From: a virus | Taxonomy: Duplodnaviria; Heunggongvirae; Uroviricota; Caudoviricetes | IMG/VR virus record: IMGVR_UViG_2721755711_000004 | Length of the DNA stretch: 46,862 bases | Direction: 5' to 3' (one strand) | In this document: one piece after another, positions 1 through 46,862 of the stretch | How the letters are laid out: every line of letters begins with the position of its first letter | Numbering within the stretch: position 1 is the first letter of the stretch | Position numbers and translations under genes: made by a program | Notes under the pieces: generated by a model | The model's input: the letters and a program-made list of their open reading frames with translations, nothing else | The model's database searches: none | Told to the model about the DNA's origin: nothing

Positions 1-1284
1 TTACAGACTTCTGGAAGGTTGCGCAGCTCTTACAACACGCGGTTGATCTTCCGCAGCGTCTTCCAGCGCACTTAAATCACGGTCTTTCACCTCTGGCATT
101 TTCAGCGCAGAGATTAAACCAATTACTGAATATGCCATGATCATAATGGCGATCGGATACCAGGATTCCGTCATGGTGCAGAAAATACCCGCCAGGATAG
201 GACCAAAACCGGAAGCGATAAGACCACCAATTTCTTTTGAAATAGCCATCCGGGTAAAGCGGTTTTTACAGCCGAACATTTCTGCCATGGTAATGTTTTC
301 CAGAGCAAATAATCCCAGCACCGCACAGTTATGAATCACAATCAGTGCAACCATAATGGTGCTCGGGGCATAGCTTTTATCTACGATGATAGAAAGCATT
401 GGCCACGCCAGCACAATCGCAGAGGTATTCATAATAATATACGGGATCCGGCGACCAATTTTATCGGATAACCAACCAAGGAACGGAATGGTCATAAAGC
501 CGAGAATCGAACTGATCATCAATGCATCTGTTGGAATTGCTTTGTTAAACAATAACGTCTGTACTAAATAGCCTGCAAGGAAAGTCTGAATTAAACCGGA
601 GTTACCCGCCTGACCAAAACGCAGCCCTGTTGCCAGCCAGAAGGATTTGCTCTGGAACATGCTACCAGCAGGTGCAGGTTTTGCTGTCGGTTGGTTGCTG
701 TCGTTAACCTTCTCAAAGACCGGGCTTTCTTTCAGATTCATACGCAACCAGATAGCAAAGACCATCACGACAACGCTCGCCAGGAACGGTATACGCCATC
801 CCCACGCCAGCAGTTCCTCTTTACTGAGAATGAAGAACATAAAGGCCCAGATTGCCGTTGCGCTTAAGGTTCCGCAGTTAGTTCCCATAGCCACAAATGA
901 GGAGATAATTCCGCGCTTACCTTTTGGCGCATATTCCGCCAGCATCGTACCGGCACCGGAAATTTCCGCACCTGCACCCAATCCCTGAATAATACGCAGC
1001 GTCACCAGCAAGATGGGTGCAAAAACACCAATCTGTGCATAGGTCGGTAACACTCCAATTAAGGTGGTACAGATCCCCATCATGGTGATGGTAATAAAGA
1101 GCACTTTTTTACGCCCTATTCTGTCGCCCATTTTGCCGAAAATAAATGCTCCGACAATACGCGCCACATAACCTGCACCATAGGTTCCCATTGCCAGAAT
1201 TAACGCCATTGCCGTTGATGATTCAGGAAAAAATATTTCATGAAACACTAACGCTGCGCCGAGCGAATATAACTGGAAATCCAT
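1..1284 (-). CDS. ydfJ: MFS transporter (metabolite:H+ symporter type), 3' portion of a host gene split by prophage insertion
   Basis: 427-aa ORF with multiple hydrophobic segments and MFS-like motifs (GxLxDRxGRKK). It begins inside what is normally TM1 of this family, with an in-frame stop two codons upstream of the first Met, consistent with a 5'-truncated gene. Stop codon sits at window positions 1-3. Confidence 0.75.
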   Translation of the reverse strand: MDFQLYSLGAALVFHEIFFPESSTAMALILAMGTYGAGYVARIVGAFIFGKMGDRIGRKKVLFITITMMGICTTLIGVLPTYAQIGVFAPILLVTLRIIQGLGAGAEISGAGTMLAEYAPKGKRGIISSFVAMGTNCGTLSATAIWAFMFFILSKEELLAWGWRIPFLASVVVMVFAIWLRMNLKESPVFEKVNDSNQPTAKPAPAGSMFQSKSFWLATGLRFGQAGNSGLIQTFLAGYLVQTLLFNKAIPTDALMISSILGFMTIPFLGWLSDKIGRRIPYIIMNTSAIVLAWPMLSIIVDKSYAPSTIMVALIVIHNCAVLGLFALENITMAEMFGCKNRFTRMAISKEIGGLIASGFGPILAGIFCTMTESWYPIAIMIMAYSVIGLISALKMPEVKDRDLSALEDAAEDQPRVVRAAQPSRSL

Positions 1285-1887
1285 AATTCACAGGTGTTTT
1301 TTCCCATCCTGTGGTTTCCTTGGCGTTTTCTAGGTTTTTTCAGATAGTTGCATTTTTTAAAAAGCATCCTAAGTTCGATCTCAGTGTCTATCTGGGGCCT
1401 ATTTCTGTCCCATATATGCCCCAAAAAAACTCCCCAACAGATAAGTAGTTTTTTCATGGATTTATGCGTAAAATCAAGAACGGCTGGAAATCATTCAATA
1501 CTCACACTATCGAAAAATTTACCAGCCAACCGCAGCACGTTCTTGCATAAGGCGTGTCTGCGGTTTTTCAACTATTCAGATACATCACTCCCATCACATT
1601 CATTCCTCCGCATCAAAGGCATATAGGCTATATCACCTTGATATTTTTCTTCTTCAGATAAAAACTGTTATCTATGTATACTTTTAAACCCAATCCGTGT
1701 AGAGTCTCTGCATAAGATAGTTTGCAGTTGCCGCTTCAGCTTGCGCCATAAACCGCCTGATTTTTGCTGCCACCTGCTAGCATTCCTGTATACCTGAAAC
1801 GACAATGTTTATCTACGAACTTTAAGAACACCCAAGATAAAAATTGTCAACTATATCATATATAACACATTACTAATTCGAGGCTAT

Positions 1888-2001
1888 ATGAACAGCATAC
1901 TGATAATCACTTCTCTCCTTATCATATTCAGCATTTTTAGTCATGCCCTAATAAAATTAGGGATTGGCATATCCAATAACCCAGACAAAACCGATGTATA
2001 A
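1888..2001 (+). CDS. hypothetical small hydrophobic protein (37 aa), speculative
   Basis: ATG at 1888 preceded by GAGG 6 nt upstream; translation [37 protein letters not shown] has one predicted TM segment. It lies in AT-rich intergenic DNA, so it could be a chance ORF. Confidence 0.2.
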
Positions 2002-2069
2002 GTCAACATATCCTGAATCAGACATACAATATCGCAATGAAAATCAATAATATTTTAAGGAATATCTTC

Positions 2070-2303
2070 ATGAAATCAAAAGACACCCTAAAGTGGTTCC
2101 CTGCGCAGCTTCCTGAAGTAAGAATTATCCTAGGGGATGCTGTAGTGGAAGTAGCAAAACAGGGAAGACCTATTAATACCAGAACATTGCTTGATTACAT
2201 TGAAGGAAACATAAAGAAAAAATCATGGCTGGATAACAAAGAATTATTACAAACAGCGATATCAGTTCTTAAAGACAACCAAAATTTAAATGGTAAAATG
2301 TAA
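2070..2303 (+). CDS. ydfK: YdfK/YnaE-family small prophage protein
   Basis: 77-aa ORF (MKSKDTLKWFPAQLPEVRIILGDAVVEVAKQGRPINTRTLLDYIEGN...) with AAGGA 9 nt upstream of the ATG; occupies the same position between ydfJ and pin as in Qin. Confidence 0.7.
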   Translation: MKSKDTLKWFPAQLPEVRIILGDAVVEVAKQGRPINTRTLLDYIEGNIKKKSWLDNKELLQTAISVLKDNQNLNGKM

Positions 2304-2619
2304 TATAATAAACTTACTTTTTTATCATTTTTCCACTTTAACAACATTTTGCTCCACTTTTCCACGTCCAAACAACTTGAAATCTGGTTAAAATAACACG
2401 CAACACTATTCTTCTTCCTTGAGTCCGCCCGGAACTCGAAAAACAAACCGAGTTAAAGCCATTTTTCACAAAATCGATTTTGGGTCTCACCAAAATTACG
2501 GGGTTGCATACGCATTCGTTTATTTTCGAACGTGTACATACAAATATGCACAAAAATAATCATAATTATTTTCTGAGATGCATTATGATATGAACACCAA
2601 TTTCGAATAGAGTCTCACT

Positions 2620-3210
2620 ATGTCTCGAATTTTTGCTTACTGTCGGATATCAACGCTGGATCAGACCACCGAAAATCAACGCCGGGAAATCGAAAGTGCA
2701 GGTTTTAAAATCAAACCTCAGCAAATAATCGAAGAACACATTAGCGGCTCAGCAGCAACCAGTGAGCGTCCTGGTTTTAACCGGTTGCTTGCTCGCCTGA
2801 AATGTGGTGATCAATTGATTGTGACAAAACTGGATCGCCTTGGTTGTAATGCAATGGATATCAGGAAAACAGTGGAACAACTGACAGAAACAGGTATCAG
2901 AGTGCATTGCTTAGCATTGGGTGGCATTGACCTGACCAGTCCAACAGGAAAAATGATGATGCAAGTAATTTCAGCAGTCGCTGAATTTGAACGAGACCTT
3001 TTACTTGAACGCACTCATTCCGGGATAGTAAGAGCCCGCGGCGCAGGGAAACGTTTTGGTCGACCACCTGTGTTAAATGAAGAACAGAAACAGGTGGTAT
3101 TCGAACGAATTAAGTCAGGTGTAAGTATAAGTGCCATTGCCCGGGAATTCAAAACCTCGCGGCAAACCATTTTAAGAGCCAAAGCAAAACTTCAGACACC
3201 TGACATATAA
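2620..3210 (+). CDS. pinQ: serine recombinase, Pin/Gin/Hin-type DNA invertase
   Basis: 196 aa with the N-terminal resolvase catalytic motif (YCRISTLDQ) and a C-terminal HTH; sits next to the tail-fibre genes as in Pin/Gin inversion systems. Confidence 0.85.
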
Positions 3211-3307
3211 AAAATAATCTCGGTGTGAGATGCTTTACGTGTTCCAAGCCCCCTTCCTTGCCGTAAATGGAAAGATACATCTAATTATAGAATTTATATG
3301 TTTTACC

Positions 3308-3883
3308 CTACGGCAGTGCTGGCCATTCAATATCCTGTGCAGTTGACGTATCAACACGGTTCAGCAATACCCGATACTTTTTCCATGCTTCCAGCAACGA
3401 GATTTCTTCCTCCGTTGCAATTTCCAGATCTGCAGCATCCTGAAGCGGCGCAATATGCTCACTGGCTACCTGCATCAGGTTGTTTTTTGTTTCTTCCGCC
3501 TCCCGGATCCGGAACAGTTTTTCTGCTTCCGTATCCTTCACCCAGGCTGTGCCGTTCCACTTCTGAAACTCCCCTTCCGGCGATAACCAGGTAACATTTT
3601 CCGGTAACGGACCGAGTTCAGAAATAAATAACGCGTCGCCGGAAGCCACGTCATAGACGGTTTTTCCCCGATGATCTTCAACGAGATGCCACGATGCCTC
3701 ATCACTGTTGAAAACAGCCACGAAGCCTGCCGGAATATCTGGCGGTGCAATATCGGTACTGTTTGCTGGCAGACCTGTATGAGGCGGAATATATGCGTCA
3801 CCTTCACCAATAAATTCATTAGTTCCGGCCAGCAGATTATAAATTTTTATGGTCTGTGGTTGTTCACTCATTCTGAATGCCAT
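3308..3883 (-). CDS. tfaQ: tail fibre assembly protein
   Basis: 191-aa ORF immediately downstream of stf with a 1-nt stop/start overlap; typical Tfa position and length. Confidence 0.8.
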
Positions 3884-6810
3884 TATGCAAGCCTCACAAT
3901 ATAGTTAAATGCGATGTTTTTGACGGTGTTTTCCGCGTTACCAGCAGCGTTAACGGTGATGGTGTGTCCATGTGAACCAATCGCAACGGAGTGCGTATGA
4001 GCACCAATACCGACAGTATGTGCATGTGCGCCTGCGCTTGCAGCAGTGCCGGACAGCGAGTGGGTATGAGCACCATCTGATGATGTCTTCCCTGCATTAC
4101 GAGTCTGGCCACTACCGCTTGTTGTGCTCATAATCCCCGCGCTTAGATTTGAAATCGCGGTATAACCATTAGGGAAAATGCTCGTGTTCGTGCCACCAAA
4201 TGCACCGGAACTCTTGTGTTGGTGCGCACCGGCACTATTTGCAGTCCCGCTAATACTATGGGTATGCGCCCCGGTGTTATTCGTGGATTTGGTTCCGTAA
4301 TCAAACGACGATGTGTTTTTCGTCCCCAAATCCGTACTGGATGCGCTGGCGCTGTGGGTGTGCGATTTAATGCCGTCCTGTTCCTGAGACAATACGGCAC
4401 GACCACTGGCGGGTTTGCCCTTAATCGTCCAGCCACGCATATCAGGGATCACGCCTGACGGATAAGCGGCTGCAAGTTTCGGGTATGCAGATTTGTCAAA
4501 AGTCTGCCCCTGCATCAGGGCATAGCCAGACGGAACGGTATCTGATGGCCACGGGATTGGTGCGCCAGGCGGATAAAACTGCTCTGATGGCGTATAGAGT
4601 GAATAAACTGTACCGTCCGTTAACCCTTCCGGCTTATTAGCAGAATATGCTGGTGACGTATGAATCGTCACGCTGGCATTACTGGTATAATCCCATTGAA
4701 TATTTACACCAGTCGCATAATTTCCGATTGCAACGTAAATATCGTAAGTATCACCAGATGTATTGACCCAGGCAAAATTTGTAAACCCTGTCGATGTGCG
4801 CTGCCATAAAGCACCAGTAATCCCCTTCGGATTACCATTACCTGCACGCAAAACAAGTTCAGATATACCTGCCTGTTGAGGTGACCCCACGTTAAATCCC
4901 GCGCCACCAATCAACGTAATTGAAACAACAGAACTCGCCTGTGGCATGGTTACCGTTGCTAATTTGAACCAACCAGCACCACCGCTGAATGACATTGTTG
5001 TTGAGTTAAGCGTACCAATATCTTTCGGCGTCAGTGTTATATCCGCTGAAAGCGCCTTACCATTCACCTTACGGGCAGAAGGTACCCGACCATTCGCATT
5101 ATCATTAGCTGCTTTCACTGCTTTCGGTGTCGCGGCAAGCGTTTCAGATGCGCTGTTGGTTGCACTACTGAGCTGGACAATTCCTTTTTGTGCTGTCGTA
5201 GCGTCCTGAGCAGTATATTTCCCGTTAGCAAGGTCATAGGCTGCCTTTACCGACTTTGGCGTTGCCGCCAGCATTTCAGATGTGCTGTTGGTCGCGCTGC
5301 TGAGCTGAACTATCCCTTTCTGTGCTGTCGTTGCATCCTGTGCGGTGTATTTCCCGTTAGCCAGCTCATACGCGGCCTTAACGGCTTTTGGCGTTGCCGC
5401 CAGTGACTCGGAAGTGCTGTTAGTCGCACTGCTGAGCTGTACTATCCCCTTTTTCGTCGTGCTCGCATCCTCAAGCGCCACGGCGGATGCAATATCCTCT
5501 GCCCGTTTTGCTGCTGTCTCGGCGCGCGTTGCCGCGGACTCCGCCGTACTTTTGCTCTGAGCTGCCGCCGTCGCACTGCCAGCTGCCTCTGTCGCCTTCG
5601 TGGATGCCGTCGTGGCGCTGCCCTTCGCTGCTGACGCCTGTCTGGTCGCCTCATCTTTTGAAGCAGACGCCGATGATGCCGATGACGCCGCCGAACTGGC
5701 TGACGATGCGGCAGCCGTTTTTGAGGATTCTGCGCTGGTTTCCGACGCTTTCGCGTTCGTTTCGGATGTCTTCGCTGCGGATGCAGACCTCGCTGCTGCG
5801 CTGGCCTGTTCCGCGGCTTCGCCAGCCTTCGTTGTGGCTATTGAAGCGGACGATGCAGCGCTTTCTGCCGATTTTCCGGCGGCGCTAGCACTGGCTGAGG
5901 CCTGCCCCGCACTTGTTGACGCTGCACTGGCAGACGACGCAGCCGCTGTTTTTGAGTCTGCTGCTGCGGAGGCACTCTGTTCCGCTGCCGTTTCAGAAGA
6001 CTTAGCGTTCGTCTCGGACGTTTTTGCCGCCTTCGCGGAATTTCCTGCCGCCGTTGCCGAGGAAGCTGCGCTGCTGGCGCTCGAGGCTGCGTTCGTTTCT
6101 GATGATTTTGCCGCCTCTTTTGAAGCCGACGCATCCCGTGCTGAAGTGGCTGCTGATTGTTGTGACGCTGCCGCATTCGTTTCTGACGTTTTCGCCGCAC
6201 CGGCATTGGTGGCCGCCGCGCTTTTTGAGGACTCTGCAGCGGCAGCACTTTTTGATGCCTCAGAGGCTTTTGCTGATGCCGTTCCTGCGCTGGAAAAAGC
6301 CTCCTGAGCCGACGTCGCGGCCTGTCCGGCTGACGTGCTGGCTGCACGTGCTGAATCTGCAGCATCAGTCGCATGGGTTGCCGCCTCACTGGCAGATGTG
6401 CTGGCATCACTGGCTGACTTCTTCGCGGCTGCCGTGTTCTGTGCCACTGCGGACGCGTTACGCGCCACCTCTTCCACCATCAGTTCAAAACGTCGCAATG
6501 CCTCCGGACGGGCATCATCCTCCGTCATGGCACCGAGAAAATCATTCAGCGTACCGGGTTGAGAATCTTCATACACGGTGATGGTCCCGGCATGTGACGG
6601 CGGGAATCCCTCCACCAACAGAATAACGCTGTACTGCCCGTACTCAACGTCCATGCTGTAACGCCCGGCTTCATCCGGATTTTCTGAGGCCAGCGTGTTC
6701 ACCACCACCCTGGTGCTGTTACGTTTTGCTTTCAGCTGGATTGTGCAGTTCTGTACCGGTTTTCCTGTGCCGTCTTTCAGTACACCTGAAATCTTTACTG
6801 CCATATTCAC
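3883..6810 (-). CDS. stfQ: side tail fibre protein
   Basis: 975 aa; N-terminus [17 protein letters not shown] (the likely true start is the second Met), a long Ala/Ser/Thr-rich central region, three 44-aa tail-fibre repeats and a His-rich C-terminal receptor-binding region. Confidence 0.8.
5085..5470. repeat. about three copies of a 132-bp tandem repeat inside stf
   Basis: Near-identical DNA units start at 5151, 5283 and 5415 (period 132 bp), encoding the repeated peptide [41 protein letters not shown]. Confidence 0.7.
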
Positions 6811-6868
6811 CCCACAAAAAAGCCCGCCTGAACCGGCGGGCTGTCATAACACTGTGTTACCTGGCTAA

Positions 6869-7468
6869 TCAGAACTTATAACCGACACCCACGATGAAAC
6901 CGTCAGTGCGCCAGTCGCCACTGCCGGAGCCTTCATAAGCAATATCAATGACCACGGATTCGGTCGGGTTAAACTGCACGCCAGCTCCCCACGCCAGAGA
7001 CGTGTTGCTGTGGCGACCGTCATCACTTCCGGTCAGCACGTCGTGCGTTTTCCCCTTGTTGTCAGTTACGCGGAGATAATCCCCGGAGAAAGTCGACACA
7101 CGGCTGTAAGCCATACCCGCCATCGCATACGCGCTGAACCATTCATTCACGCGCACAGACGGCCCCACCATCACGCTGAACCAGCGGTTACGCACGGAAT
7201 CTTCATGCCAGCGGGTATCGCTGTAACGGGTAAGCTGGCGATTCTTGTCTCCTGCATAGCTGAATGACGTCACCAGCCCCAGTGTGTCCGTAAACTCATA
7301 ACGGTATTTCACGTTAATCCCGTTCAGATCATCACTGCCGGGAACGTTCGTCCGGGCATGAAGATACCCCGCGCTCAGCGTGGACTGATGTTCAGACGCC
7401 CATGCAGGCGCACCGGATACGGCCAGACAAATGGCTGCGGACAAAATGGCGGCATAAAGTTTACGCAT
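6869..7468 (-). CDS. lom: Lom/Ail-family outer membrane beta-barrel protein
   Basis: 199 aa with a signal peptide ([13 protein letters not shown]), alternating beta-strand pattern and C-terminal Phe; located between J and stf as in lambda. Confidence 0.8.
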
Positions 7469-7537
7469 AATTACCTCTCGCTTTTCTGCAATAAAAAAGG
7501 CACCATTTCTGGTGCCCTTATATGGGTTATAACAATT

Positions 7538-10500
7538 TCAACGAATACTGATGCCGGAAGCGGCTTTTTTGGTCACAATCACCGTACAGTCGGTGATATT
7601 ACCTGCCCACTGATTGCCTTTATGGAAAACCTTAAACTCCAGAGTGACGCTTCCCCTGCCACTCGGCATATCAATAACCGCACTGTAGCTACCGGGAATG
7701 GCCCCTTTAGTTTCTCTGGATGCGATTAATACACCGTTTTTGCGAACTTCAAAACCATAACCCGTGTATCTTGTACCTCCCGGGTTATTACCACTTCCCG
7801 GATCGCTATACGCTATTCCGTTAAAGATAATGGGCGGAATAATGATTTGACGGTCAAAGTTATGATCATCGCTGATGGTGACTGTAACCGTCCCGTTTGG
7901 TGTTTCCGTGTTACCCCACGTACCAGCCTGTTTCGGAAATGATTTGGATACAGCTTTAACGAAGTCACCTCTGACCTGAGTCGCCTCCAGCATGCCCTTA
8001 ATCGTACAGTTTTCATTTACCGTGACATTGTTGAGCGTCCCGGCGTTCGCATTCACACTGCCACTGATATCCGCATTTTTAGCGGTCAGCTTTCCGTCTG
8101 ATGTCAGGGAAAATACCGGAGGACTGCCACCGCTGGTAATGGTGGGGGCCGTCAGGCGCTTCAGGAACACGTCGTTCATGAATATCTGATTGCCCTGCGC
8201 CACAAACATCGGCGTTTCATTCCCGTTTGCCGGGTCAATAAATGCGATACGGTTAGCGGCAACCAGAAACTGACTCAGTTTGCCTTCCTCCGTGTCCTCC
8301 ATGCTGAGGCCAATACCCGCGACATAATGTTTGCCGTCTTTGGTCTGCTCAATTTTGACGCCCCACATGGCATTCCACTTATCGTTAGCGTCCTGCCACT
8401 CTTTCGAAAACTCCTCCAGTTTGCTGGCGTTATCCTCCGTCAGCTCGACTTTTTCCAGCAGCTCCTTGCCGAGATGGGATTCGGTTATCTTGCCTTTGAA
8501 AAAATCCAGGTAACCTTCCGCATTATCGCTCGCCCGACCGACGGTCTCCACGAATGCCGATTTGCCAACGGTGTTCACACTGCGGATATAAAAGTAATAA
8601 TCATGGCCCGGTTTGATATTGATACTGGCGGCTATCCAGTACAGCGCCGTACCAAGATAGCGGGCTGTGGTTTCAACCTGCCTGATATCGGTAATCCGCT
8701 TTTCCGAGAACCAGAACTCAAACTGTACCGTCGGGTCATAAACGGCAAGATGCGGCGTGGCGGTTATCTGAAAATAGCCCGGCGTCAGCTCAATCCTCGA
8801 CGGTGCTTCCGGTGCGGCAATCCGGAACGATACCGACGCCGGATCGCCCTGCTGTCCCCACGCATTTACCGCCCGGACCGTCAGCATGTAACGCCCCAGC
8901 GCCAGCTGCCTGAAGCGGTATGTGGTTTCCGTCGTCCGGGCCGTGCTGACCAGCCGCTCACTGCCGTCATCCGCTGTTACGGTCAGACGGAGCAGGAAGC
9001 TCACGCCCTTCACCACCTTCGGCGTGTCCCAGCGGGCCAGTACCTGATACTCCCCACTGTCTGCGGTGACTTCGGCGGTCAGGTGCTGCACCGCTGGCGG
9101 CGTGACACCATTCACCGTGCCGCTCTGGTCGCCGTCAAAGTGCGCCCCGTTATCCACGATGGCTTCTTTTTCCGGTACATGCTGCACGGCGGTGATGGCA
9201 TACGTGCCGTCATTGTTCTCACGGATACTCACACAGCGGAACAGGCGCTGGCGCAACGTCGGCAACTTCAGCCCCCACACGCTGTATCCGGCAACGCCGT
9301 CAGGAACACGGCTCACTTTTACCTTCACGCCGTCGGTGACGGACTGAACCTCCACGCTGACCGGATTGCCACTTCCGTCAACCAGGCTTATCAGCGTGGT
9401 ACCGGAGGATGGCAGCGTGATTTCACGGTCGAGCGTCAGCGTCCGGGTCTGGCTGTTTACCGCCAGCACGCGCCCGCCGGTGCTGATACCGGCATAGTCA
9501 TCATCACAGATTTCAATGACATCGCCCGGCACATGGCGAAGCCCTTCGGCACCCACGCTGAAGTCCACCGTCTGCGTTTCCAGCAGCTCCGTTTTAATCA
9601 GCCACAGCCCGGCGCGGTGTGCCTGCCCCCGGCTGGTACAGCCAAAGGCATCCATCTTCGTGACATTACGACCGTAACGGGCAATGGCCTGCGAGTCCTC
9701 CACAAGCTCTGTTGCCGTCTCCCAGCCGTTATCCGGGTCAATCCAGTTCACCTCAACGGCATTATGGCGGTCTTTCAGGGCGCTGAAGCTGTAGCGGAAC
9801 GGCGCGCCATCATCCGGCATCACCACATTACTGCGGTTATAGGTCCACACCTTATCCGACGGTCGGTCCTGCACGAACGTCAGCGTCTGCCCGTTCCATA
9901 CCGGCATACAGCGCATCGCCGAGCAGAAATCACTGAGCACATCCCACGCCTTACGTTGTGTGGTCAGGTAAGCGTTACAGGTGATGCGCGGCTCCGTACC
10001 GCCAAAGCCGTCCGGCACCGACTGGTCGCAATTCTGGCCGATGACATACAGCGCCCATTTATCCACATCTGCCGCACCAAGACGTTTCCCCATGCCGTAG
10101 CGCGGGTGGGTCAGCATATCCCACAGACACCAGGCCATGTTGTTGCTGTATGCCGGTTTTAACGTTCCGTCCCAGATACCGCTGTATTGCCGCGTCTGCG
10201 GGTTATAATTCGACGGCACCTGCAGAATGCGCCCGCGAAGATGATAATTACGGCTCACCTGCTGGCTGCCGAACTGCTCCGAATCCACCTGCACGCCGAC
10301 CAGTGCCGTGTTCGGGTAGCACTGTTTCACATCGATGATTTCGGTGTATGACGACCAGAGCGTTTTGTTCTGCAGCTGGTCTGTGGTGCTGTCCGGCGTC
10401 ATCCTGCGCATCCGTATACTGAACGGGCGCGGCGGCAGGTTACCCACCACCACCGAGGCCAGATACTGCGAGGTGGTTTTGCCCTTAATGGTGATGTCTT

Positions 10501-10951
10501 TTTCCGTCACCCAGCCACCATTACGCTGTATCTGAACCAGCAGGCGGACTTCCGACGGATTCCTGTCCCCCTTTGAGGTGGTTTCCACCAGTGCCTGCAC
10601 GCCGAAGGTAACACGCAGTCGGTCAATGTTTGCCGACGTGATGGTCCAGGTGATCGGCGTGTCGTATTTCACTTCCGTACCCAGCACCGTCTCGGAGCCG
10701 GAGGATTCAAATCCCTCCGGCGGTGTCTGCTCCTGCTCACCGGCCCGGAACACCACCGTGACGCCGGAGATGTTGGTATTCCCCTCACTGTCCAGCACTG
10801 GCGTACTGTTCAGCAGCACGCTTTTTAATCCATCCACCGGACCTTCAATCGGCCCTTCGCTGATGGCATCGATCACACTCAGCAACTGCGTGGACTTCAG
10901 GTTGTCCTTCGCTTCGCGCGGGGTATGCCCCTTACTGCTTCCTTTACCCAT
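7538..10951 (-). CDS. tail tip host-specificity protein J
   Basis: 1137 aa, the size and position of lambda J downstream of I. Confidence 0.9.
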
Positions 10952-11011
10952 TCCTCACGCTCCATAAATGACAAAACCGCCCGCAGGCGGTTTCACATAA
11001 AACATTTTGCA

Positions 11012-11659
11012 TCAGCGACCAATCACCACAACCTGACCACCGTCCCCTTCGTCTGCCGTGCTGATCTCCTGAGAAACCACGCGTGACCCCACGCGCATTT
11101 CCCCGTACAGAACAGGCAGAACATTGCCCTGGGCAACCATGTTATCCAGTGAGGAGAAATAGGTGTTTTGTTTGCCGTTATCTGTACTTGCTGCCGTGGG
11201 CGTCCTGGCTTTCGGTGCCAGCATCTGCGCCACTCCGCCTAGGATCATACTGGCCCCTGCCGCATACATGCCCGATACAGCCGCGGCACCCAGCCAGCCC
11301 ACAGGGTTCCACCATGCCACCGCAATCAGCGCCGCCCCCAGCACCACCTGAAACACACCGCCACTTTTAGCTCCCGCCAGACGCGGCACGATGTGGATCA
11401 CGGCACCATTTGCCAGCGGCTCATTAAGACGGGCAGACAATTCGGTTTCACCTGCATCACGCCCGGCAATCCGTACCTGATACCAGCCGTCGCTCAGTTT
11501 CTGACGAAACGCCGGGAGCTGTGTGGCCAGTGCGCGGATGGCTTCAGCCCCCGTTTTCACACGAAGGTCGATGCGGCGGCCAAATCGTTGTAAATCCCCG
11601 TAAAGGCAGATGCGTGCCATTCCCGGTGACGCCAGAGGGAGTGTGTGCGTCGCTGCCAT
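11012..11659 (-). CDS. tail assembly protein I
   Basis: 215 aa; N-terminus MAATHTLPLASPGMARICLYGDLQRFGRRIDLRV matches lambda I as recalled; overlaps the 3' end of K by 103 nt, as in lambda. Confidence 0.85.
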   Translation of the reverse strand: MAATHTLPLASPGMARICLYGDLQRFGRRIDLRVKTGAEAIRALATQLPAFRQKLSDGWYQVRIAGRDAGETELSARLNEPLANGAVIHIVPRLAGAKSGGVFQVVLGAALIAVAWWNPVGWLGAAAVSGMYAAGASMILGGVAQMLAPKARTPTAASTDNGKQNTYFSSLDNMVAQGNVLPVLYGEMRVGSRVVSQEISTADEGDGGQVVVIGR

Positions 11660-12300
11660 TTGTCGGTGTACCTCTCTCGTTTACTCAGTTGTTCAGGAAT
11701 ATGGTGCAGCAGCTCACCGTCACCACAGTAAATGGCGGCATGATTCGGCACCGATGAACCAAAACAGCACAGCAGCACATCGCCCGGCTGCGCCGCTGAC
11801 AACGGCACCTGATACAGCCCTGTGGCCTCCAGATTATCCAGATAGAGATTCTGACCGTGACGCCACCAGTCATCCTCGCGATGAAAATCCGGCATCTCAA
11901 TCCCCGCCAGATGATAAGCATCCCGGAACAGCGTGTAACAGTCCGTCACCCCGTGCTCAAAGCGCCGCCCGGTGAGATGCGGCACACTGCGGAACTTATG
12001 AATCGCCCCCCGGCAGACCAGCCACCACGGCAAATCACTCTGCACCTGCAGCCGCCGGTCAGCCTCACTCAGCCAGGGCAGACCACCGGGGTGGCTGTGG
12101 ACCAGCGCCACAATCTCACCCTGCATTTCTGCCTGCAGCCAGTCCTCCGGAGCCATCCGGAAATAATCCTCCGGCTCACCGGAAATATTCACGCCGGGAA
12201 AATATCTTTCCCCCTCCGGCGCTCTCACCACGAAGCCGCACGACTCCGCTGGCGCACATCGCCGGGCGTGCGCCAGAATCGCTGATTCTGTCTGTGTCAT
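11557..12300 (-). CDS. tail assembly protein K (MPN/JAB plus NlpC/P60-like)
   Basis: ORF beginning MTQTESAILAHARRCAPAESCGF with an HSHP metal-binding motif; lambda K-like. The biological start may be an internal Met. Confidence 0.85.
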   Translation of the reverse strand: MTQTESAILAHARRCAPAESCGFVVRAPEGERYFPGVNISGEPEDYFRMAPEDWLQAEMQGEIVALVHSHPGGLPWLSEADRRLQVQSDLPWWLVCRGAIHKFRSVPHLTGRRFEHGVTDCYTLFRDAYHLAGIEMPDFHREDDWWRHGQNLYLDNLEATGLYQVPLSAAQPGDVLLCCFGSSVPNHAAIYCGDGELLHHIPEQLSKRERYTDKWQRRTHSLWRHREWHASAFTGIYNDLAAASTFV

Positions 12301-12305
12301 GGGAT

Positions 12306-13004
12306 TTACTGCGAAAGTTTGTTAATGGAAAGGAAGCCGCCAAAGTTGCCGACGTTATTGCGGAACTTACAACCGCTCAGGCATTTGCTGCATTTATCCT
12401 TCGTGATATCGGACGTTGGCTGGTCATATTCATCCGCGACTGCCGGACCGTGATAACCGCACTCATCACCGCGATAGGTCCAGGTGCAGGTGTTGGCCAG
12501 CATGATACGTCCCGGAAAAACAGCACCGTCCGTTTCCGTCGGCGTGGACAGTACAAAAGAGGCACTCACCGCGCTCAGTTCGCTGCACTGCTCGATGCGC
12601 CAGCGGCTGATCACCTCCTGCTCCGGATCGGCGTCACTGTTTCCGTTGACGAAGTTCACCGCATCCAGAAAACGGGCGTAAACCTTACGCCGGACCACCG
12701 TTCCTCCGACCAGACTCTGCAGGTCTTCCGCCATCCCGGTGACCATGCCGTGCAGGTTAGAAACCGTCAGTGTCGGACGGGCAGCACTGCCCTTGCCGTT
12801 CAGTTCAAATCCCGTCCCCTGAATGGGGTATACCTGATACTGCCGCCCCTGCCAGATAACCGGCTCACCTTTTTCGTTCTGCTCATTACAGAAAAAATAA
12901 CGTTCACCACCGACCTCTGTCAGATCGATTTCCCATAGCACCACCTGGGCTGACTGAGTGAGGCGTGTCGTCTCATGATGTGTTTCCTGTGGAATATCCT
13001 GCAT
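12306..13004 (-). CDS. minor tail protein L
   Basis: 232 aa with a C-terminal Cys cluster, lambda L-like; synteny M-L-K-I. Confidence 0.85.
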   Translation of the reverse strand: MQDIPQETHHETTRLTQSAQVVLWEIDLTEVGGERYFFCNEQNEKGEPVIWQGRQYQVYPIQGTGFELNGKGSAARPTLTVSNLHGMVTGMAEDLQSLVGGTVVRRKVYARFLDAVNFVNGNSDADPEQEVISRWRIEQCSELSAVSASFVLSTPTETDGAVFPGRIMLANTCTWTYRGDECGYHGPAVADEYDQPTSDITKDKCSKCLSGCKFRNNVGNFGGFLSINKLSQ

Positions 13005-13013
13005 CAGAGCCTC

Positions 13014-13343
13014 CTATGCCACGACCTGTTCAAAATCTGCCGTTATGGTTACCCACAGCGCCCCCACGCTTGCCGACCATTTACGACAAACCACCCTGAT
13101 CGGTTTCCAGTCATAAGGTGGCGTCCACTGAAATGCACGGACGCCACCGTGCCGTTCCAGAAAGGCTTTTAAAGATGGGTGTTCACATTTACGAACACGT
13201 ATCGTCACGCTGTAAGTCGACAACTGGTTATTCAGTCCCGCCGCACGACGCTGTTCATAACCATCGCCCAGCTTCACTGTCACCACTTTCGGCTCTGATA
13301 CCACATTCATATCCGGGCGCACTTTCCAGTGAAACGTCTCCAT
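13014..13343 (-). CDS. minor tail protein M
   Basis: 109 aa, lambda M-like, immediately downstream of the tape measure gene with a 1-nt overlap. Confidence 0.85.
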   Translation of the reverse strand: METFHWKVRPDMNVVSEPKVVTVKLGDGYEQRRAAGLNNQLSTYSVTIRVRKCEHPSLKAFLERHGGVRAFQWTPPYDWKPIRVVCRKWSASVGALWVTITADFEQVVA

Positions 13344-16300
13344 TACCGATATGCTCCACTTAACCGACCACCATCACGGGCCTGCTGTTGCATAAAGTCC
13401 GCTGCCGCTTTTTTCCCGAGGTCATAAACCGCCTTCAGGGCAGCCGGACCTATCTGCCCGTTCGTGCCATCGTTATTGATCTCGATGTTGTACTGCGGGG
13501 AAAACATCGCCATACCTGAACCCCCAATATCCGCCACAACCCCCAGCTTACCGTCAGCACCACGACGCAATGGCAGAATGGCTTCAGGTCCCGCTTCCCC
13601 CATCACACCCGCGCCTTTTGCAAAAGCAAAAAACGTCGGACGGTTAACCACCGTGCCACTGTAACGACTCAAATCAGCAGACTGATAAATCCCCCCATTG
13701 GCATTCAGGGAAAGGCTGCTGAGATCAAATCCCAGTACACTGCCAATCCCTTTTATCGATTTCATCATGGTTGCCTGCGCCAGGATTTTCGCCATATCTG
13801 ACAGCACCGAAGAGGTGAAGGATTTGAAGTTGAGTTTGCCGGTAGTGACAAAAGTTGCCAGGCCATTTCCCATGTTGCTGAAGGCTGACGAGAACACCTG
13901 TTCTGCTGTTCCTGCCGTATTGTCTGCATCCACGGTAAAATCCTGAAATGCACGCAGGACTCCGTTTTTCCAGTTACCCTGCACAACTTCAAGCTGTTGC
14001 CAGTAACGGCGATTCTCATTCAGTTGTCGGTTCAGGCTCTCCGTCAGCGCCTGCTCGGCCTTTCTGTAGTCATCCGTGTTATATGTCCCTTTCTGCTCAC
14101 TATCCCGCCTCAACTGCTCCAGCTGTTGCTGGTATTTCTGGCGAAGACTCAGTTGTACCTGATATCGCTGCCGCTGCTGATCACCCATACCCACCGTGGC
14201 GATATCCAGGTCATGTTGCTGACGCTGAGCGAGCTCTTCTTCAGCCAGTTGACTGGTCAGCTGAATTGTTTTTTTCTTCAGATCGTTGAGTGCCGTCTGT
14301 TTCTGAAGCTCCTGCTGTTTTACATCCAGCAGCGTCAGTGCCTGAATCAGTTCATCTTTACGGGCCAGCACACTCTTTTCATCTGCCGTCAGTTTTTTCC
14401 CGTCCAGATCGCTGATGCGCTGCTGCAGAGCCAGAAGCTGTTTATGCGCTTCTGTCATCTTTTCAGTGGCAATGCCTGCTGACTGTCTTGCAACAGCAAT
14501 CTGTCCTTCCACCTGTGCCTGTTGCTGACTGTACTGCAGCAATAACCGGGTGGCCTCATCATTACGGGTTTCGCGTGTTTTTTTCTTACCGGATGCCAGG
14601 GCTTTCTCGTAACGTTCATTTTCACGTTGTATCGCTGCATCCCTGACAGCCTGATCGGCGTACTGCATGGAATTAATACGCGCAATTTCACGCTGATGTC
14701 GTGCTGCTTCCGTTTCATTCATCCGGTTCAGTGCAGCATTTTCAGCATTACGTCGTTTCTGTTGCTCCTGATAATTCCGCTCTGCCTGCTCTTTTGCATC
14801 CTGCAAATCCTTCTGGCGTTTTTTCTCCTGAAGATCGTTAAGACGCTGCTGATCGTATTCAACCTGAGAAGATGATGCCGTCCAGGGGAGTCTTTTCGCC
14901 CGCGACACTTTCTCCTGTAAAGCGGCAATCTGTTCATCCAGCGAGTCTTCACGACCAATATTCATGGCCGCATCCCAGAAACGACTCCACAAATCAGACA
15001 GATACTTCAGCGTACTGCCAAGCGCATTGAGGTTATTATCAATATCCGCAGTACGCCGATCGGTTTCCTCTGCCAGTGCAGACATGGCTATCCGTGCAGC
15101 ATCACTGGACCGTCCCTGATCCCCAAGGACACGTATCTGCTCAAGCTGAGTGGCAGTAAGAAAATGCAGCTCATTGTCCAGAGCCTTCGCGGCATTTACA
15201 GGATCATCCTTCAGCCGCTTAAACTGATTTATGGTATCGCTGACCGACTGGCCAACCGATCGCTCCATCTGTGCGGCAGCTCTCGCCACCATACCGATAT
15301 CGTTTCCACGAAATGCACCACTCCCCACCACCTGAGCCAGCACACCGGCTGCAGCATGTTGCGTGATACCATTCCCGGAAATAGCACGACTGAGCGTCCA
15401 CAGCTGCCCGGCAGTGACTCCGGCATAATGCCCCGTCAGCGACAACTGGCGGTTAAATTCTTCCCCCTCCTTCTGACCGTCATACCAGGCTTTACCCAGA
15501 CCATAGACGGACGCGGCAATACCGCCAATAACCCCGCCAAGCATCATGCCTTTCGGTGACATCAGAGTGTCTATCCATCCGGCACGGTTAGCCAGCGTTA
15601 TCCCGGATCCCCTCAGCGCCCCTAAATTGCCGCGGGCCAGTTCACCTATCAGAACGCCTATCTCCTGGCGGGCCGCTGCACTTTTCAGACCCAGCGAATG
15701 CGTGGCTTTTCCTGCCTGCTCCATTTTGCGGATATACACTTCTGCAGCACTGCTTACCCCCAGCTGGGCAGCCTTAGCACGAAGCAACTCAGAAGAAGAA
15801 AGATTCTGGCGGGTTGCCTGCTCTTTAAGCTGACGGATAAACGCCACTTTCTGTCGGGTAGCCTCTTCCTCAGCCTGCGTAAGAACACGGGTTTTCGCCG
15901 TAACCTCAGAAATCAGCGCCAGATAATCCTGCTGACCAATCCCGCCACTGTTTCTGGCCTGTCGGATCTGCTGCTGAATACGCTGTAATTCCTGCAGCCC
16001 CGCACTGGCCTGTTTCACACTGTCAATCTGACGATAAAACGCAGCAGCCGCTTTATCCTGAGCCTCCGCCAGAGCCATGGCCTGCGCCTGTTCCTCGCGC
16101 ATTTTCTGGCTCAGTGCCTCCATGCGCTGGCGGGTTTTCTCCACCTCGCGGGCCATGCGTTCATGAGCCTGTGCGTTCTTCTCCACCGTCTGCGCATGGA
16201 CGGATGCGGCTGTTGCAGCCGAAGAAGCTGCCTGCGTTGTCTGCCGGGCGGCCTGAGTCTGACGCTCCATAAAACGCTGCATACGGGCAGAAGACCGTTC

Positions 16301-16438
16301 TGCATCGCTGGCTGCACCATTCAGAAGGTTTTTGATACGGGGAATTTCATTTTTAAACTCTGCCGCATCAATCCCCAAATCAATGACCAGGTTGGCTATC
16401 TGGTCCATAACGCACACCTCCGGAAATACCTTCCCCAA
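13343..16438 (-). CDS. tail tape measure protein H
   Basis: 1031 aa, coiled-coil rich (many Q/E/R/A heptads) with a Gly-rich hydrophobic C-terminal region; position between G-T and M. Confidence 0.85.
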   Translation of the reverse strand: MGKVFPEVCVMDQIANLVIDLGIDAAEFKNEIPRIKNLLNGAASDAERSSARMQRFMERQTQAARQTTQAASSAATAASVHAQTVEKNAQAHERMAREVEKTRQRMEALSQKMREEQAQAMALAEAQDKAAAAFYRQIDSVKQASAGLQELQRIQQQIRQARNSGGIGQQDYLALISEVTAKTRVLTQAEEEATRQKVAFIRQLKEQATRQNLSSSELLRAKAAQLGVSSAAEVYIRKMEQAGKATHSLGLKSAAARQEIGVLIGELARGNLGALRGSGITLANRAGWIDTLMSPKGMMLGGVIGGIAASVYGLGKAWYDGQKEGEEFNRQLSLTGHYAGVTAGQLWTLSRAISGNGITQHAAAGVLAQVVGSGAFRGNDIGMVARAAAQMERSVGQSVSDTINQFKRLKDDPVNAAKALDNELHFLTATQLEQIRVLGDQGRSSDAARIAMSALAEETDRRTADIDNNLNALGSTLKYLSDLWSRFWDAAMNIGREDSLDEQIAALQEKVSRAKRLPWTASSSQVEYDQQRLNDLQEKKRQKDLQDAKEQAERNYQEQQKRRNAENAALNRMNETEAARHQREIARINSMQYADQAVRDAAIQRENERYEKALASGKKKTRETRNDEATRLLLQYSQQQAQVEGQIAVARQSAGIATEKMTEAHKQLLALQQRISDLDGKKLTADEKSVLARKDELIQALTLLDVKQQELQKQTALNDLKKKTIQLTSQLAEEELAQRQQHDLDIATVGMGDQQRQRYQVQLSLRQKYQQQLEQLRRDSEQKGTYNTDDYRKAEQALTESLNRQLNENRRYWQQLEVVQGNWKNGVLRAFQDFTVDADNTAGTAEQVFSSAFSNMGNGLATFVTTGKLNFKSFTSSVLSDMAKILAQATMMKSIKGIGSVLGFDLSSLSLNANGGIYQSADLSRYSGTVVNRPTFFAFAKGAGVMGEAGPEAILPLRRGADGKLGVVADIGGSGMAMFSPQYNIEINNDGTNGQIGPAALKAVYDLGKKAAADFMQQQARDGGRLSGAYR

Positions 16439-16730
16439 GATGCATCAGTTCTTCGTCCGTTCGCTCCGGTATCCCGTTCTCTTCCGGTAAAAGGCTGAAA
16501 TCAGCCACCGCAGCATCACTGCTGCCGGACACCATTCTCACGATCAATGCCTTCAGCGAGGCAAACTGCGCATCCATCCACACATCACTGAAGCTCTGCA
16601 TCCGGAAATAATCGCCCCACTCACCAAGCTCAGTGGCCGACATTTCCGACAGCATCCGCCGCCAGTCTGCCCGCCGGAACTCCCGGGCAAGCCGCATGAC
16701 AAACTGCATTTCCCGCGTCAGGACTTTTCC
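16380..16730 (-). CDS. T segment of the tail assembly chaperone G-T fusion (reached by -1 frameshift from G)
   Basis: This frame is open across the 3' end of G in the -1 register; the minus-strand sequence GCCGGAAAAGTCC spans the G stop region. Arrangement matches lambda G/G-T. Confidence 0.55.
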   Translation of the reverse strand, partial: GKVLTREMQFVMRLAREFRRADWRRMLSEMSATELGEWGDYFRMQSFSDVWMDAQFASLKALIVRMVSGSSDAAVADFSLLPEENGIPERTDEELMHLGEGISGGVRYGPDSQPGH

Positions 16731-17104
16731 GGCGTCAGCGCCTCATGCTCATCATCCACGGCATTATCAATGGCCCCCATACCGCTCAGCGACAGAACCA
16801 TCTCCGCCCCCGCACCCAGGGCATCATACGACCATGTTGTAATAACGGATGCGCAAAGCGTCTCTACATCCTTAGACTGATCCGCATTCCACAGTGAGCG
16901 GGAAACCAGCCAGGCATTGATATCCATCCCCATCCGCAGAAAAGCAATCTGTCGTTCAGCCTCCGGCAGTTCTCCCTCCCCGGCATCAAACTTTGCCGTT
17001 CGCTGCTGAACAAACGTCAGATATTCAATTCTCTGCAGCCCGGACAGCTCACTGAGCACCACGGACTGTTTTTCATAATTAAACGTGTCCTGTTTCAGAA
17101 ACAT
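16718..17104 (-). CDS. tail assembly chaperone G
   Basis: ORF with likely start MFLKQDTF..., ending ...TPEKS; lies between V and H. Confidence 0.75.
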   Translation of the reverse strand: MFLKQDTFNYEKQSVVLSELSGLQRIEYLTFVQQRTAKFDAGEGELPEAERQIAFLRMGMDINAWLVSRSLWNADQSKDVETLCASVITTWSYDALGAGAEMVLSLSGMGAIDNAVDDEHEALTPEKS

Positions 17105-17164
17105 CATGTTCTCCACCTGCAAAAAAGCCCCGCATAACCGGGGCAAATGATGAGTATCGTCCTG

Positions 17165-17908
17165 TTAACCTGCTGCGCTGACAGTCACCGCAGTCACAGC
17201 CACAAAATTCCCGTCAGCGGTCATGCCCACAATGCTGACACTGCCCTGCTTCACGCCTTTTACCGTGGCCACAAGTCCGTTCAGGGTAACCGTGGCAGTC
17301 TGTGGATCTGACGAATGCACACTGATCGCTTTGTCACTGGCTCCGTCAGGTTTTACTGTAAAGGTCAGCGTGGTGGTTGCTCCCACTTTTACACTGGCAG
17401 ACGCCGGTGATACTGTCAGCCCGGTAACGCTCACGGTTTCAGTGCCTTCCTCTGCCAGATACGGACGCCCCACACCGCTGATTTTCACAGTGCGGGTCAT
17501 CACGTCTTTTGAGGCAATGGTTTTACCCAGTGAGCTCAGCCAGCCACGGAAAACATCAACAGTGCCGTTGGGATATTTGATACGAAACGCGCAGACTTCA
17601 CCGGAGTCGAACAACTGAACCAGTTTTTTCTGCCCGCTGTCACCCGGACGCCAGGCCAGCGTCGCCGAAGTATCACCAACGGATTTCTGCCCCTGGGTTG
17701 TCGTTTTCCAGTCTGCATCTTCATCATCGAGATAAGTGTCATCTTCTGCATCAGCGGTCATTTCGCCAGGTTGCAGATCCTTCACCATCGCAAGACGCAG
17801 CCAGTCAGTGTCCGACAAAGGGTTCGCAAACGCATCGCCGTTGCCGGTATACATCCAGAACGTCGTCCCCGCACCTTTCGTCTTTGCCAGTGGATTTGGT
17901 GTGGTCAT
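17165..17908 (-). CDS. major tail protein V with C-terminal Ig-like domain
   Basis: Likely start MTTPNPLAKTKGAGTTFW; lambda V-like N-domain and a Thr/Val-rich Big_2-like C-terminal domain. Confidence 0.85.
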   Translation of the reverse strand: MTTPNPLAKTKGAGTTFWMYTGNGDAFANPLSDTDWLRLAMVKDLQPGEMTADAEDDTYLDDEDADWKTTTQGQKSVGDTSATLAWRPGDSGQKKLVQLFDSGEVCAFRIKYPNGTVDVFRGWLSSLGKTIASKDVMTRTVKISGVGRPYLAEEGTETVSVTGLTVSPASASVKVGATTTLTFTVKPDGASDKAISVHSSDPQTATVTLNGLVATVKGVKQGSVSIVGMTADGNFVAVTAVTVSAAG

Positions 17909-17918
17909 TACCACCTCC

Positions 17919-18320
17919 TTAATTCGTGTACGTGATCTGGTACGTGATTTCCGCCATCGTCCAGGTGGCCATCTCATTATCACGTTGATAGTTAAAACCG
18001 AGTGGGATCAGGGTGTCGATGAGTCCGGAAAGTGCCGGTATATCATTCAGGGCAGGGAAAATGGTGCTCTCCATCCACATATCCAGCTCTGAATCCGGTG
18101 CCTGTGCCCGGATGAAGACGGCAATATGCAGAACAGCCTGCCAGTCATCTTCATCCGTCATTTTTCCGGTGTACTGAGCATCACTCAGCCACACCGCCAC
18201 GGCAGGCAGTTCCTGCGCATCAATAAATGCCGGAAGCCCGTCAAAAAACGTGGCGCTGTCTCCACACTGTTTCCGAAGGCGTGCCAGTACGGCCTGGCGG
18301 ATTTGTGTATGCCGGTTCAT
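17919..18320 (-). CDS. tail terminator protein U
   Basis: About 133 aa, lambda U-like (ATFFDG...PAVAVWL motif); start overlaps the Z stop (ATGA). Confidence 0.8.
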   Translation of the reverse strand: MNRHTQIRQAVLARLRKQCGDSATFFDGLPAFIDAQELPAVAVWLSDAQYTGKMTDEDDWQAVLHIAVFIRAQAPDSELDMWMESTIFPALNDIPALSGLIDTLIPLGFNYQRDNEMATWTMAEITYQITYTN

Positions 18321-18895
18321 CGGGTCAGCCATAACCTCAGTTGTTGTTTCAGTGCATACCCCAGCTGTTTCGGCATTTCCGCAGCAATGATGTGGTCGCG
18401 GGCATCTTCAAATGCCTGTGTCAGCGGTCCGGACAGCGGGATTTTCACCACATCAATGGGGTAACGATTTTTGCCATCAATACGCCGCATCACATGCCAG
18501 CGACCATTCGCCAGTTGCTGAATAAACGCATCCCGGAAAAGATATTTACCCACCTTCAGCACACTGCCACGGTACTGCAGTTTTCCACCACGCCGGGCCA
18601 GTCTGACCCGGGCTGTCCCCAGCTTAATGGCGGGCAGATTGCCCCGGTTAACGCGGATCCTGGCCGTCATTTTTCCTGACGGACTGGCTTTAAACACCCG
18701 GACACGCTGACGTACCAGTTTCAGGGGGATCCCTTTCACCTGGTTATCTCCCGCAACGGTATTCCCGGCAACCTGCCGGGTGGCAACCGAGACCGCTTTC
18801 TGTGCCACACGGTTTATCGCCCATGCGCTGGCCTGTGGCACCATACGGGTATCAAGGCTGTTCAGATTGCGGATGGCATTCTCAAGCCCCTTCAT
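18317..18895 (-). CDS. tail completion protein Z
   Basis: 192 aa, MKGLENAIRNL... and ...NGRWHVMRRIDGKNRYPIDVVKIP, lambda Z-like. Confidence 0.8.
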   Translation of the reverse strand: MKGLENAIRNLNSLDTRMVPQASAWAINRVAQKAVSVATRQVAGNTVAGDNQVKGIPLKLVRQRVRVFKASPSGKMTARIRVNRGNLPAIKLGTARVRLARRGGKLQYRGSVLKVGKYLFRDAFIQQLANGRWHVMRRIDGKNRYPIDVVKIPLSGPLTQAFEDARDHIIAAEMPKQLGYALKQQLRLWLTR

Positions 18896-18906
18896 CCCAC
18901 ACCTCT

Positions 18907-19182
18907 TTACTCAATAAAGATCATTGGCTTACCGTTAAAACGTTCATGCCGTGTGACCGTCCATTGTTGTCCGTCATAAACAACGCGATCCCCGCGCCGT
19001 GGGCGGTATCCCGAAGAAAACACCACCAGAGAGACCGCAGGTCCGGACAGAGCATTCAGCTCTGCCAGTGTTTCGCCCGGGATCACAGCCATATCGACAT
19101 CATTAATCGAGGCTGTCTTTCCCATCTTTCTGACCGTGATCGCATCCATACGCGCTGCCAGCCGGGAAAAAGGATCAGACAT
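18907..19182 (-). CDS. head-tail connector protein (FII position), function assigned by synteny only
   Basis: 91-aa ORF between the capsid-proximal gene and Z. Confidence 0.45.
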   Translation of the reverse strand: MSDPFSRLAARMDAITVRKMGKTASINDVDMAVIPGETLAELNALSGPAVSLVVFSSGYRPRRGDRVVYDGQQWTVTRHERFNGKPMIFIE

Positions 19183-19498
19183 TGAGTTTTACCGGCACTT
19201 CTTCTGCACTGGTTCCGGCATCTGCCCAGACAACCCCGACCAGCGGATCAGAGCCGCTGTTAGTCAGCTGAACTTTTCCGGACTTCAGATAAACCTTCTT
19301 ACCCGTTTTCATGTCATCCGTTTTCAGTTTAGGCAGGATAAACACACCTTCGGTCATGCCGTCGCCTGTTTCACCCTGTGGAATATCGGTCAGCGCCACC
19401 GCAAAAACATCACCCACCTGCACCAGATCTCCGCTGCTGATGGCTGCACTGGCAACAATCGCCACCGTTTTTCCTTCTTCTACAAAATTCTTTGCCAT
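19175..19498 (-). CDS. small head-associated structural protein (FI/decoration position), function uncertain
   Basis: About 107 aa from MAKNFVEEGKTV..., immediately downstream of the capsid gene. Confidence 0.45.
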   Translation of the reverse strand: MAKNFVEEGKTVAIVASAAISSGDLVQVGDVFAVALTDIPQGETGDGMTEGVFILPKLKTDDMKTGKKVYLKSGKVQLTNSGSDPLVGVVWADAGTSAEEVPVKLNV

Positions 19499-19584
19499 AA
19501 CTGTCTCCGCACAGCCCCGTTCAGAGGCTGATTTCAGGTACAAAAAAAGCCCTTACGGGCCATCAGAGTTGTTGTCTGCGACGT

Positions 19585-21543
19585 TTACGCCGTACATTTC
19601 ACCAGACCGCGGTGATCAACTGGCGCGACACCGGCGTCAATACGCACTTTCGTTGTCACGCCATCCACACTGAAGCCCTCCATCTGATCAATATATGGCG
19701 TATCCACACCGTTGAGATAAGCCACTTCAATCGTATCGGAGCCTTTGGACGCAGCCAGGTAGAAGGTGGTCTGGCTGTTATCATCAAGACGAGGCTCTGC
19801 AATAACGGTCGCAAAATCTTTCACCGGGTTAATAATACCGGCGTTAATGTCAGCCCCCTTGACACTTGAGGAGCGAATGACCTGGTTAGCAACAGACTCC
19901 ATCGCCGTCGGTACCAGTACGAACGCAGGACGAATATTCAGATGACGCTCCCCCTCTTTCTGAACGCGCATCAACTGGCGGGCTTTATCCAGCGATGCCA
20001 CGTCCATTGCAGCGCTCTCCAGTACGTTTGCATGTTTCGCTTTATCGAACAGACTTACATTATCTGTGGAGATTTTCGGGTTAGACGTCAGAATGGCATA
20101 AACCAGATCGGCAATGGTGGATTTCGCCGCACGGCCCAGCTTCATCGGGACATCGGTCAGCATATTCAGATCATCATTGATAATGGCCTGACGGGTGATA
20201 CTGAACAGCTCGCCATAGGTCGCCAGTGCAATAGTGGCCTGTTTATCTCCGGTGGTGACGTATTTATATTCCGCCCCTTCACGCACCTGACGCAGAGCAC
20301 TGAAGCCCCCCATACCCACACGATGGGCAATTTTAAAATCAGACAACTGACCTTTCCGCGTCCACTGTTCATAGGTTTCAGGAGCATCTTCCCAGCCCTG
20401 CAGAATGGCTTTGTTCGCAACATCCAGCAGAATATTACCGAAGTCAGACGTACTGTGTGTGAACGCCGCACCGACCATCTGCATCGGGTTATAACTGGAA
20501 ACCCCAATACCCCGTTCAGTCAGTGACATACGGGCATATTCACGCAGGGTCATCCCGTTGTAGACATTATCACGTTCGGTTTTTTCAAATCCGGCACGCG
20601 CCATCAGCGCCTGGCGGATCCCGTCCCCCACAAAATTACCGTTACCGGCATAAATATGAGCCGGGGTATTTTTATTGGATGGCGTGGACTCGCGCCCCAT
20701 CTCGTTCAACAGCTTTTCGCGGGCCTGCTCCAGCGAACATTCAGGATCGGCAAGACACTGAGCCTGCAGAGTCTGATAACGCCCGCCAAACATGGCAAAC
20801 AGATCATTAATACCGTTTACACGCGCTTTTTGCTCTGCCAGTACCTGCGCACGGATACTGTTTTCATCCACCACGGGTGCTGCTGCCTGCACTGGCGTCC
20901 GGGAGGCTGCAGGTTCATCATCCTGTACGCGTGGAGCACTGTTGCGTGGCGGAGTAATCATGTTTCGAATGGATTCCGGCATCTTTTTAAATTCCTCTGT
21001 ACGTTTTGACTGAATACATGCCATTGCCTTAACGGCTGGCGTTACCTGATCAGCAAATCCATGTGCCAGACATTCGGCACCGGACATCCAGGTCTCATCC
21101 GCCAGCATGGCAGCAATTTCATCGGTGGTTTTCCCGGTTTTCTGTGCATAAGCGGGTAACAGAACCGCCTCAACTTTATCGAGCAGGTCGGCATAGGTGC
21201 GCATGTCCTCCGCATCACCGCCCGTAAAGCCAAATGGTTTATGAATCATCATGAAAGTGTTTTCCGGCATAATGACCGGGTTTCCCACCATCGCAATGAC
21301 CGACGCCATTGACGCCGCCACACCGTCGACATAAACCGTAATGGACGCACCATGTGTTTTCAGCGCATTAAAAATGGCGATGCCTTCAAAGACATCGCCA
21401 CCCGGTGAATTAATATGGAGATTAATGTGGGTGATATCGCCCAGTGCATTCAGATCACTGATAAACTGCTTCGCTGTAACACCCCAGAAACCAATCTCGT
21501 CATAAATATAAATATCCGCGTCACTCTGGTGACCAGCCTGCAT
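19585..21543 (-). CDS. prohead protease (ClpP/S49-like) fused to major capsid protein
   Basis: N-terminal ClpP-like region (IYIYDEIGFWG...INSPGGDVFEGIAIFNAL...MIHKP) followed by a capsid-like C-terminal region; start chosen at MQAGHQ just after the portal stop. The ORF track extends to 21804 with alternative upstream starts. Confidence 0.8.
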   Translation of the reverse strand: MQAGHQSDADIYIYDEIGFWGVTAKQFISDLNALGDITHINLHINSPGGDVFEGIAIFNALKTHGASITVYVDGVAASMASVIAMVGNPVIMPENTFMMIHKPFGFTGGDAEDMRTYADLLDKVEAVLLPAYAQKTGKTTDEIAAMLADETWMSGAECLAHGFADQVTPAVKAMACIQSKRTEEFKKMPESIRNMITPPRNSAPRVQDDEPAASRTPVQAAAPVVDENSIRAQVLAEQKARVNGINDLFAMFGGRYQTLQAQCLADPECSLEQAREKLLNEMGRESTPSNKNTPAHIYAGNGNFVGDGIRQALMARAGFEKTERDNVYNGMTLREYARMSLTERGIGVSSYNPMQMVGAAFTHSTSDFGNILLDVANKAILQGWEDAPETYEQWTRKGQLSDFKIAHRVGMGGFSALRQVREGAEYKYVTTGDKQATIALATYGELFSITRQAIINDDLNMLTDVPMKLGRAAKSTIADLVYAILTSNPKISTDNVSLFDKAKHANVLESAAMDVASLDKARQLMRVQKEGERHLNIRPAFVLVPTAMESVANQVIRSSSVKGADINAGIINPVKDFATVIAEPRLDDNSQTTFYLAASKGSDTIEVAYLNGVDTPYIDQMEGFSVDGVTTKVRIDAGVAPVDHRGLVKCTA

Positions 21544-21556
21544 CCTGAACCAGGAA

Positions 21557-23065
21557 TTATTCTTCGGACTGGTCGTCGGTGTGCTGCGGCTCCTGTCGTT
21601 TCGTTGCGGCACTGCTGCCTCCTTTATCACTGGCCGGATCGGTATCAAATACCAGATCCAGCTTGCGGTTTTCATCAATTTCGGCCTTGCGCCGACGTTT
21701 GACATCATCCGGATTACGACCACCAGCACGTACCCAGTCTGATTCTGTCGCCGCTCCACCACGAATCTGGATTTTCCAGGCCTCAGCCTCCTTAACAGGG
21801 TCAATCCACGGCATCACTGGTCCGGAATACACCGCGGTATACAGTGAAGAACGGTCAAGATCGCGGGGTAGCCTGATAACACCGGATGCCACAGCCTGTT
21901 TCAGCCAGGCACGATACATCGGGCGGGTGACGGCACCAATAAACCAGTCCTGCAGGATCAGGTAGCCATCAGTAGACTCAACCAGTTCCTGACGCTGGGC
22001 GCTGTAAGTGCCGTTATAGTTGCGTGCCGTACTGGAAAAACTCAGACGACTGCCCGCCGCCACGGCACGCAACTGACCATTACGAAAAGTTTCAAGGTTA
22101 GGATTGGGACGATCCGACTTCACCATTCCGATTTCTTCGCCGGGTTTCAGATCGTCGTAAATAATGCCTGGCTGAATGGTAAGCTCGCGTTCATTCTCCT
22201 TGCTGTCATTACCATCCGTTTCATAGCTCTGTCCGTCGCCTTTCCGGATGTACATCCCCAGAGCAGCGGCGATCCTTGCTGCAGTCAGCTCAGAATCTTC
22301 ATACTCTTTCAGGGCGCTGAGGCGGATCAGCACACCGGACAATAAAGACGTCCCGCGCATCTGGTGCAGACGGCGAACAAATTTAAGATGCAGCATTCGC
22401 TCTGCATCCACTTCTTTGGTTTCCATCTGCCGTCCGGATACAGGACGACTTTTATACACCAGATATTTTTCGGGACGCCCCCAGTCATCAACAAACACGC
22501 CCTGATTCAGCCTGTTGCTCTCATCACTGGTCATGGGAATAAAGTCCGGCTCGAGCGCCTCCAGCCAGAAATGAACACCGGCAGAAGGCGTCAGGCAGTT
22601 TATGCGCCCGGAAACCATCTGGGCAAACACCTCACCATCGCGCAGCCAGGTACGCAGCATCAGACGTTCCAGCATCGGACGGGTAAACTGCCCGGTGACT
22701 TCCGGACTGACAGACCATTCACTCCATCGGGTACGTATCTCCGCTGCCAGGTCACGGGCAATGGCACCATTGCGTAATACCGGATGTGGCTCGACAATAA
22801 TCCCGTTTTTCCCCACCACCCGTTCTTCCAGCTTGTCAAATACACCAATGACCAGATCGTGGTTGTTATCAAGGTAACGGGCCTGCTCACGTAACGACAC
22901 GGCCCCGTACTGGCTTAACTGGTCGGCAGTTCGGTTCTCCCGTCGGGCTTTGTGTGTCCGCGTCGTTTTTACGGCCTCATAAGCTTGGATCACCGCTCGG
23001 GAACGCAGCCTTGCCGCTTTCCATCCTGGTGAAAAAACGCCAATCACATCATCAAGAATTGCCAT
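21557..23065 (-). CDS. portal protein
   Basis: About 502 aa from MAILDDVIG...; lambda B-like position between the W-like gene and the protease-capsid gene. Confidence 0.85.
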   Translation of the reverse strand: MAILDDVIGVFSPGWKAARLRSRAVIQAYEAVKTTRTHKARRENRTADQLSQYGAVSLREQARYLDNNHDLVIGVFDKLEERVVGKNGIIVEPHPVLRNGAIARDLAAEIRTRWSEWSVSPEVTGQFTRPMLERLMLRTWLRDGEVFAQMVSGRINCLTPSAGVHFWLEALEPDFIPMTSDESNRLNQGVFVDDWGRPEKYLVYKSRPVSGRQMETKEVDAERMLHLKFVRRLHQMRGTSLLSGVLIRLSALKEYEDSELTAARIAAALGMYIRKGDGQSYETDGNDSKENERELTIQPGIIYDDLKPGEEIGMVKSDRPNPNLETFRNGQLRAVAAGSRLSFSSTARNYNGTYSAQRQELVESTDGYLILQDWFIGAVTRPMYRAWLKQAVASGVIRLPRDLDRSSLYTAVYSGPVMPWIDPVKEAEAWKIQIRGGAATESDWVRAGGRNPDDVKRRRKAEIDENRKLDLVFDTDPASDKGGSSAATKRQEPQHTDDQSEE

Positions 23066-23283
23066 CAGAACCTCGCCAGCCGGTACCCGGGATGCCCCCG
23101 TCGTCGTGTAATCAGAGCCGCAAGGCGGCGCTCCCACTCCTGCCGCCCCTGCCGGATCTCAGATAAGTTTTCCATGGTCATCTGCTGACCATTAAAAGTG
23201 ACGGATTTTCCGTCCAGCACCGCCATTTCAGCTTCCGTATAACGCTGAATCATGGCTTCAATATCATTCTGATTCATAACCAT
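23065..23283 (-). CDS. gpW-like head completion protein
   Basis: 72-aa ORF between the large terminase and portal genes; its stop shares one nucleotide with the portal ATG. Confidence 0.65.
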   Translation of the reverse strand: MVMNQNDIEAMIQRYTEAEMAVLDGKSVTFNGQQMTMENLSEIRQGRQEWERRLAALITRRRGHPGYRLARF

Positions 23284-25376
23284 CCTCCGGAAGTCAGCCA
23301 GGGGTTAACATCGTCAGTTACTGTTTTCTTCCGTTTTTGTTTTTTAACAGGCGTGGATACCGGTTCCGGTGTGGGTGACGGTTCGGTACTGTCCGGGACA
23401 CACTCCAGCCAGGTTTCCCGACTCGCCCACTCCGGTGCATCCGGCCAGCGGATCTTTTCGTATCCATGCAGAATGACCAGAGCCTCGGCATACACCATCA
23501 GGTCAAAAGCTTCGTTGGCACCGCGACCCGGCTTACTCCATTTCCCGTCACTGCTCCGCTCTTCATACGTCAGTTCGTCGTAAAACCAGCTCCCCAGCCA
23601 GTCAGGGAAATGCACATAGCCGGGACCTGGCGAGTCACGCCATAACGCGTTATTCACCCGGTCTTTCAGGGCATCCGTCTGAAGAAGCCAGAGCGGTACA
23701 TCACCTGCGGCCTGCGCCCGTCGGCCCGTTCGTCCGGTGTTATCAGGGAATGTACGGGTGATCAGTTTTGCGCGCCGGATGCTGTCGCCCTTAAACAGGT
23801 AAATACGTTTACCAAGGCCATCACGACGGCAACGACGCCAGAATTTATAGGCATTATCAGTGACCCCGTCTTCACCGCCGGAGTCCACCGCCATTGCCAT
23901 CAGTCGCATTTGTTGAGAAGGATCGGAGGCCAGCGGCCAGCTTTTATGAAAAACATCCGTCAGCAGGACATCCCAGTCTTCCGGATAGCTGGCCGGATCA
24001 ATTCGCTGGCTCTCCCCGTCGCTGTCACCGCGCAATGACTGCGTGATGTTGTAACGATCAATAATCCAGCGTTCGCCACGGCTGCCATAGCCCGTTACCT
24101 GAACCACAAAACGGCGATGACGTCCCGCCTGCACATCCACTGTCGCCACAAGGAAATTAACGCCATCCGGCACACTGCGGGAAGGAACTGGCTCTGCCCG
24201 CTGCTCAAGCAATTCACTTTTTCGTTGCTCCATGCTGGCGCGGGGAAGATAAGGTAATCCCCAGTCGGTATTGATAACCGTCTTGAGTGTCTCTTCACTT
24301 CCGGTTGTCTCGTATTCCTGTTCTGCAGTAAGCAGTTTGTAAACGAGTTGCGAGAGTGTCTGATAAGCAGCTGCCGGCCCCTCCATCCAGAATGACGCAA
24401 TACGTGAACGCCGGGGATCACCATAACGACTGCCATCTGCATTGATGGATTCACCATCCCGTAACCAGACCCCACGTCCGTTCAGCTCGCGTTTTTGTTC
24501 AGGCAAAATCCGTCCTGAACAGGAAGGACACTGAATATAAGCCGCCTCACTTGCCAGCACAGGATCGGCAATATCACGGAAACCAGCAACCACATCGCCG
24601 CAGGGCTGAAAATACTCACCACAGTGTGGACAGGGCCAGTACCAGCGACGGCGATCGCCACGGTTATAGAGCGACAGGATCCCCGTGGTTGGTGGAGCCT
24701 CATGCGGTGAAGTCCGTCGCCATTTCACATCCTTCACATCCCTGCCGGGGGAACTCTCCACCAGCGTCATACCACTGGACATAAATGTGGTGGTACGTTT
24801 TGAGGCAAGAGAGAAGGCATCCCCCTCACCATCAATATCTTCCGGAAAACGGTCATAATCCGTCAGCGCCACGCATTTATAATCTGATGAAGACATGATA
24901 TTGACTGACGGCCAGCCGATTTTCAGGTAGTTGCCAGCAAGGAATGTTCTGTCATAAACGTTGTTGTCATTTTTGTTCGGACTCAGGCGACTGACCACTT
25001 CCGGGCTGACGCGAAACGTTCTGGCGAGTCGTTTTTTGGAGTGTTCGCGGGCTTTTTCCTCCGTCATCTGAATGATCAGCATATCAGCAGGATCGCAAAT
25101 CACGTTGTAAATCACCCAGCCGTCAATCAGGCCGATAGTCTTGCCGGTTCGTGCCGGGCCAACAAATATCACTGCGTCGTATTCACGCGAGGCCAGGCAG
25201 TTCATAGGCTCAATAACATACGGTGCCACCAGCGGATCCCACGGGACTGAGTTCCCTGCCCCCATGGGCACCCGCATATACTGAGCAACGGCATCAGCAA
25301 CCCGCATTCGTCTCGGTGCGCGAAGGATATAACCTGAATCGGTTCGTGCTGCCTTTGCGGTTTCCTGATTCAGCAT
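23274..25376 (-). CDS. terminase large subunit
   Basis: 700 aa with Walker A-like VGPARTGKT and a C-terminal nuclease region; lambda A-like. Confidence 0.9.
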   Translation of the reverse strand: MLNQETAKAARTDSGYILRAPRRMRVADAVAQYMRVPMGAGNSVPWDPLVAPYVIEPMNCLASREYDAVIFVGPARTGKTIGLIDGWVIYNVICDPADMLIIQMTEEKAREHSKKRLARTFRVSPEVVSRLSPNKNDNNVYDRTFLAGNYLKIGWPSVNIMSSSDYKCVALTDYDRFPEDIDGEGDAFSLASKRTTTFMSSGMTLVESSPGRDVKDVKWRRTSPHEAPPTTGILSLYNRGDRRRWYWPCPHCGEYFQPCGDVVAGFRDIADPVLASEAAYIQCPSCSGRILPEQKRELNGRGVWLRDGESINADGSRYGDPRRSRIASFWMEGPAAAYQTLSQLVYKLLTAEQEYETTGSEETLKTVINTDWGLPYLPRASMEQRKSELLEQRAEPVPSRSVPDGVNFLVATVDVQAGRHRRFVVQVTGYGSRGERWIIDRYNITQSLRGDSDGESQRIDPASYPEDWDVLLTDVFHKSWPLASDPSQQMRLMAMAVDSGGEDGVTDNAYKFWRRCRRDGLGKRIYLFKGDSIRRAKLITRTFPDNTGRTGRRAQAAGDVPLWLLQTDALKDRVNNALWRDSPGPGYVHFPDWLGSWFYDELTYEERSSDGKWSKPGRGANEAFDLMVYAEALVILHGYEKIRWPDAPEWASRETWLECVPDSTEPSPTPEPVSTPVKKQKRKKTVTDDVNPWLTSGGWL

Positions 25377-25870
25377 TACTCCTCCTGCTGTAATTCCTCC
25401 TCATCATCCGCACCTGCTTCAGTCACCCGCAGGGCTATCTGATCGCGCAGATCATCAATAATGGACTGAACACGGCTCACAGCGGCAGGCTGCAGACCGC
25501 AGTCACGTTCAAGAATATCCGGTAATGTCTCCAGCACCTGCACGACCGCTTTTGCCCAGATGGCAAACTCCCGTCTGACATCACTGGCCGGAATGAGTTG
25601 TGCCGTTTCCTGTTCGAACTTAAGACGCTCACGTTCAGACTGATACCAGGCTTTGCGCTCATGCGCGTCCATTTCGCCTTCTGCAACCGGCGGTGGTAAT
25701 GCCAGAAATGCCGACACAATATCAACCACCCGATAAAGCTTGAGGTTGCTTTCATGCCCCCCTGCAACGGGTAGATTTTGCAGCCTTGCCGCAGCAGTCT
25801 GGCGATGTACACCTGACAATGCCGCCAGTTGACTGATATTCAGCGTCAGATTTTTTAACTCTCGATCCAT
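25376..25870 (-). CDS. nohA: terminase small subunit (Nu1-like)
   Basis: 164 aa with an N-terminal HTH (LNISQLAALSGVHRQTAAARL) and acidic C-terminus; directly upstream of the large terminase gene. Confidence 0.75.
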   Translation of the reverse strand: MDRELKNLTLNISQLAALSGVHRQTAAARLQNLPVAGGHESNLKLYRVVDIVSAFLALPPPVAEGEMDAHERKAWYQSERERLKFEQETAQLIPASDVRREFAIWAKAVVQVLETLPDILERDCGLQPAAVSRVQSIIDDLRDQIALRVTEAGADDEEELQQEE

Positions 25871-26029
25871 ACCCGCTCCAGAATGTTTTAAACATGCATC
25901 TCGCGAACAACTTTAGGCAAACGGTGTTAGTGATGAACAAAAAACAATCAGAATCGACACCATAAAAATAAAACAACTGTAATATCAATCAATTACAGTA
26001 GCGATGATGACGAATAAAATTTCAAAAAC

Positions 26030-26115
26030 TAGCCTTTTTCCGCGACGCTCCCGCCCCGTGGCAGGGGCCCCCACCGGGAGGACCCGACAGCCTGACAGCC
26101 GTGACGAGCATCTGA
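26030..26115. other. candidate cos region
   Basis: GC-rich element (ccgcgacgctcccgccccgtggcaggggcccccaccgggagg) about 170-240 bp upstream of the Nu1-like gene, with loose similarity to the lambda cohesive-end sequence GGGCGGCGACCT on the minus strand. Confidence 0.3.
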
Positions 26116-26423
26116 TACAGCGCTTACATAATGGCATAGGAATAATTCAGAAGGACATCACAGCATGCCCACACAAATTAGTGTGAGTGTCCTGTTTCTT
26201 CCTACGCACAGGACTGACGAGCATGAGGGGAAAATATGCGAACCATAAATGCCTCATCTTCAGCAATGCAGCCGGCATCCGAACAGGACGATATTGTAAA
26301 TTCACCTAATTACGAGGACATTGCAGTAGTTGAATTGCAGCTTTGTATTAGCCTGACAGTGACAGAATGCGACATTGACTCTGTCACAGGTGAAATAGTT
26401 TGAATGATTAGCAGTTATGGTGC

Positions 26424-26630
26424 TCAGTCAACCACCAGGGAATAATCCTTCGAATTCTTATCGTGCTTCACCAACGCTGCCTCAATTGCCCTGAATGCTT
26501 CCAGAGACACCTGATGTTCTATACATGCAATTACAACATCCGGGTAACTCATAGAAATGGTGCTATTAAGCATATTTTTTACACGAATCAGATCCAACGA
26601 GAGTTCATCAGCAGATTGTTCTTTATTCAT
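26424..26630 (-). CDS. hypothetical small protein
   Basis: 68-aa ORF between the packaging genes and ydfO; no recognisable motif. Confidence 0.4.
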
Positions 26631-26930
26631 TTTGTCGCTCCATGCGTTTGCTCGTCATCTAGCGGTTAAAATATTACTTCAAATCTTTCTGCATAAAAGA
26701 GGAAAAGTATGAAAGTTTGAGTACATCGACCTTACATACATCTGTCGGTTGCATATCCCTCCTGGATGCCAGCAAGGCTCAACTTTGTTACGCAATCAAC
26801 ACTATTCATTAAAAACAGGCTTAATATTTGACATAAATCATCAACAAAACACAAAGAGGTCAGACCAGATTGAAACAATAAACACGATAATGCAAACTAC
26901 GCGCCATCGTATCACATGGAAGGTTTACCA

Positions 26931-27341
26931 ATGGCTCAGGCTGCCATTTTTAAAGAAATATTCGATCAAGTGCGTAAAGATTTAAACTGTGAATTATTTT
27001 ATTCTGAGCTAAAACGTCACAATGTCTCACTTTATATTTACTATTTAGCCACAGATAATATTCACATTGTGTTAGAAAACGACAACATAGTGTTAGTAAA
27101 AGGACTCAAAAAGGTTGTAAATGTTAAATTCTCCAGAAACAAACATCTTATAGAGACCTCCTATAATAAGTTGAAATCAAAAGAAATCACATTTCAACAA
27201 TACAGGGAAAATCTTGCTAAAGCAGGAGTTTTCCGATGGGTTACAAATATCCAGGAACACCCAAGATATTACTATGCCTTTGATAACTCATTACTATTTA
27301 CTGAAAGCATCCAGAAAACTACACAGATCTTACCACGCTAA
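26931..27341 (+). CDS. ydfO: YdfO-like protein
   Basis: About 136 aa from [11 protein letters not shown]...; same position and strand as ydfO in Qin. Confidence 0.65.
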
Positions 27342-27492
27342 ACCATAACGTCCGGCTTCTCTCACTCCTGAGCCGGACTGCATTGATTTAATAAAAACCA
27401 TCAACAATTGTGATTTAGATATTCGGAACCATTCAAATATAACAAAACCCCGTAAAAACGAGGTTTATGGATAAATTTTATTATTGAATACA

Positions 27493-27666
27493 TCAGATTA
27501 AATTAATCTTGACATCATAGCTTTCAAGACCCGTCATTTTTTCCCGTGCGGTAAACTGAATACTGGTAACTTCTTTCCCGGTCTTTTTCTTAAGTTCAAT
27601 AATTTTTTTTGTTATATATTCAGAAATATCTGCTTCTGCTTTTGTTTTTAAGTCTTCAATATTCAT
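27493..27666 (-). CDS. gnsB: GnsA/GnsB-family small protein
   Basis: 57-aa ORF found by manual translation (MNIEDLKTKAEADISEYITKKIIELKKKTGKEVTSIQFTAREKMTGLESYDVKINLI); it is below the 60-aa cutoff of the supplied ORF track. Confidence 0.8.
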   Translation of the reverse strand: MNIEDLKTKAEADISEYITKKIIELKKKTGKEVTSIQFTAREKMTGLESYDVKINLI

Positions 27667-27837
27667 CATTTCCTCTTTTAGTCTGTTATGACTTTCCAGT
27701 TACACAGTAAGTCGATTATATGGTGCAAACGTGTAAAAGATAAGATGAAACATCGCAATAATCAACATACGATAGTCTAAATTTTACACAAACAGACAAA
27801 GAGAATTTTCCTGAATTATCAATGCAATAGCATCAAA

Positions 27838-28065
27838 TCAACTCAAGAGCCTTATTGCTGCTTCCAGAATTTCTTCTGAAGTAACATGTCGATCCGCGGC
27901 TACATAAATGACTTTATGATCTCCGGTCAGAGATGGAAACCCTGCGGCCATTACAGTAAGGTGTGTTTTTTCGCCATTTGGATATTCACGCATGATGGTG
28001 TTAACTCCAGTCATCGCTGGCACTACCACTGCTGGTTCAGAGTTAAAAAAAACTATGATTTTTTT
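27838..28065 (-). CDS. hypothetical small protein (ynfN position)
   Basis: About 75 aa from MKKIIVFFNSEPAVVV...; the track ORF extends to 28110. Confidence 0.45.
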   Translation of the reverse strand, partial: KKIIVFFNSEPAVVVPAMTGVNTIMREYPNGEKTHLTVMAAGFPSLTGDHKVIYVAADRHVTSEEILEAAIRLLS

Positions 28066-28111
28066 CATGATGTTACCGTAGTATGTGAGTATCCATCGAA
28101 TAGACACCAAG

Positions 28112-28132
28112 CAAAAAAGCTCCCGAAGGAGC
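28112..28132 (-). terminator. rho-independent terminator downstream of cspI
   Basis: Hairpin GCTCC-CGAA-GGAGC followed on the minus strand by a run of six T. Confidence 0.5.
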
Positions 28133-28339
28133 CTTCATTTTCACTTTTTTAAATCCAACGACAGACGGCTGGCATTTAAGTATTGTGAAATATTATCAAA
28201 TGTAATCATCATTGATTTACAAAAGATACATTTTGCCCCGAAAGGATTCATGTCAGAAACATCAAAAGATGATGTTCTATACTGGGAACCATGACAACAC
28301 GGGCATCTAAAGTGAATATGGTTTGTAATATTGTCTACC

Positions 28340-28552
28340 TCAAAGCGCCACTACATGAACAGCGGCAGGGCCTTTAGGTCCGTTCTCAATACCAAATTCA
28401 ACTTCCTGATTCTCAGTTAATGTTTTGAAATCGTTGCTCTGAATTGCTGAGAAATGGACAAACACATCTTTGCTGCCATCTTTCGGCGTGATGAAACCAA
28501 AACCTTTTTCAGGGTTAAACCATTTCACTAAACCAGTCATTTTGTTAGACAT
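28340..28552 (-). CDS. cspI: cold shock protein (CspA family)
   Basis: 70 aa, [45 protein letters not shown]..., with RNP1/RNP2 motifs. Confidence 0.9.
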
Positions 28553-28914
28553 AATTATTACCTTTTGAAGAAATTAGCCCTTGGGCAGAATGGTCCGAAA
28601 AAAAATATCAGAGAGAAAAACCAACAAGGAAATCTCAAGAGGTACAAATAATAAAATTATAACAATGACTGCTTCAGATAAATTTGTAACAAACCAGAAC
28701 ACCATTAACGCATGATTAACCACCCATAGCAAGGATTACTTTTGTAAAGAAAAACACAGCAATGAAAGAATAGCTTTATTTATTAATAAAACGTGTCATT
28801 CTGATTAAGACCTTTTATCTTACCCTTAAGATTTCAGGAATTTTGACTCATGGAAGAGTCCTTTTTATTTAAATTTTACATTCCGCGATGTAAATGTTCC
28901 GATTTAATATTACC

Positions 28915-29938
<1,024 letters not shown>

Positions 29939-29942
<4 letters not shown>

Positions 29943-30250
29943 ATATATTTATGATGAGGACGTTCGTGCTTATTGGCAGGATTTTCAATCTTAAAGGAGT
30001 ACTGATGCTGCAGATAAGACTCAACTTTTTCTGACAATTTTTCTGCTACTTCCAGGAAGACTTGCCGGACGCTCCTTCTGGCTGCTGCCTCATAAAACTC
30101 CAGCGCAGCTCCTTCAACACGGTCCATGGCGACATCCAGGCCAAAAATTTCACCGTCAAAGCGTTCTTTGTCCTGTAAGGCTACAGTTACCGTAACTTTA
30201 TTCTCAAAATTACGGACTCCTTTCACAACCAGTTCATAGTCTTGAGTCAT
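29939..30250 (-). CDS. ydfR: YdfR-like protein
   Basis: 103-aa ORF between the holin and endolysin genes, as ydfR in Qin. Confidence 0.55.
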
Positions 30251-30254
30251 TGGA

Positions 30255-30470
30255 TTACTTTCCTCTCGCAGCCTTACGCCTGTCTTCTTTAATCTTGAAA
30301 TAAAGATTTGTCAGATACGTCAGCAGGCCAAAAACCAGGCTACCCAGCACACCGATTGCAGCCCACTGTGACGGAGTTACTTTATCGAGTAACTGCAATG
30401 CCCAGAAACCAGCATTACCCGCCGATGTGCCATAGGCAACACCTGTTGTTAACTTATCCATTGATTTCAT
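30255..30470 (-). CDS. essQ: holin (class II, dual-start motif)
   Basis: About 71 aa from [10 protein letters not shown]... with two TM segments and a basic C-terminus. The MKSM dual-start motif allows holin and antiholin forms. Confidence 0.75.
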
Positions 30471-30689
30471 ATCCTCACCCCGATGTACACGGATGGTGCA
30501 ATATGTTTGAAAAGATCGGAGTCTACGGGGTAGTTTTGACAGCACACGTTGTTCTCAACGGCGCTAAAGAAACATACACATTAAAAATGTGAGTAATTAT
30601 TTTGAAAGAAAGTCATATATAAAATAATAATACGAGAAATGTTTTCATATTTAGTGTACTGTATACGGCCATTTATACAGGAAAAGCCT

Positions 30690-30860
30690 ATGTCAGAACG
30701 TAAAGACTCAAAATCACGCCGTAATTATCTCGTTAAATGTTCCTGCCCAAACTGCACCCAAGAGTCAGAACACAGTTTTTCAAGAGTACAAAAAGGTGCC
30801 CTTTTGATCTGCCCTCATTGCAACAAAGTATTCCAGACAAATCTTAAAGCTGTAGCCTGA
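30690..30860 (+). CDS. small zinc-ribbon protein
   Basis: About 56 aa from MSERKDSK... with two CxxC pairs (CSCPNC...CPHC); AGGAAA upstream of the ATG. Confidence 0.4.
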   Translation: MSERKDSKSRRNYLVKCSCPNCTQESEHSFSRVQKGALLICPHCNKVFQTNLKAVA

Positions 30861-30914
30861 TTGATTTTATTAGTAACAAGTATTTTTTATATTTTAATAA
30901 TATATTTAAAGCAG

Positions 30915-30940
30915 ATAATAAAAAACCCGCCTGAGCGGGT
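30915..30940 (-). terminator. rho-independent terminator downstream of cspB
   Basis: Hairpin ACCCGC-CTGA-GCGGGT followed on the minus strand by TTTTTTATTAT. Confidence 0.5.
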
Positions 30941-31223
30941 TTGAGATTGTGGTGCTTTTTGTGGGAGTCATCCACTTACGCACTTTGTTTTGCCATGCCA
31001 GCAGTTAGCTTCTGCTGTAAAACTATTCATGCAGCAAACCTGCACTTCACCACAATGGTTAGCATACTTTTCCTGATTAAGATTTTGCCAAATATGCTGG
31101 CCATTGTTTCATGTATTGGACCTCCTTAATTTTTATTAAAGAGATCCAATATTCACTACTCTGTCCGTATCTCTACTCAGGCATCAGCCTTCTTCGTTAT
31201 CGTATACAGACGAGCGATGAATT

Positions 31224-31439
31224 TTAATCAGTAATGATGACATTTGCTGCTGCAGGACCTTTAGCACCACTCTCTATAGAGAAGGTAACCTTTTGACCTT
31301 CAAATAAGGTTCGATAATTATCATTCTGAATCGCAGAAAAATGCACAAACACATCTTTACTACCATCAACAGGAGAAATAAAGCCGAAACCTTTATCAGC
31401 GTTAAACCATTTTACTAAACCAGTCATTTTATTTGACAT
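31224..31439 (-). CDS. cspB: cold shock protein (CspA family)
   Basis: 71 aa, [53 protein letters not shown]... Confidence 0.9.
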
Positions 31440-31749
31440 TCTACATTCCTTAACTTGAGCCTTTCGGCATAAATGGTTTGCATAACAGAAACGACTTCGT
31501 ACTTAATTGGAGAGACTCAAAGAAGGAATAAGTGAATAACACCTGAAATGAGAACTGCTTTAGTAAACTACTTCGTATATCGTCTGTTCTTCAAACCGAC
31601 GCAGTCATTAACTCATAGTTGAACATATGAAGCAATGTTTATTTTAGACATCCAGCCACCTTCAACCCTATCAAAAAAGTAGTTTTCTCCAGGAACGTGT
31701 GTATGGTGCACCAGGTTATCAGTATTAAGGAGTTTTTCTGTCCCCTAAA

Positions 31750-31950
31750 ATGACAGGAATTGTCAAAAACTTTGACTACAAAAGCAGCAAAGGTCTTATA
31801 TTCCCATCCGATGGCGTATCGATGCCCAGCTTCACGTTTCAGCTCTCAATCTTCGAGATGCAGAAGAAATTACCACAGGATTACGCGTGGAATTTTGCCG
31901 GATAAATGGTTCGCGTGGACCTTCAACTCCCAATGTTTATCCCGGGATGA
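31750..31950 (+). pseudogene. cspF: cspF-like cold shock gene disrupted by a 1-nt frameshift
   Basis: Frame 1 gives [22 protein letters not shown] then diverges; the +1 frame continues [10 protein letters not shown]...[21 protein letters not shown], which is Csp-like. One base appears deleted after the GAT GGC codons, and the normal stop position is lost. Confidence 0.6.
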
Positions 31951-31983
31951 GATTCAATATCTCTATTGCCCCATTTAAAGCAC

Positions 31984-32012
31984 AAAAACCCGCTTATCAG
32001 CGGGTTTTCTAC
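31984..32012. terminator. bidirectional rho-independent terminator (candidate tR' of the late operon on the minus strand; also terminates cspF on the plus strand)
   Basis: Hairpin ACCCGC-TTATCA-GCGGGT with T-runs on both strands, about 110 nt downstream of the Q gene stop. Confidence 0.5.
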
Positions 32013-32114
32013 TTTTTTCTAAACGTCGGATACACAAAGCCCATCGTTGAGAAAATCTTATCCATGTTTTTTGAAAAATGCAAACATCATGTCGCCATCT
32101 TCAGCAAAAATCAT

Positions 32115-32867
32115 TTATCTCGTCACCTTCCTCAATTGCGCTTCCGCGTATGCTTCTTCCTGCCAGCACTTTGTTACCAGTTTATCAATGACGTCCGCAT
32201 ACCCCTTATACCACTGATAATCGGTCAGGTCTGGTACCAGCTTCTGGACATGACATCGTGCCAGCGTGGTCGGTAAACGACTAAACCGGTTTCCATTACA
32301 ACGCCCACAAATCTTATATACCGGTACGCCATGAAACCGGGTTCTTTTTTCATCCAGAACAATCCCTTTACCCTTACACCCTCTGCACGCTGTGCTGACT
32401 TCGCCCTTACCATGGCAATGCTGACATAGTTCCTTCACCCATTCTTCCTTGATTACAGATTCCCCGCGTCTGTAGTGTTTCACCACTTCGCGCAATACAT
32501 TATAAAATCCCGTACCTGAACAATGCTCACAGCGAGCCTTACTTGCCGCAGACCTGGAGTAATCAGCAAAGGCAAAATTCACGAGGTAAGGAATAATCTG
32601 TAACCGGATTTCTTCACTCAATTTGTTCAATGTCGGGTTATCCAGTGCCATCGCGTAATTTAGCAGGCCTTCAATCGCAAACTGAGGGTCCTGAACACCA
32701 ACTTTTGCCAGAAATAAGGCCAACCCAAGTGGTGCTTTCGACTGCACCATCCCCTGCGCTGCCATTACATCCGTAATTGTTAAACAACCGGTGCCTGTCG
32801 CTGGAGCGTCATCGCTCAATTTTGGAGATTTTGGGGAGTAATATTTTGGTAAGGCTTCAAGGTTCAT
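32115..32867 (-). CDS. quuQ: late-gene antiterminator Q
   Basis: 250 aa with Cys-rich zinc-binding motifs ([31 protein letters not shown]); position upstream of the lysis cassette. Confidence 0.85.
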
Positions 32868-32880
32868 GCTCGTTCTCCAC

Positions 32881-33930
32881 TTACGCCAGTACGCCAGTTG
32901 CCAGCGCGCGATCGATAAAACGAAATATCAGCTCCAGTTGGGAGCCATACTTCTCTTCAAATGCCACTGTATCCGTATGCAGCTCGTTGTGATGCTTTCT
33001 GCACAAAGGCAACACAAAGAGATCATGTGCTTTTGTTCCCATTCCGCCCTGCCCGTGACCAATCAGATGATGCGGATCGTCGGCTGGCATACCGCAGCAA
33101 GCACACGGCTGTGTCTTAACCCAACGTGTGTATTTCTCCTTAACCCAGCGGCGACGTTTAGGCAGCTTCATGAAAGATTCCGGAGACTCTGGATCAACGG
33201 TGATGCTTACCACCGTCTTTTCCTGTGGTGTTTTTTGTTGCTGGTGGGCGTAAGGCAACGGTGCAAGATTTTTTGTGCGTTGTTTCAATATGCTGGTGGC
33301 GGTCTGCTCTCCCGGTACGATGTCGCTTTCGCGGTACACCGAGCAGATTTTTTCCGCTGGTAATCCCAGCGAACGACGCGATACAGCCTCAGGTAGTACA
33401 TCCACCACCTGATTGCAGACCGCCCACCAGGATAATTCAGCCAAAGATAATTCCCGCTCCTGCGTACCGCTTATTGCGTGACGGATGACGTCAATCATCC
33501 ATGCTGACAAGTTTTGGTGAGCAAGTTGCTCAAGTGATTCGGAGGTCTGGTCACGCAACTGGTTGTCGCAGTACCAGCACAACACCATTGCGCCGGTACC
33601 ATAACGGTGAATGACGGTTTCACTGTGGTGATAATCGCCGTGTGGCCACTGGCAGGATTTAATATGGCGCAACAGCCAGTCAGACAATGCATCAGCACCA
33701 CCAGCAGCACGAATCACCCGTGCGTTACTGAAAAACGGCAGCAATGTTTTGTCTTCCACCAGCGGCTGGCGAACGGCAGGAACGACCCCGGACGGCAGAT
33801 TACGCATGCTTTTCGGTTCCGGCTCCACCAGTACCCGGGTATTGTGGAATACCGGCATGGATTCACGGCCCGGCTTAACGATCACCAGCCCGAGTTCCGG
33901 TACCAGAACAGGTCGAAGTAATACCCGCAC
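32881..33930 (-). CDS. ydfU: DUF968-type protein
   Basis: 349 aa with a C-terminal Cys/His cluster (CACCGMPADDPHHLIGHG...CRKHHNELH); upstream neighbour of Q as in Qin. Confidence 0.7.
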   Translation of the reverse strand: MRVLLRPVLVPELGLVIVKPGRESMPVFHNTRVLVEPEPKSMRNLPSGVVPAVRQPLVEDKTLLPFFSNARVIRAAGGADALSDWLLRHIKSCQWPHGDYHHSETVIHRYGTGAMVLCWYCDNQLRDQTSESLEQLAHQNLSAWMIDVIRHAISGTQERELSLAELSWWAVCNQVVDVLPEAVSRRSLGLPAEKICSVYRESDIVPGEQTATSILKQRTKNLAPLPYAHQQQKTPQEKTVVSITVDPESPESFMKLPKRRRWVKEKYTRWVKTQPCACCGMPADDPHHLIGHGQGGMGTKAHDLFVLPLCRKHHNELHTDTVAFEEKYGSQLELIFRFIDRALATGVLA

Positions 33931-33931
33931 G

Positions 33932-34210
33932 TTACCTCCAGATCCGTTGCTGGTATGTGCGGGATGAACGCGGTGGGCGTTCGGAGTAAGGGAGTCTGAC
34001 TGAGATTATCCAGTGACGGTAGTCGAGGCTAAGAGCTTTCTTAACCTCGTATCCGCGCCTGCGGTAACACTGAATTATCCATTCCGCCTGCTCTTCAGTG
34101 CATGGAGGATGCTGGAACCAGTCTGATTTGAATGCGTGAAAACGCCGTCCGCACCTACTGGCAAAGACGGCAGAATCATTAGAATTGTGTAATTTGGTAT
34201 CGTGCGCCAT
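33932..34210 (-). CDS. rem: Rem-like small protein
   Basis: ORF between hokD and ydfU; start placed at the internal Met (MAHDTKLHNS...). Confidence 0.5.
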   Translation of the reverse strand: MAHDTKLHNSNDSAVFASRCGRRFHAFKSDWFQHPPCTEEQAEWIIQCYRRRGYEVKKALSLDYRHWIISVRLPYSERPPRSSRTYQQRIWR

Positions 34211-34377
34211 CGGTTGTCTCTGCTGGCGCAGCAGGTGCCAGTTGTTCAGGCTGGCGTGCGAATTGTAAACCAGAATGCCAGGAAAAAACAAAACCCGCCG
34301 AAGCGGGTTACGTGCGGGTGCGTTGAGGATGCCTGACACATCAGAGGTGGCGAGGGATTTCTCCCCCGCCAGGTCTC

Positions 34378-34533
34378 TTACTCCTCAGGTTCGTAAGCTG
34401 TGAAGACAGCGACCTCCGTCTGGCCGGTTCGGATTCGTACCTCGCAGAGGTCTTTCCTCGTTACCAGTGCCGTCACTATGACGGTTAAACAGATGACGAT
34501 CAGGGCGATTAACATCGCCTTTTGCTGCTTCAT
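34378..34533 (-). CDS. hokD: Hok-family type I toxin
   Basis: 51 aa, MKQQKAMLIALIVICLTVIVTALVTRKDLCEVRIRTGQTEVAVFTAYEPEE; the track ORF extends upstream in frame to 34590. Confidence 0.85.
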   Translation of the reverse strand: MKQQKAMLIALIVICLTVIVTALVTRKDLCEVRIRTGQTEVAVFTAYEPEE

Positions 34534-35200
34534 AGCCTGCTTCTCCTTGCCTTTCGGCACGTAAGAGGCTAACCTAGATTTGCCGTTCATAGATTGAGCC
34601 TCAGATTAATGTTAAGCGTCTTGCAGGACGCGTAATGTTAACTGGGGCTTTTCTCTATCTGCCTTTGGTGTTCATGCCTGAGACAGATAGCCTCAAGCAC
34701 CCGCAGCCATTCTACTTAACTCCCGTTACCTCGCCAATATGAAATCAGTCAGAAAGGCGATCCATAAGAACAACAGCAAGGCAATAAATTGCCATTACAG
34801 CAGCAATAGCCAGCGCACATTTGAGAACCAGCACCACAACCTCCTGTATTGGACGTACACCAGTCCTGATAAATATGAGGCTGTCTCGTCAGTGATTCAA
34901 TACAACTATTGGGTATAGTTTCTGTGATTTTGTTCTGTAGAAATGGAACATAATAACCTGTCACCACCAGCACTTCTTTAAATACGCCAAGTCCGACGCA
35001 AGCTAACCTTCTAGCCCGCTTTGAGCGAAGAACGGACTGAGTAATTCAGGCCGTTAGCGACACTATGACATCATTAGCAACCAACTAGGAGTTGGTAATA
35101 GATGAGTTAATTAATTGATTAAAAACCGACGATTTTACTAGATTACGGGAAGAAGAAAGGCCGCTGGTACGGCCTCCCAGAGACTAGTCTATTGTTATGC

Positions 35201-35398
35201 TTAGAAACGCTTTTCTATCTCTTTTTCTCTTTCGTTTATTGCATCGTCAATGATTTTTTTTGCTGAATTAATTTGTGGTGTTTTTTCTGGTAATACATCT
35301 TCAAGATCTTTGGCAATTTTCTTTAATTTATCGATTTCTTTAGTTAAATCAGTTACAGATTTATCCGCTATTGACTTTGTCATTTTTCCATATTCCAT
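35201..35398 (-). CDS. hypothetical small charged (coiled-coil-like) protein
   Basis: 60-65-aa ORF in very AT-rich DNA, Lys/Glu/Asp rich, followed by a hairpin (AGGCCG...CGGCCT) on the minus strand. Confidence 0.35.
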   Translation of the reverse strand: MEYGKMTKSIADKSVTDLTKEIDKLKKIAKDLEDVLPEKTPQINSAKKIIDDAINEREKEIEKRF

Positions 35399-35592
35399 TC
35401 AATTTATTTATCAATCAGTTACCCGTAAACCTTATCATGGATTCCAATTATCGACAGCTGGGATTTTTACTTTCTTGATCTGCCCCAGGCGAATGACATA
35501 TCCCCATTAACCAATGTCCGCTCCTAGCACTTAGTAGACATTAATAGATTGTAAGCGTTCCCGTCATGTAGCGGTCACCGATTGGTGATGAA

Positions 35593-35952
35593 TTGAAGCG
35601 GATCATTGATGAAAGTCGCAATAACGTGGCCAGCCCATTTATCGTTCACCAGATCCCGGAACGGCAGGTTAAACGCAGCAAAGAAGTTTCTCATCCCACT
35701 CAAGTTGCACCAGACTATTTGAGTCGGTCGTTTTCAGCTACGCGTGACAAGCTGGGTTTATATGACAAACGGCCGATGGATGAAAGGCCAACCTTTCACG
35801 AAATTCGCGCCTTAGCAGCACATCTTTTTGATCAGCAGGGCATCGATCCACAAGGACGAATGGCACACAGCGATGCGAAATCAACTAAAATCTACACGCA
35901 AAACCATATCGACTGGGTTGTAGTTCCACATGGAGAAATTAAAGCCAGCTAG
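35593..35952 (+). pseudogene. tyrosine integrase C-terminal fragment (remnant, intK-like position)
   Basis: 119 aa containing catalytic-domain motifs (HEIRALAAHLF...GRMAHSDAKSTKIYT) but lacking the N-terminal two-thirds of an integrase. Confidence 0.6.
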
Positions 35953-36039
35953 CACCAAGTAAGGCATAGAATTTTATTAACCAAGGAGCATATGACCAGT
36001 AATTAATTCTTACCGGAAAGTTAGCCCTGCTAAAATTAA

Positions 36040-36086
36040 TATTAACAAATAAAAAAATAGGGGCAAATATTTATATTTGCCCTCGC
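36040..36086 (-). terminator. rho-independent terminator downstream of the NTase/2-TM operon
   Basis: Hairpin GGGCAAATAT-TTAT-ATTTGCCC followed on the minus strand by a run of seven T. Confidence 0.5.
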
Positions 36087-36093
36087 AACATAT

Positions 36094-36676
36094 TTATCTT
36101 CTTTTCAGTTCCTTGGGAAGAAAAGCATCTATTTCTTCTTCAGAAAATGTTAAATCTTCTTTGTTTTTTAATGCGTCCTGTGCTTTTTTATAAGCTTCAA
36201 ATGTTGTACTAGGAGAGCCTGAATACACTGAATGTAAACTCTCGAGTAACGAATCCCGCTCTGACTGCAATTGCTCGATTGGTTTTTCACCCATTGCTAA
36301 GTCTGTAAGCAATGATAAATACTTTTCTCGGATTAACCAGATCTCATTTGCAGCCTGCTTATGTTTTTGCGCCAACTCACCAAGGTCATAATCTTTGGTA
36401 TAAGCGTTAAGAATGAGAAGCAGTGTTGATACAACAATCCCAACCCCCGTGCCTACTTCACCCGCGCCGAAAAAAGTTGCTAGAAAGCCTCCAGTAGTTA
36501 AGGCGGAGAGAATTATTTGCCAAAACTTTATAGAAGATAGTCGAGATAGGAGAATGTCTGAGCATTTTTCATGCGTCTTATGTGAGTAAACGACCCGACC
36601 ATAACACTCTCTGATCTGCCCTTCTAAAACCCTTCTAGATTCAGGTGTATCCTTAGTCTGGAAATGTTGATCCATA
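36094..36676 (-). CDS. two-TM membrane protein, SLATT-like predicted effector
   Basis: About 194 aa from MDQHFQTKD... (GGGAG RBS 5 nt upstream); two adjacent hydrophobic helices (FWQIILSALTTGGFLATFF and GVGIVVSTLLLILNAY) followed by a helical C-terminal region. Overlaps the upstream NTase gene by 24 nt. Confidence 0.6.
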
Positions 36677-37534
36677 AATCTCCCGCCATTTTTGCTTAGC
36701 CGACCATTCGCGTTTTGGGGTCGCCATTTCATGCTCTATAGCTTCGAGTGAAATGTTATAGCACCGTTTTGCTTTATATTGGAAAAGCCCTTTACCATAG
36801 ACATACTGACCACTTCCTGGCGCTTTCCAATACTCCTTACTCGTATCTTGATCAGCCATCCATTTGAAGAAATCACGACTCATGAAATCGTAGTAAAGAT
36901 ACGACTTATCTCTATGCGCCCAATTTTCAATGAATTGATACGCAAGCGTATCAATGAGTAAACCACTTACAGGTACATCCCATTTACGCTTCCAAGCTCT
37001 TGCCATTCTACAAAGTTGCACCAAATTGTTATTGGTAATGTTATTTCTTAACCTCATTGCAGAAATTTCTGGCTTTGGATTTGTAATCCTCCAACGGCCA
37101 CCACCGTTCGCATCAGGAAATGTGTAACTATCACTAACATTGAGGAAAGCTGGAACGACTTCAAATGTAATTCCATCATTGAACGGTACAAGGATCACTT
37201 GACCGTCACCTCTAATACTAGTGGTAGCATAGGTTTTTTCAATAGATCTCTTAACCGCTTGAAGCAATGCTGACTGCCCATTTCCTAAGTAGCTATTGTA
37301 TTTTTGATACTCGGAATATGGTAGCTGAAAAATCATATCCAGATCGCTCAAGCCTTGCGTAGCTGTGTTCCGACCATATGATCCAACGTAGAGACTATGA
37401 GAAGTATCAGAACTGCTATCCCAAAAATCCGTATTTAAACGCTTCGTTATATTCCTATATCTAGTTGAAATTGTTCCACCATCTTTTACAGTAAGATTGG
37501 AGCAAAATCCGCAAAACCACTCAGCTAAACCCAT
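36653..37534 (-). CDS. minimal nucleotidyltransferase (pol-beta superfamily; CD-NTase/SMODS-like)
   Basis: About 293 aa; motifs GSYGRNTATQGLSDLDMIF (GS...DxD) and ITFEVVPAF (third acidic residue on hxhEhhP). ATG at 37534 with AAGGAA upstream; the track ORF starts at a TTG two codons earlier. Confidence 0.65.
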   Translation of the reverse strand: MGLAEWFCGFCSNLTVKDGGTISTRYRNITKRLNTDFWDSSSDTSHSLYVGSYGRNTATQGLSDLDMIFQLPYSEYQKYNSYLGNGQSALLQAVKRSIEKTYATTSIRGDGQVILVPFNDGITFEVVPAFLNVSDSYTFPDANGGGRWRITNPKPEISAMRLRNNITNNNLVQLCRMARAWKRKWDVPVSGLLIDTLAYQFIENWAHRDKSYLYYDFMSRDFFKWMADQDTSKEYWKAPGSGQYVYGKGLFQYKAKRCYNISLEAIEHEMATPKREWSAKQKWREIYGSTFPD

Positions 37535-37847
37535 GCTCAATTCCTTTTCTAAAATCTAATGAAAAATTCAAGGGCGCATGTTCCATGCATCATTGATAAC
37601 TTTTTTCAGTCAGCTAGAGCAACATAATTGATACTAACTAGCTGTTTCTTCAAGTGAGTAACCTACTTTAGCATCAAGGTATTATACCTACCAAGCATGG
37701 GGAGAAACCACCACTTAAGCCATTGAAGTATATAGAGCAGATTTTGTTGAAAAAGCACTGTTTGTTTATACATATGAATAGTGCTTTTAACCAGCAATAG
37801 CGCGGCTCTCAGCGTTTTACAAGCAGTGTCATGGGGTGTCGGGGATC

Positions 37848-37876
37848 GGAAGTTCAAATCCTCTCGTGCCGACCCA
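37848..37876 (+). other. tRNA-like 3' fragment (T-arm-like GTTCAAATCC plus acceptor-like stretch ending CCCA)
   Basis: ggaaGTTCAAATCCtctcgtgccgaCCCA resembles a tRNA T-loop and 3' acceptor end, but no matching 5' half or D-arm is present upstream. Confidence 0.25.
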
Positions 37877-37888
37877 AAAGATTATATA

Positions 37889-37916
37889 AACCAGCCTGTT
37901 ATTGCTGGTTTTTTAT
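37889..37916 (+). terminator. rho-independent terminator-like hairpin
   Basis: AACCAGC-CTGTTATT-GCTGGTT followed by TTTTT, immediately after the tRNA-like fragment. Confidence 0.45.
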
Positions 37917-38101
37917 GCCTACCTTCCTGGTAGGGAAGCTATGGGGAATTACTGGGGAATCCCCCCTTTACCTGCTCCCATTAAACTAACATAGCACGAT
38001 GTAAGCAACTTCCGCTTCTGGCACAAAGCGGACAACCACGCTAGCTCTACCCTGTGCCACAAAATGTCAATTTACATCTGAACTAATGCACTTTAATCTC
38101 G

Positions 38102-38524
38102 TCACTTCAAAAAATACCGAACATCCCCCTGATAAAACGACAATATCCGCTGCATAACTTCGCTTTTACGACACTCAGTACAAATTATATTATGACGCCT
38201 GTCGTAACGACGTATTTCTCCATCAGGTAATGACCAGATAAGGTCCGGATCAACCGCAGATGGTTTCTTCAGCTTTGCCCTTGAGAGCTTTTTACGGGCA
38301 TTTTGCCAGTCCTTACGCGCCTGTTCAGACGGGAATAACCCGTAACCAGAGTTGTATACATCGCCACTGGCAACCAGCTCTCTGGCCAGAACGCTCATCA
38401 GATATCTTGTTGCCCCAGTTTTAGCTTCCAGTTGTCGTAACGTCTCGCGCCCACTCTGGCGTACGAGTTCAAGAACCTGCCCTTTAATTTTTTCCCGCTC
38501 TTCTTGTGTAAAAACTTTTGCCAC
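38102..38524 (-). CDS. hypothetical protein
   Basis: 140-aa ORF downstream of the O-like gene, with a C-terminal CTEC motif; no recognisable family from sequence alone. Confidence 0.5.
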   Translation of the reverse strand: MAKVFTQEEREKIKGQVLELVRQSGRETLRQLEAKTGATRYLMSVLARELVASGDVYNSGYGLFPSEQARKDWQNARKKLSRAKLKKPSAVDPDLIWSLPDGEIRRYDRRHNIICTECRKSEVMQRILSFYQGDVRYFLK

Positions 38525-38564
38525 AAGCCCTCCTGAAAATTACCTCATGACCAGAAATACACAC

Positions 38565-39641
38565 TTACCCCCTGAAGCCCGGTGGAATTTCGGTATCCGG
38601 TTCAGAAATATGATTCACACAACGCTGGTTGTTCGTACCGCTTACCGGGAGCAACCAGGGGTTTTCAAAATTCCGGTCCGGTCCAAAAAACGTCGTCGCT
38701 CGCTGAACAAATTCCGTTCCCGTTTTCCCGGTAGCCGCCAGGTATCTTGCGTAACGCCTCACACCATCCAGCATGGCCTCTGGTGGCACCCCCTCGCGTA
38801 ATCTGGCCTTCCAGGCACTGAAAGCGGATTTCTTCGGGTTTGCCCCAGCACGCAACGGGTATTCCCGCCAGACCTGTTCGAACACATCCGGATAATCTAC
38901 TCGCCCCACAGGCTGCCCGGTGTTTTCCGGGACTACCCGATCGGCTTCCCGCTGAATGGCGGAATCGGCTTCAGGCTGCTGCAGTTGGTGTGATTGCTCC
39001 GGCCTTGCGGTCATCACCTGCTGCACAGCGCCCGAATCGGCTTTCAGCGCATACGCTGAATCGGCTTCCGGTGTCGTGCCTGCTGGCTGACCAGGATTGA
39101 CGGTCTGAACATCCCCTGCCTGGTTCGTGGCGTTTTTTACGCCATGGACCATAGTGTTTTGATCTTCTTGATCTGTATCTTTATCTGTATCTTTATCTGT
39201 CGTGACTCGTCGTGACATGTGCGTGACATTTCGTGACGCGCCGTGACAATCGCCATTTTGTTCCCGCTTTCTTTCCCTCTCTCGCTGCGCCCTCTTGCGC
39301 TCTGCAGGAGATTTTGCGGTTTGCGAAATATTGCCGTTGTCCTCTTTAAGCACCTGGCGTTTTTCCCATCCAGTGATTAAATCACCATCAAGTACCCGCC
39401 CCTGCATCGTCTGCAAAATTGAATCAATTATCTCTTCTGTCACGTCGAGCGCACTTGCCAAATCTTCTGTCGTGACATCAATGTGACCTCGCGTGACATT
39501 GCGTGACGCGCTCACCAGGAGGTGGATATACACTGCCATCACTGTTGCAATTGGCTGCCCTGACACCCTGGCAATTGTTCGCCACTTAGGGTCATTTGGC
39601 ATGTCATGCCATAATCTGAGCCAGGCGTTAGCCATACTCAC
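38565..39641 (-). CDS. replication initiator, lambda O-like (contains the origin iterons)
   Basis: 358 aa with an N-terminal DNA-binding-like region; two clusters of GTGAC iterons and an AT-rich repeat lie inside the coding sequence, as for ori-lambda within O. Confidence 0.7.
   Translation of the reverse strand: MSMANAWLRLWHDMPNDPKWRTIARVSGQPIATVMAVYIHLLVSASRNVTRGHIDVTTEDLASALDVTEEIIDSILQTMQGRVLDGDLITGWEKRQVLKEDNGNISQTAKSPAERKRAQRERERKREQNGDCHGASRNVTHMSRRVTTDKDTDKDTDQEDQNTMVHGVKNATNQAGDVQTVNPGQPAGTTPEADSAYALKADSGAVQQVMTARPEQSHQLQQPEADSAIQREADRVVPENTGQPVGRVDYPDVFEQVWREYPLRAGANPKKSAFSAWKARLREGVPPEAMLDGVRRYARYLAATGKTGTEFVQRATTFFGPDRNFENPWLLPVSGTNNQRCVNHISEPDTEIPPGFRG
39201..39247. repeat. iteron array A: five direct CGTGAC repeats at 10-11 bp spacing
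   Basis: CGTGAC at 39201, 39211, 39222, 39232 and 39242; preceded by a three-fold ATCTGTATCTTT repeat (39165-39200). Confidence 0.6.
39441..39507. repeat. iteron array B: direct GTGAC repeats plus one inverted copy
   Basis: GTCACG (inverted) at 39441; CGTGAC at 39471, 39492 and 39502; GTGAC at 39483. Confidence 0.55.
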
Positions 39642-39706
39642 CTCTTCTGATACCGAATCTTTTTACTCACGAGTTGCCGGAAGCGATTCGATATGGCTAT
39701 TGTCAG

Positions 39707-40132
39707 TCAATGTACTGCCACAGCATTTCCTGCCGGGCCACCACGGTTCATCTGATTGAAACCGGCGATTGCCACTGCGACAAAATCATCAGCGTCTCTC
39801 ACCAGTCGCTCCCGCGTCTCCACCAGCTCCCGAAAATAAGCTGAACTGTGGCTGCGCATTCTGGCCACCAGCAAAGGTGGCATTGCCTTTTCGATCGCTG
39901 GTAACAACGCCTGAATTTTTTCAACTGCATCAGGGGTGTCTTTCTCTATCCAGCGGAAAATTTTCTGGGTATTGCGAGCCAGGGCTTCCGGATGGCTGTC
40001 GTCGTACAGTTCAGGAAACGTCATACCCAACTCAAAATAAGCCTGGGTTATTCCAGCTGCCGGAACTTTTTCGCCATCAGGACGCGCCCAGGCATTCATC
40101 GCCATGCGGATGTGTTCATGCTTGATTTTCAT
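39707..40132 (-). CDS. YdaT-like regulator/toxin-family protein
   Basis: 141 aa beginning MKIKHEHI..., resembling Rac YdaT as recalled; lies between the Cro-like and O-like genes. Confidence 0.65.
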   Translation of the reverse strand: MKIKHEHIRMAMNAWARPDGEKVPAAGITQAYFELGMTFPELYDDSHPEALARNTQKIFRWIEKDTPDAVEKIQALLPAIEKAMPPLLVARMRSHSSAYFRELVETRERLVRDADDFVAVAIAGFNQMNRGGPAGNAVAVH

Positions 40133-40383
40133 GAATCAACTCCCATCAGCTTTTTCGTAGTAGTTTTATTCCTGCCAATAGTTAAAATTGCATCGGCAGA
40201 AAATAATCCGTTTGATGCAAGAGCGATTTTTTCAGCGTAATTTGTTTCGCCGGTATATTCTGTGCGAGGCAATTTTCCGTTATCCATCCATTTATAGATT
40301 GCTCTTTGGCTGACACCACAAACGTCGGCCACAACAGCAACGCGAACAGTTTTGATTACATCTTCAAGTGTTTTCTGGTTCAT
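40129..40383 (-). CDS. Cro-like HTH regulator
   Basis: 84 aa from MNQKTLEDVIKT... with an HTH (CGVSQRAIYKWM); GAGG RBS; divergent from the repressor gene. Confidence 0.65.
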   Translation of the reverse strand: MNQKTLEDVIKTVRVAVVADVCGVSQRAIYKWMDNGKLPRTEYTGETNYAEKIALASNGLFSADAILTIGRNKTTTKKLMGVDS

Positions 40384-40462
40384 ATCACCCTCACAATGTG
40401 AACTTTGAGTACATGCTATAACAGAACTGACAGTACATTCAAGAGCGAATATCATTGAACTT
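40384..40462. promoter_or_regulatory. divergent promoter/operator region of the immunity switch
   Basis: 79-bp intergenic region between divergently oriented HTH regulator genes; contains GTACA-containing partial dyads. Confidence 0.4.
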
Positions 40463-40882
40463 ATGGTTCATGAAGATAAAGCGCGTAAAGAGTTCGCCAG
40501 TAGGCTTGCGCTAGCCTGTGAAAACGCTGGTTATGAACAACATGGAAGGCAGGCAGAAATTGCCCGTCGAATGAAATTAACACCAAAAGCGGTTAGCAAA
40601 TGGTTTAATGGCGAAACAATTCCTCGCCGGGAGAAATTAAGGGAATTAGCAACACTAATAGGAACAACACCAACCTATCTTTTGGGAGAGGATACAGAAG
40701 AAAGTGGACAGGTACGTTTCTATCAGGAGTTAAATCCAAGACAAAAAATCATCATTGACCTTCTGGACGAGCTCCCTGACAGTGAGACAGATGAACTTTT
40801 AAAAACTCTTGAAGAGAAAAAACAGAAGTACAATGCAATTTACGAAGAGTTAGCACGAAAGAAAAAACAAAAAGCCTCTTAA
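40463..40882 (+). CDS. CI-like repressor (HTH_XRE N-terminal domain)
   Basis: 139 aa with an HTH (QAEIARRMKLTPKAVSKWFNGETIP) and a charged C-terminal domain. Confidence 0.7.
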   Translation: MVHEDKARKEFASRLALACENAGYEQHGRQAEIARRMKLTPKAVSKWFNGETIPRREKLRELATLIGTTPTYLLGEDTEESGQVRFYQELNPRQKIIIDLLDELPDSETDELLKTLEEKKQKYNAIYEELARKKKQKAS

Positions 40883-41180
40883 ACCAGCATAAATCCGGTA
40901 GCGCCTTCCTCCGGGTTTGTGCTTCACTTTATCCCATCTCATTTTTTTTACACACAAAATGTACTAAAAGTACTTTACAACAATGAACGCAAAGTACATT
41001 ATATACCTGCCACCCACCCCGCCCCACAGAATGCAGGGCAATACTTCGAGTTACCAGGCAGTGGTCAGGGGTTAAGTAGCCAGCCCGAGGCGTAAGAACA
41101 TGACGGCAGGGTTCAACTTTAATAACTATGCAGCAGGTTTTTGTTCCGCTACCCCGGCGTTAAGGGGAAATGAGGTCAGC

Positions 41181-41336
41181 ATGGATACTATCGATCTTGG
41201 CAACAGCGAATCTCTGGTATGTGGCGTGTTCCCCAACCAGGACGGTACGTTCACCGCGATGACGTATAACAAAAGCAAAACGTTTAAAACCGAAAATGGT
41301 GCCCGTCGCTGGCTGGAAAGAAACTCAGGTGAGTGA
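41181..41336 (+). CDS. ydfA: YdfA-like small protein
   Basis: 51 aa from MDTIDLGNSESLV...; first gene of the ydfABC-dicF-dicB cluster. Confidence 0.6.
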   Translation: MDTIDLGNSESLVCGVFPNQDGTFTAMTYNKSKTFKTENGARRWLERNSGE

Positions 41337-41337
41337 T

Positions 41338-41466
41338 ATGGATTTCGACACAATCATGGAAAAGGCTTACGAAGAATACTTCGAAGGTCTTGCCGAAGGC
41401 GAAGAAGCTCTCAGCTTCAACGAATTTAAACAGGCGCTTTCCAGTTCGGCAAAATCTAACGGCTGA
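41338..41466 (+). CDS. ydfB: YdfB-like small protein
   Basis: 42-aa ORF found by manual translation (MDFDTIMEKAYEEYFEGLAEGEEALSFNEFKQALSSSAKSNG). Confidence 0.55.
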   Translation: MDFDTIMEKAYEEYFEGLAEGEEALSFNEFKQALSSSAKSNG

Positions 41467-41495
41467 TAAGCGAAACAGCACCGCGAGGAATCAGT

Positions 41496-41714
41496 ATGCA
41501 GAAACGAGAACCCGTCATCATCGCGCCAGACTATACCGATGATGAACTTTATGAGTGGATGCACCAGAAAATTAATGCAGCGCAGGATCTGAAATGGGCC
41601 AATGAAGCCAGGGCTAAGCAGGCTGAAAATCTGTCCGCTCTGGAGCAGGATATCACTAATCTGGAAAAAGCAGCGGCATTAAGCATTGCCAGAATGATTA
41701 CATACCCGCGTTAA
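41496..41714 (+). CDS. ydfC: YdfC-like protein
   Basis: 72-aa ORF, third gene of the cluster. Confidence 0.65.
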   Translation: MQKREPVIIAPDYTDDELYEWMHQKINAAQDLKWANEARAKQAENLSALEQDITNLEKAAALSIARMITYPR

Positions 41715-42054
41715 TAGCTAACCAACGAAGCTAAGGTTGGTAATTAAGGAGTTCTCCACGGATGAGGTGGAGTGCGTGCGCCGGACACGGGTGAGCATCC
41801 GGCACAGACAGTTTACTGAAAGGATATTTCCCTGAAAGGTCAGACCATAACGCGAAAGCGCACGGCGAGGTAGCTGGTTCATAGATAGCCTGTCGTTAAA
41901 TTTTCGTCGACCGTGCGCTTCCGGTTGTGGCAATCCGCGAAATGGCGCGGCGGTAAGTATGGCGGGGTTATTCCTTCCCCGTTGAGGACACCGGGTTGTC
42001 AGGTTGACCATACGCTTAAGTGACAACCCCGCTGCAACGCCCTCTGTTATCAAT

Positions 42055-42112
42055 TTTCTGGTGACGTTTGGCGGTATCAGTTTTACTCCGTGACTGCTCT
42101 GCCGCCGTTTTT
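42055..42112 (+). ncRNA. dicF: DicF small regulatory RNA
   Basis: TTTCTGGTGACGTTTGGCGGTATCAGTTTTACTCCGTGACTGCTCTGCCGCC followed by a T-run matches the DicF sRNA as recalled; lies between ydfC and dicB. Confidence 0.8.
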
Positions 42113-42281
42113 AAAGTGAATTTTGTGATGCGGTGAATGCGGCTAAGCGCACGCGGAACAGTTAAAACCAAAAACAGTGTTATGGGTGGATTCTCTGTAT
42201 CCGGCGTTAATTGTTAACTGGTTAACGTCACCTGGAGGCACCAGGCACTGCATCACAAAATTCATTGTTGAGGACGCGATA

Positions 42282-42470
42282 ATGAAAACGTTATTACCAA
42301 ACGTTAATACGTCTGAAGGTTGTTTTGAAATTGGTGTCACTATCAGTAACCCTGTATTTACTGAAGATGCCATTAACAAGAGAAAACAAGAACGGGAGCT
42401 ATTAAATAAAATATGCATTGTTTCAATGCTGGCTCGTTTACGTCTGATGCCAAAAGGATGTACACAATGA
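42282..42470 (+). CDS. dicB: cell division inhibitor DicB
   Basis: 62 aa, MKTLLPNVNTSEGCFEIGVTISNPVFTEDAINKRKQERELLNKICIVSMLARLRLMPKGC.. Confidence 0.85.
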   Translation: MKTLLPNVNTSEGCFEIGVTISNPVFTEDAINKRKQERELLNKICIVSMLARLRLMPKGCTQ

Positions 42471-42658
42471 ATTCAGCATTTGCGCTTGTTCTGACAGTTT
42501 TTCTTGTTTCCGGAGAGCCAGTTGATATTGCAGACAGTGTTCACAGGACAATGCAGGAGTGTATGACTGCAGCAACCGAACAGAAAATTCCCGGTAACTG
42601 TTACCCGGTCGATAAAGTTATTCACCAGGATAATATCGAAATCCCGGCAGGTCTTTAA
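42467..42658 (+). CDS. ydfD: YdfD small membrane (lysis-associated) protein
   Basis: 63 aa from MNSAFALVLTVFLVSGEP...; its ATG overlaps the dicB stop (ATGA). Confidence 0.7.
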   Translation: MNSAFALVLTVFLVSGEPVDIADSVHRTMQECMTAATEQKIPGNCYPVDKVIHQDNIEIPAGL

Positions 42659-42751
42659 AACAGTTCCGTAATAAATATCCGGTTTCATTCTTATATGCCA
42701 GCAATGGCAGGGATTTGTTCATCCTTAAATCTGTCATGAGGTTAAAACAAA

Positions 42752-45223
42752 ATGAGTAAAGTCTTTATTTGCGCCGCTATTCCTGACGAACTGGCAACAA
42801 GGGAAGAAGGCGCTGTGGCTGTAGCCACAGCCATTGAAGCTGGCGACGAACGCCGTGCTCGAGCAAAATTTCACTGGCAGTTCCTGGAACATTATCCGGC
42901 TGCTCAGGACTGCGCTTATAAATTTATTGTCTGCGAGGATAAACCTGGCATACCCCGCCCTGCCCTCGATTCATGGGATGCTGAATATATGCAGGAAAAC
43001 CGCTGGGATGAGGAGTCTGCTTCTTTTGTCCCGGTTGAGACTGAATCCGATCCGATGAACGTCACTTTTGACAAGCTGGCCCCTGAAGTACAGAACGCTG
43101 TCATGGTTAAGTTCGACACATGTGAAAACATCACCGTTGATATGGTTATTAGCGCACAGGAATTGTTGCAGGAAGACATGGCAACATTCGACGGACATAT
43201 CGTTGAAGCGTTGATGAAAATGCCAGAAGTTAACGCCATGTATCCGGAGCTTAAGTTGCACGCCATTGGGTGGGTTAAGCATAAATGTATTCCTGGTGCT
43301 AAATGGCCCGAAATTCAGGCAGAGATGCGCATCTGGAAAAAACGTCGCGAAGGTGAACGCAAGGAAACCGGAAAATACACGTCTGTTGTTGATCTCGCCC
43401 GCGCCAGAGCCAATCAACAGTACACTGAAAATTCAACAGGAAAAATCAGCCCGGTCATTGCTGCCATTCATCGCGAATACAAGCAGACATGGAAAACACT
43501 GGATGACGAACTGGCCTACGCTCTCTGGCCTGGTGATGTGGATGCCGGAAACATTGACGGCAGCATCCATCGCTGGGCAAAAAAAGAAGTTATCGACAAC
43601 GACCGCGAAGACTGGAAGCGTATCTCGGCATCAATGCGCAAACAGCCTGATGCCCTTCGCTACGACCGCCAAACTATTTTTGGCCTTGTCCGTGAGCGTC
43701 CGATCGACATTCACAAAGATCCCGTAGCACTGAACAAATATATCTGCGAATACCTGACGACAAAGGGCGTGTTTGAGAATGAAGAAACAGACCTGGGCAC
43801 TGTTGATGTTCTCCAGTCATCAGAAACACAAACTGATGCAGTGGAAACTGAGGTATCTGATATCCCAAAAAATGAAACCGCGCCGGAAGCTGAACCATCT
43901 GTAGAGCGTGAGGGGCCGTTCTATTTCCTCTTCGCAGATAAGGACGGAGAAAAATACGGTCGCGCAAACAAACTTTCTGGTCTGGATAAGGCACTGGCTG
44001 CTGGCGCCACTGAAATCACAAAAGAAGAATATTTTGCCCGAAAAAATGGCACATACACGGGCTTACCGCAAAATGTAGATACCGCTGAAGATTCAGAACA
44101 ACCAGAGCCGATAAAAGTTACCGCTGACGAAGTAAACAAAATTATGCAGGCAGCCAATATCAGCCAGCCTGACGCCGATAAGTTGCTTGCTGCATCACAT
44201 GGTGAATTTGTTGAAGGGATTAGTGACCCGAATGATCCGAAATGGGTTAAGGGGATCCAGACCCGCGATTCTGTGAACCAGAACCAGCATGAATCGGAAC
44301 GGAACTACCAAAAAGCGGAACAAAACAGCCCAAATGCGTTACAAAACGAGCCAGAAACGAAACAGCCTGAACCAGTGGCGCAACAGGAAGTGGAAAAAGT
44401 CTGCACCGCCTGCGGTCAGACCGGCGGCGGCAACTGCCCTGATTGTGGCGCGGTGATGGGCGACGCAACATACCAAGAAACATTCGATGAAGAGTATCAG
44501 GTTGAAGTTCAGGAAGATGATCCGGAGGAAATGGAAGGCGCTGAACATCCACACAAGGAGAACACTGGCGGCAATCAGCATCACAATAGCGATAATGAAA
44601 CTGGCGAGACGGCAGATCACTCAATTAAGGTGAACGGTCATCACGAAATCACATCCACCAGCAGGACGTGTGACCATCTAATGATCGACCTTGAAACCAT
44701 GGGAAAAAATCCTGATGCACCGATCATCTCAATAGGTGCAATATTTTTCGATCCGCAAACCGGAGATATGGGACCGGAATTTAGTAAGACTATCGATCTG
44801 GAAACTGCTGGCGGAGTCATTGATCGGGACACCATTAAATGGTGGCTTAAGCAATCACGCGAAGCACAATCGGCCATTATGACCGATGAAATCCCGTTAG
44901 ATGATGCACTGTTACAATTGCGGGAATTTATCGACGAAAACTCCGGTGAATTTTTTGTTCAGGTTTGGGGAAATGGAGCCAACTTCGACAACACGATTTT
45001 GCGCCGTTCATACGAACGGCAGGGGATCCCCTGCCCGTGGCGTTACTACAACGATCGCGATGTACGCACAATCGTTGAGCTGGGGAAAGCCATAGATTTC
45101 GATGCCAGAACGGCTATTCCATTCGAAGGTGAGCGCCATAATGCCCTTGATGACGCCCGTTACCAGGCAAAATACGTTTCAGTTATCTGGCAAAAACTGA
45201 TCCCGAGTCAGGCTGATTCTTAA
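42752..45223 (+). CDS. ydfE: large exonuclease-family protein with C-terminal DEDDh 3'-5' exonuclease domain (full-length YdfE-like)
   Basis: 823 aa; C-terminal Exo I/II/III motifs (MIDLETMG, WGNGANFDNTIL, HNALDDARY), a central zinc-ribbon (CTACGQTGGGNCPDCG) and an acidic linker. Confidence 0.65.
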   Translation: MSKVFICAAIPDELATREEGAVAVATAIEAGDERRARAKFHWQFLEHYPAAQDCAYKFIVCEDKPGIPRPALDSWDAEYMQENRWDEESASFVPVETESDPMNVTFDKLAPEVQNAVMVKFDTCENITVDMVISAQELLQEDMATFDGHIVEALMKMPEVNAMYPELKLHAIGWVKHKCIPGAKWPEIQAEMRIWKKRREGERKETGKYTSVVDLARARANQQYTENSTGKISPVIAAIHREYKQTWKTLDDELAYALWPGDVDAGNIDGSIHRWAKKEVIDNDREDWKRISASMRKQPDALRYDRQTIFGLVRERPIDIHKDPVALNKYICEYLTTKGVFENEETDLGTVDVLQSSETQTDAVETEVSDIPKNETAPEAEPSVEREGPFYFLFADKDGEKYGRANKLSGLDKALAAGATEITKEEYFARKNGTYTGLPQNVDTAEDSEQPEPIKVTADEVNKIMQAANISQPDADKLLAASHGEFVEGISDPNDPKWVKGIQTRDSVNQNQHESERNYQKAEQNSPNALQNEPETKQPEPVAQQEVEKVCTACGQTGGGNCPDCGAVMGDATYQETFDEEYQVEVQEDDPEEMEGAEHPHKENTGGNQHHNSDNETGETADHSIKVNGHHEITSTSRTCDHLMIDLETMGKNPDAPIISIGAIFFDPQTGDMGPEFSKTIDLETAGGVIDRDTIKWWLKQSREAQSAIMTDEIPLDDALLQLREFIDENSGEFFVQVWGNGANFDNTILRRSYERQGIPCPWRYYNDRDVRTIVELGKAIDFDARTAIPFEGERHNALDDARYQAKYVSVIWQKLIPSQADS

Positions 45224-45295
45224 TGTTCAACTGTCGCCGGTTGTGACTGGTATTCTGCAACCGGCGCTCGTCTGATGTAAGAGATAAAGAAATCG

Positions 45296-45547
45296 ATGAG
45301 CGAAGTAATCATGATTGTCTCTCCCGGCAAATGGGTATCCGAAGAGCAGTTAATTGCGCTGAAAGGAATAAAAAAAGGTACGTTAAAAAAGGCCCGGGAA
45401 AAATCGTTTATGGAAGGAAGGGAATATAAGCATGTCGCTCATGACGGTATGCCATGGGATAACAGTCCATGCTTTTACAACCTGGAAGAAATTGATCGCT
45501 GGATTGAGCGCCAGGCATCAGCGAGACCAAGACGTCATCTTACTTGA
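45296..45547 (+). CDS. excisionase-like protein
   Basis: 83-aa basic protein immediately upstream of the integrase gene. Confidence 0.55.
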   Translation: MSEVIMIVSPGKWVSEEQLIALKGIKKGTLKKAREKSFMEGREYKHVAHDGMPWDNSPCFYNLEEIDRWIERQASARPRRHLT

Positions 45548-45581
45548 CTAAAACCCACACTAACTAATGAGAGAAGTTGAA

Positions 45582-46862
45582 ATGAAATATCCGACAGGCG
45601 TGGAAAACCATGGAGGGAAATTACGTATCTGGTTTGTTTATAAAGGCGTAAGAGTCAGGGAAAATCTGGGGGTTCCTGACACAGCAAAAAACAGGCGCGT
45701 TGCAGGTGAACTACGCGCCTCTGTTTGTTACGCAATAAAAACTGGTGTTTTCGACTATGCAAAACAGTTTCCCTCCTCACGCAATCTGGAAAAATTTGGT
45801 GAGGCCCGACAAGATTTAACCATAAAAGAACTGGCTGAAAAATTTCTGGCACTGAAAGAAACTGAAGTCGCCAAAACATCACTCAACACATACCGTGCCG
45901 TCATCAAAAATATCCTGAGCATAATCGGTGAAAAAAATCTTGCCTCATCGATTAATAAAGAAAAATTACTGGAGGTTCGTAAAGAGCTACTGACTGGATA
46001 CCAGATCCCCAAAAGTAACTATATTGTTACACAACCAGGGAGATCGGCTGTAACTGTAAATAATTACATGACAAATCTTAACGCCGTGTTCCAGTTTGGT
46101 GTTGATAACGGTTACCTGACAGATAATCCGTTTAAGGGGATCTCGCCATTAAAGGAATCAAGAACCATTCCGGATCCTCTTTCGCGGGAGGAATTTATCC
46201 GTCTTATCGATGCGTGCAGAAATCAGCAAGCAAAAAATTTATGGTGTGTTTCTGTTTATACTGGCATTCGCCCTGGTGAGCTGTGTGCACTTGGATGGGA
46301 GGACATAGATCTGAAAAATGGAACAATGATGATCAGGAGAAATTTAGCAAAAGACCGTTTCACGGTACCAAAAACACAGGCGGGAACCAATCGGGTCATT
46401 CATCTTATTAAGCCAGCAATCGACGCTCTCCGGAGTCAGATGACATTAACGAGACTGAGCAAAGAGCATATCATTGATGTTCACCTCAGAGAGTATGGCA
46501 GAACAGAAAAACAAAAATGCACCTTTGTTTTTCAACCTGAAGTGTCAGCGAGAGTAAAAAATTATGGTGACCATTTTACCGTTGACTCAATAAGGCAGAT
46601 GTGGGACGCAGCGATAAAACGTGCCGGACTCCGCCATCGAAAATCATATCAGTCGAGACATACTTATGCCTGCTGGTCGCTGACAGCTGGTGCTAACCCG
46701 GCATTTATAGCAAACCAGATGGGCCATGCAGATGCGCAAATGGTATTTCAGGTATACGGAAAATGGATGTCTGAAAACAATAATGCACAGGTAGCTTTGT
46801 TAAATACACAGTTAAGCGAGTTTGCCCCAACCATGCCCCATAACGAAGCAATGAAAAATTAA
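45582..46862 (+). CDS. intQ: tyrosine integrase
   Basis: About 426 aa with the catalytic R...H.xR...Y signature (RHTYACWSL, GHADAQMVFQVY); start taken at the second ATG, which has a purine-rich RBS. The stop is the last codon of the window. Confidence 0.85.
   Translation: MKYPTGVENHGGKLRIWFVYKGVRVRENLGVPDTAKNRRVAGELRASVCYAIKTGVFDYAKQFPSSRNLEKFGEARQDLTIKELAEKFLALKETEVAKTSLNTYRAVIKNILSIIGEKNLASSINKEKLLEVRKELLTGYQIPKSNYIVTQPGRSAVTVNNYMTNLNAVFQFGVDNGYLTDNPFKGISPLKESRTIPDPLSREEFIRLIDACRNQQAKNLWCVSVYTGIRPGELCALGWEDIDLKNGTMMIRRNLAKDRFTVPKTQAGTNRVIHLIKPAIDALRSQMTLTRLSKEHIIDVHLREYGRTEKQKCTFVFQPEVSARVKNYGDHFTVDSIRQMWDAAIKRAGLRHRKSYQSRHTYACWSLTAGANPAFIANQMGHADAQMVFQVYGKWMSENNNAQVALLNTQLSEFAPTMPHNEAMKN

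Follow-up and report, generated by a model that had tools for sequence, protein, structure and literature searches.

By what route does the ribosome pass from the tail assembly chaperone gene G of this phage into the reading frame that follows it, and can the place of passage be fixed to a single pair of codons? The locus lies in a stretch of 46,862 nucleotides from a member of the Caudoviricetes (IMG/VR record IMGVR_UViG_2721755711_000004), which in its whole length is called here the window. An earlier note, written from the letters of the DNA alone, had proposed a probable programmed -1 ribosomal frameshift joining G to the T segment. This proposal is supported by the geometry of the frames, by the families of the encoded proteins and by a conserved slip site, the fused product itself being a prediction from the DNA. 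In our estimate, with a probability of about 0.88, the locus would be the G/G-T programmed -1 frameshift of a lambda-like (Qin/mEp460/cdtI-type) Escherichia coli siphovirus prophage.

Reading frames and gene neighbourhood

The features on which the argument depends are the following, all of them on the minus strand.

13343-16408, minus strand: open reading frame of 1021 codons, homologue of the tape-measure protein H, starting at ATG 16408
16380-16724, minus strand: T segment as translated after the predicted slip, 114 codons, VLTREMQFVMRLAREF...GPDSQPGH, with its stop at 16382-16380
16718-16742, minus strand: two-frame overlap of 25 nt in which both G and the -1 T frame are open, bounded by the -1 stop TGA at 16745-16743 and the G stop at 16720-16718
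16718-17104, minus strand: gene G, tail assembly chaperone, 128 aa, MFLKQD...ALTPEKS, with its stop TGA at 16720-16718
16724-16730, minus strand: candidate slip site G_GAA_AAG, read CCG GAA AAG in the 0 frame and GGA AAA in the -1 frame
16741-16744, minus strand: Shine-Dalgarno (SD)-like GAGG, 10 nt 5' of the heptamer, from a reading of the sequence
17121-17144, minus strand: terminator-like hairpin between V and G, GCCCCG-GTTATG-CGGGGC followed by T6, likewise read from the sequence
17165-17908, minus strand: homologue of the major tail (tube) protein V, directly upstream of G, identified by a Pfam match

The frames of G and T were read base by base on the reverse complement of positions 16350-17170. 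The G frame begins ATG ATG TTT CTG AAA (17107/17104) and thus carries an extra in-frame ATG at 17107. A comparison of G homologues showed that all begin with MFLK, and the spacing from GGAG favours ATG 17104 over 17107 as the start. At the other end the frame closes with GAG GCG CTG ACG CCG GAA AAG TCC TGA; the codons that had been quoted for this end (ACG CCG GAA AAG TCC TGA) are correct, and they belong to the minus strand, which had been left unstated.

The -1 frame, after its own TGA, reads GGC GCT GAC GCC GGA AAA GTC CTG ACG CGG GAA ATG CAG and remains open over 120 codons, beginning at 16742 and closed by the stop at 16382-16380. The earlier figure of about 115 open codons agrees with the counts, which are 117 from GCC and 114 after the slip, and the placing of this frame across the start of the tape measure is equally right: its end overlaps by 29 nt the beginning of H at ATG 16408, a start that is preceded by GGAGGTG and that matches both the mEp460 and the PGAP annotation. 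The 25-nt overlap with G, to which any passage between the two frames is confined, amounts to eight 0-frame codons, GCG CTG ACG CCG GAA AAG TCC TGA. A -1 stop inside this overlap is what the earlier note had named as speaking against a frameshift, and the -1 frame is open throughout 16742-16718. Joined at the slip site, the two segments would make a predicted G-T fusion of 241 aa, ...HEALTPEK|VLTREMQFVMRLAREF.... The reconstruction rule was validated on a control, since the lambda site G_GGA_AAG joined in the same way reproduces exactly the UniProt entry P03735, 'Tail assembly protein GT'.

Both halves of the pair are recognized by their families. G matches PF06894 (E 4e-40, 137 bits, cutoff 27) and the NCBIfam equivalog TIGR01674 phage_lambda_G (184.7 bits, cutoff 74.45), and the T segment matches PF06223, minor tail protein T (E 5e-15, 56 bits, cutoff 25.9), together with the NCBIfam equivalog TIGR01715 phage_lam_T (136.8 bits, cutoff 77.35). 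Moreover, the flanking genes are those of a tail module: the V homologue matches PF16461 Phage_TTP_12 (E 5e-67) and Big_2 and is labelled major tail protein in the records of mEp460, Ayreon and Tritos, while the H homologue matches PF06791, PF09718 and PF24622. The G/T pair lies between V (17165-17908) and H (13343-16408), and the order of the genes in RefSeq agrees. Judged by these matches, the block is the V-G-T-H block of a lambda-like siphovirus, and the assignment to the conserved G/G-T arrangement of long-tailed phages fits in gene families, in position from V to H and in the use of the -1 frame. The records of mEp460 and N15 enter the counterpart of the V-G hairpin as a rho-independent terminator, that of HK225 as a stem-loop; in the window it probably lowers the expression of G, T and H relative to V.

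The slip site across related phages

Inspection of the codons shows that GGAAAAG, at 16730-16724, is the sole site of the overlap competent for re-pairing. The change from AAG to AAA, made by one tRNA-Lys, is the sole cognate -1 re-pairing in the overlap, and the change from GAA to GGA keeps positions 1 and 3 with a G.U in the middle. The other codons of the overlap (GCG, CTG, ACG, CCG and TCC) were considered as slip positions and rejected, none of them re-pairing in the -1 frame, and gene G as a whole contains no other in-frame G_GAA_AAG or X_XXY_YYZ motif. The earlier note had located the slip around GGAAAAG and had rightly distinguished it from the lambda GGGAAAG, leaving its exact position uncertain; that uncertainty is now resolved, as the overlap holds a single candidate codon pair. 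GGAAAAG departs from the canonical X_XXY_YYZ pattern, its positions 1-3 being G, G and A, and it would act like a heptamer though it is non-canonical. The motif alone proves nothing: its enrichment in the window is not significant (12 copies vs 7.9 +/- 2.6 expected). What is far above chance is its placement, within the eight-codon overlap that joins two family-recognised domains, together with its conservation.

This conservation was followed in a survey of G homologues, gathered by tblastn on phage records, from IMG/VR and from GTDB with one genome per species. The IMG/VR loci are all at least 92% identical, and the diversity of the survey comes from the phage-record tblastn and the GTDB scan. 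In 132 of the 141 loci collected, the analysable ones, the G stop and the -1 overlap were both located; they represent 64 distinct G-T proteins, which form 19 clusters at 90% identity and 15 at 70%. Alignment with the G-T junctions of related phages had been suggested as a check of the proposed frameshift, and it places a single in-frame A_AAG per overlap, in homologous register, in 132/132 loci; among representatives of the 15 lineages the junction alignment is ungapped and A-AAG is invariant. By 70% cluster, the heptamers are GGAAAAG in 10, GGGAAAG in 3 (including lambda), AAAAAAG in 1 (VT1-Sakai) and AGAAAAG in 1 (Morganella). GGAAAAG thus stands in register in 54/64 distinct G-T proteins and in 10/15 clusters, being found in N15, HK225, phi80, mEp213, Fels-1 and many prophages, and it is kept in all 96 mEp460-type loci, while G, T and H are intact in 132/132. 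The view of GGAAAAG as atypical therefore holds with respect to the lambda GGGAAAG and has to be abandoned for the phage family, of which it is the majority heptamer.

Furthermore, the choice of synonymous codons at the junction is restricted. The Lys codon of the site is always AAG, vs a share of 26% for AAG among the Lys codons of this prophage's structural genes, and the Glu codon before AAG is always GAA and never GAG, vs 47% for GAG among the Glu codons of this prophage. The heptamer's base 1 closes a codon for Ala, Pro, Thr or Leu, and in 10/11 GAA-AAG clusters it is a G, whereas the adjacent Thr codon ends, among the GAA-AAG lineages, in any of the four bases. A base 1 that is nearly fixed beside a synonymous base that varies favours selection on the full heptamer, that is, tandem slippage; since the clusters share phylogeny, these codon-bias arguments are indicative and do not amount to formal probabilities. 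At the protein level, G keeps a conserved stretch of five residues just ahead of the slip, [VL][TS][AP][EG]K, beside a highly variable acidic tail.

The homology of T is informative as well. Across lineages it begins directly after the heptamer, with the pattern [VA][LF]..EL.F.L.LAREF.R.DWR.ML; in BLASTP comparisons, the T segment of the window aligns with N15 T from the first residue beyond the slip (43% identity) and with lambda T from the fifth (38% identity). Public records present T as a separate gene from ATG 16709, and the T-domain homology reaches upstream of this annotated start. The position of ATG 16709 is taken in other lineages by Leu, Arg, Val or Ala (CTG, CGT, GTG, GCC), and the annotated T starts disagree, with three choices among mEp460, Ayreon and Fels-1.

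Could T then be a protein of its own, started at ATG 16709, for instance by coupling of termination and reinitiation, with no functional frameshift at all? The ATG lies just 8 nt beyond the G stop, and both PGAP and the phage records list T as an independent CDS. A reinitiated T is nevertheless disfavoured because the ATG has no usable Shine-Dalgarno sequence (only GGGAA abuts it), because it is unconserved, annotators having picked three different starts, because the homology with lambda and N15 T runs upstream of it as far as the heptamer, and because reinitiation gives no reason for a conserved slip site within so small an overlap. Lambda itself is said, in the 1993 work of Levin et al., to make only gpG and gpGT. 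A free T domain would also lack the means of binding the tape measure, which belongs to the G part (PMC5009743), and altogether we consider this account improbable.

A decaying prophage, in which the -1 frame stays open by descent only and has no function now, would be in keeping with the chromosomal, Qin-type nature of the window, such elements being often defective. Against such a relic, the same module occurs at 99-100% identity in the plaque-forming mEp460, Tritos, Ayreon, HannyBb and PhiR55_1, and the survey found the three genes intact in 132/132 loci and the heptamer preserved in 96/96 mEp460-type loci, which makes this reading very improbable. Slippage of the RNA polymerase, adding or dropping an A in the A4 run, is very unlikely in our judgement. 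For transcriptional slippage to be productive, a run of some seven or more is required, and the short run of the site has only four A's, with three in the lambda-type GGGAAAG; moreover, the conserved features (the frame of A_AAG, the G at heptamer position 1) are specific to the codon register, even if similar two-product outcomes arise by transcriptional slippage in other systems (PMC5009743). The programmed frameshift on G_GAA_AAG is the reading retained in what follows.

Mode of slippage and the search for stimulators

In lambda, gpG and gpGT are made at a ratio of ~30:1 that is essential, and long-tailed phages conserve the arrangement; the tape measure is bound through the G segment, the tube protein through the T segment, and the virion contains neither product (PMC5009743). 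The lambda G-T shift occurs at ~3-4% and depends on the thiolation of mnm5s2U34 in tRNA-Lys, a modified nucleoside that tRNA-Glu bears as well (PMC3296357). From this precedent and from the conserved junction, we infer for the window the slip itself, its frequency, its two-tRNA or one-tRNA mode and the roles of the chaperones. The majority of ribosomes would end at the G stop and yield the 128-aa chaperone gpG, while a small fraction would slip by -1 on G_GAA_AAG (16730-16724, minus strand). In this event the A-site tRNA-Lys(mnm5s2UUU) would move from AAG to the cognate AAA, and the P-site tRNA-Glu(mnm5s2UUC) from GAA to GGA, with positions 1 and 3 kept and a G.U in the middle. Translation would resume in the -1 frame at GTC CTG ACG... 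and give the 241-aa G-T fusion, ...ALTPEK|VLTREMQFVMRLAREF.... If the lambda precedent applies, the G part would serve to bind the tape-measure protein and the T part to bring in the tail tube protein, and the frequency of the slip would set a fixed G:GT ratio. A low shift frequency is expected at this site. Both slipping tRNAs (Glu and Lys) would be of the mnm5s2U34 class on G_GAA_AAG, and the effect of thiolation could thus extend to the window.

The same product would be obtained if only one tRNA slipped, tRNA-Lys moving from AAG to AAA on A_AAG with no productive re-pairing of tRNA-Glu; the move would take place in the A site, or else in the P site during slow decoding of the following codon or of a nearby stop. 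We regard this mode as possible and rather unlikely. A_AAG is indeed the only element invariant in 64/64 distinct sequences; in the Morganella locus L105 the site is A_GAA_AAG, where a move from GAA to AGA cannot re-pair and AAG is followed directly by the stop TAA. In addition, the move from GAA to GGA involves, according to Peng et al., a non-cognate second-position mismatch, and A_AAG is the best tetramer of E. coli (PMC4066793). However, a one-tRNA slip needs neither a G at base 1 nor GAA in the P site, and so the near-fixed G beside free synonymous positions and the constant GAA, despite the abundance of GAG in this prophage, count against it. Moreover, tetramers without a stimulator remain near background (PMC4066793), and the folds described below revealed no stimulator. 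Tandem slippage of both tRNAs on the full heptamer is therefore favoured.

In a reconstituted E. coli system G_GAA_AAG was described as 'unfavourable / less slippery', giving mainly the 0-frame product, and the P-site re-pairing from GAA to GGA as near-cognate, with a second-position G.U (PMC6924986). The A_AAG tetramer in vivo yields ~0.15%, which is near background, and reaches 5.6% with a strong downstream pseudoknot (PMC4066793). That a poor shifter in vitro, predominant as the natural G-T slip site of enterobacterial lambda-family phages, calls for a special explanation is a proposition that we find quite doubtful. Should it do so, the mid-codon G.U re-pairing of the P-site tRNA-Glu may be well tolerated in vivo, or a stimulator as yet unrecognised may be provided by the nascent peptide [VL][TS][AP]EK, by the NCG codon in the E site or by GAGG-N10, or else the phages with GGAAAAG may build their tails at a GT:G ratio much lower than that of lambda.

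The search for a downstream RNA structure, in folds of 60, 80, 100 and 151 nt that surround the site or follow it, gave z values from +0.28 to -0.92, and the RNAalifold consensus of the 15 lineages, at -1.35 kcal/mol and with no covariation, is essentially unstructured. No stem-loop or pseudoknot of the dnaX type, 5-9 nt past the site, occurs in the folds of the window; the closest local hairpin begins ~31 nt past the heptamer and is therefore too far to touch a ribosome positioned at the site. In the minimum free energy fold of the 151-nt segment, CGCCGGAA, which takes in the heptamer's first half, is paired with UUCCGGCG, ~45 nt further downstream. The pairing is absent in N15, and it was set aside because it is not conserved and because the ribosome would melt it. 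In N15, phi80 and lambda a very stable hairpin in the T-coding sequence lies ~33 nt past the site (z = -4.6, -2.5 and -3.6, respectively). It was rejected as a stimulator, this distance being too great, and the window is without it.

Upstream of the heptamer, every mEp460-group locus and the Phytobacter locus L121 have GAGG at exactly 10 nt (GAGGCG here, GAGGTG in a sister allele), and Fels-1 and the Citrobacter locus L101 have AGGA at 12 nt. Among the survey loci, the N15, phi80 and lambda lineages are devoid of an SD-like element upstream of the heptamer, and since they lack GAGG, GAGG-N10 is not a conserved feature. It may stimulate the slip in the mEp460-type lineage, and it may equally be explained as a by-product of the Glu-Ala codons. 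The spacing of the SD-like element in dnaX is 10 nt. The dnaX site, A_AAA_AAG, resembles that of the window in the move of the A-site tRNA-Lys from AAG to AAA and in having an SD-like element upstream (PMC6924986), but differs from it in being a canonical heptamer with a required downstream stem-loop and a shift of ~50%, whereas no downstream structure was found in the window. The A_AAG sites of IS1/IS3-family transposases (Sharma et al., 2014) share the A_AAG core and a P-site codon without cognate re-pairing; these tetramer sites require strong downstream pseudoknots or hairpins, in contrast with the window, where none was found.

Known systems, annotation and significance

Among the closest known systems is lambda G/G-T (Levin, Hendrix & Casjens, 1993; Xu, Hendrix & Duda, 2004, 2013, 2014), with which the window has in common the gene order V-G-T-H, a T in the -1 frame, the A-site move from AAG to AAA, a homologous ...K|V... 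junction and the lack of a conserved downstream structure. The proteins are homologues at equivalog level, yet only 32% (G) and 38% (T) identical. The heptamer is G_GGA_AAG (Gly-Lys) in lambda and G_GAA_AAG (Glu-Lys) in the window, and for this reason the P-site re-pairing would be near-cognate in the window, whereas in lambda it is a third-position wobble. The overlap extends over 64 nt in lambda vs 25 nt here, with five codons vs one between the site and the G stop, and the T of the window is 30 residues shorter.

Nearer in its slip site is N15, whose record NC_001901 carries at 10027-10033 a 'slippery sequence for -1 translational frameshift' that reads GGAAAAG in the register of the window. 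The corresponding genes 14/15 have the same heptamer and register, gene 15 being described as the downstream half of the frameshift product. Similarly, T of HK225 is annotated as 'downstream half of translational frameshift product', and its heptamer is the GGAAAAG of the window. The G and T proteins of N15, HK225, phi80, mEp213 and Fels-1 are only ~30-57% identical to those of the window. The GAGG of the window lineage at 10 nt is without counterpart in N15 and phi80.

The locus itself is widespread. Over the 901 bp that surround the site, identity is 97-99.9% to mEp460, cdtI, Tritos, Ayreon, HannyBb, PhiR55_1 and others, and 100% to a Qin-type prophage beside ydfJ in E. coli H7; the G-T module is present in 1846/5426 complete E. 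coli genomes, about one third. Since earlier records show the arrangement, the family and, in N15, this very heptamer, and since many public genomes contain the DNA, the finding is already known in its essentials: it is real but ordinary, a known mechanism in a known phage group, and the understanding of tail assembly is unchanged by it.

Its value is rather of a practical kind. The examined records of the phage group of the window contain no joined G-T CDS and list T as a separate CDS, and an exact look-up of the predicted 241-aa fusion in a collection of 15 billion proteins found it absent, whereas the lambda control was present. This is an annotation gap, in which G-T is entered as two genes with inconsistent T starts and the predicted fusion is missing from the databases, and a rule searching for an in-frame A_AAG in the overlap of G with the -1 frame, usually as G_GAA_AAG, would mend these annotations. 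For recoding research, the junction is a test case, abundant in nature, for a heptamer with only near-cognate P-site re-pairing; that the dominant natural slip site of the family performs poorly in vitro is of modest value.

The literature open to search gave no shift rate for G_GAA_AAG at a phage G-T junction and no protein-level data on the G-T fusion of the window lineage; looked through for GGAAAAG as a phage slip site, it gave only the use of this sequence as a control by the Rodnina laboratory. The GenBank feature of N15 is the sole documentary evidence found of an earlier recognition of GGAAAAG.

Residues and hairpins around the G-T junction

The final residues of tail chaperone G ahead of the predicted slip site follow the pattern [VL][TS][AP][EG]K (16733-16747 of the window, minus strand; columns ~140-150 of alignment A1), which is conserved at the amino acid level among lineages sharing only ~30% overall identity. 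The ~20 residues of G that precede it are hypervariable, with many gaps in the same alignment. This conserved segment could play a role in frameshifting, either through the nascent peptide or at the E site, or could function as a linker in G and GT.

A very stable hairpin lies within the T coding region of three related phages, in each case given below in the coordinates of the surveyed locus:

1341-1376 of the N15 locus (L010), folding z-score -4.6
1339-1373 of the lambda locus (L004), folding z-score -3.6
1348-1383 of the phi80 locus (L006), folding z-score -2.5

It spans the LAREFGRPDWRAM codons and lies on the 3' side of the slip site, ~33 nt away, a distance too great for a classical frameshift stimulator, and this candidate role was therefore rejected. 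The hairpin is absent from the window and from Fels-1.

A further hairpin is found upstream of G, in the interval that separates it from the tail tube gene V:

17121-17144, minus strand, strong terminator-like hairpin (GCCCCG-GTTATG-CGGGGC, then T6)

The mEp460, N15 and HK225 records also carry the V-G hairpin, labelled there as a rho-independent terminator or as a stem-loop. By attenuation, it probably lowers the expression of G, T and the tape-measure gene H relative to that of V.

Prophage identity and gene content

The window corresponds to a full-length Qin-type lambdoid prophage adjoining ydfJ/ydfI, whose genes include hokD, cspB/cspF/cspI, essD, rrrQ, rzpQ, pinQ, tfaQ and ydfK, and it has the following counterpart:

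399641-440541 of NZ_CP010171 (locus L142), E. coli H7

Its head and tail module is intact; that of the K-12 Qin prophage has been lost. A single long ORF of the window carries a fusion annotation from PGAP:

19585-21612, minus strand, ClpP-like prohead protease / major capsid protein fusion

This annotation of one ORF indicates that protease and capsid constitute one polypeptide in the prophage. In the mechanical ORF list, the ORF reaches 739 aa, using an upstream TTG start.

Database loci of doubtful origin

Loci L124-L136, all short contigs of GTDB genomes labelled Kitasatospora, Pseudomonas, Shewanella, Oceanobacillus, Neobacillus, Leeuwenhoekiella, Pseudoxanthomonas, Psychrobacter and others, carry G-T regions that match the lambda sequence exactly. 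Where the contig name gives a coverage, it is mostly ~1x, and up to ~10x in one case. These loci are almost certainly lambda DNA contaminating the assemblies.

Three GTDB MAGs with taxonomically unrelated labels, namely Bacillota, Proteobacteria CTSoil and Geobacteraceae (L095, L100 and L113), harbor E. coli-type G-T modules with 35-94% identity to the window G protein, the 35% value being that of the Geobacteraceae-labelled MAG. They are probably enterobacterial prophage contigs misplaced by contamination during binning.

Follow-up and report, generated by a model that had tools for sequence, protein, structure and literature searches.

The prophage analysed here carries a predicted CBASS operon on a cassette that, in our reading, was lifted from the int–attP end of another phage and came to occupy a repeat-bounded slot of a Qin-like prophage by exchange at those repeats. 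We give this reading a probability of roughly three in four. What is new here is that the slot is delimited by paired, inverted 22-nt hairpin repeats, and that many other cassettes are found between the same repeats.

The stretch of DNA analysed (46,862 nucleotides, hereafter the window) holds a Qin-like, lambdoid prophage that is integrated at ydfJ/rspB and looks complete, from integrase through tail fibres. The slot lies in the lambdoid early-right operon, with the replication block on one side and hok, ydfU and Q on the other. Its left neighbour is the hokD toxin gene (34378–34533, minus strand; Pfam HOK_GEF, 3e-23; RefSeq hokD), which is followed by the sok antisense RNA and hok leader (34528–34702, minus strand; Rfam RF01794 at 110 bits, the gathering score being 59). 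This leader is 94–100% conserved among prophages with other cargo. An unannotated backbone segment (34703–35014) spans the ~330 nt from hok/sok to the insert edge, and is conserved at 86–100% identity (mostly >91%) beside at least 23 different cargo sets. The right neighbour is the DUF977 gene (38102–38524, minus strand; Pfam PF06163, 1.9e-29, and annotation), the last gene of the replication block. An Rfam search of positions 34900–38150 at E ≤ 1 returned no family except a chance match to the L20 leader.

Breakpoints derived from homology with related prophages place the variable insert at 35037–38010 (2,974 nt). Homology with prophages that carry other cargo stops on the left at 35029–35036 and restarts on the right at 38001–38011. 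The original prediction had drawn the insert from 34591 to 38100, with the sok RNA and hok leader inside it; because homology with other-cargo prophages covers both 34591–35036 and 38011–38100, these outer parts are reassigned to the conserved backbone. The elements that it listed (a small ORF, an integrase fragment, an NTase/two-transmembrane operon, a tRNA-like fragment and a terminator) are all present, and its description of the interval as AT-rich agrees with a sliding-window analysis. GC content is 0.408 for 34591–38100 and 0.400 for the insert, compared with 0.490 for the whole window, and only 4% of windows of the same length are equally AT-rich, the rest of them lying in the csp/lysis region (~25.5–30 kb). 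The drop at the insert is real, yet it is not unique within the prophage.

Comparison with the Qin prophage of K-12 (hokD-relEB-ydfV-flxA-ydfW-ydfX-dicC) changes the predicted identity of the alternative cargo, which had been taken to be relBE. K-12 homology to the window stops at 34547; this point lies within the hok/sok leader and is where relBE begins, ~490 bp to the left of the slot and outside it. The corresponding K-12 cassette is flxA, which is bracketed by the same hairpins and lies in the opposite orientation. The two prophages have in common the integration site at ydfJ/rspB and a backbone of dicB, dicF, ydfABC, hokD, ydfU, ydfT, csp and lysis genes. However, K-12 Qin is cryptic and has lost the replication genes and DUF977, whereas the prophage in the window appears complete.

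The hok–DUF977 interval is a variable accessory and defence slot in which cassettes replace one another. Among 71 IMG/VR prophages sampled for a DUF977 protein at least 92% identical, 23 cargo configurations occur between identical flanks. Cargo recognized by PADLOC includes AbiH, Tmn, PDC-S15, NsnABC and Hp1-3, while RefSeq names add Kiwa, RelA/SpoT and QueH; in complete E. coli genomes, AbiH, RelA/SpoT, Kiwa and QueH are among the cargo at this position. Non-defence cargo is represented by a BCCT transporter with DUF2254, by NUDIX with HAD, and by QueH. About half of the 20 cargo proteins tested match PADLOC models (an Aga-associated REase among them), and the others are transporter, NUDIX/HAD, QueH or unassigned proteins. 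Cassette exchange at a defence hotspot, as originally proposed, holds for the variability of the locus but not for a cargo restricted to defence. The suggested alignment against related prophages mapped this alternative cargo, and the whole arrangement seen in the window occurs at this position in only 10 of 5,426 complete E. coli genomes. The block as such is present somewhere in 45–47 of these genomes and is 99–100% identical in all carriers.

The 22-nt repeats that bound the slot conform to the consensus TCCGCTTTG[T/A]GC[C/G]ARRAGCGGA and occur as two types, P (TCCGCTTTGTGCCARRAGCGGA) and D (TCCGCTYYTCGCTCAAAGCGGA). The left boundary repeat (35015–35036, plus strand; CCCGCTTTGAGCGAAGAACGGA) is a degenerate D-type copy that gave no canonical hairpin on folding; it is one of only two matches in the window to TCCGCTTTGWGCSARRAGCGGA with ≤3 mismatches, where 0.01 would be expected. 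The right boundary repeat (38011–38032, minus strand; TCCGCTTTGTGCCAGAAGCGGA) is a P-type 22-mer that matches the consensus exactly and folds at −6.7 kcal/mol into a 7-bp stem with an 8-nt loop. Both repeats sit exactly at the homology breakpoints with other prophages, and across 203 loci a total of 57 distinct cassettes lie between P...D pairs of this kind. One flank on the DUF977 side is found with 23 different cassettes, and one on the hok side with 25. A degenerate third palindrome at 35517–35538 might have marked a border between two sub-cassettes inside the insert; this was rejected because the two parts never occur apart. Literature searches with the 22-mer sequence returned unrelated papers only; repeats that flank the P2 Z/fun locus may reportedly have been described by Nilsson and colleagues in 2004.

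It is possible, although we consider it somewhat unlikely, that the hairpins are passive intergenic elements, being either REP-like structures that stabilize or insulate mRNAs or weak terminators. They would then coincide with cassette borders only since insertions elsewhere would be harmful, and turnover of the slot would proceed by ordinary homologous recombination in the long, conserved flanks and by rare illegitimate events. Consistent with such a role, repeats of this 22-mer family also lie densely between ordinary genes on the chromosomes of Xanthobacteraceae and Pseudolabrys. The repeats show no consistent link to any recombinase, complementarity of the inner half-repeats across the ends of the 57 cassettes does not reach significance (p = 0.06 by shuffling, p = 0.14 by Fisher's test), and the source contexts of the CBASS block, described below, are repeat-free. 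A model in which each cassette brings its own palindrome, which splits as the cassette enters a palindrome of the backbone, predicts an ‘empty’ hybrid site, TCCGCTTTGNGCNCAAAGCGGA; this sequence has no exact match in IMG/VR, and the model was set aside. Likewise, none of the 57 cassettes is found in both orientations, as would result from inversion by P×D recombination.

Passive hairpins do not readily explain, however, why 8 of the 57 cassettes recur in identical form with different flanks outside them, the similarity stopping at the repeats. The CBASS block itself recurs at 99.6% identity in an unrelated context (locus L002), and there its inner half-repeats are kept whereas the outer halves differ from those of the window. 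In addition, the repeats recur on phage backbones that are not related to each other (lambdoid, P2-like G–FI, and Mu-like in the umuDC–yedK region), and near-perfect 22-mers number only 1–4 copies in each of the 2,428 of 5,426 E. coli genomes that carry them, unlike a genome-wide REP element. If cassettes are indeed exchanged at the repeats, as we favour, recombination at or within them would take place during co-residence or co-infection, with phage Red/RecET-type short-homology recombination or a site-specific recombinase as candidate machinery.

A broader proposal is that the repeats are recombination sites of an undescribed accessory-gene cassette system, common to lambdoid, P2-like and Mu-like enterobacterial prophages, that moves defence and other cargo between unrelated backbones. 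We regard this as rather doubtful. If it were so, the kinship of the repeats with a REP-like element that is abundant between genes of soil Alphaproteobacteria would imply a conserved protein or nucleic-acid mechanism that recognizes the hairpin. As separate observations on the repeats, both P and D forms were noticed post hoc to resemble by eye the acceptor/T-arm sequences of proL and proM, and the inner half-repeats of three cassettes looked compensatory (AGCAGA/TCTGCT twice, AGAGGA/TCCTCT once).

The cargo of the window is predicted to be a minimal type I CBASS. Its first gene (36653–37534, minus strand) encodes a putative SMODS-family CD-NTase, or cyclic oligonucleotide synthase, which matches Pfam PF18144 (2e-50, profile positions 1–164) and the PADLOC cyclase model PDLC00786 (1.4e-143 over 292/293 positions). 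The string ‘VGSYGRNT...LSDLDMIF’ can be read in its translation and supplies GS...DLD, which fits the nucleotidyltransferase motif GS...[DE]x[DE]. The second gene (36094–36675, minus strand), whose start overlaps the 3ʹ end of the SMODS gene by 23 nt on the same strand, encodes a SLATT_4 two-transmembrane protein (Pfam PF18186, 6e-74; PADLOC 2TM effector PDLC00696, 1.4e-84), to which no ligand-binding domain could be assigned in this analysis. Just 3ʹ of the SLATT stop codon is an intrinsic-terminator-like hairpin (36061–36082, minus strand) with a 9-bp stem followed by CTATTTTTTT; a promoter scan found nothing convincing upstream of SMODS. Apart from these two genes, the cassette contains just a 60-aa ORF and the integrase remnant, so that Cap2/Cap3 (type II) and HORMA/TRIP13 (type III) genes are absent. 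Membership in type I is assigned because the cyclase motif and profile, the adjoining effector gene and the absence of ancillary genes are found together. By analogy with other members of these families, phage infection would cause the CD-NTase to make a cyclic oligonucleotide, which would activate the co-translated SLATT_4 protein to damage the inner membrane, such that the infected lysogen would die before the invader finishes its cycle.

We think it improbable that the AT-rich block is instead a functionless, decaying remnant that hitch-hiked with a pseudogene and is being lost. An integrase pseudogene does adjoin the operon, the block is present in <1% of genomes, and in two genomes an IS element interrupts the interval. 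Against decay, both CBASS ORFs are intact with full-length profile matches and the GS...DLD motif, the operon retains its own terminator, and the SMODS protein is 95% identical to a copy in the IMG/VR locus L211, with neither gene frameshifted.

This locus also indicates where the operon came from. L211 encodes a full-length 392-aa integrase followed by SLATT and SMODS genes, its contig ends in a proL fragment, and it is 92% identical in nucleotide sequence to 35577–37874 of the window. The integrase remnant in the window (35553–35952, plus strand; Pfam Phage_integrase positions 110–168) is the 3ʹ third of a tyrosine integrase gene, a pseudogene without the N-terminus that RefSeq labels a frameshifted partial pseudogene. 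Its ~130 remaining C-terminal residues are nearly identical to the C-terminus of the L211 integrase and 85% identical to that of a related full-length integrase in a prophage at proL/yejO (L009). A 200-aa integrase from another locus (L005) was rejected as a relative, tblastn having given no match.

On the other side of the operon lies a segment derived from the attP of a proL-integrating phage (37698–37914, plus strand), identified by its tRNA-Pro identity and its homologues. One homologue is at the proL/yejO junction of L009, and another, in the free phage Eeyore, directly follows int, within ~220 nt of it. The tRNA-like fragment within this segment (37828–37879, plus strand) comprises 52 nt from the 3ʹ end of tRNA-Pro at the proL position, matches the tRNA-Pro of thousands of E. 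coli genomes at 94% identity, and is not called as a tRNA gene by ARAGORN. It is followed by a terminator hairpin (37888–37911; −7.0 kcal/mol, z = −5.5) and a T-run. Both the integrase remnant and the tRNA-like fragment mark a foreign origin, as had been anticipated.

Taken at the level of homology, the integrase piece, CBASS operon and tRNA piece are the int–attP end of a proL-integrating phage, moved as a fragment. In the donor, a temperate phage, the CBASS operon is situated between int and attP, whose core is a copy of the 3ʹ end of the proL tRNA together with the terminator. The operon arrived not alone but with the last third of the donor integrase gene and the attP core. Since the source contexts (L211, L009 and Eeyore) are without the 22-nt hairpin repeats, the first capture of this fragment would have needed another, probably illegitimate, event. 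Fused to the truncated integrase gene in all 47 genomes is an unrelated 0.5-kb piece with the 60-aa ORF (35201–35383, minus strand; hypothetical protein WP_000167380.1 in RefSeq annotation). This ORF reads as charged and possibly coiled-coil, is followed past its stop codon by a hairpin and T-run (~35150–35176), has no notable Pfam, PHROG or PADLOC family, and among complete E. coli genomes is never seen without the integrase remnant beside it.

The block is a transplanted fragment and not a nested, integrated island, because it matches an int–attP end of which the full-length version exists in IMG/VR. The nested acquisition originally proposed is therefore not upheld, the att-like copy being single, the integrase truncated and the search for short direct repeats at the insert borders negative. 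An integrase and a tRNA fragment flanking cargo form the usual layout of tRNA-targeting islands, and here the operon does have a piece of an integrase gene on one side and, on the other, a piece of the tRNA-Pro 3ʹ end with a terminator. However, we judge it very improbable that a small island of integrase and CBASS inserted itself site-specifically at a tRNA-like att site, its integrase being partly lost afterwards, given that the proL core is single-copy across the 46.9-kb window, that the block stops at 22-nt repeats that elsewhere also bound integrase-free cassettes, that the int–cargo–att order matches one end of a whole phage, that the 0.5-kb piece is joined to the truncated gene in 47/47 genomes, and that no Qin-like prophage with a full-length copy of this integrase and two proL-core repeats around the block was seen among 5,426 genomes.

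With these findings, the known prophage defence hotspots gain a sharply bounded member, located in the Qin- and Rac-type lambdoid prophages that are so common in E. coli. Because its borders are known to the base, the slot can be mined for new anti-phage genes, and several of its cargo sets are without family assignment. One concrete route of travel is shown, in which a defence operon is lifted out of one temperate phage along with that phage's integrase and att end and placed in the accessory slot of a second. Should the hairpins turn out to be active exchange sites, accessory cassettes in many phage families could be recognized by a simple sequence signature, and the turnover of phage hotspots could be studied in a tractable system.

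With type I CBASS that employ a 2TM effector, the operon shares its two-gene organization, the SMODS/CD-NTase GS...DxD motif and the overlapping SLATT 2TM gene, and each protein has a full-length match to its PADLOC model (cyclase or 2TM effector). Close solved relatives are lacking, in that the best PDB matches of the cyclase are the nucleotidyltransferases 6P8U/6P82 (5e-9) and sequence searches of the PDB found none for the effector. The arrangement of the slot also resembles integron attC arrays and REP/REPIN elements, where unrelated cassettes are separated by imperfect palindromes, and the doublets of D, 20 nt and P between cassettes are reminiscent of REP doublets. However, the slot is without an IntI-type integrase, attI and R'/R'' GTTRRRY cores, and its palindromes measure 22 nt compared with 57–141 nt for integron attC. 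Compared with REP/REPIN, the repeats are low in copy number in E. coli, though dense and intergenic in Xanthobacteraceae, and no RAYT transposase was found near the hairpins in a small sample of loci.

A further parallel in layout may be drawn with the PeSL mobile regulatory cassettes of T4-type phages, where unrelated accessory ORFs of hyperplastic regions are flanked by a stem-loop motif that is proposed to mediate ORF shuffling (Arbiol et al. 2010, PMC2839356). Both kinds of element are short, conserved stem-loops around unrelated accessory ORFs. Yet PeSLs contain an early promoter, are direct repeats and belong to lytic myoviruses, whereas the slot repeats are mutually inverted, have no recognizable promoter and are found in temperate enterobacterial phages. 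Finally, the P2 old/tin locus and the P4 hotspot are defence hotspots of prophages and satellites (Rousset et al. 2022, PMC9122126), and they resemble the slot in having conserved phage flanks around a wide choice of alternative AT-rich cargo, much of it made up of anti-phage systems. The slot differs in belonging to another phage family, in lying in the lambdoid early-right operon and not next to cos, in being bounded by 22-nt hairpin inverted repeats, of which PMC9122126 makes no mention, and in taking in non-defence genes among its cargo.

The interval between hokD and DUF977 in the window is a lambdoid prophage accessory slot rich in defence genes, and it holds a rare, transplanted cassette predicted to encode a type I CBASS. 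By annotation, the 46.9-kb window holds an apparently complete Qin-like lambdoid prophage integrated between rspB and a truncated ydfJ. The genes comprise an integrase, an excisionase, an exonuclease, dicB/DicF, a repressor pair, YdaT, a replisome organizer and DUF977, with which the replication block ends. After these come hokD, ydfU, the gene for the Q antiterminator, the csp and lysis genes, and then the terminase, head and tail genes. Both genes that border the slot are on the minus strand, and the interval tested (34300-38600) is 100% identical to E. coli strain 99COLEC (NZ_CP070902.1). Rfam matches at gathering level in the window include an IS009 RNA (3342-3540), two cspA thermoregulator leaders (28313-28698 and 31208-31600), each upstream of prophage csp genes, and the DicF sRNA (42056-42107).

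The borders of the insert were mapped by comparing this interval with three prophages (L005, L006 and L007) that have the backbone in common but carry different cargo. Similarity of 94-97% stops at 35029-35036 on the left and restarts at 38001-38011 on the right, and the insert proper spans 35037-38010 (2,974 nt). The original prediction had placed an AT-rich cargo insert at 34591-38100. An insert is indeed present, but the outer parts of that range (34591-35036 and 38011-38100) are conserved backbone, because similarity to the prophages with other cargo runs through both. Every element that had been named in the region was found, and the expected drop in GC content was borne out by a sliding-window analysis (0.40 in the insert versus 0.49 for the window; 4th percentile of equally long windows). 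The csp/lysis region is the only other stretch in the window of comparable AT-richness. Conserved backbone to the left of the insert contains the sok RNA and hok leader (within 34591-35036) and an unannotated segment of about 310-330 nt (34703-35014) that is 86-100% conserved, mostly above 91%, beside many cargo sets. Two terminator-like hairpins lie within this segment at 34780-34810, and a promoter-like site on the minus strand (34737-34709) could be the promoter for hok mRNA.

Alternative cargo occurs between the same flanks in related prophages, as had been proposed. The whole 34300-38600 arrangement is present in only 10 of 5,426 complete E. coli genomes, with the flanks matched in more than 5,000. 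Of 80 IMG/VR loci with a DUF977 protein of 92% identity or more, both flanks are present in 71, and these carry 23 cargo configurations of 0.5-6.7 kb, AT-rich in most. PADLOC matches within this alternative cargo include AbiH, Tmn, PDC-S15, NsnABC, Hp1-3 and an argonaute-associated REase-like protein. Spread sampling combined with annotation revealed further hokD/DUF977 cargo, consisting of AbiH with a hypothetical protein, a RelA/SpoT-domain protein, or a small integrase with hypothetical proteins, and one long array is annotated as carrying relBE, flxA, an ISNCY remnant, Kiwa and QueH. However, other cargo examined with Pfam (a BCCT transporter with DUF2254, NUDIX with HAD, and DUF5677) is not obviously defensive. 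The label ‘defence hotspot’ is therefore fair but incomplete, and the locus is an accessory-gene slot in which defence genes are abundant. A 3.65-kb cassette (slot positions 1-3651) encoding the BCCT-family transporter and the DUF2254 membrane protein is common to five slot configurations (L055, L032, L051, L054 and L056), where it invariably occupies the place next to DUF977, with differing second cassettes behind it.

Both insert junctions coincide with a 22-nt imperfect palindrome. The right repeat (38011-38032, minus strand), which is of the P type, reads TCCGCTTTGTGCCAGAAGCGGA and is predicted to form a 7-bp stem with an 8-nt loop (-6.7 kcal/mol), and the left repeat (35015-35036) is an inverted, degenerate copy that has lost this fold. 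The window has no match beyond these two, against a chance expectation of 0.01. All 23 alternative cargo sets, read in the DUF977 orientation, begin directly after a P-type repeat (consensus TCCGCTTTGTGCCARRAGCGGA) or a diverged copy of it, and most end directly before a recognizable D-type repeat (TCCGCTYYTCGCTCAAAGCGGA). Because P resembles the reverse complement of D, the cassettes are flanked by inverted repeats, whose centres (GTGCCA and TCGCTCA) are almost invariant. Longer slots are arrays in which one P–cargo–D unit follows another after approximately 20 nt, and D–20 nt–P doublets often lie between cassettes. Within 203 loci (2.6 Mb), we found 57 distinct P/D-bracketed cassettes. For eight of these, the sequence that adjoins the repeats externally is of more than one kind. 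The number of different cassettes next to the DUF977-side flank is 23, and next to the hok-side flank it is 25.

The relBE genes of the K-12 Qin prophage (L003) had been viewed as the counterpart of the window cargo, a suggestion that did not hold. The match between Qin and the window stops at 34547 (L003 15289), and relE starts at this point inside the hok/sok leader, so relBE is not alternative cargo of the slot. Rather, relBE stands in place of everything to the right of the position equivalent to 34547, which leaves K-12 hokD without sok and its upstream region, unlike the intact hok/sok locus of the window (Rfam, 110 bits). This breakpoint fits a published account (PMC6379469) in which the ancestral hokD locus was truncated by relBE. 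DUF977 and the replication genes are lost from K-12 Qin, and its flxA gene is a cassette of the same kind, with the same repeats on either side (L003 15983 and 16974).

The insert in the window carries three minus-strand reading frames: a 60-aa ORF (35201-35383), a SLATT_4 gene (36094-36675) followed by a terminator-like hairpin, and a SMODS gene (36653-37534) that overlaps the SLATT_4 gene by 23 nt. In addition to the Pfam assignments, PADLOC matched the SMODS protein over its full length to cyclase model PDLC00786 (1.4e-143) and the SLATT_4 protein to 2TM effector model PDLC00696 (1.4e-84). The SMODS protein contains a GS...DLD motif, and its closest solved structures are the CD-NTase-type nucleotidyltransferases 6P8U and 6P82 (5e-9); no solved relative of the SLATT_4 effector was found. 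Since the cassette contains no Cap2/Cap3 or HORMA/TRIP13 genes, the pair is predicted to constitute a minimal type I CBASS. By analogy with what is established for the CBASS family, infection would cause the CD-NTase to make a cyclic oligonucleotide, which would switch on the membrane-disrupting effector and result in abortive infection. In two E. coli genomes, the hok–DUF977 interval that contains the CBASS block is broken by IS421 (NZ_CP027355.1) or IS1203 (NZ_CP045827.1).

Three sequence matches indicate that the CBASS operon, together with the integrase and tRNA-like pieces on its two sides, is a single contiguous fragment from the int–attP end of a temperate phage that integrates at proL. 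First, the integrase C-terminal pseudogene (35553-35952, plus strand), a tyrosine integrase remnant, shares 85% protein identity with the C-terminus of the full-length integrase of a prophage at proL/yejO (L009). Second, in IMG/VR prophage L211, a 392-aa integrase, nearly identical at its C-terminus to the remnant, is followed directly by SLATT and then SMODS (95% identical protein), the contig ends inside a proL fragment, and there is a 92% nucleotide match to window 35577-37874. Third, the free phage Eeyore carries a homologous integrase and then, within approximately 220 nt, a segment homologous to window 37698-37914, which is the attP with the phage copy of the tRNA 3' end. The corresponding 52-nt tRNA-Pro 3' end in the window (37828-37879, plus strand) is 94% identical to the proL-position tRNA-Pro of E. 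coli genomes and is followed by a hairpin (-7.0 kcal/mol, z = -5.5) and a T-run; neither ARAGORN nor Rfam called a tRNA gene there, so this piece is a fragment. In that phage, the moron position in the int/attP interval is taken up by CBASS. The 0.5-kb piece at 35037-35576, which contains the 60-aa ORF, has an origin other than the int–attP fragment, and was never apart from the integrase remnant in 47 genomes.

The 2,974-nt block also occurs in approximately 35 genomes in a second context (L002; 99.6% identical), where its neighbours are an island integrase and a tail-fibre region of lambdoid type, and it therefore moved as a unit. Between the window and L002, the inner halves of the repeats are the same and the outer halves differ. 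Nested acquisition or cassette exchange had been proposed for the insert, and cassette variability is in keeping with exchange, but a nested, self-integrated island is unsupported because the whole window has a single proL core and a search for flanking direct repeats at the insert borders found none. In another genome (NZ_CP049967.1; L010 5959-6052), an 82-nt RefSeq ‘tRNA-Pro’ corresponds to a boundary hairpin, a 20-nt linker and a 48-nt proL 3' (attP) fragment, and ARAGORN called no tRNA at this place. On visual inspection, the loop of the hairpin (GGCACA) could base-pair with the 3' strand of the tRNA acceptor, and there seems to be a likeness between the P and D repeats and the proL and proM 3' ends.

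The boundary repeats are distributed well beyond this slot. Bracketed cassettes lie between the tail-fibre assembly and sheath genes (G–FI) of P2-like prophages, a position that we take to be Z/fun on the P2 map, and repeats are also found in another lambdoid backbone and, in a Mu-like prophage, between genes resembling umuDC and yedK. Near-perfect copies are present at low copy in 2,428 of 5,426 complete E. coli genomes (1-4 per genome), and a scan of one genome per species recovered the exact pattern, in similar arrays, from many Enterobacterales. Near-perfect P-type hairpins were seen at 112 plasmid places in E. coli (e.g. NZ_CP141792.1 69689-69712), one of which falls within a ydfV annotation, and the plasmids concerned may be phage-plasmids with the same kind of cassette slot. 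Unexpectedly, enterobacterial prophages share the 22-mer (20 specified bases identical) with soil Alphaproteobacteria, since it is densely repeated in the genomes of Xanthobacteraceae, Pseudolabrys and Hyphomicrobiales. Copies there lie between ordinary chromosomal genes (among L213-L292, e.g. L229 1-8000 and L280 1-8000), and many have a repeat of a second type, TCCGCTTTGGGTCAAAAGCGGA, at a distance of 45 nt.

We consider, with moderate confidence, that short-homology recombination at the hairpins during phage co-residence is the most likely route of exchange. Breakpoints fall on the repeats, repeat-delimited units move between backbones, and unrelated phage families have the repeats, all of which favour a role in exchange. 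The main rival explanation is that the hairpins are passive, REP-like elements. Several results speak against a dedicated site-specific mechanism: IMG/VR yielded no empty hybrid site, no inverted cassette was seen among the bracketed cassettes, the two inner half-repeats of a cassette are not significantly complementary (p = 0.06), the repeats have no consistently linked recombinase and the source phage of the CBASS block is without them. One candidate recombinase for the cassettes is a 200-aa tyrosine recombinase (Pfam Phage_integrase only, without an N-terminal domain) present in few loci (L031 9322-10027; also L005, L095, L135, L156, L180 and L194). In every case its gene has a D repeat (ending ...CTCATAAGGGA) on one side and a P repeat (starting GCAGCCCTGTG...) on the other, and the outer halves of these repeats are unusual. 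In L002, the second context of the CBASS block, a remnant of this gene (9808-9900) adjoins the block.

Thus, the original observation was confirmed with corrected borders, and its interpretation was supported in part only. Both type I CBASS and defence hotspots in prophages were known before; of the features described here, the boundary hairpins could be new. Literature text searches for the repeat sequence returned nothing relevant, and Nilsson et al. 2004, on P2-like phages, is a possible precedent. The P2 old/tin and P4 hotspots were described by Rousset et al. 2022 (PMC9122126), where such repeats are unmentioned. The closest conceptual parallel to the bracketed cassettes is provided by the PeSL cassettes of T4-type phages (PMC2839356).

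Follow-up and report, generated by a model that had tools for sequence, protein, structure and literature searches.

A prophage-borne gene pair of Escherichia coli, encoding a CD-NTase and a SLATT_4 membrane protein, is very probably a minimal type I CBASS operon

Does the pair of adjoining genes studied here, one for a nucleotidyltransferase (NTase) and the other for a small membrane protein, form an anti-phage signalling module, and if so, of which kind? The window that we analysed is the whole 46,862-nucleotide stretch of virus record IMGVR_UViG_2721755711_000004. An initial annotation had read the pair as a prophage-encoded abortive-infection module, of either type I CBASS or Hailong type. 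The two overlapping minus-strand genes that it described were recovered as open reading frames (Table 1), and the HMM E-values of their products, from 1e-50 to 1e-143, exclude chance frames for both genes. The open-reading-frame list begins the NTase gene at a TTG (37540). We take the ATG at 37534 as the start instead, because the homologues all begin with MGLAEWF or MALADWF and because RefSeq uses the ATG.

Since the two genes lie in different frames, the length of their overlap is not a multiple of three; it comes to 23 nt, rather than the 24 nt first reported. An overlap of this kind suggests, from the gene arrangement, that the translation of the two genes may be coupled. Directly 3' of the SLATT gene we find the terminator described earlier, as a terminator-like hairpin followed by a T run: on the minus strand, positions 36082-36061 read GGGCAAATATAAATATTTGCCC, then CTATTTTTTT, with a 9-bp stem and a 4-nt loop. 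No second terminator-like site occurs within 35400-38200. The region 5' of the NTase gene is AT-rich, again as first described, and a Shine-Dalgarno-like AAGGA precedes the ATG; a sigma-70 consensus scan upstream of the gene returned no promoter-like site.

Table 1. Features of the gene pair and of the cassette that carries it (positions in the window)
Feature	Coordinates	Strand	Description and evidence
CD-NTase / SMODS nucleotidyltransferase, probable CBASS cyclase	36653..37534	-	293 aa; Pfam, PADLOC, AF2, Foldseek
SLATT_4 two-transmembrane protein, probable effector	36094..36675	-	193 aa; Pfam, NCBIfam, PADLOC, hydropathy, AF2
NTase/SLATT gene overlap	36653..36675	-	23 nt; end of NTase gene over start of SLATT gene
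Intrinsic-terminator-like hairpin and T run	36051..36082	-	12 nt past the SLATT stop codon
AT-rich 5' region of NTase gene	37535..37700	-	35.5% GC, against 49% for the window
Cargo cassette with the NTase-SLATT_4 module	35022..38029	.	3.0 kb, 40% GC
Tyrosine recombinase/integrase remnant, C-terminal part only	35593..35952	+	RefSeq 'recombinase' pseudogene
tRNA-Pro fragment	37828..37879	+	52 nt, matching part of E. coli tRNA-Pro at 94% identity
Hypothetical 65-aa ORF	35201..35398	-	WP_000167380.1; travels with the cassette

The NTase is a cGAS/DncV-like enzyme, and its identity is clear from profile searches. It matches the Pfam family SMODS (PF18144) over the entire profile (2.1e-50, positions 1-164 of 164) and the PADLOC CBASS "Cyclase" model (PDLC00786) end to end (1.4e-143, positions 1-292 of 293), while Pfam finds no AGS-C sensor domain in it. 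Against the NCBIfam equivalog CBASS_cyclase_b (NF041117) it scores 117.3 bits, below the curated cut-off of 200, and it is therefore related to, but outside, that curated subgroup. Its catalytic set consists of G51 and S52, of D64, L65 and D66, and of a third acidic residue, E125, in the stretch ITFEVVPAF, where the initial annotation had placed it; the spacing of the motif is GS-x11-DLD, and not GS-x9-DLD as had been stated. Of 56 homologues, which reach down to 30% identity, 48-56 retain G51, S52, D64, D66 and E125, and these residues are conserved in non-prophage contexts as well. When codon positions are compared across phyla, identity is 76-93% at positions 1 and 2 and 31-69%, mostly near saturation, at position 3. 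Thus, we conclude that purifying selection on the protein is strong.

The fold of the enzyme leads to the same family. Its AF2 model (pLDDT 95.9) has the CD-NTase fold, in the structural comparison that the initial annotation had proposed, and contains N-terminal helices at residues 3-14 and 19-38, in agreement with the helix said to precede the motif. The best 50 Foldseek matches of the model in the PDB are all CD-NTases (CdnD, CdnC, CdnB, CdnE, DncV, CdnG), with CdnD of P. aeruginosa (PaCdnD) at the top (TM 0.75-0.77). In a profile search of PDB sequences PaCdnD again comes first (1.7e-28), followed by other CD-NTases, OAS and cGAS, and D64 and D66 align with D62 and D64 of PaCdnD. An antitoxin-type MNT, an AbiEii or an aminoglycoside NTase, any of which would have told against the proposed module had it been the best match, was considered and rejected: Pfam lists no AbiEii or KNTase family for the protein, and the generic NTP_transf_2 model reaches 16.3 bits, under its cut-off of 21.

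The clade of the enzyme is less firmly placed than its family. CD-NTase clade names follow Whiteley et al. 2019. The nearest solved structure, PaCdnD (PDB 6P82/6P8J/6P8U), is a type III CBASS cyclase only 23% identical to the NTase, and at so low an identity the fold match to CdnD does not fix the clade. PaCdnD is partnered by HORMA and Trip13-like regulators and a nuclease effector, whereas the locus here has none of these. Homologues that are 45-49% identical to the NTase carry AGS-C, and those that are 74-75% identical pair with SLATT_6; AGS-C is reported to occur in none of the clades A, C, D and E, and to be variably present in F and G (bioRxiv 10.1101/2023.05.21.541620). By this indirect argument from its relatives, the NTase possibly belongs to clade F. 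Against clade F, the nearest solved structure is one of clade D. We know of no in vitro product for clade F.

The second protein is a full-length member of SLATT_4, and thus has the SLATT-type architecture attributed to it earlier. It matches Pfam SLATT_4 (PF18186) at 4.4e-74 (248 bits against a cut-off of 27, positions 1-165 of 165), NCBIfam SLATT_4 (NF033632) at 150.7 bits (cut-off 55), and the PADLOC "2TM Effector" model (PDLC00696) end to end at 9.9e-85; its Pfam matches are limited to SLATT_4 and SLATT_5. Two neighbouring hydrophobic segments (residues ~51-70 and ~74-92) are separated by a loop of 3-4 residues (G-A-G-E). Kyte-Doolittle values in 19-residue windows exceed 1.2 over residues 41-95, with peaks at ~54-72 and ~71-89. 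The AF2 model, built on an alignment of database proteins, is all-helical (pLDDT 81), with helices at 11-67 and 72-96. Hydropathy and model therefore bear out the two tightly packed transmembrane helices and the helical C-terminal domain first described, so that the partner does have predicted membrane segments, whose absence would have spoken against the module. The predicted layout is a cytoplasmic N-terminal helix, a transmembrane hairpin and a cytoplasmic helical C-terminal part, and the helical parts contain many invariant charged residues (R22, R27, H32, K33, E36, K37, H105, R116, E117, R140).

SLATT4 has been given as a class of CBASS membrane effector, and SLATT-type proteins are among the commonest CBASS effectors (PMC12480259). 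We recognised no nucleotide-sensor domain of the SAVED, STING or Cap15-barrel type in the SLATT_4 protein, and the PDB sequence and fold searches gave no specific solved relative; that SLATT_4 senses a signal is therefore an assumption. Cap15 and Cap14 are likewise transmembrane CBASS effectors, which act at the inner membrane; they bind their ligand through a separate domain (beta-barrel or SAVED), whereas SLATT_4 is all-helical and has none.

SMODS-SLATT associations were reportedly described by Burroughs et al. in 2015. In our search for related loci, made with a close 14-sequence NTase alignment, the NTase is paired with SLATT_4 in 76 of 80 species loci, spread over many phyla. Most of these 76 share the overlap of roughly 23 nt, the SLATT match starting 20 nt ahead of the point where the NTase match ends, and in three of the four loci without SLATT_4 its place is taken by a SLATT_6 gene, which lies upstream. 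Among the homologues, proteins of 490-508 aa fuse SMODS and SLATT_4 in one chain, and those of ~430 aa are SMODS-AGS_C proteins. Within E. coli, RefSeq gives the pair SMODS/SLATT_4-type names in 47 of 5426 complete genomes, among which it is at least 99% identical; close relatives in sequenced phage genomes were limited to a partial, 44%-identical match in two Listeria phages. No papers citing the two protein accessions were found, nor, in the literature searched, any experimental test of a SMODS-SLATT_4 operon. Judged by its families, the pair is already catalogued: it is a predicted anti-phage system of the ordinary two-gene form and of a known kind, and so not a new kind of system.

The pair is prophage-encoded, as had been proposed. 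It lies in a cassette between the replication and the nin/antitermination genes, and the element that hosts this cassette is an intact-looking Qin-like lambdoid prophage of E. coli. The neighbours of the module are the recombinase pseudogene, the 65-aa ORF (no significant Pfam match), a DUF977 gene and a replisome organiser gene; no Rfam element and no other CBASS ancillary genes (Cap2/Cap3, HORMA/TRIP13, QueC/TGT/OGG-like) were found beside it. The integrase remnant is frameshifted and lacks its N-terminus, and matches the C-terminal part of the Pfam Phage_integrase profile at 3.3e-4, below the gathering score. By blastn, practically every E. coli genome has the 52-nt match within an annotated tRNA-Pro gene, and the fragment is likely to be what is left of the attachment site used by the element that delivered the cassette. 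ARAGORN found no intact tRNA in the window, and no convincing terminal repeats were seen at the cassette borders.

Taken with the profile matches, where PADLOC Cyclase and 2TM Effector as well as Pfam SMODS and SLATT_4 all responded in the searches that the initial annotation had called for, this context leads us to regard the pair, with considerable confidence, as a minimal type I CBASS operon that a Qin-like lambdoid prophage carries on a moron-like cassette. Type I CBASS was reportedly described by Millman et al. in 2020. Type I CBASS operons with SLATT effectors are likewise two-gene units, of a SMODS/CD-NTase and a small two-transmembrane SLATT protein, without ancillary genes. Among operons of this sort, those from E. 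coli that have two genes and a SLATT6 effector protected at least 10,000-fold against phages belonging to five families (bioRxiv 10.1101/2023.05.21.541620). EcCdnF04-SLATT6 and EcCdnF05-SLATT6 differ from the operon here in having SLATT6, where ours has SLATT_4, downstream and with the 23-nt overlap, and in carrying the AGS-C Ig-like domain, which our NTase lacks. The type I CBASS reading settles the annotation of the window, and it explains the low-GC 3-kb insert in a lambdoid prophage.

We infer how such an operon might work from the accepted model of CBASS and from those relatives that have been tested. In an uninfected lysogen the NTase would be silent, and a cue from an infecting phage would switch it on; for type I CBASS, the mutations by which phages escape lie in virion assembly proteins. 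The activated enzyme would make a (cyclic) oligonucleotide from NTPs, which would bind the cytoplasmic face of SLATT_4, cause it to oligomerise or open, and so permeabilise the inner membrane. Infection would then be abortive, in that growth arrest or death before the phage cycle ends would protect clonal lysogens, and hence the prophage. Since it is native to E. coli and only 1.5 kb in length, the operon would be a convenient model for the structure and ligand site of SLATT_4 and for the product of the NTase.

There are other ways of reading the pair. It is possible, though we think it unlikely, that this highly conserved, sensor-less subfamily of SMODS enzymes acts in a stoichiometric complex with SLATT_4 rather than as a diffusible-messenger CBASS, through an undescribed CD-NTase product or a guard-like closure of the channel. 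Hints of such a complex come from the conserved 23-nt coupling and from the SMODS-SLATT_4 fusions that occur in nature, and, if it exists, SLATT_4 would carry an all-helical membrane module of a new kind that senses nucleotides and has no relative of solved structure. A guard of this inverse kind would follow the logic of Hailong or Panoptes: a constitutive nucleotide would keep the SLATT_4 channel closed, and its destruction or sequestration by phage enzymes or sponges would free the channel. Hailong, with its ion channel HalA and its NTase HalB, was reportedly described by Tan et al. in 2025. Two-gene systems of an NTase and a membrane effector that obey such a logic do exist (PMC13434031; PMC12657230), and Hailong resembles our pair in being one; its HalB makes a tyrosine-primed oligo-dA that represses HalA (PMC13434031). 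A minimal NTase without AGS-C or any other sensor domain would suit a guard, as would tight coupling and natural fusion, which fit a stoichiometric, toxin/antitoxin-like relation. By sequence and fold, however, the NTase is a CD-NTase, and neither the Cas10-type (mCpol) enzyme of Panoptes (PMC12657230) nor of the Hailong-like type, whose components, in one account, are a protein that joins NTase-like to HEPN-like parts and another that joins pentapeptide repeats to an IRK channel (PMC13586616). Pfam finds no HEPN, pentapeptide-repeat or IRK-channel domain in either of our proteins, and neither HalA nor HalB is named among the listed matches of either protein to solved structures. At the position of the C-terminal Tyr287 of the NTase, 35 of 56 homologues have Phe and 18 have Tyr, so that the residue is not conserved, whereas HalB reportedly primes synthesis on a tyrosine (PMC13434031). 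Moreover, the type I CBASS operons with SLATT6 behaved as ordinary CBASS when screened (bioRxiv 10.1101/2023.05.21.541620). We therefore consider guard logic improbable. Membership in Hailong itself, as secondary descriptions define that system, was rejected on the SMODS and SLATT_4 domains, the CD-NTase fold and the non-conserved tyrosine; of the two types first offered for the pair, CBASS is upheld by Pfam, PADLOC and fold, and Hailong is not supported by domains and fold.

The cassette itself invites two further explanations. The pair might not be mainly anti-phage at all, serving instead to addict the host to, or stabilise, the cassette or prophage, or acting through its membrane protein in accessory lysis or superinfection exclusion. 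A hok/sok toxin-antitoxin locus adjoins the pair, the small mobile cassette that carries it has a decayed integrase, and in its small size the membrane protein resembles a holin; yet both families are defined by their association with nucleotide-signalling conflict systems, the catalytic residues are under strong purifying selection across phyla, outside prophages as well, and genes for a holin, a lysozyme and spanins are present at another place in the prophage. On this evidence we regard such a role as very improbable. To the idea that the pair is a decaying, non-functional relic, dragged along with a degraded integrative element, we give scarcely any credence. The pseudogene state of the integrase next door, the mere fragment left of the tRNA-Pro attachment site, the want of a consensus promoter in the sigma-70 scan, and an IS1203 that interrupts the module region in one genome would all fit decay, but both reading frames are intact and full length against their profiles, they are at least 99% identical in the 47 genomes, and every catalytic and family-invariant residue is present.

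The cassette occupies a cargo slot with variable contents. In other lambdoid prophages the same slot holds, for example, RelA/SpoT-domain, NUDIX+HAD, QueH or methyltransferase genes, and strain AR435 has a copy of the cassette, 99.6% identical, in a different prophage context.

The module comprises a nucleotidyltransferase gene (NTase) and, downstream, the gene for a SLATT_4 membrane protein, both on the minus strand and exactly where the initial annotation had placed them. That annotation read the pair as a minimal type I CBASS or Hailong-type module. Its observations hold after minor corrections, and the evidence supports its main interpretation. Systems of this kind are already known and catalogued, and the module's novelty is therefore low. 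The genes do overlap, in different reading frames, but by 23 nt rather than 24. Likewise, the NTase signature includes GS, DLD and a third acidic residue in ITFEVVPAF, as described, but with a spacing of x11 rather than x9; that is, the motif is G51-S52-x11-D64-L65-D66, followed by E125. Downstream there is a single terminator-like hairpin, and the AT-rich upstream region is present as well: the 166 nt preceding the NTase gene contain 35.5% GC, versus 49% in the window. A consensus scan of these 166 nt finds no sigma-70 consensus site. An ORF listing starts the NTase gene at a TTG at 37540, which is unsupported by homologues or RefSeq.

Features of the gene pair, its cassette and the adjoining toxin-antitoxin locus (window coordinates)
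Feature	Position	Strand	Remarks
NTase gene	36653-37534	-	293 aa; start is ATG at 37534, preceded by AAGGA
SLATT_4 gene	36094-36675	-	193 aa
Terminator-like hairpin and T run	36082-36061	-	12 nt past SLATT_4 stop codon
65-aa ORF			within cassette
Tyrosine recombinase C-terminal remnant	35593-35952		within cassette
tRNA-Pro fragment	37828-37879	+	within cassette; 52 nt; 94% identical to E. coli tRNA-Pro
hok/sok-type toxin-antitoxin locus	34378-34702	-	complete; just outside cassette
mok/hokD reading frame	34378-34590	-	

The upstream protein had been proposed to be a signalling-type NTase, and its family and fold agree. Pfam SMODS (PF18144) matches it across the entire profile (2.1e-50), and the PADLOC-DB CBASS 'Cyclase' model matches it over 292 of 293 positions (1.4e-143); its score against the NCBIfam equivalog CBASS_cyclase_b is near, but below, the cut-off (117 versus 200 bits). 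In the Pfam search the generic NTP_transf_2 model stays below threshold and the AbiEii, MNT and aminoglycoside-NTase families give no match, so that antitoxin-type or aminoglycoside enzymes are not its best-scoring relatives. Its AlphaFold2 model (pLDDT 95.9, pTM 0.91), obtained from an alignment of 56 sequences down to 30% identity, has as its best 50 Foldseek matches in the PDB exclusively bacterial CD-NTases: P. aeruginosa CdnD (PaCdnD; TM 0.75-0.77, E 4.5e-14), then E. coli CdnC, B. fragilis CdnB (TM 0.75), E. cloacae CdnD, CdnE enzymes, DncV and CdnG. A profile search of PDB sequences also ranks PaCdnD first (1.7e-28), ahead of other CD-NTases and then OAS and cGAS. The catalytic aspartates align with D62 and D64 of PaCdnD. 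Among the 56 homologues, G51 is conserved in all 56, S52 in 53, D64 in 48 and D66 in 52; at position 125, 43 sequences have E and 6 have D.

The downstream protein matches Pfam SLATT_4 (PF18186) across the entire profile (4.4e-74) and the PADLOC-DB CBASS '2TM Effector' model (9.9e-85), and it scores above the cut-off of the NCBIfam SLATT_4 model. A membrane partner with two TM helices and a helical C-terminal part had been expected, and both hydropathy and the structure model (pLDDT 81, helices throughout) bear this out: the end of a long helix (11-67) forms the first membrane segment, helix 72-96 forms the second, and several more helices follow. Since the two hydrophobic segments are adjacent and joined by a short G-A-G-E link, both ends of the protein are expected to face the same compartment, in all likelihood the cytoplasm. 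The family-invariant residues (R22, R27, H32, K33, E36, K37, H105, R116, E117, R140) are mainly charged or polar, lie outside the membrane segments, and may contribute to a ligand site.

The pairing of the two genes is widespread. NTase homologues number 6478 at E up to 1e-3. With each species represented by a single genome, at least 503 loci carry a relative, and we analysed the best 80 of these, from Proteobacteria, Bacteroidales, Anaerolineae, Nitrospira, Poribacteria, cyanobacteria, Dehalococcoidia and one methanogen MAG. Of the best 80, 76 also have a SLATT_4 homologue, and in most of them its start precedes the final sense codon of the NTase by 20 nt, matching the overlap seen in the window. 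Three of the four exceptions have an upstream SLATT_6 gene instead, the kind of effector swap that characterises CBASS. Homologues of about 430 aa, which are more distant, have AGS_C as their C-terminal domain, and homologues of 489-508 aa are single-chain SMODS-SLATT_4 fusions (P0280, P0284, P0286 and P0288, of which P0280 and P0286 were domain-checked); such natural fusions speak for a direct physical link between enzyme and membrane effector, at least in some lineages. The solved structure nearest to the NTase belongs to clade D. The AGS_C-bearing and SLATT_6-paired relatives, read against the published distribution, suggest that the NTase may belong to clade F or G; none of the clade F enzymes has a known in vitro product (bioRxiv 10.1101/2023.05.21.541620). 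In one Rhodanobacteraceae MAG, the NTase homologue follows another CD-NTase of a different type (L075:2446-3984, +; 512 aa, with a DncV-like NTase domain and AGS_C), and the 5.8 kb of contig examined there contain no SLATT_4 gene.

Compared across phyla with the E. coli NTase gene, the homologues show 72-93% identity at codon positions 1 and 2 but 31-69%, mostly near saturation, at position 3; their GC3 ranges from 0.23 to 0.78 and follows the host. We therefore attribute the similarity to strong purifying selection acting on an old family, and not to recent transfer alone. Judged from these sequences, the near-fixed length (about 291-294 aa) and 64-86% amino-acid identity of the NTases in the best 80 loci, across distant phyla and including an archaeal MAG, reflect a constraint unusually strong for a defence gene.

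Family assignments, fold, catalytic set, membrane hairpin, operon linkage and prophage cargo context are established here and support an NTase and membrane-effector defence module, and classical type I CBASS is the best-supported reading. By analogy with the CBASS model and tested relatives, infection would activate the NTase to make a nucleotide signal; the cytoplasmic part of SLATT_4 would sense it and then breach the inner membrane, resulting in abortive infection. Among such relatives, EcCdnF04-SLATT6 and EcCdnF05-SLATT6, both two-gene operons of E. coli, give at least 10,000-fold restriction of phages from five families, and the mutations by which phages escape type I CBASS lie in virion assembly proteins (bioRxiv 10.1101/2023.05.21.541620).

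The Hailong-type alternative fares less well. A Hailong-like system is described as consisting of NTase+HEPN-like and pentapeptide+IRK-channel proteins (PMC13586616), and HalB is reported to prime on a tyrosine (PMC13434031). The module has SMODS and SLATT_4 domains instead. The NTase has a CD-NTase fold, and its Tyr287 is Phe in most homologues. We therefore reject membership in the Hailong or Panoptes families. That the module nevertheless works by their guard logic is unlikely. An addiction or lysis role and a dead relic are both unlikely readings given the SMODS and SLATT_4 assignments, the strong purifying selection, and reading frames that are intact in 47 genomes. The module occurs at ≥99% identity in 47 of 5426 complete E. 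coli genomes, where RefSeq names its products 'SMODS domain-containing nucleotidyltransferase' and 'SLATT domain-containing protein'.

The module is indeed prophage-encoded. Positions 15900-46862 match E. coli strain C5 (NZ_CP010122.1) at 100% identity and extend to the prophage integrase adjoining rspB. The carrier, a Qin-related lambdoid prophage, has genes for head, tail, lysis, a Q-like antiterminator, replication and immunity, together with exo, xis and int. The module is flanked by the replication genes (replisome organiser, DUF977) on one side and by hokD/sok, ydfU and ydfT on the other, and is part of a 3.0-kb cassette with 40% GC; comparison with other prophages shows that the conserved flanks end at ~35022-35039 and ~38011-38029. 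Elsewhere the slot holds an 810-nt ORF, QueH, a RelA/SpoT-domain protein, NUDIX and HAD hydrolases, a DUF4209 protein, a methyltransferase, or an alpha/beta hydrolase with an ATP-binding protein (ATPase). The DUF977-hokD slot (~35040-38010) of lambdoid prophages is a variable cargo hotspot, and some of the genes it holds could have defence functions not yet characterised.

Strain AR435 (NZ_CP029115.1) has this 3,008-bp cassette, at 99.6% identity, in another prophage, where it lies past the tail-fibre genes. Next to it is a further island, which encodes an integrase, an HsdM-family methyltransferase and an ORC/CDC6-family AAA ATPase and could be a second defence cluster. The integrase remnant and tRNA-Pro fragment suggest that the cassette is what remains of a small integrative element that targeted tRNA-Pro and brought in the operon. 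The window contains no intact tRNA, and a search for repeats at the cassette borders found no convincing ones.

Within the neighbouring hok/sok-type locus, the Rfam sok model matches 34528-34702 (110 bits, 3e-25). The model of the Hfq-binding sRNA isrK matches weakly at 34288-34369 (minus strand; 27 bits, below the gathering score of 50); this match, which has a terminator-like hairpin at its end, may be due to chance. In strain AUSMDU00014361 (NZ_CP045827.1), IS1203, an IS3-family element, interrupts the match to the module region, leaving two pieces, and may have inactivated that copy.

Follow-up and report, generated by a model that had tools for sequence, protein, structure and literature searches.

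A putative iteron-type replication origin within the replisome organizer gene of a Qin-like lambdoid prophage

Results

The replication gene and its prophage context

The window, i.e. the whole 46,862-nt stretch of DNA that was analysed, carries a lambdoid prophage whose K-12 relative at the same locus, Qin, is defective. Its early genes, as well as the integrase, excisionase, immunity, lysis, terminase, portal, capsid/head and tail genes, are annotated as intact. The annotated prophage stretch contains one recognisable replication gene (Table 1), and no P-like, helicase or helicase loader gene was found within this stretch, or beside the corresponding gene of Escherichia phage Tritos. The next gene downstream is DUF977/Ren-like, and a SMODS-SLATT pair and a recombinase pseudogene have been inserted downstream. 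No tRNA genes were detected in the window.

The product of the replication gene matches PHROG 3729 ("replication initiation protein", E=1e-257), and PGAP names it "phage replisome organizer" on identical E. coli records. Both PGAP and the phage Tritos record place the start at ATG 39635, giving a protein of 356 aa, which in Tritos is 98.9% identical. The module is kept at 95-99% identity in more than 1,500 E. coli genomes. Clustering at 50% identity divides the initiator family into about 2,000 groups; its members are frequent in E. coli prophages and seem to have escaped study.

Table 1. Features of the replication gene and of the repeat-containing region within it
Feature	Position	Strand	Description
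Replication initiator gene ("phage replisome organizer")	38565..39641	-	358 aa from GTG at 39641
N-terminal winged-helix domain, presumed origin-binding module	39342..39635	-	aa 3-100
Array A	39471..39507	-	four direct GTCACG-type iterons, 10/10/11 bp; three perfect, one GTCACA
Inverted word copy, single	39439..39444	+	32 bp beyond array A, reading along the gene
Basic helix, candidate second DNA-contacting element	39255..39308	-	aa 112-129, AERKRAQRERERKRE; AF2
Array B	39201..39247	-	five direct GTCACG iterons, 10/10/11/10 bp; interdomain linker
A+T-rich tract, presumed DNA unwinding element	39157..39200	-	(A[C/A]AGAT) x5; encodes DKDTDKDTD
Helical C-terminal domain, host-interface module	38682..38894	-	aa ~250-320
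Disordered C-terminal tail	38568..38639	-	aa 335-358, ...VNHISEPDTEIPPGFRG; resembles the C-terminal end of E. coli DnaT

The first-pass annotation called this protein O-like. The term is justified by analogy, but the resemblance does not extend to the protein itself: Phage_rep_O (PF04492) was absent from the matches of 27 family members at E<=5, and the N-terminal winged helix is nearest to the DnaD-NTD type and also G38P-like, G38P being the replisome organizer of SPP1. With the whole initiator as query, Pfam gave no match at E<=0.01. Its score against Phage_rep_org_N (PF09681) was 16.8 bits, below the cut-off of 23.3, with residues 7-125 aligned to positions 1-119 of the 121-position profile; this profile was matched by four of 27 relatives (best E=3.3e-4). 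In an hhalign comparison of the family alignment with G38P (a single-sequence template) the order of motifs was the same, at E=0.18 and a probability of 0.3%. No ATPase domain was found in the initiator.

The C-terminal domain is exchanged between phages. The tail that follows it contains the extreme C-terminal motif of DnaT (...SEPD..IPPGFRG); it gave phmmer E values of 0.02-0.07 with the DnaT chains 6aep, 2ru8 and 9zbt_D (VNHISEPDTEIPPGFRG aligning to INSVSEPDNHIPPGFRG of 6aep) and E=0.0015 with positions 156-179 of the NCBIfam DnaT model, and it occurs in the family members from Enterobacterales only. The initiator gave no full-length match to the DnaT equivalog model, and the view that the whole C-terminal module is DnaT-like was rejected, since the C-terminal domain has no match to the DnaT helical bundle and the likeness is limited to the tail. 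Rather than a relative of lambda O, the initiator is a replisome organizer of the DnaD/G38P-like kind whose C-terminal tail resembles that of DnaT.

Two phased arrays of a six-nucleotide word

Nine copies of CGTGAC (GTCACG on the coding minus strand) are clustered within 307 bp of the replication gene, forming two arrays with a phasing of 10-11 bp (Table 1). Five direct copies at helical spacing had been reported at 39201-39247, and this array (array B) was confirmed: on the plus strand the copies start at 39201, 39211, 39222, 39232 and 39242, i.e. at intervals of 10/11/10/10 bp. They are read in three frames (CH, SR, VT, SR, VT). The three-fold ATCTGTATCTTT repeat noted next to them consists of two full 12-mers and a third copy that is truncated to ATCTGT; on the coding strand, this region is a series of five A(C/A)AGAT hexamers. 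Array B and the A+T-rich tract together encode aa 132-161, between the N-terminal domain (to ~aa 100) and the C-terminal domain (from ~aa 250). The coding sequence of the basic helix lies immediately upstream of array B.

Array A is situated 260 bp away, in the upstream part of the same gene. The earlier description of this cluster, one inverted and four direct copies, is correct as to the inverted copy and the presence of direct ones, although the latter comprise three perfect copies (plus-strand starts at 39471, 39492 and 39502) and an imperfect one with a single mismatch (TGTGAC at 39482), spaced 11/10/10 bp, and the inverted copy does not begin at 39441, as previously placed, but at 39439. 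Array A encodes aa 45-57 (ASRNVTRGHIDVT), which comprise the last part of helix 3 together with the loop/beta-1, while the inverted copy encodes D-V-T of the helix-turn-helix. As had been claimed, every copy lies within the coding sequence (ORF 38565-39641, minus strand). The iterons are direct units of 10-11 bp with a core of 6-7 bp, and have no internal dyad. The peptide ASRNVT appears twice in the initiator.

The window as a whole has 28 CGTGAC sites (vs 19.4 +/- 4.3 expected); nine of the 28 fall within the 307 bp described above, and no other phased cluster of this word was found in the 46.9-kb window. Given the background rate, the probability of four successive neighbours at +10 or +11 is ~8e-13 over the window. 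When the codons were shuffled synonymously 20,000 times, in a manner that preserved both the protein and its codon usage, the mean number of copies was 1.6 (maximum 7), compared with the 8 observed, and that of phased neighbour pairs was 0.11, compared with 5. This result, together with the use of three reading frames, demonstrates that the repeats are a DNA-level signal. Another repeat of the same gene, encoding PEADSA, is read in one frame throughout, unlike the GTCACG copies. Selection at the DNA level is also visible in array A, whose synonymous sites are frozen in the family (GTC 87% vs 22%, ACG 81% vs 26%, TCA 85% vs 10%) across hosts of 34-69% GC. The peptide encoded by array A is conserved within the GTCACG class of relatives.

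The adjoining A+T-rich tract

Array B is directly adjoined by a tract that is purine-rich on the coding strand and at which the GC content dips to 37%. Its positions 39157-39196 (75% A+T) are the least stable 40-mer of the gene, at -43.4 kcal/mol vs a mean of -57.3 +/- 3.8 (3.7 sd), and belong to the least stable 1% of the window; this is therefore the easiest place to melt in the gene. With 70-75% A+T, the tract is milder than classical unwinding elements. In the relatives, the 48 nt that follow array B are likewise A+T-rich (62-67% vs 43-49%) and purine-rich (70-75% vs 55%), and a (C/T)AGATAAAGATA motif recurs in the tract in every word class.

A hairpin with a 13-bp stem just past the tract (39121-39151), resembling the lambda ori palindrome, was considered as a further component and rejected, as it is not conserved: the best inverted repeat at this site averages 6.8 pairs in the relatives, compared with 6.2 in control regions. 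The hairpin is accordingly treated as a local feature. No DnaA boxes were found in or beside the element, and their number in the window is that expected by chance. A scan for promoters and terminators performed no better than on shuffled sequences.

A conserved layout with a switching word

A search of genome contigs, followed by alignment, yielded 59 related genes from diverse bacteria (a search of viral contigs returned near-identical E. coli copies only). The same layout recurs in this family: array A in codons ~45-57 of the winged-helix N-terminal domain, array B in the linker, and then the A+T/purine tract. Array A occupies the same gene position in 47 of the 59 relatives; a few family members have no array A, or degenerate repeats only. 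Iterons are nearly always spaced by 10 or 11 bp in the family, and within the GTCACG class this holds for 80 of 86 cases (arrays A and B combined); in many relatives of this class an inverted copy is likewise located at nt 198 of the gene. The position, phasing and word of array B are kept despite differences in the linker peptide that it encodes.

The word itself differs by lineage, being GTCACG, GAACGC, GTAACG or GTGACG. Cross-tabulation of these class words revealed that arrays A and B share one word in all 47 genomes (24, 17, 5 and 1 on the diagonal, 0 off it); a ranking by copy number is confounded by a GATAAA tandem tract. The two arrays thus switch in concert. GTCACG and GTAACG are both found in phages of Enterobacterales.

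The architecture is modular. Pseudomonas phage 5399 has only the N-terminal domain in common with the prophage (~70-73% identity), and shares both GTCACG arrays and the tract, with a different linker peptide, while Shigella phage 75/02 Stx shares only the C-terminal domain, and its gene lacks GTCACG. Judging from these sequences, the word goes with the N-terminal domain, and not with the C-terminal one. Fusions of the N-terminal domain to an HNH nuclease also exist, and retain array A in their own gene. Neighbouring genes vary across the relatives, the N-terminal domain being the only one always linked to the arrays.

Discussion

The first-pass annotation proposed an origin-like element, composed of phased iterons and an A+T-rich region, inside the initiator's own gene. 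This proposal is well supported by DNA-level repeats, a linked N-terminal domain, words that change in concert, an adjoining meltable tract and near-identity to Tritos. Features of an iteron-type theta origin are found together here, i.e. at least three helically phased direct repeats, an adjacent A+T-rich element and a repeat that covaries with the initiator. By analogy with the systems discussed below, rather than by homology to any of them, segment 39157-39507 is probably (at roughly 0.8) the theta-type origin of an intact Qin-like lambdoid prophage, placed within the gene of its only replication protein. We infer that the initiator binds this segment and that replication proceeds from it.

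The mechanism that we envisage is as follows. The N-terminal winged-helix domain would bind the 10-11 bp iterons (core GTCACG) as head-to-tail monomers, one per helical turn, so that the five copies of array B nucleate a nucleoprotein filament that runs along a single face of the helix, beside the 40-bp A+T-rich, strand-asymmetric tract, which would open under supercoiling. Array A may serve as a second initiator-binding array that strengthens or loops the complex, or else holds down transcription of the gene in which it lies. The cluster is not a duplicate origin but a conserved array of accessory character, located where the gene encodes the DNA-binding domain, and it has no A+T tract of its own. 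The exchangeable C-terminal module would bring in the host helicase, and the DnaT-like tail of the enterobacterial members suggests entry via PriA/PriB/DnaT or by the DnaB-DnaC route. Recruitment of this kind would account for the lack of an accompanying P, DnaC or DnaB gene. Counting against the proposed binding is the fact that the N-terminal domain of DnaD acts mainly as a scaffold and is not its DNA-binding part.

The ori of lambda lies inside gene O (PMC3349717), and its four iterons of 18-19 bp are imperfect inverted repeats, each bound by an O dimer (PMC7466680, PMC3349717). The suggestion that the prophage mirrors ori-lambda is therefore apt for the layout of an origin within an initiator gene, but not for the iterons, which are direct, one per turn and devoid of dyad symmetry. 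Common to both are the location of the origin at the link between an origin-binding N-terminal and a host-interface C-terminal domain, the order of initiator-binding repeats and a ~40-bp A+T-rich tract in the direction of transcription, and transcription as part of the early rightward operon, behind cro- and cII-like genes. In both, the N-terminal domain and the origin form one exchangeable specificity module and the C-terminal domain another. The prophage differs in having no Phage_rep_O homology, in the second array inside the coding region of the DNA-binding domain, and in the DUF977/Ren-like gene that stands next to the initiator in place of a P-like helicase loader.

The closest protein family by HMM is that of SPP1 G38P, end-to-end but below threshold, the profile similarity not being significant. 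Gene 38 of SPP1 contains oriL, in which AB-box repeats stand next to an A+T-rich DUE and of which 356 bp are sufficient in vitro (PMC5737612). Here too, an origin of repeats and DUE would lie inside the organizer's own gene, and the SPP1 repeats (gene nt ~360-450) have the same relative position as array B. In SPP1, a loader and a helicase of its own (G39P, G40P) are encoded directly after gene 38, whereas neither is present in this phage, and the second G38P site of SPP1 (oriR) is far away, in contrast to array A within the same gene. Very short iterons are known from the SaPI origins, in which penta- or hexanucleotides around an A+T-rich melting region are recognised, in an element-specific manner, by the winged-helix domain of Rep (PMC9371898). 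The combination of such iterons with an A+T-rich region, and a winged-helix domain as the presumed binder, are features shared with the prophage; however, the SaPI iterons lie downstream of rep and are placed to either side of the A+T region, with opposing orientations, and Rep is a self-loading helicase. DnaD and DnaT differ in that they are not sequence-specific origin binders with iterons of their own; moreover, the three-helix bundle and N-terminal domain of DnaT are undetectable in the initiator, in which the tail match is short. Satellite phage P4 has, in its ori and crr, two separate arrays of octamers, i.e. short direct repeats, that are bound by one initiator and both contribute in cis to replication. 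The P4 arrays are kilobases apart and outside the sequence encoding the DNA-binding domain of their initiator, alpha, which is a primase-helicase.

Other explanations of the arrays were weighed against the origin reading. They could be operator-like sites at which the initiator, or another phage protein, tunes or blocks transcription and translation of the replication gene, with replication starting elsewhere. Initiators commonly autoregulate via iterons, and array A is found towards the 5' end of the gene, without an A+T tract, and is dispensable in some relatives; such a role is more plausible for array A alone, where it is a possibility worth considering though not the one we favour, than for the whole element, for which it appears unlikely. 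Array B invariably adjoins the gene's least stable, strand-asymmetric tract, a pairing that is the hallmark of origins and that an operator does not need, its interdomain-linker position matches that in lambda and SPP1, and the word forms no phased cluster anywhere else in the window. It is even less probable that the origin is a relic which no longer fires in a defective prophage. The state of Qin and the downstream insertions would agree with decay, but the initiator ORF is intact, the origin region has only 3 differences in ~550 positions from that of the deposited phage Tritos (none of them in array B or the A+T tract, which are 100% identical), genes from the integrase through to the tail are annotated as intact, and the module is retained by the many E. 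coli genomes mentioned above.

There is only a slight chance that the arrays are sites for a protein other than a replicating initiator, such as a packaging protein, a host factor or a nuclease. The HNH fusions that keep array A imply that the pair of domain and word is used outside initiation; against this, the neighbours of the gene differ across the relatives, among which the N-terminal domain alone is always linked to the arrays, the terminase genes are ~30 kb away, and DnaA boxes are not enriched. The occurrence of different words in phages of related hosts, as in Enterobacterales, also argues against a host factor. Finally, the repeats might simply result from codon bias or from a peptide that repeats itself, and be devoid of any function at the DNA level, as could be imagined from the recurrence of ASRNVT and the conserved array A peptide. 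This explanation is refuted by the three reading frames, the frozen synonymous sites and the permutation result, and its probability is negligible; the linker peptides differ between phages that keep word and phasing, and the PEADSA repeat exemplifies a peptide repeat confined to one frame.

An origin within an initiator gene is textbook knowledge for lambda and SPP1, so the basic reading proposed here is not new. Our literature search on the word with "iteron" and on phage Tritos returned nothing relevant, and an earlier in silico mention of the repeats is possible. As far as we could find, novelty lies in a large initiator family with minimal iterons of one direct word per turn, in a second array that forms part of the very sequence encoding the DNA-binding domain, where the peptide is forced to follow the DNA word, and in a natural series of specificity switches, some of a single base (GTC, GTA or GTG before ACG), that affect both arrays together. 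This series makes it testable how an initiator and its origin can change specificity jointly without a dead intermediate. The lone initiator and its DnaT-like tail point to a means by which a lambdoid phage could engage the host helicase in the absence of any P or DnaC analogue. In practical terms, the element would serve as a marker for the origin of replication in a very common E. coli prophage family.

The residues encoded by array A are the sole class-specific ones within aa 1-100, and in the folded N-terminal domain they alone separate the GTCACG and GAACGC classes; none were found in the predicted recognition helix and wing. It is conceivable, although we rate the idea as a long shot, that the loop/beta-1 (aa 47-57) reads the variable 5' triplet (GTC, GTA, GTG or CGA before the invariant ACG), while the class-invariant recognition helix and wing could read the shared ACG. 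Specificity would then be self-referential, as the loop/beta-1 is encoded by array A, i.e. by copies of the very word that it recognises. Were this speculative scheme true, a change of the array A word would alter, at once, the DNA site and the protein segment that reads it, so that new origin specificities (new incompatibility groups) would have an inherent way of arising. The central residue of the basic helix also varies with the iteron class (Q, W, or Y/F/H), though imperfectly, and as a specificity determinant (Q, W, or Y/F) it was rejected because it does not separate the classes cleanly.

An iteron-type element within the initiator gene

We consider that a DNA element lying within the replication initiator gene is the replication origin of the phage, bound by the N-terminal winged-helix domain (N-domain) of the encoded protein. 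The probability of this reading may be put at about 80%, because four features of the element match an iteron-type theta origin and because phages lambda and SPP1 provide precedents. These features are (i) phased direct repeats specific to the linked initiator module, (ii) their position next to the most easily melting tract, (iii) the strand asymmetry of this tract, located downstream of the repeats in the direction of transcription, and (iv) the placement of the element within the initiator gene, in its interdomain region. Jointly they constitute the anatomy of an iteron-type theta origin.

The repeated word is CGTGAC on the plus strand (GTCACG on the coding strand). Its direct copies (iterons) form array A, in the part of the gene encoding the N-domain, and array B, in the interdomain linker. 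The first-pass annotation had reported five direct CGTGAC repeats at helical spacing in the latter, and had placed all repeats within the initiator coding sequence; both statements proved accurate. Its second cluster of four direct copies and one inverted copy required correction: the inverted copy is indeed single, while the direct copies comprise three perfect ones and one with a mismatch. A repeat described as three-fold (3 x ATCTGTATCTTT) is in reality two full units and a half.

Features of the initiator gene and of the surrounding prophage (window positions)
Feature	Position	Strand	Description
Replication initiator gene	38565-39641	minus	358-aa ORF (ORF list)
DnaT-like C-terminal tail	38568-38639		..PD..IP(P/A/D)GFRG
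Second repeat, GAAGCCGATTC	38962-39065	minus	encodes PEADSA/KADSG
Inverted repeat	39121-39151		13-bp stem, 5-nt loop; TGGTTCGTGGCGT TTTTT ACGCCATGGACCA
A+T-rich tract	39157-39200		between array B and remainder of gene; pyrimidine-rich on plus strand
Array B	39201-39247	minus (gene)	five perfect GTCACG copies, spacing 10/11/10/10
Inverted word copy	39439-39444		single
Array A	39471-39507	minus (gene)	three perfect copies and one with one mismatch, spacing 11/10/10
SMODS and SLATT_4 genes	36094-37540	minus	overlapping pair
Immunity region and ydfA/B/C-dicF-dicB-ydfD block	40463-42700		cI-like (139 aa), cro-like and YdaT/cII-like genes
823-aa protein	42752-45223	plus	PGAP 'exonuclease'

The window contains 28 CGTGAC sites (19.4 ± 4.3 in shuffled sequences), nine of them within 307 bp, and the probability of four successive neighbours at +10 or +11, given the background rate in the window, is approximately 8e-13. 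The explanation that such repeats are a by-product of a repeated peptide or of codon preference is refuted by reading frames, synonymous permutations and frozen synonymous sites. The copies of array B read CH, SR, VT, SR, VT and those of array A read SR, VT, GH, VT; since all three frames are occupied, a peptide repeat cannot explain them. In 20,000 synonymous permutations, with protein and codon usage fixed, GTCACG occurred 1.6 ± 1.0 times (maximum 7) and phased pairs 0.11 times, compared with the 8 copies and 5 pairs observed. Moreover, in genes of the GTCACG class, whose hosts range from 34 to 69% GC, array A encodes Val by GTC in 41/47 cases (87%), Thr by ACG in 35/43 (81%) and Ser by TCA in 17/20 (85%), while elsewhere in the genes these codons account for 22%, 26% and 10% of the respective amino acids. 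An internal contrast is provided by the other repeat of the initiator gene, GCCGATTC (peptide PEADSA), which remains in one frame throughout.

On the coding strand the A+T-rich tract is composed of five A(C/A)AGAT hexamers. No 40-mer of the gene is less stable than positions 39157-39196 (75% A+T; nearest-neighbour dG of -43.4 vs -57.3 ± 3.8 kcal/mol), which fall in the least stable 1% of the entire window. In relatives, the 48 nt past the final iteron of array B have an A+T content of 62-67%, compared with 43-49% elsewhere, and a purine content on the coding strand of 70-75%, compared with 55% elsewhere; a (C/T)AGATAAAGATA motif recurs in their tracts whatever the word class. The inverted repeat just past the tract is identical in Escherichia phage Tritos and shows no conservation in more distant relatives.

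Concerted change of the arrays in related initiators

The initiator (PGAP name 'phage replisome organizer'; start codon ATG at 39635 according to PGAP and the Tritos record) matches PHROG 3729, 'replication initiation protein' (1e-257), and is modular. Pseudomonas phage 5399 matches aa 3-140 only, while Stx phages, mEp460 and others match aa ~160-358 only, and the junction of these two exchangeable parts is the putative origin element. The N-domain of phage 5399 is ~70-73% identical to that of the window initiator and its C-terminus is unrelated. Its gene nevertheless carries four GTCACG copies plus an inverted one at the array A position, and in the linker four copies at exact 10-bp spacing followed by GATAAAGATACAGAAGAAGAGAAA, where the peptide is DDVTQCHAESRNVT instead of the DCHGASRNVTHMSRRVTT of the window initiator. 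The gene of Shigella phage 75/02 Stx, which has only the C-domain in common, contains no GTCACG. Sequence comparison thus indicates that the iteron word follows the N-domain.

The family comprises 2,011 clusters at 50% identity (E≤1e-3). An alignment-driven scan, with one genome per species, gave 66 loci, which belong to Gamma-, Beta- and Alphaproteobacteria and to some MAGs assigned to other phyla; 59 complete genes, drawn from these loci plus phages 5399 and Tritos, were analysed. The layout recurs, with array A at gene nt ~135-170 and array B at nt ~360-440, and the word differs by lineage: GTCACG, GAACGC (CGAACGCA), GTAACG or GTGACG. All four words end 3' in ACG(C), and the preceding triplet varies. 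Scored as present at least twice in each region, the words of arrays A and B were concordant in 47 genes (24, 17, 5 and 1 on the diagonal) and discordant in none; since the sequences are phylogenetically related, independent support comes from the word switches, of which there are at least three, each in both arrays. The four words sum to 161 copies in array A regions and 186 in array B regions; the other ~470 nt of each gene start hold 27 altogether.

Array B occurs alone in five loci and array A alone in one; array B with the tract is therefore the core, and array A a frequent accessory. None of the four words was found in either array region of seven loci; among the wordless loci examined, three have degenerate repeats only, and the array B of L130 uses another word, ACTACG. 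At the array B position, L130 and L145 (Serratia, Pantoea) show a palindromic ACTACGTAGT-type word; both lack array A and encode much longer proteins (398-436 aa). In an Erwinia phyllosphaerae locus, GTCACG copies occur at 5-bp as well as 10-bp spacing (GTCACGTCACGTCACG).

When aa 1-100 of 23 GTCACG-class and 18 GAACGC-class N-domains were compared, residues did not overlap between classes only in columns 47, 49, 50, 53, 54 and 57, exactly those encoded by array A; no class-specific residue was found in the predicted recognition helix (69-79) or wing (80-90). The central residue of the basic helix just ahead of array B is biased by class (Q, W, or Y/F/H); it was rejected as the determinant, as it does not separate the classes cleanly. 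It is improbable that the loop reads the variable triplet of the very word encoding it. Otherwise, the loop changes may follow passively from the DNA word, or the determinant may be spread over several positions.

Probable function of the element, and the surrounding prophage

The window covers part of an E. coli chromosome, with an apparently intact Qin-like lambdoid prophage adjoining rspB. The prophage carries int/xis, the 823-aa exonuclease, dicB/dicF/ydfABC, cI-like, cro-like and YdaT/cII-like genes, the initiator gene and DUF977, followed by an inserted SMODS-SLATT pair, hokD, ydfU/ydfT, cold-shock, lysis, terminase, portal, capsid and tail genes; in the stretch covered by the annotation, no gene is labelled as a homologue of P, DnaC or DnaB. 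The Tritos protein is 98.9% identical to the initiator and has the same neighbour genes; the origin regions differ at 3 of ~550 positions, with array B and the tract identical. The module with the initiator is present in >1,500 E. coli genomes.

Given this near identity with Tritos and the intact gene set, it is unlikely that the origin is a relic. Recognition of the arrays by another protein is also unlikely, since the N-domain alone is constantly linked to them and since phages with related hosts use different words. Array A by itself could plausibly serve as an operator with a purely regulatory role, but such a role leaves unexplained the constant pairing of array B with the unstable tract.

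If the element is the origin, one N-domain monomer per helical turn would bind the iterons on one face of the DNA, the A+T-rich tract would open, and the C-module would recruit the helicase. A DnaT-like tail confined to Enterobacterales members, together with the absence of a loader gene, suggests that the helicase might enter via the PriA/PriB/DnaT or DnaB-DnaC route. This step is proposed only tentatively, because we found no statement in the literature on the role of the extreme DnaT tail; the DnaT CTD forms filaments on ssDNA and docks on PriA (PMC13377028).

An origin inside an initiator gene is of a known kind, for which lambda and SPP1 are the experimental precedents, and this reading would not astonish a specialist. 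The O gene of lambda contains four iterons and an A+T tract of 38 bp (PMC3349717, PMC7466680), and SPP1 has AB boxes and a DUE inside gene 38, 356 bp being sufficient in vitro (PMC5737612), with the repeats at the same relative gene position as here. Short penta- or hexanucleotide iterons are read by the winged helix of SaPI Rep (PMC9371898). The present family appears to be unstudied: a literature search, whose reach did not extend to a 2006 review of phage replication modules, found no paper on the repeats or on Tritos replication. Its distinctive traits are minimal iterons at one per turn, a second array within the sequence coding for the DNA-binding domain, concerted word switching, and a solo initiator with a DnaT-like tail. 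It therefore offers an unusually clean natural system for the joint change of specificity of initiator and origin.

Additional observations

The immunity region and dicB block show that the prophage is related to Qin of K-12 and intact; the K-12 Qin is defective and presumably lacks this replication gene. The 823-aa protein ('exonuclease VIII' in Tritos) has a long acidic, low-complexity middle region ahead of ~200 C-terminal aa resembling, by eye, a DEDDh 3'-5' exonuclease. The SMODS nucleotidyltransferase (295 aa, Pfam E=2e-50) and the SLATT_4 two-TM effector (212 aa, E=6e-74), located between DUF977 and hokD where Tritos has another gene, are likely an anti-phage signalling pair.

The DnaT-like tail occurs only in Enterobacterales family members (the window, L094, L104 and L109); members from other orders have unrelated C-termini on the same N-domain/origin module. 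The GAAGCCGATTC repeat, also present in L002 (3100-3213) and always in one frame, lies in the acidic region ahead of the C-domain and is shared by the C-module of the Shigella Stx phage. It seems to be a motif at the peptide level, not a DNA site, and may imitate the acidic linker through which DnaT binds PriB.

The N-domain of the family is also fused to an HNH nuclease in proteins of ~180-190 aa (P0043, P0061, P0062, P0076, P0105, P0107, P0114). One fusion gene (L151, 4001-4546; Logan SRR27947145 contig) keeps a perfect array A of four GTCACG copies, with neither array B nor the A+T tract. Immediately downstream of this gene is an initiator of a different family, N-terminally similar to the Stx-phage 'primosomal protein I'. 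The fusion may be a homing element, or a nuclease targeting the GTCACG-type origins of rival phages.
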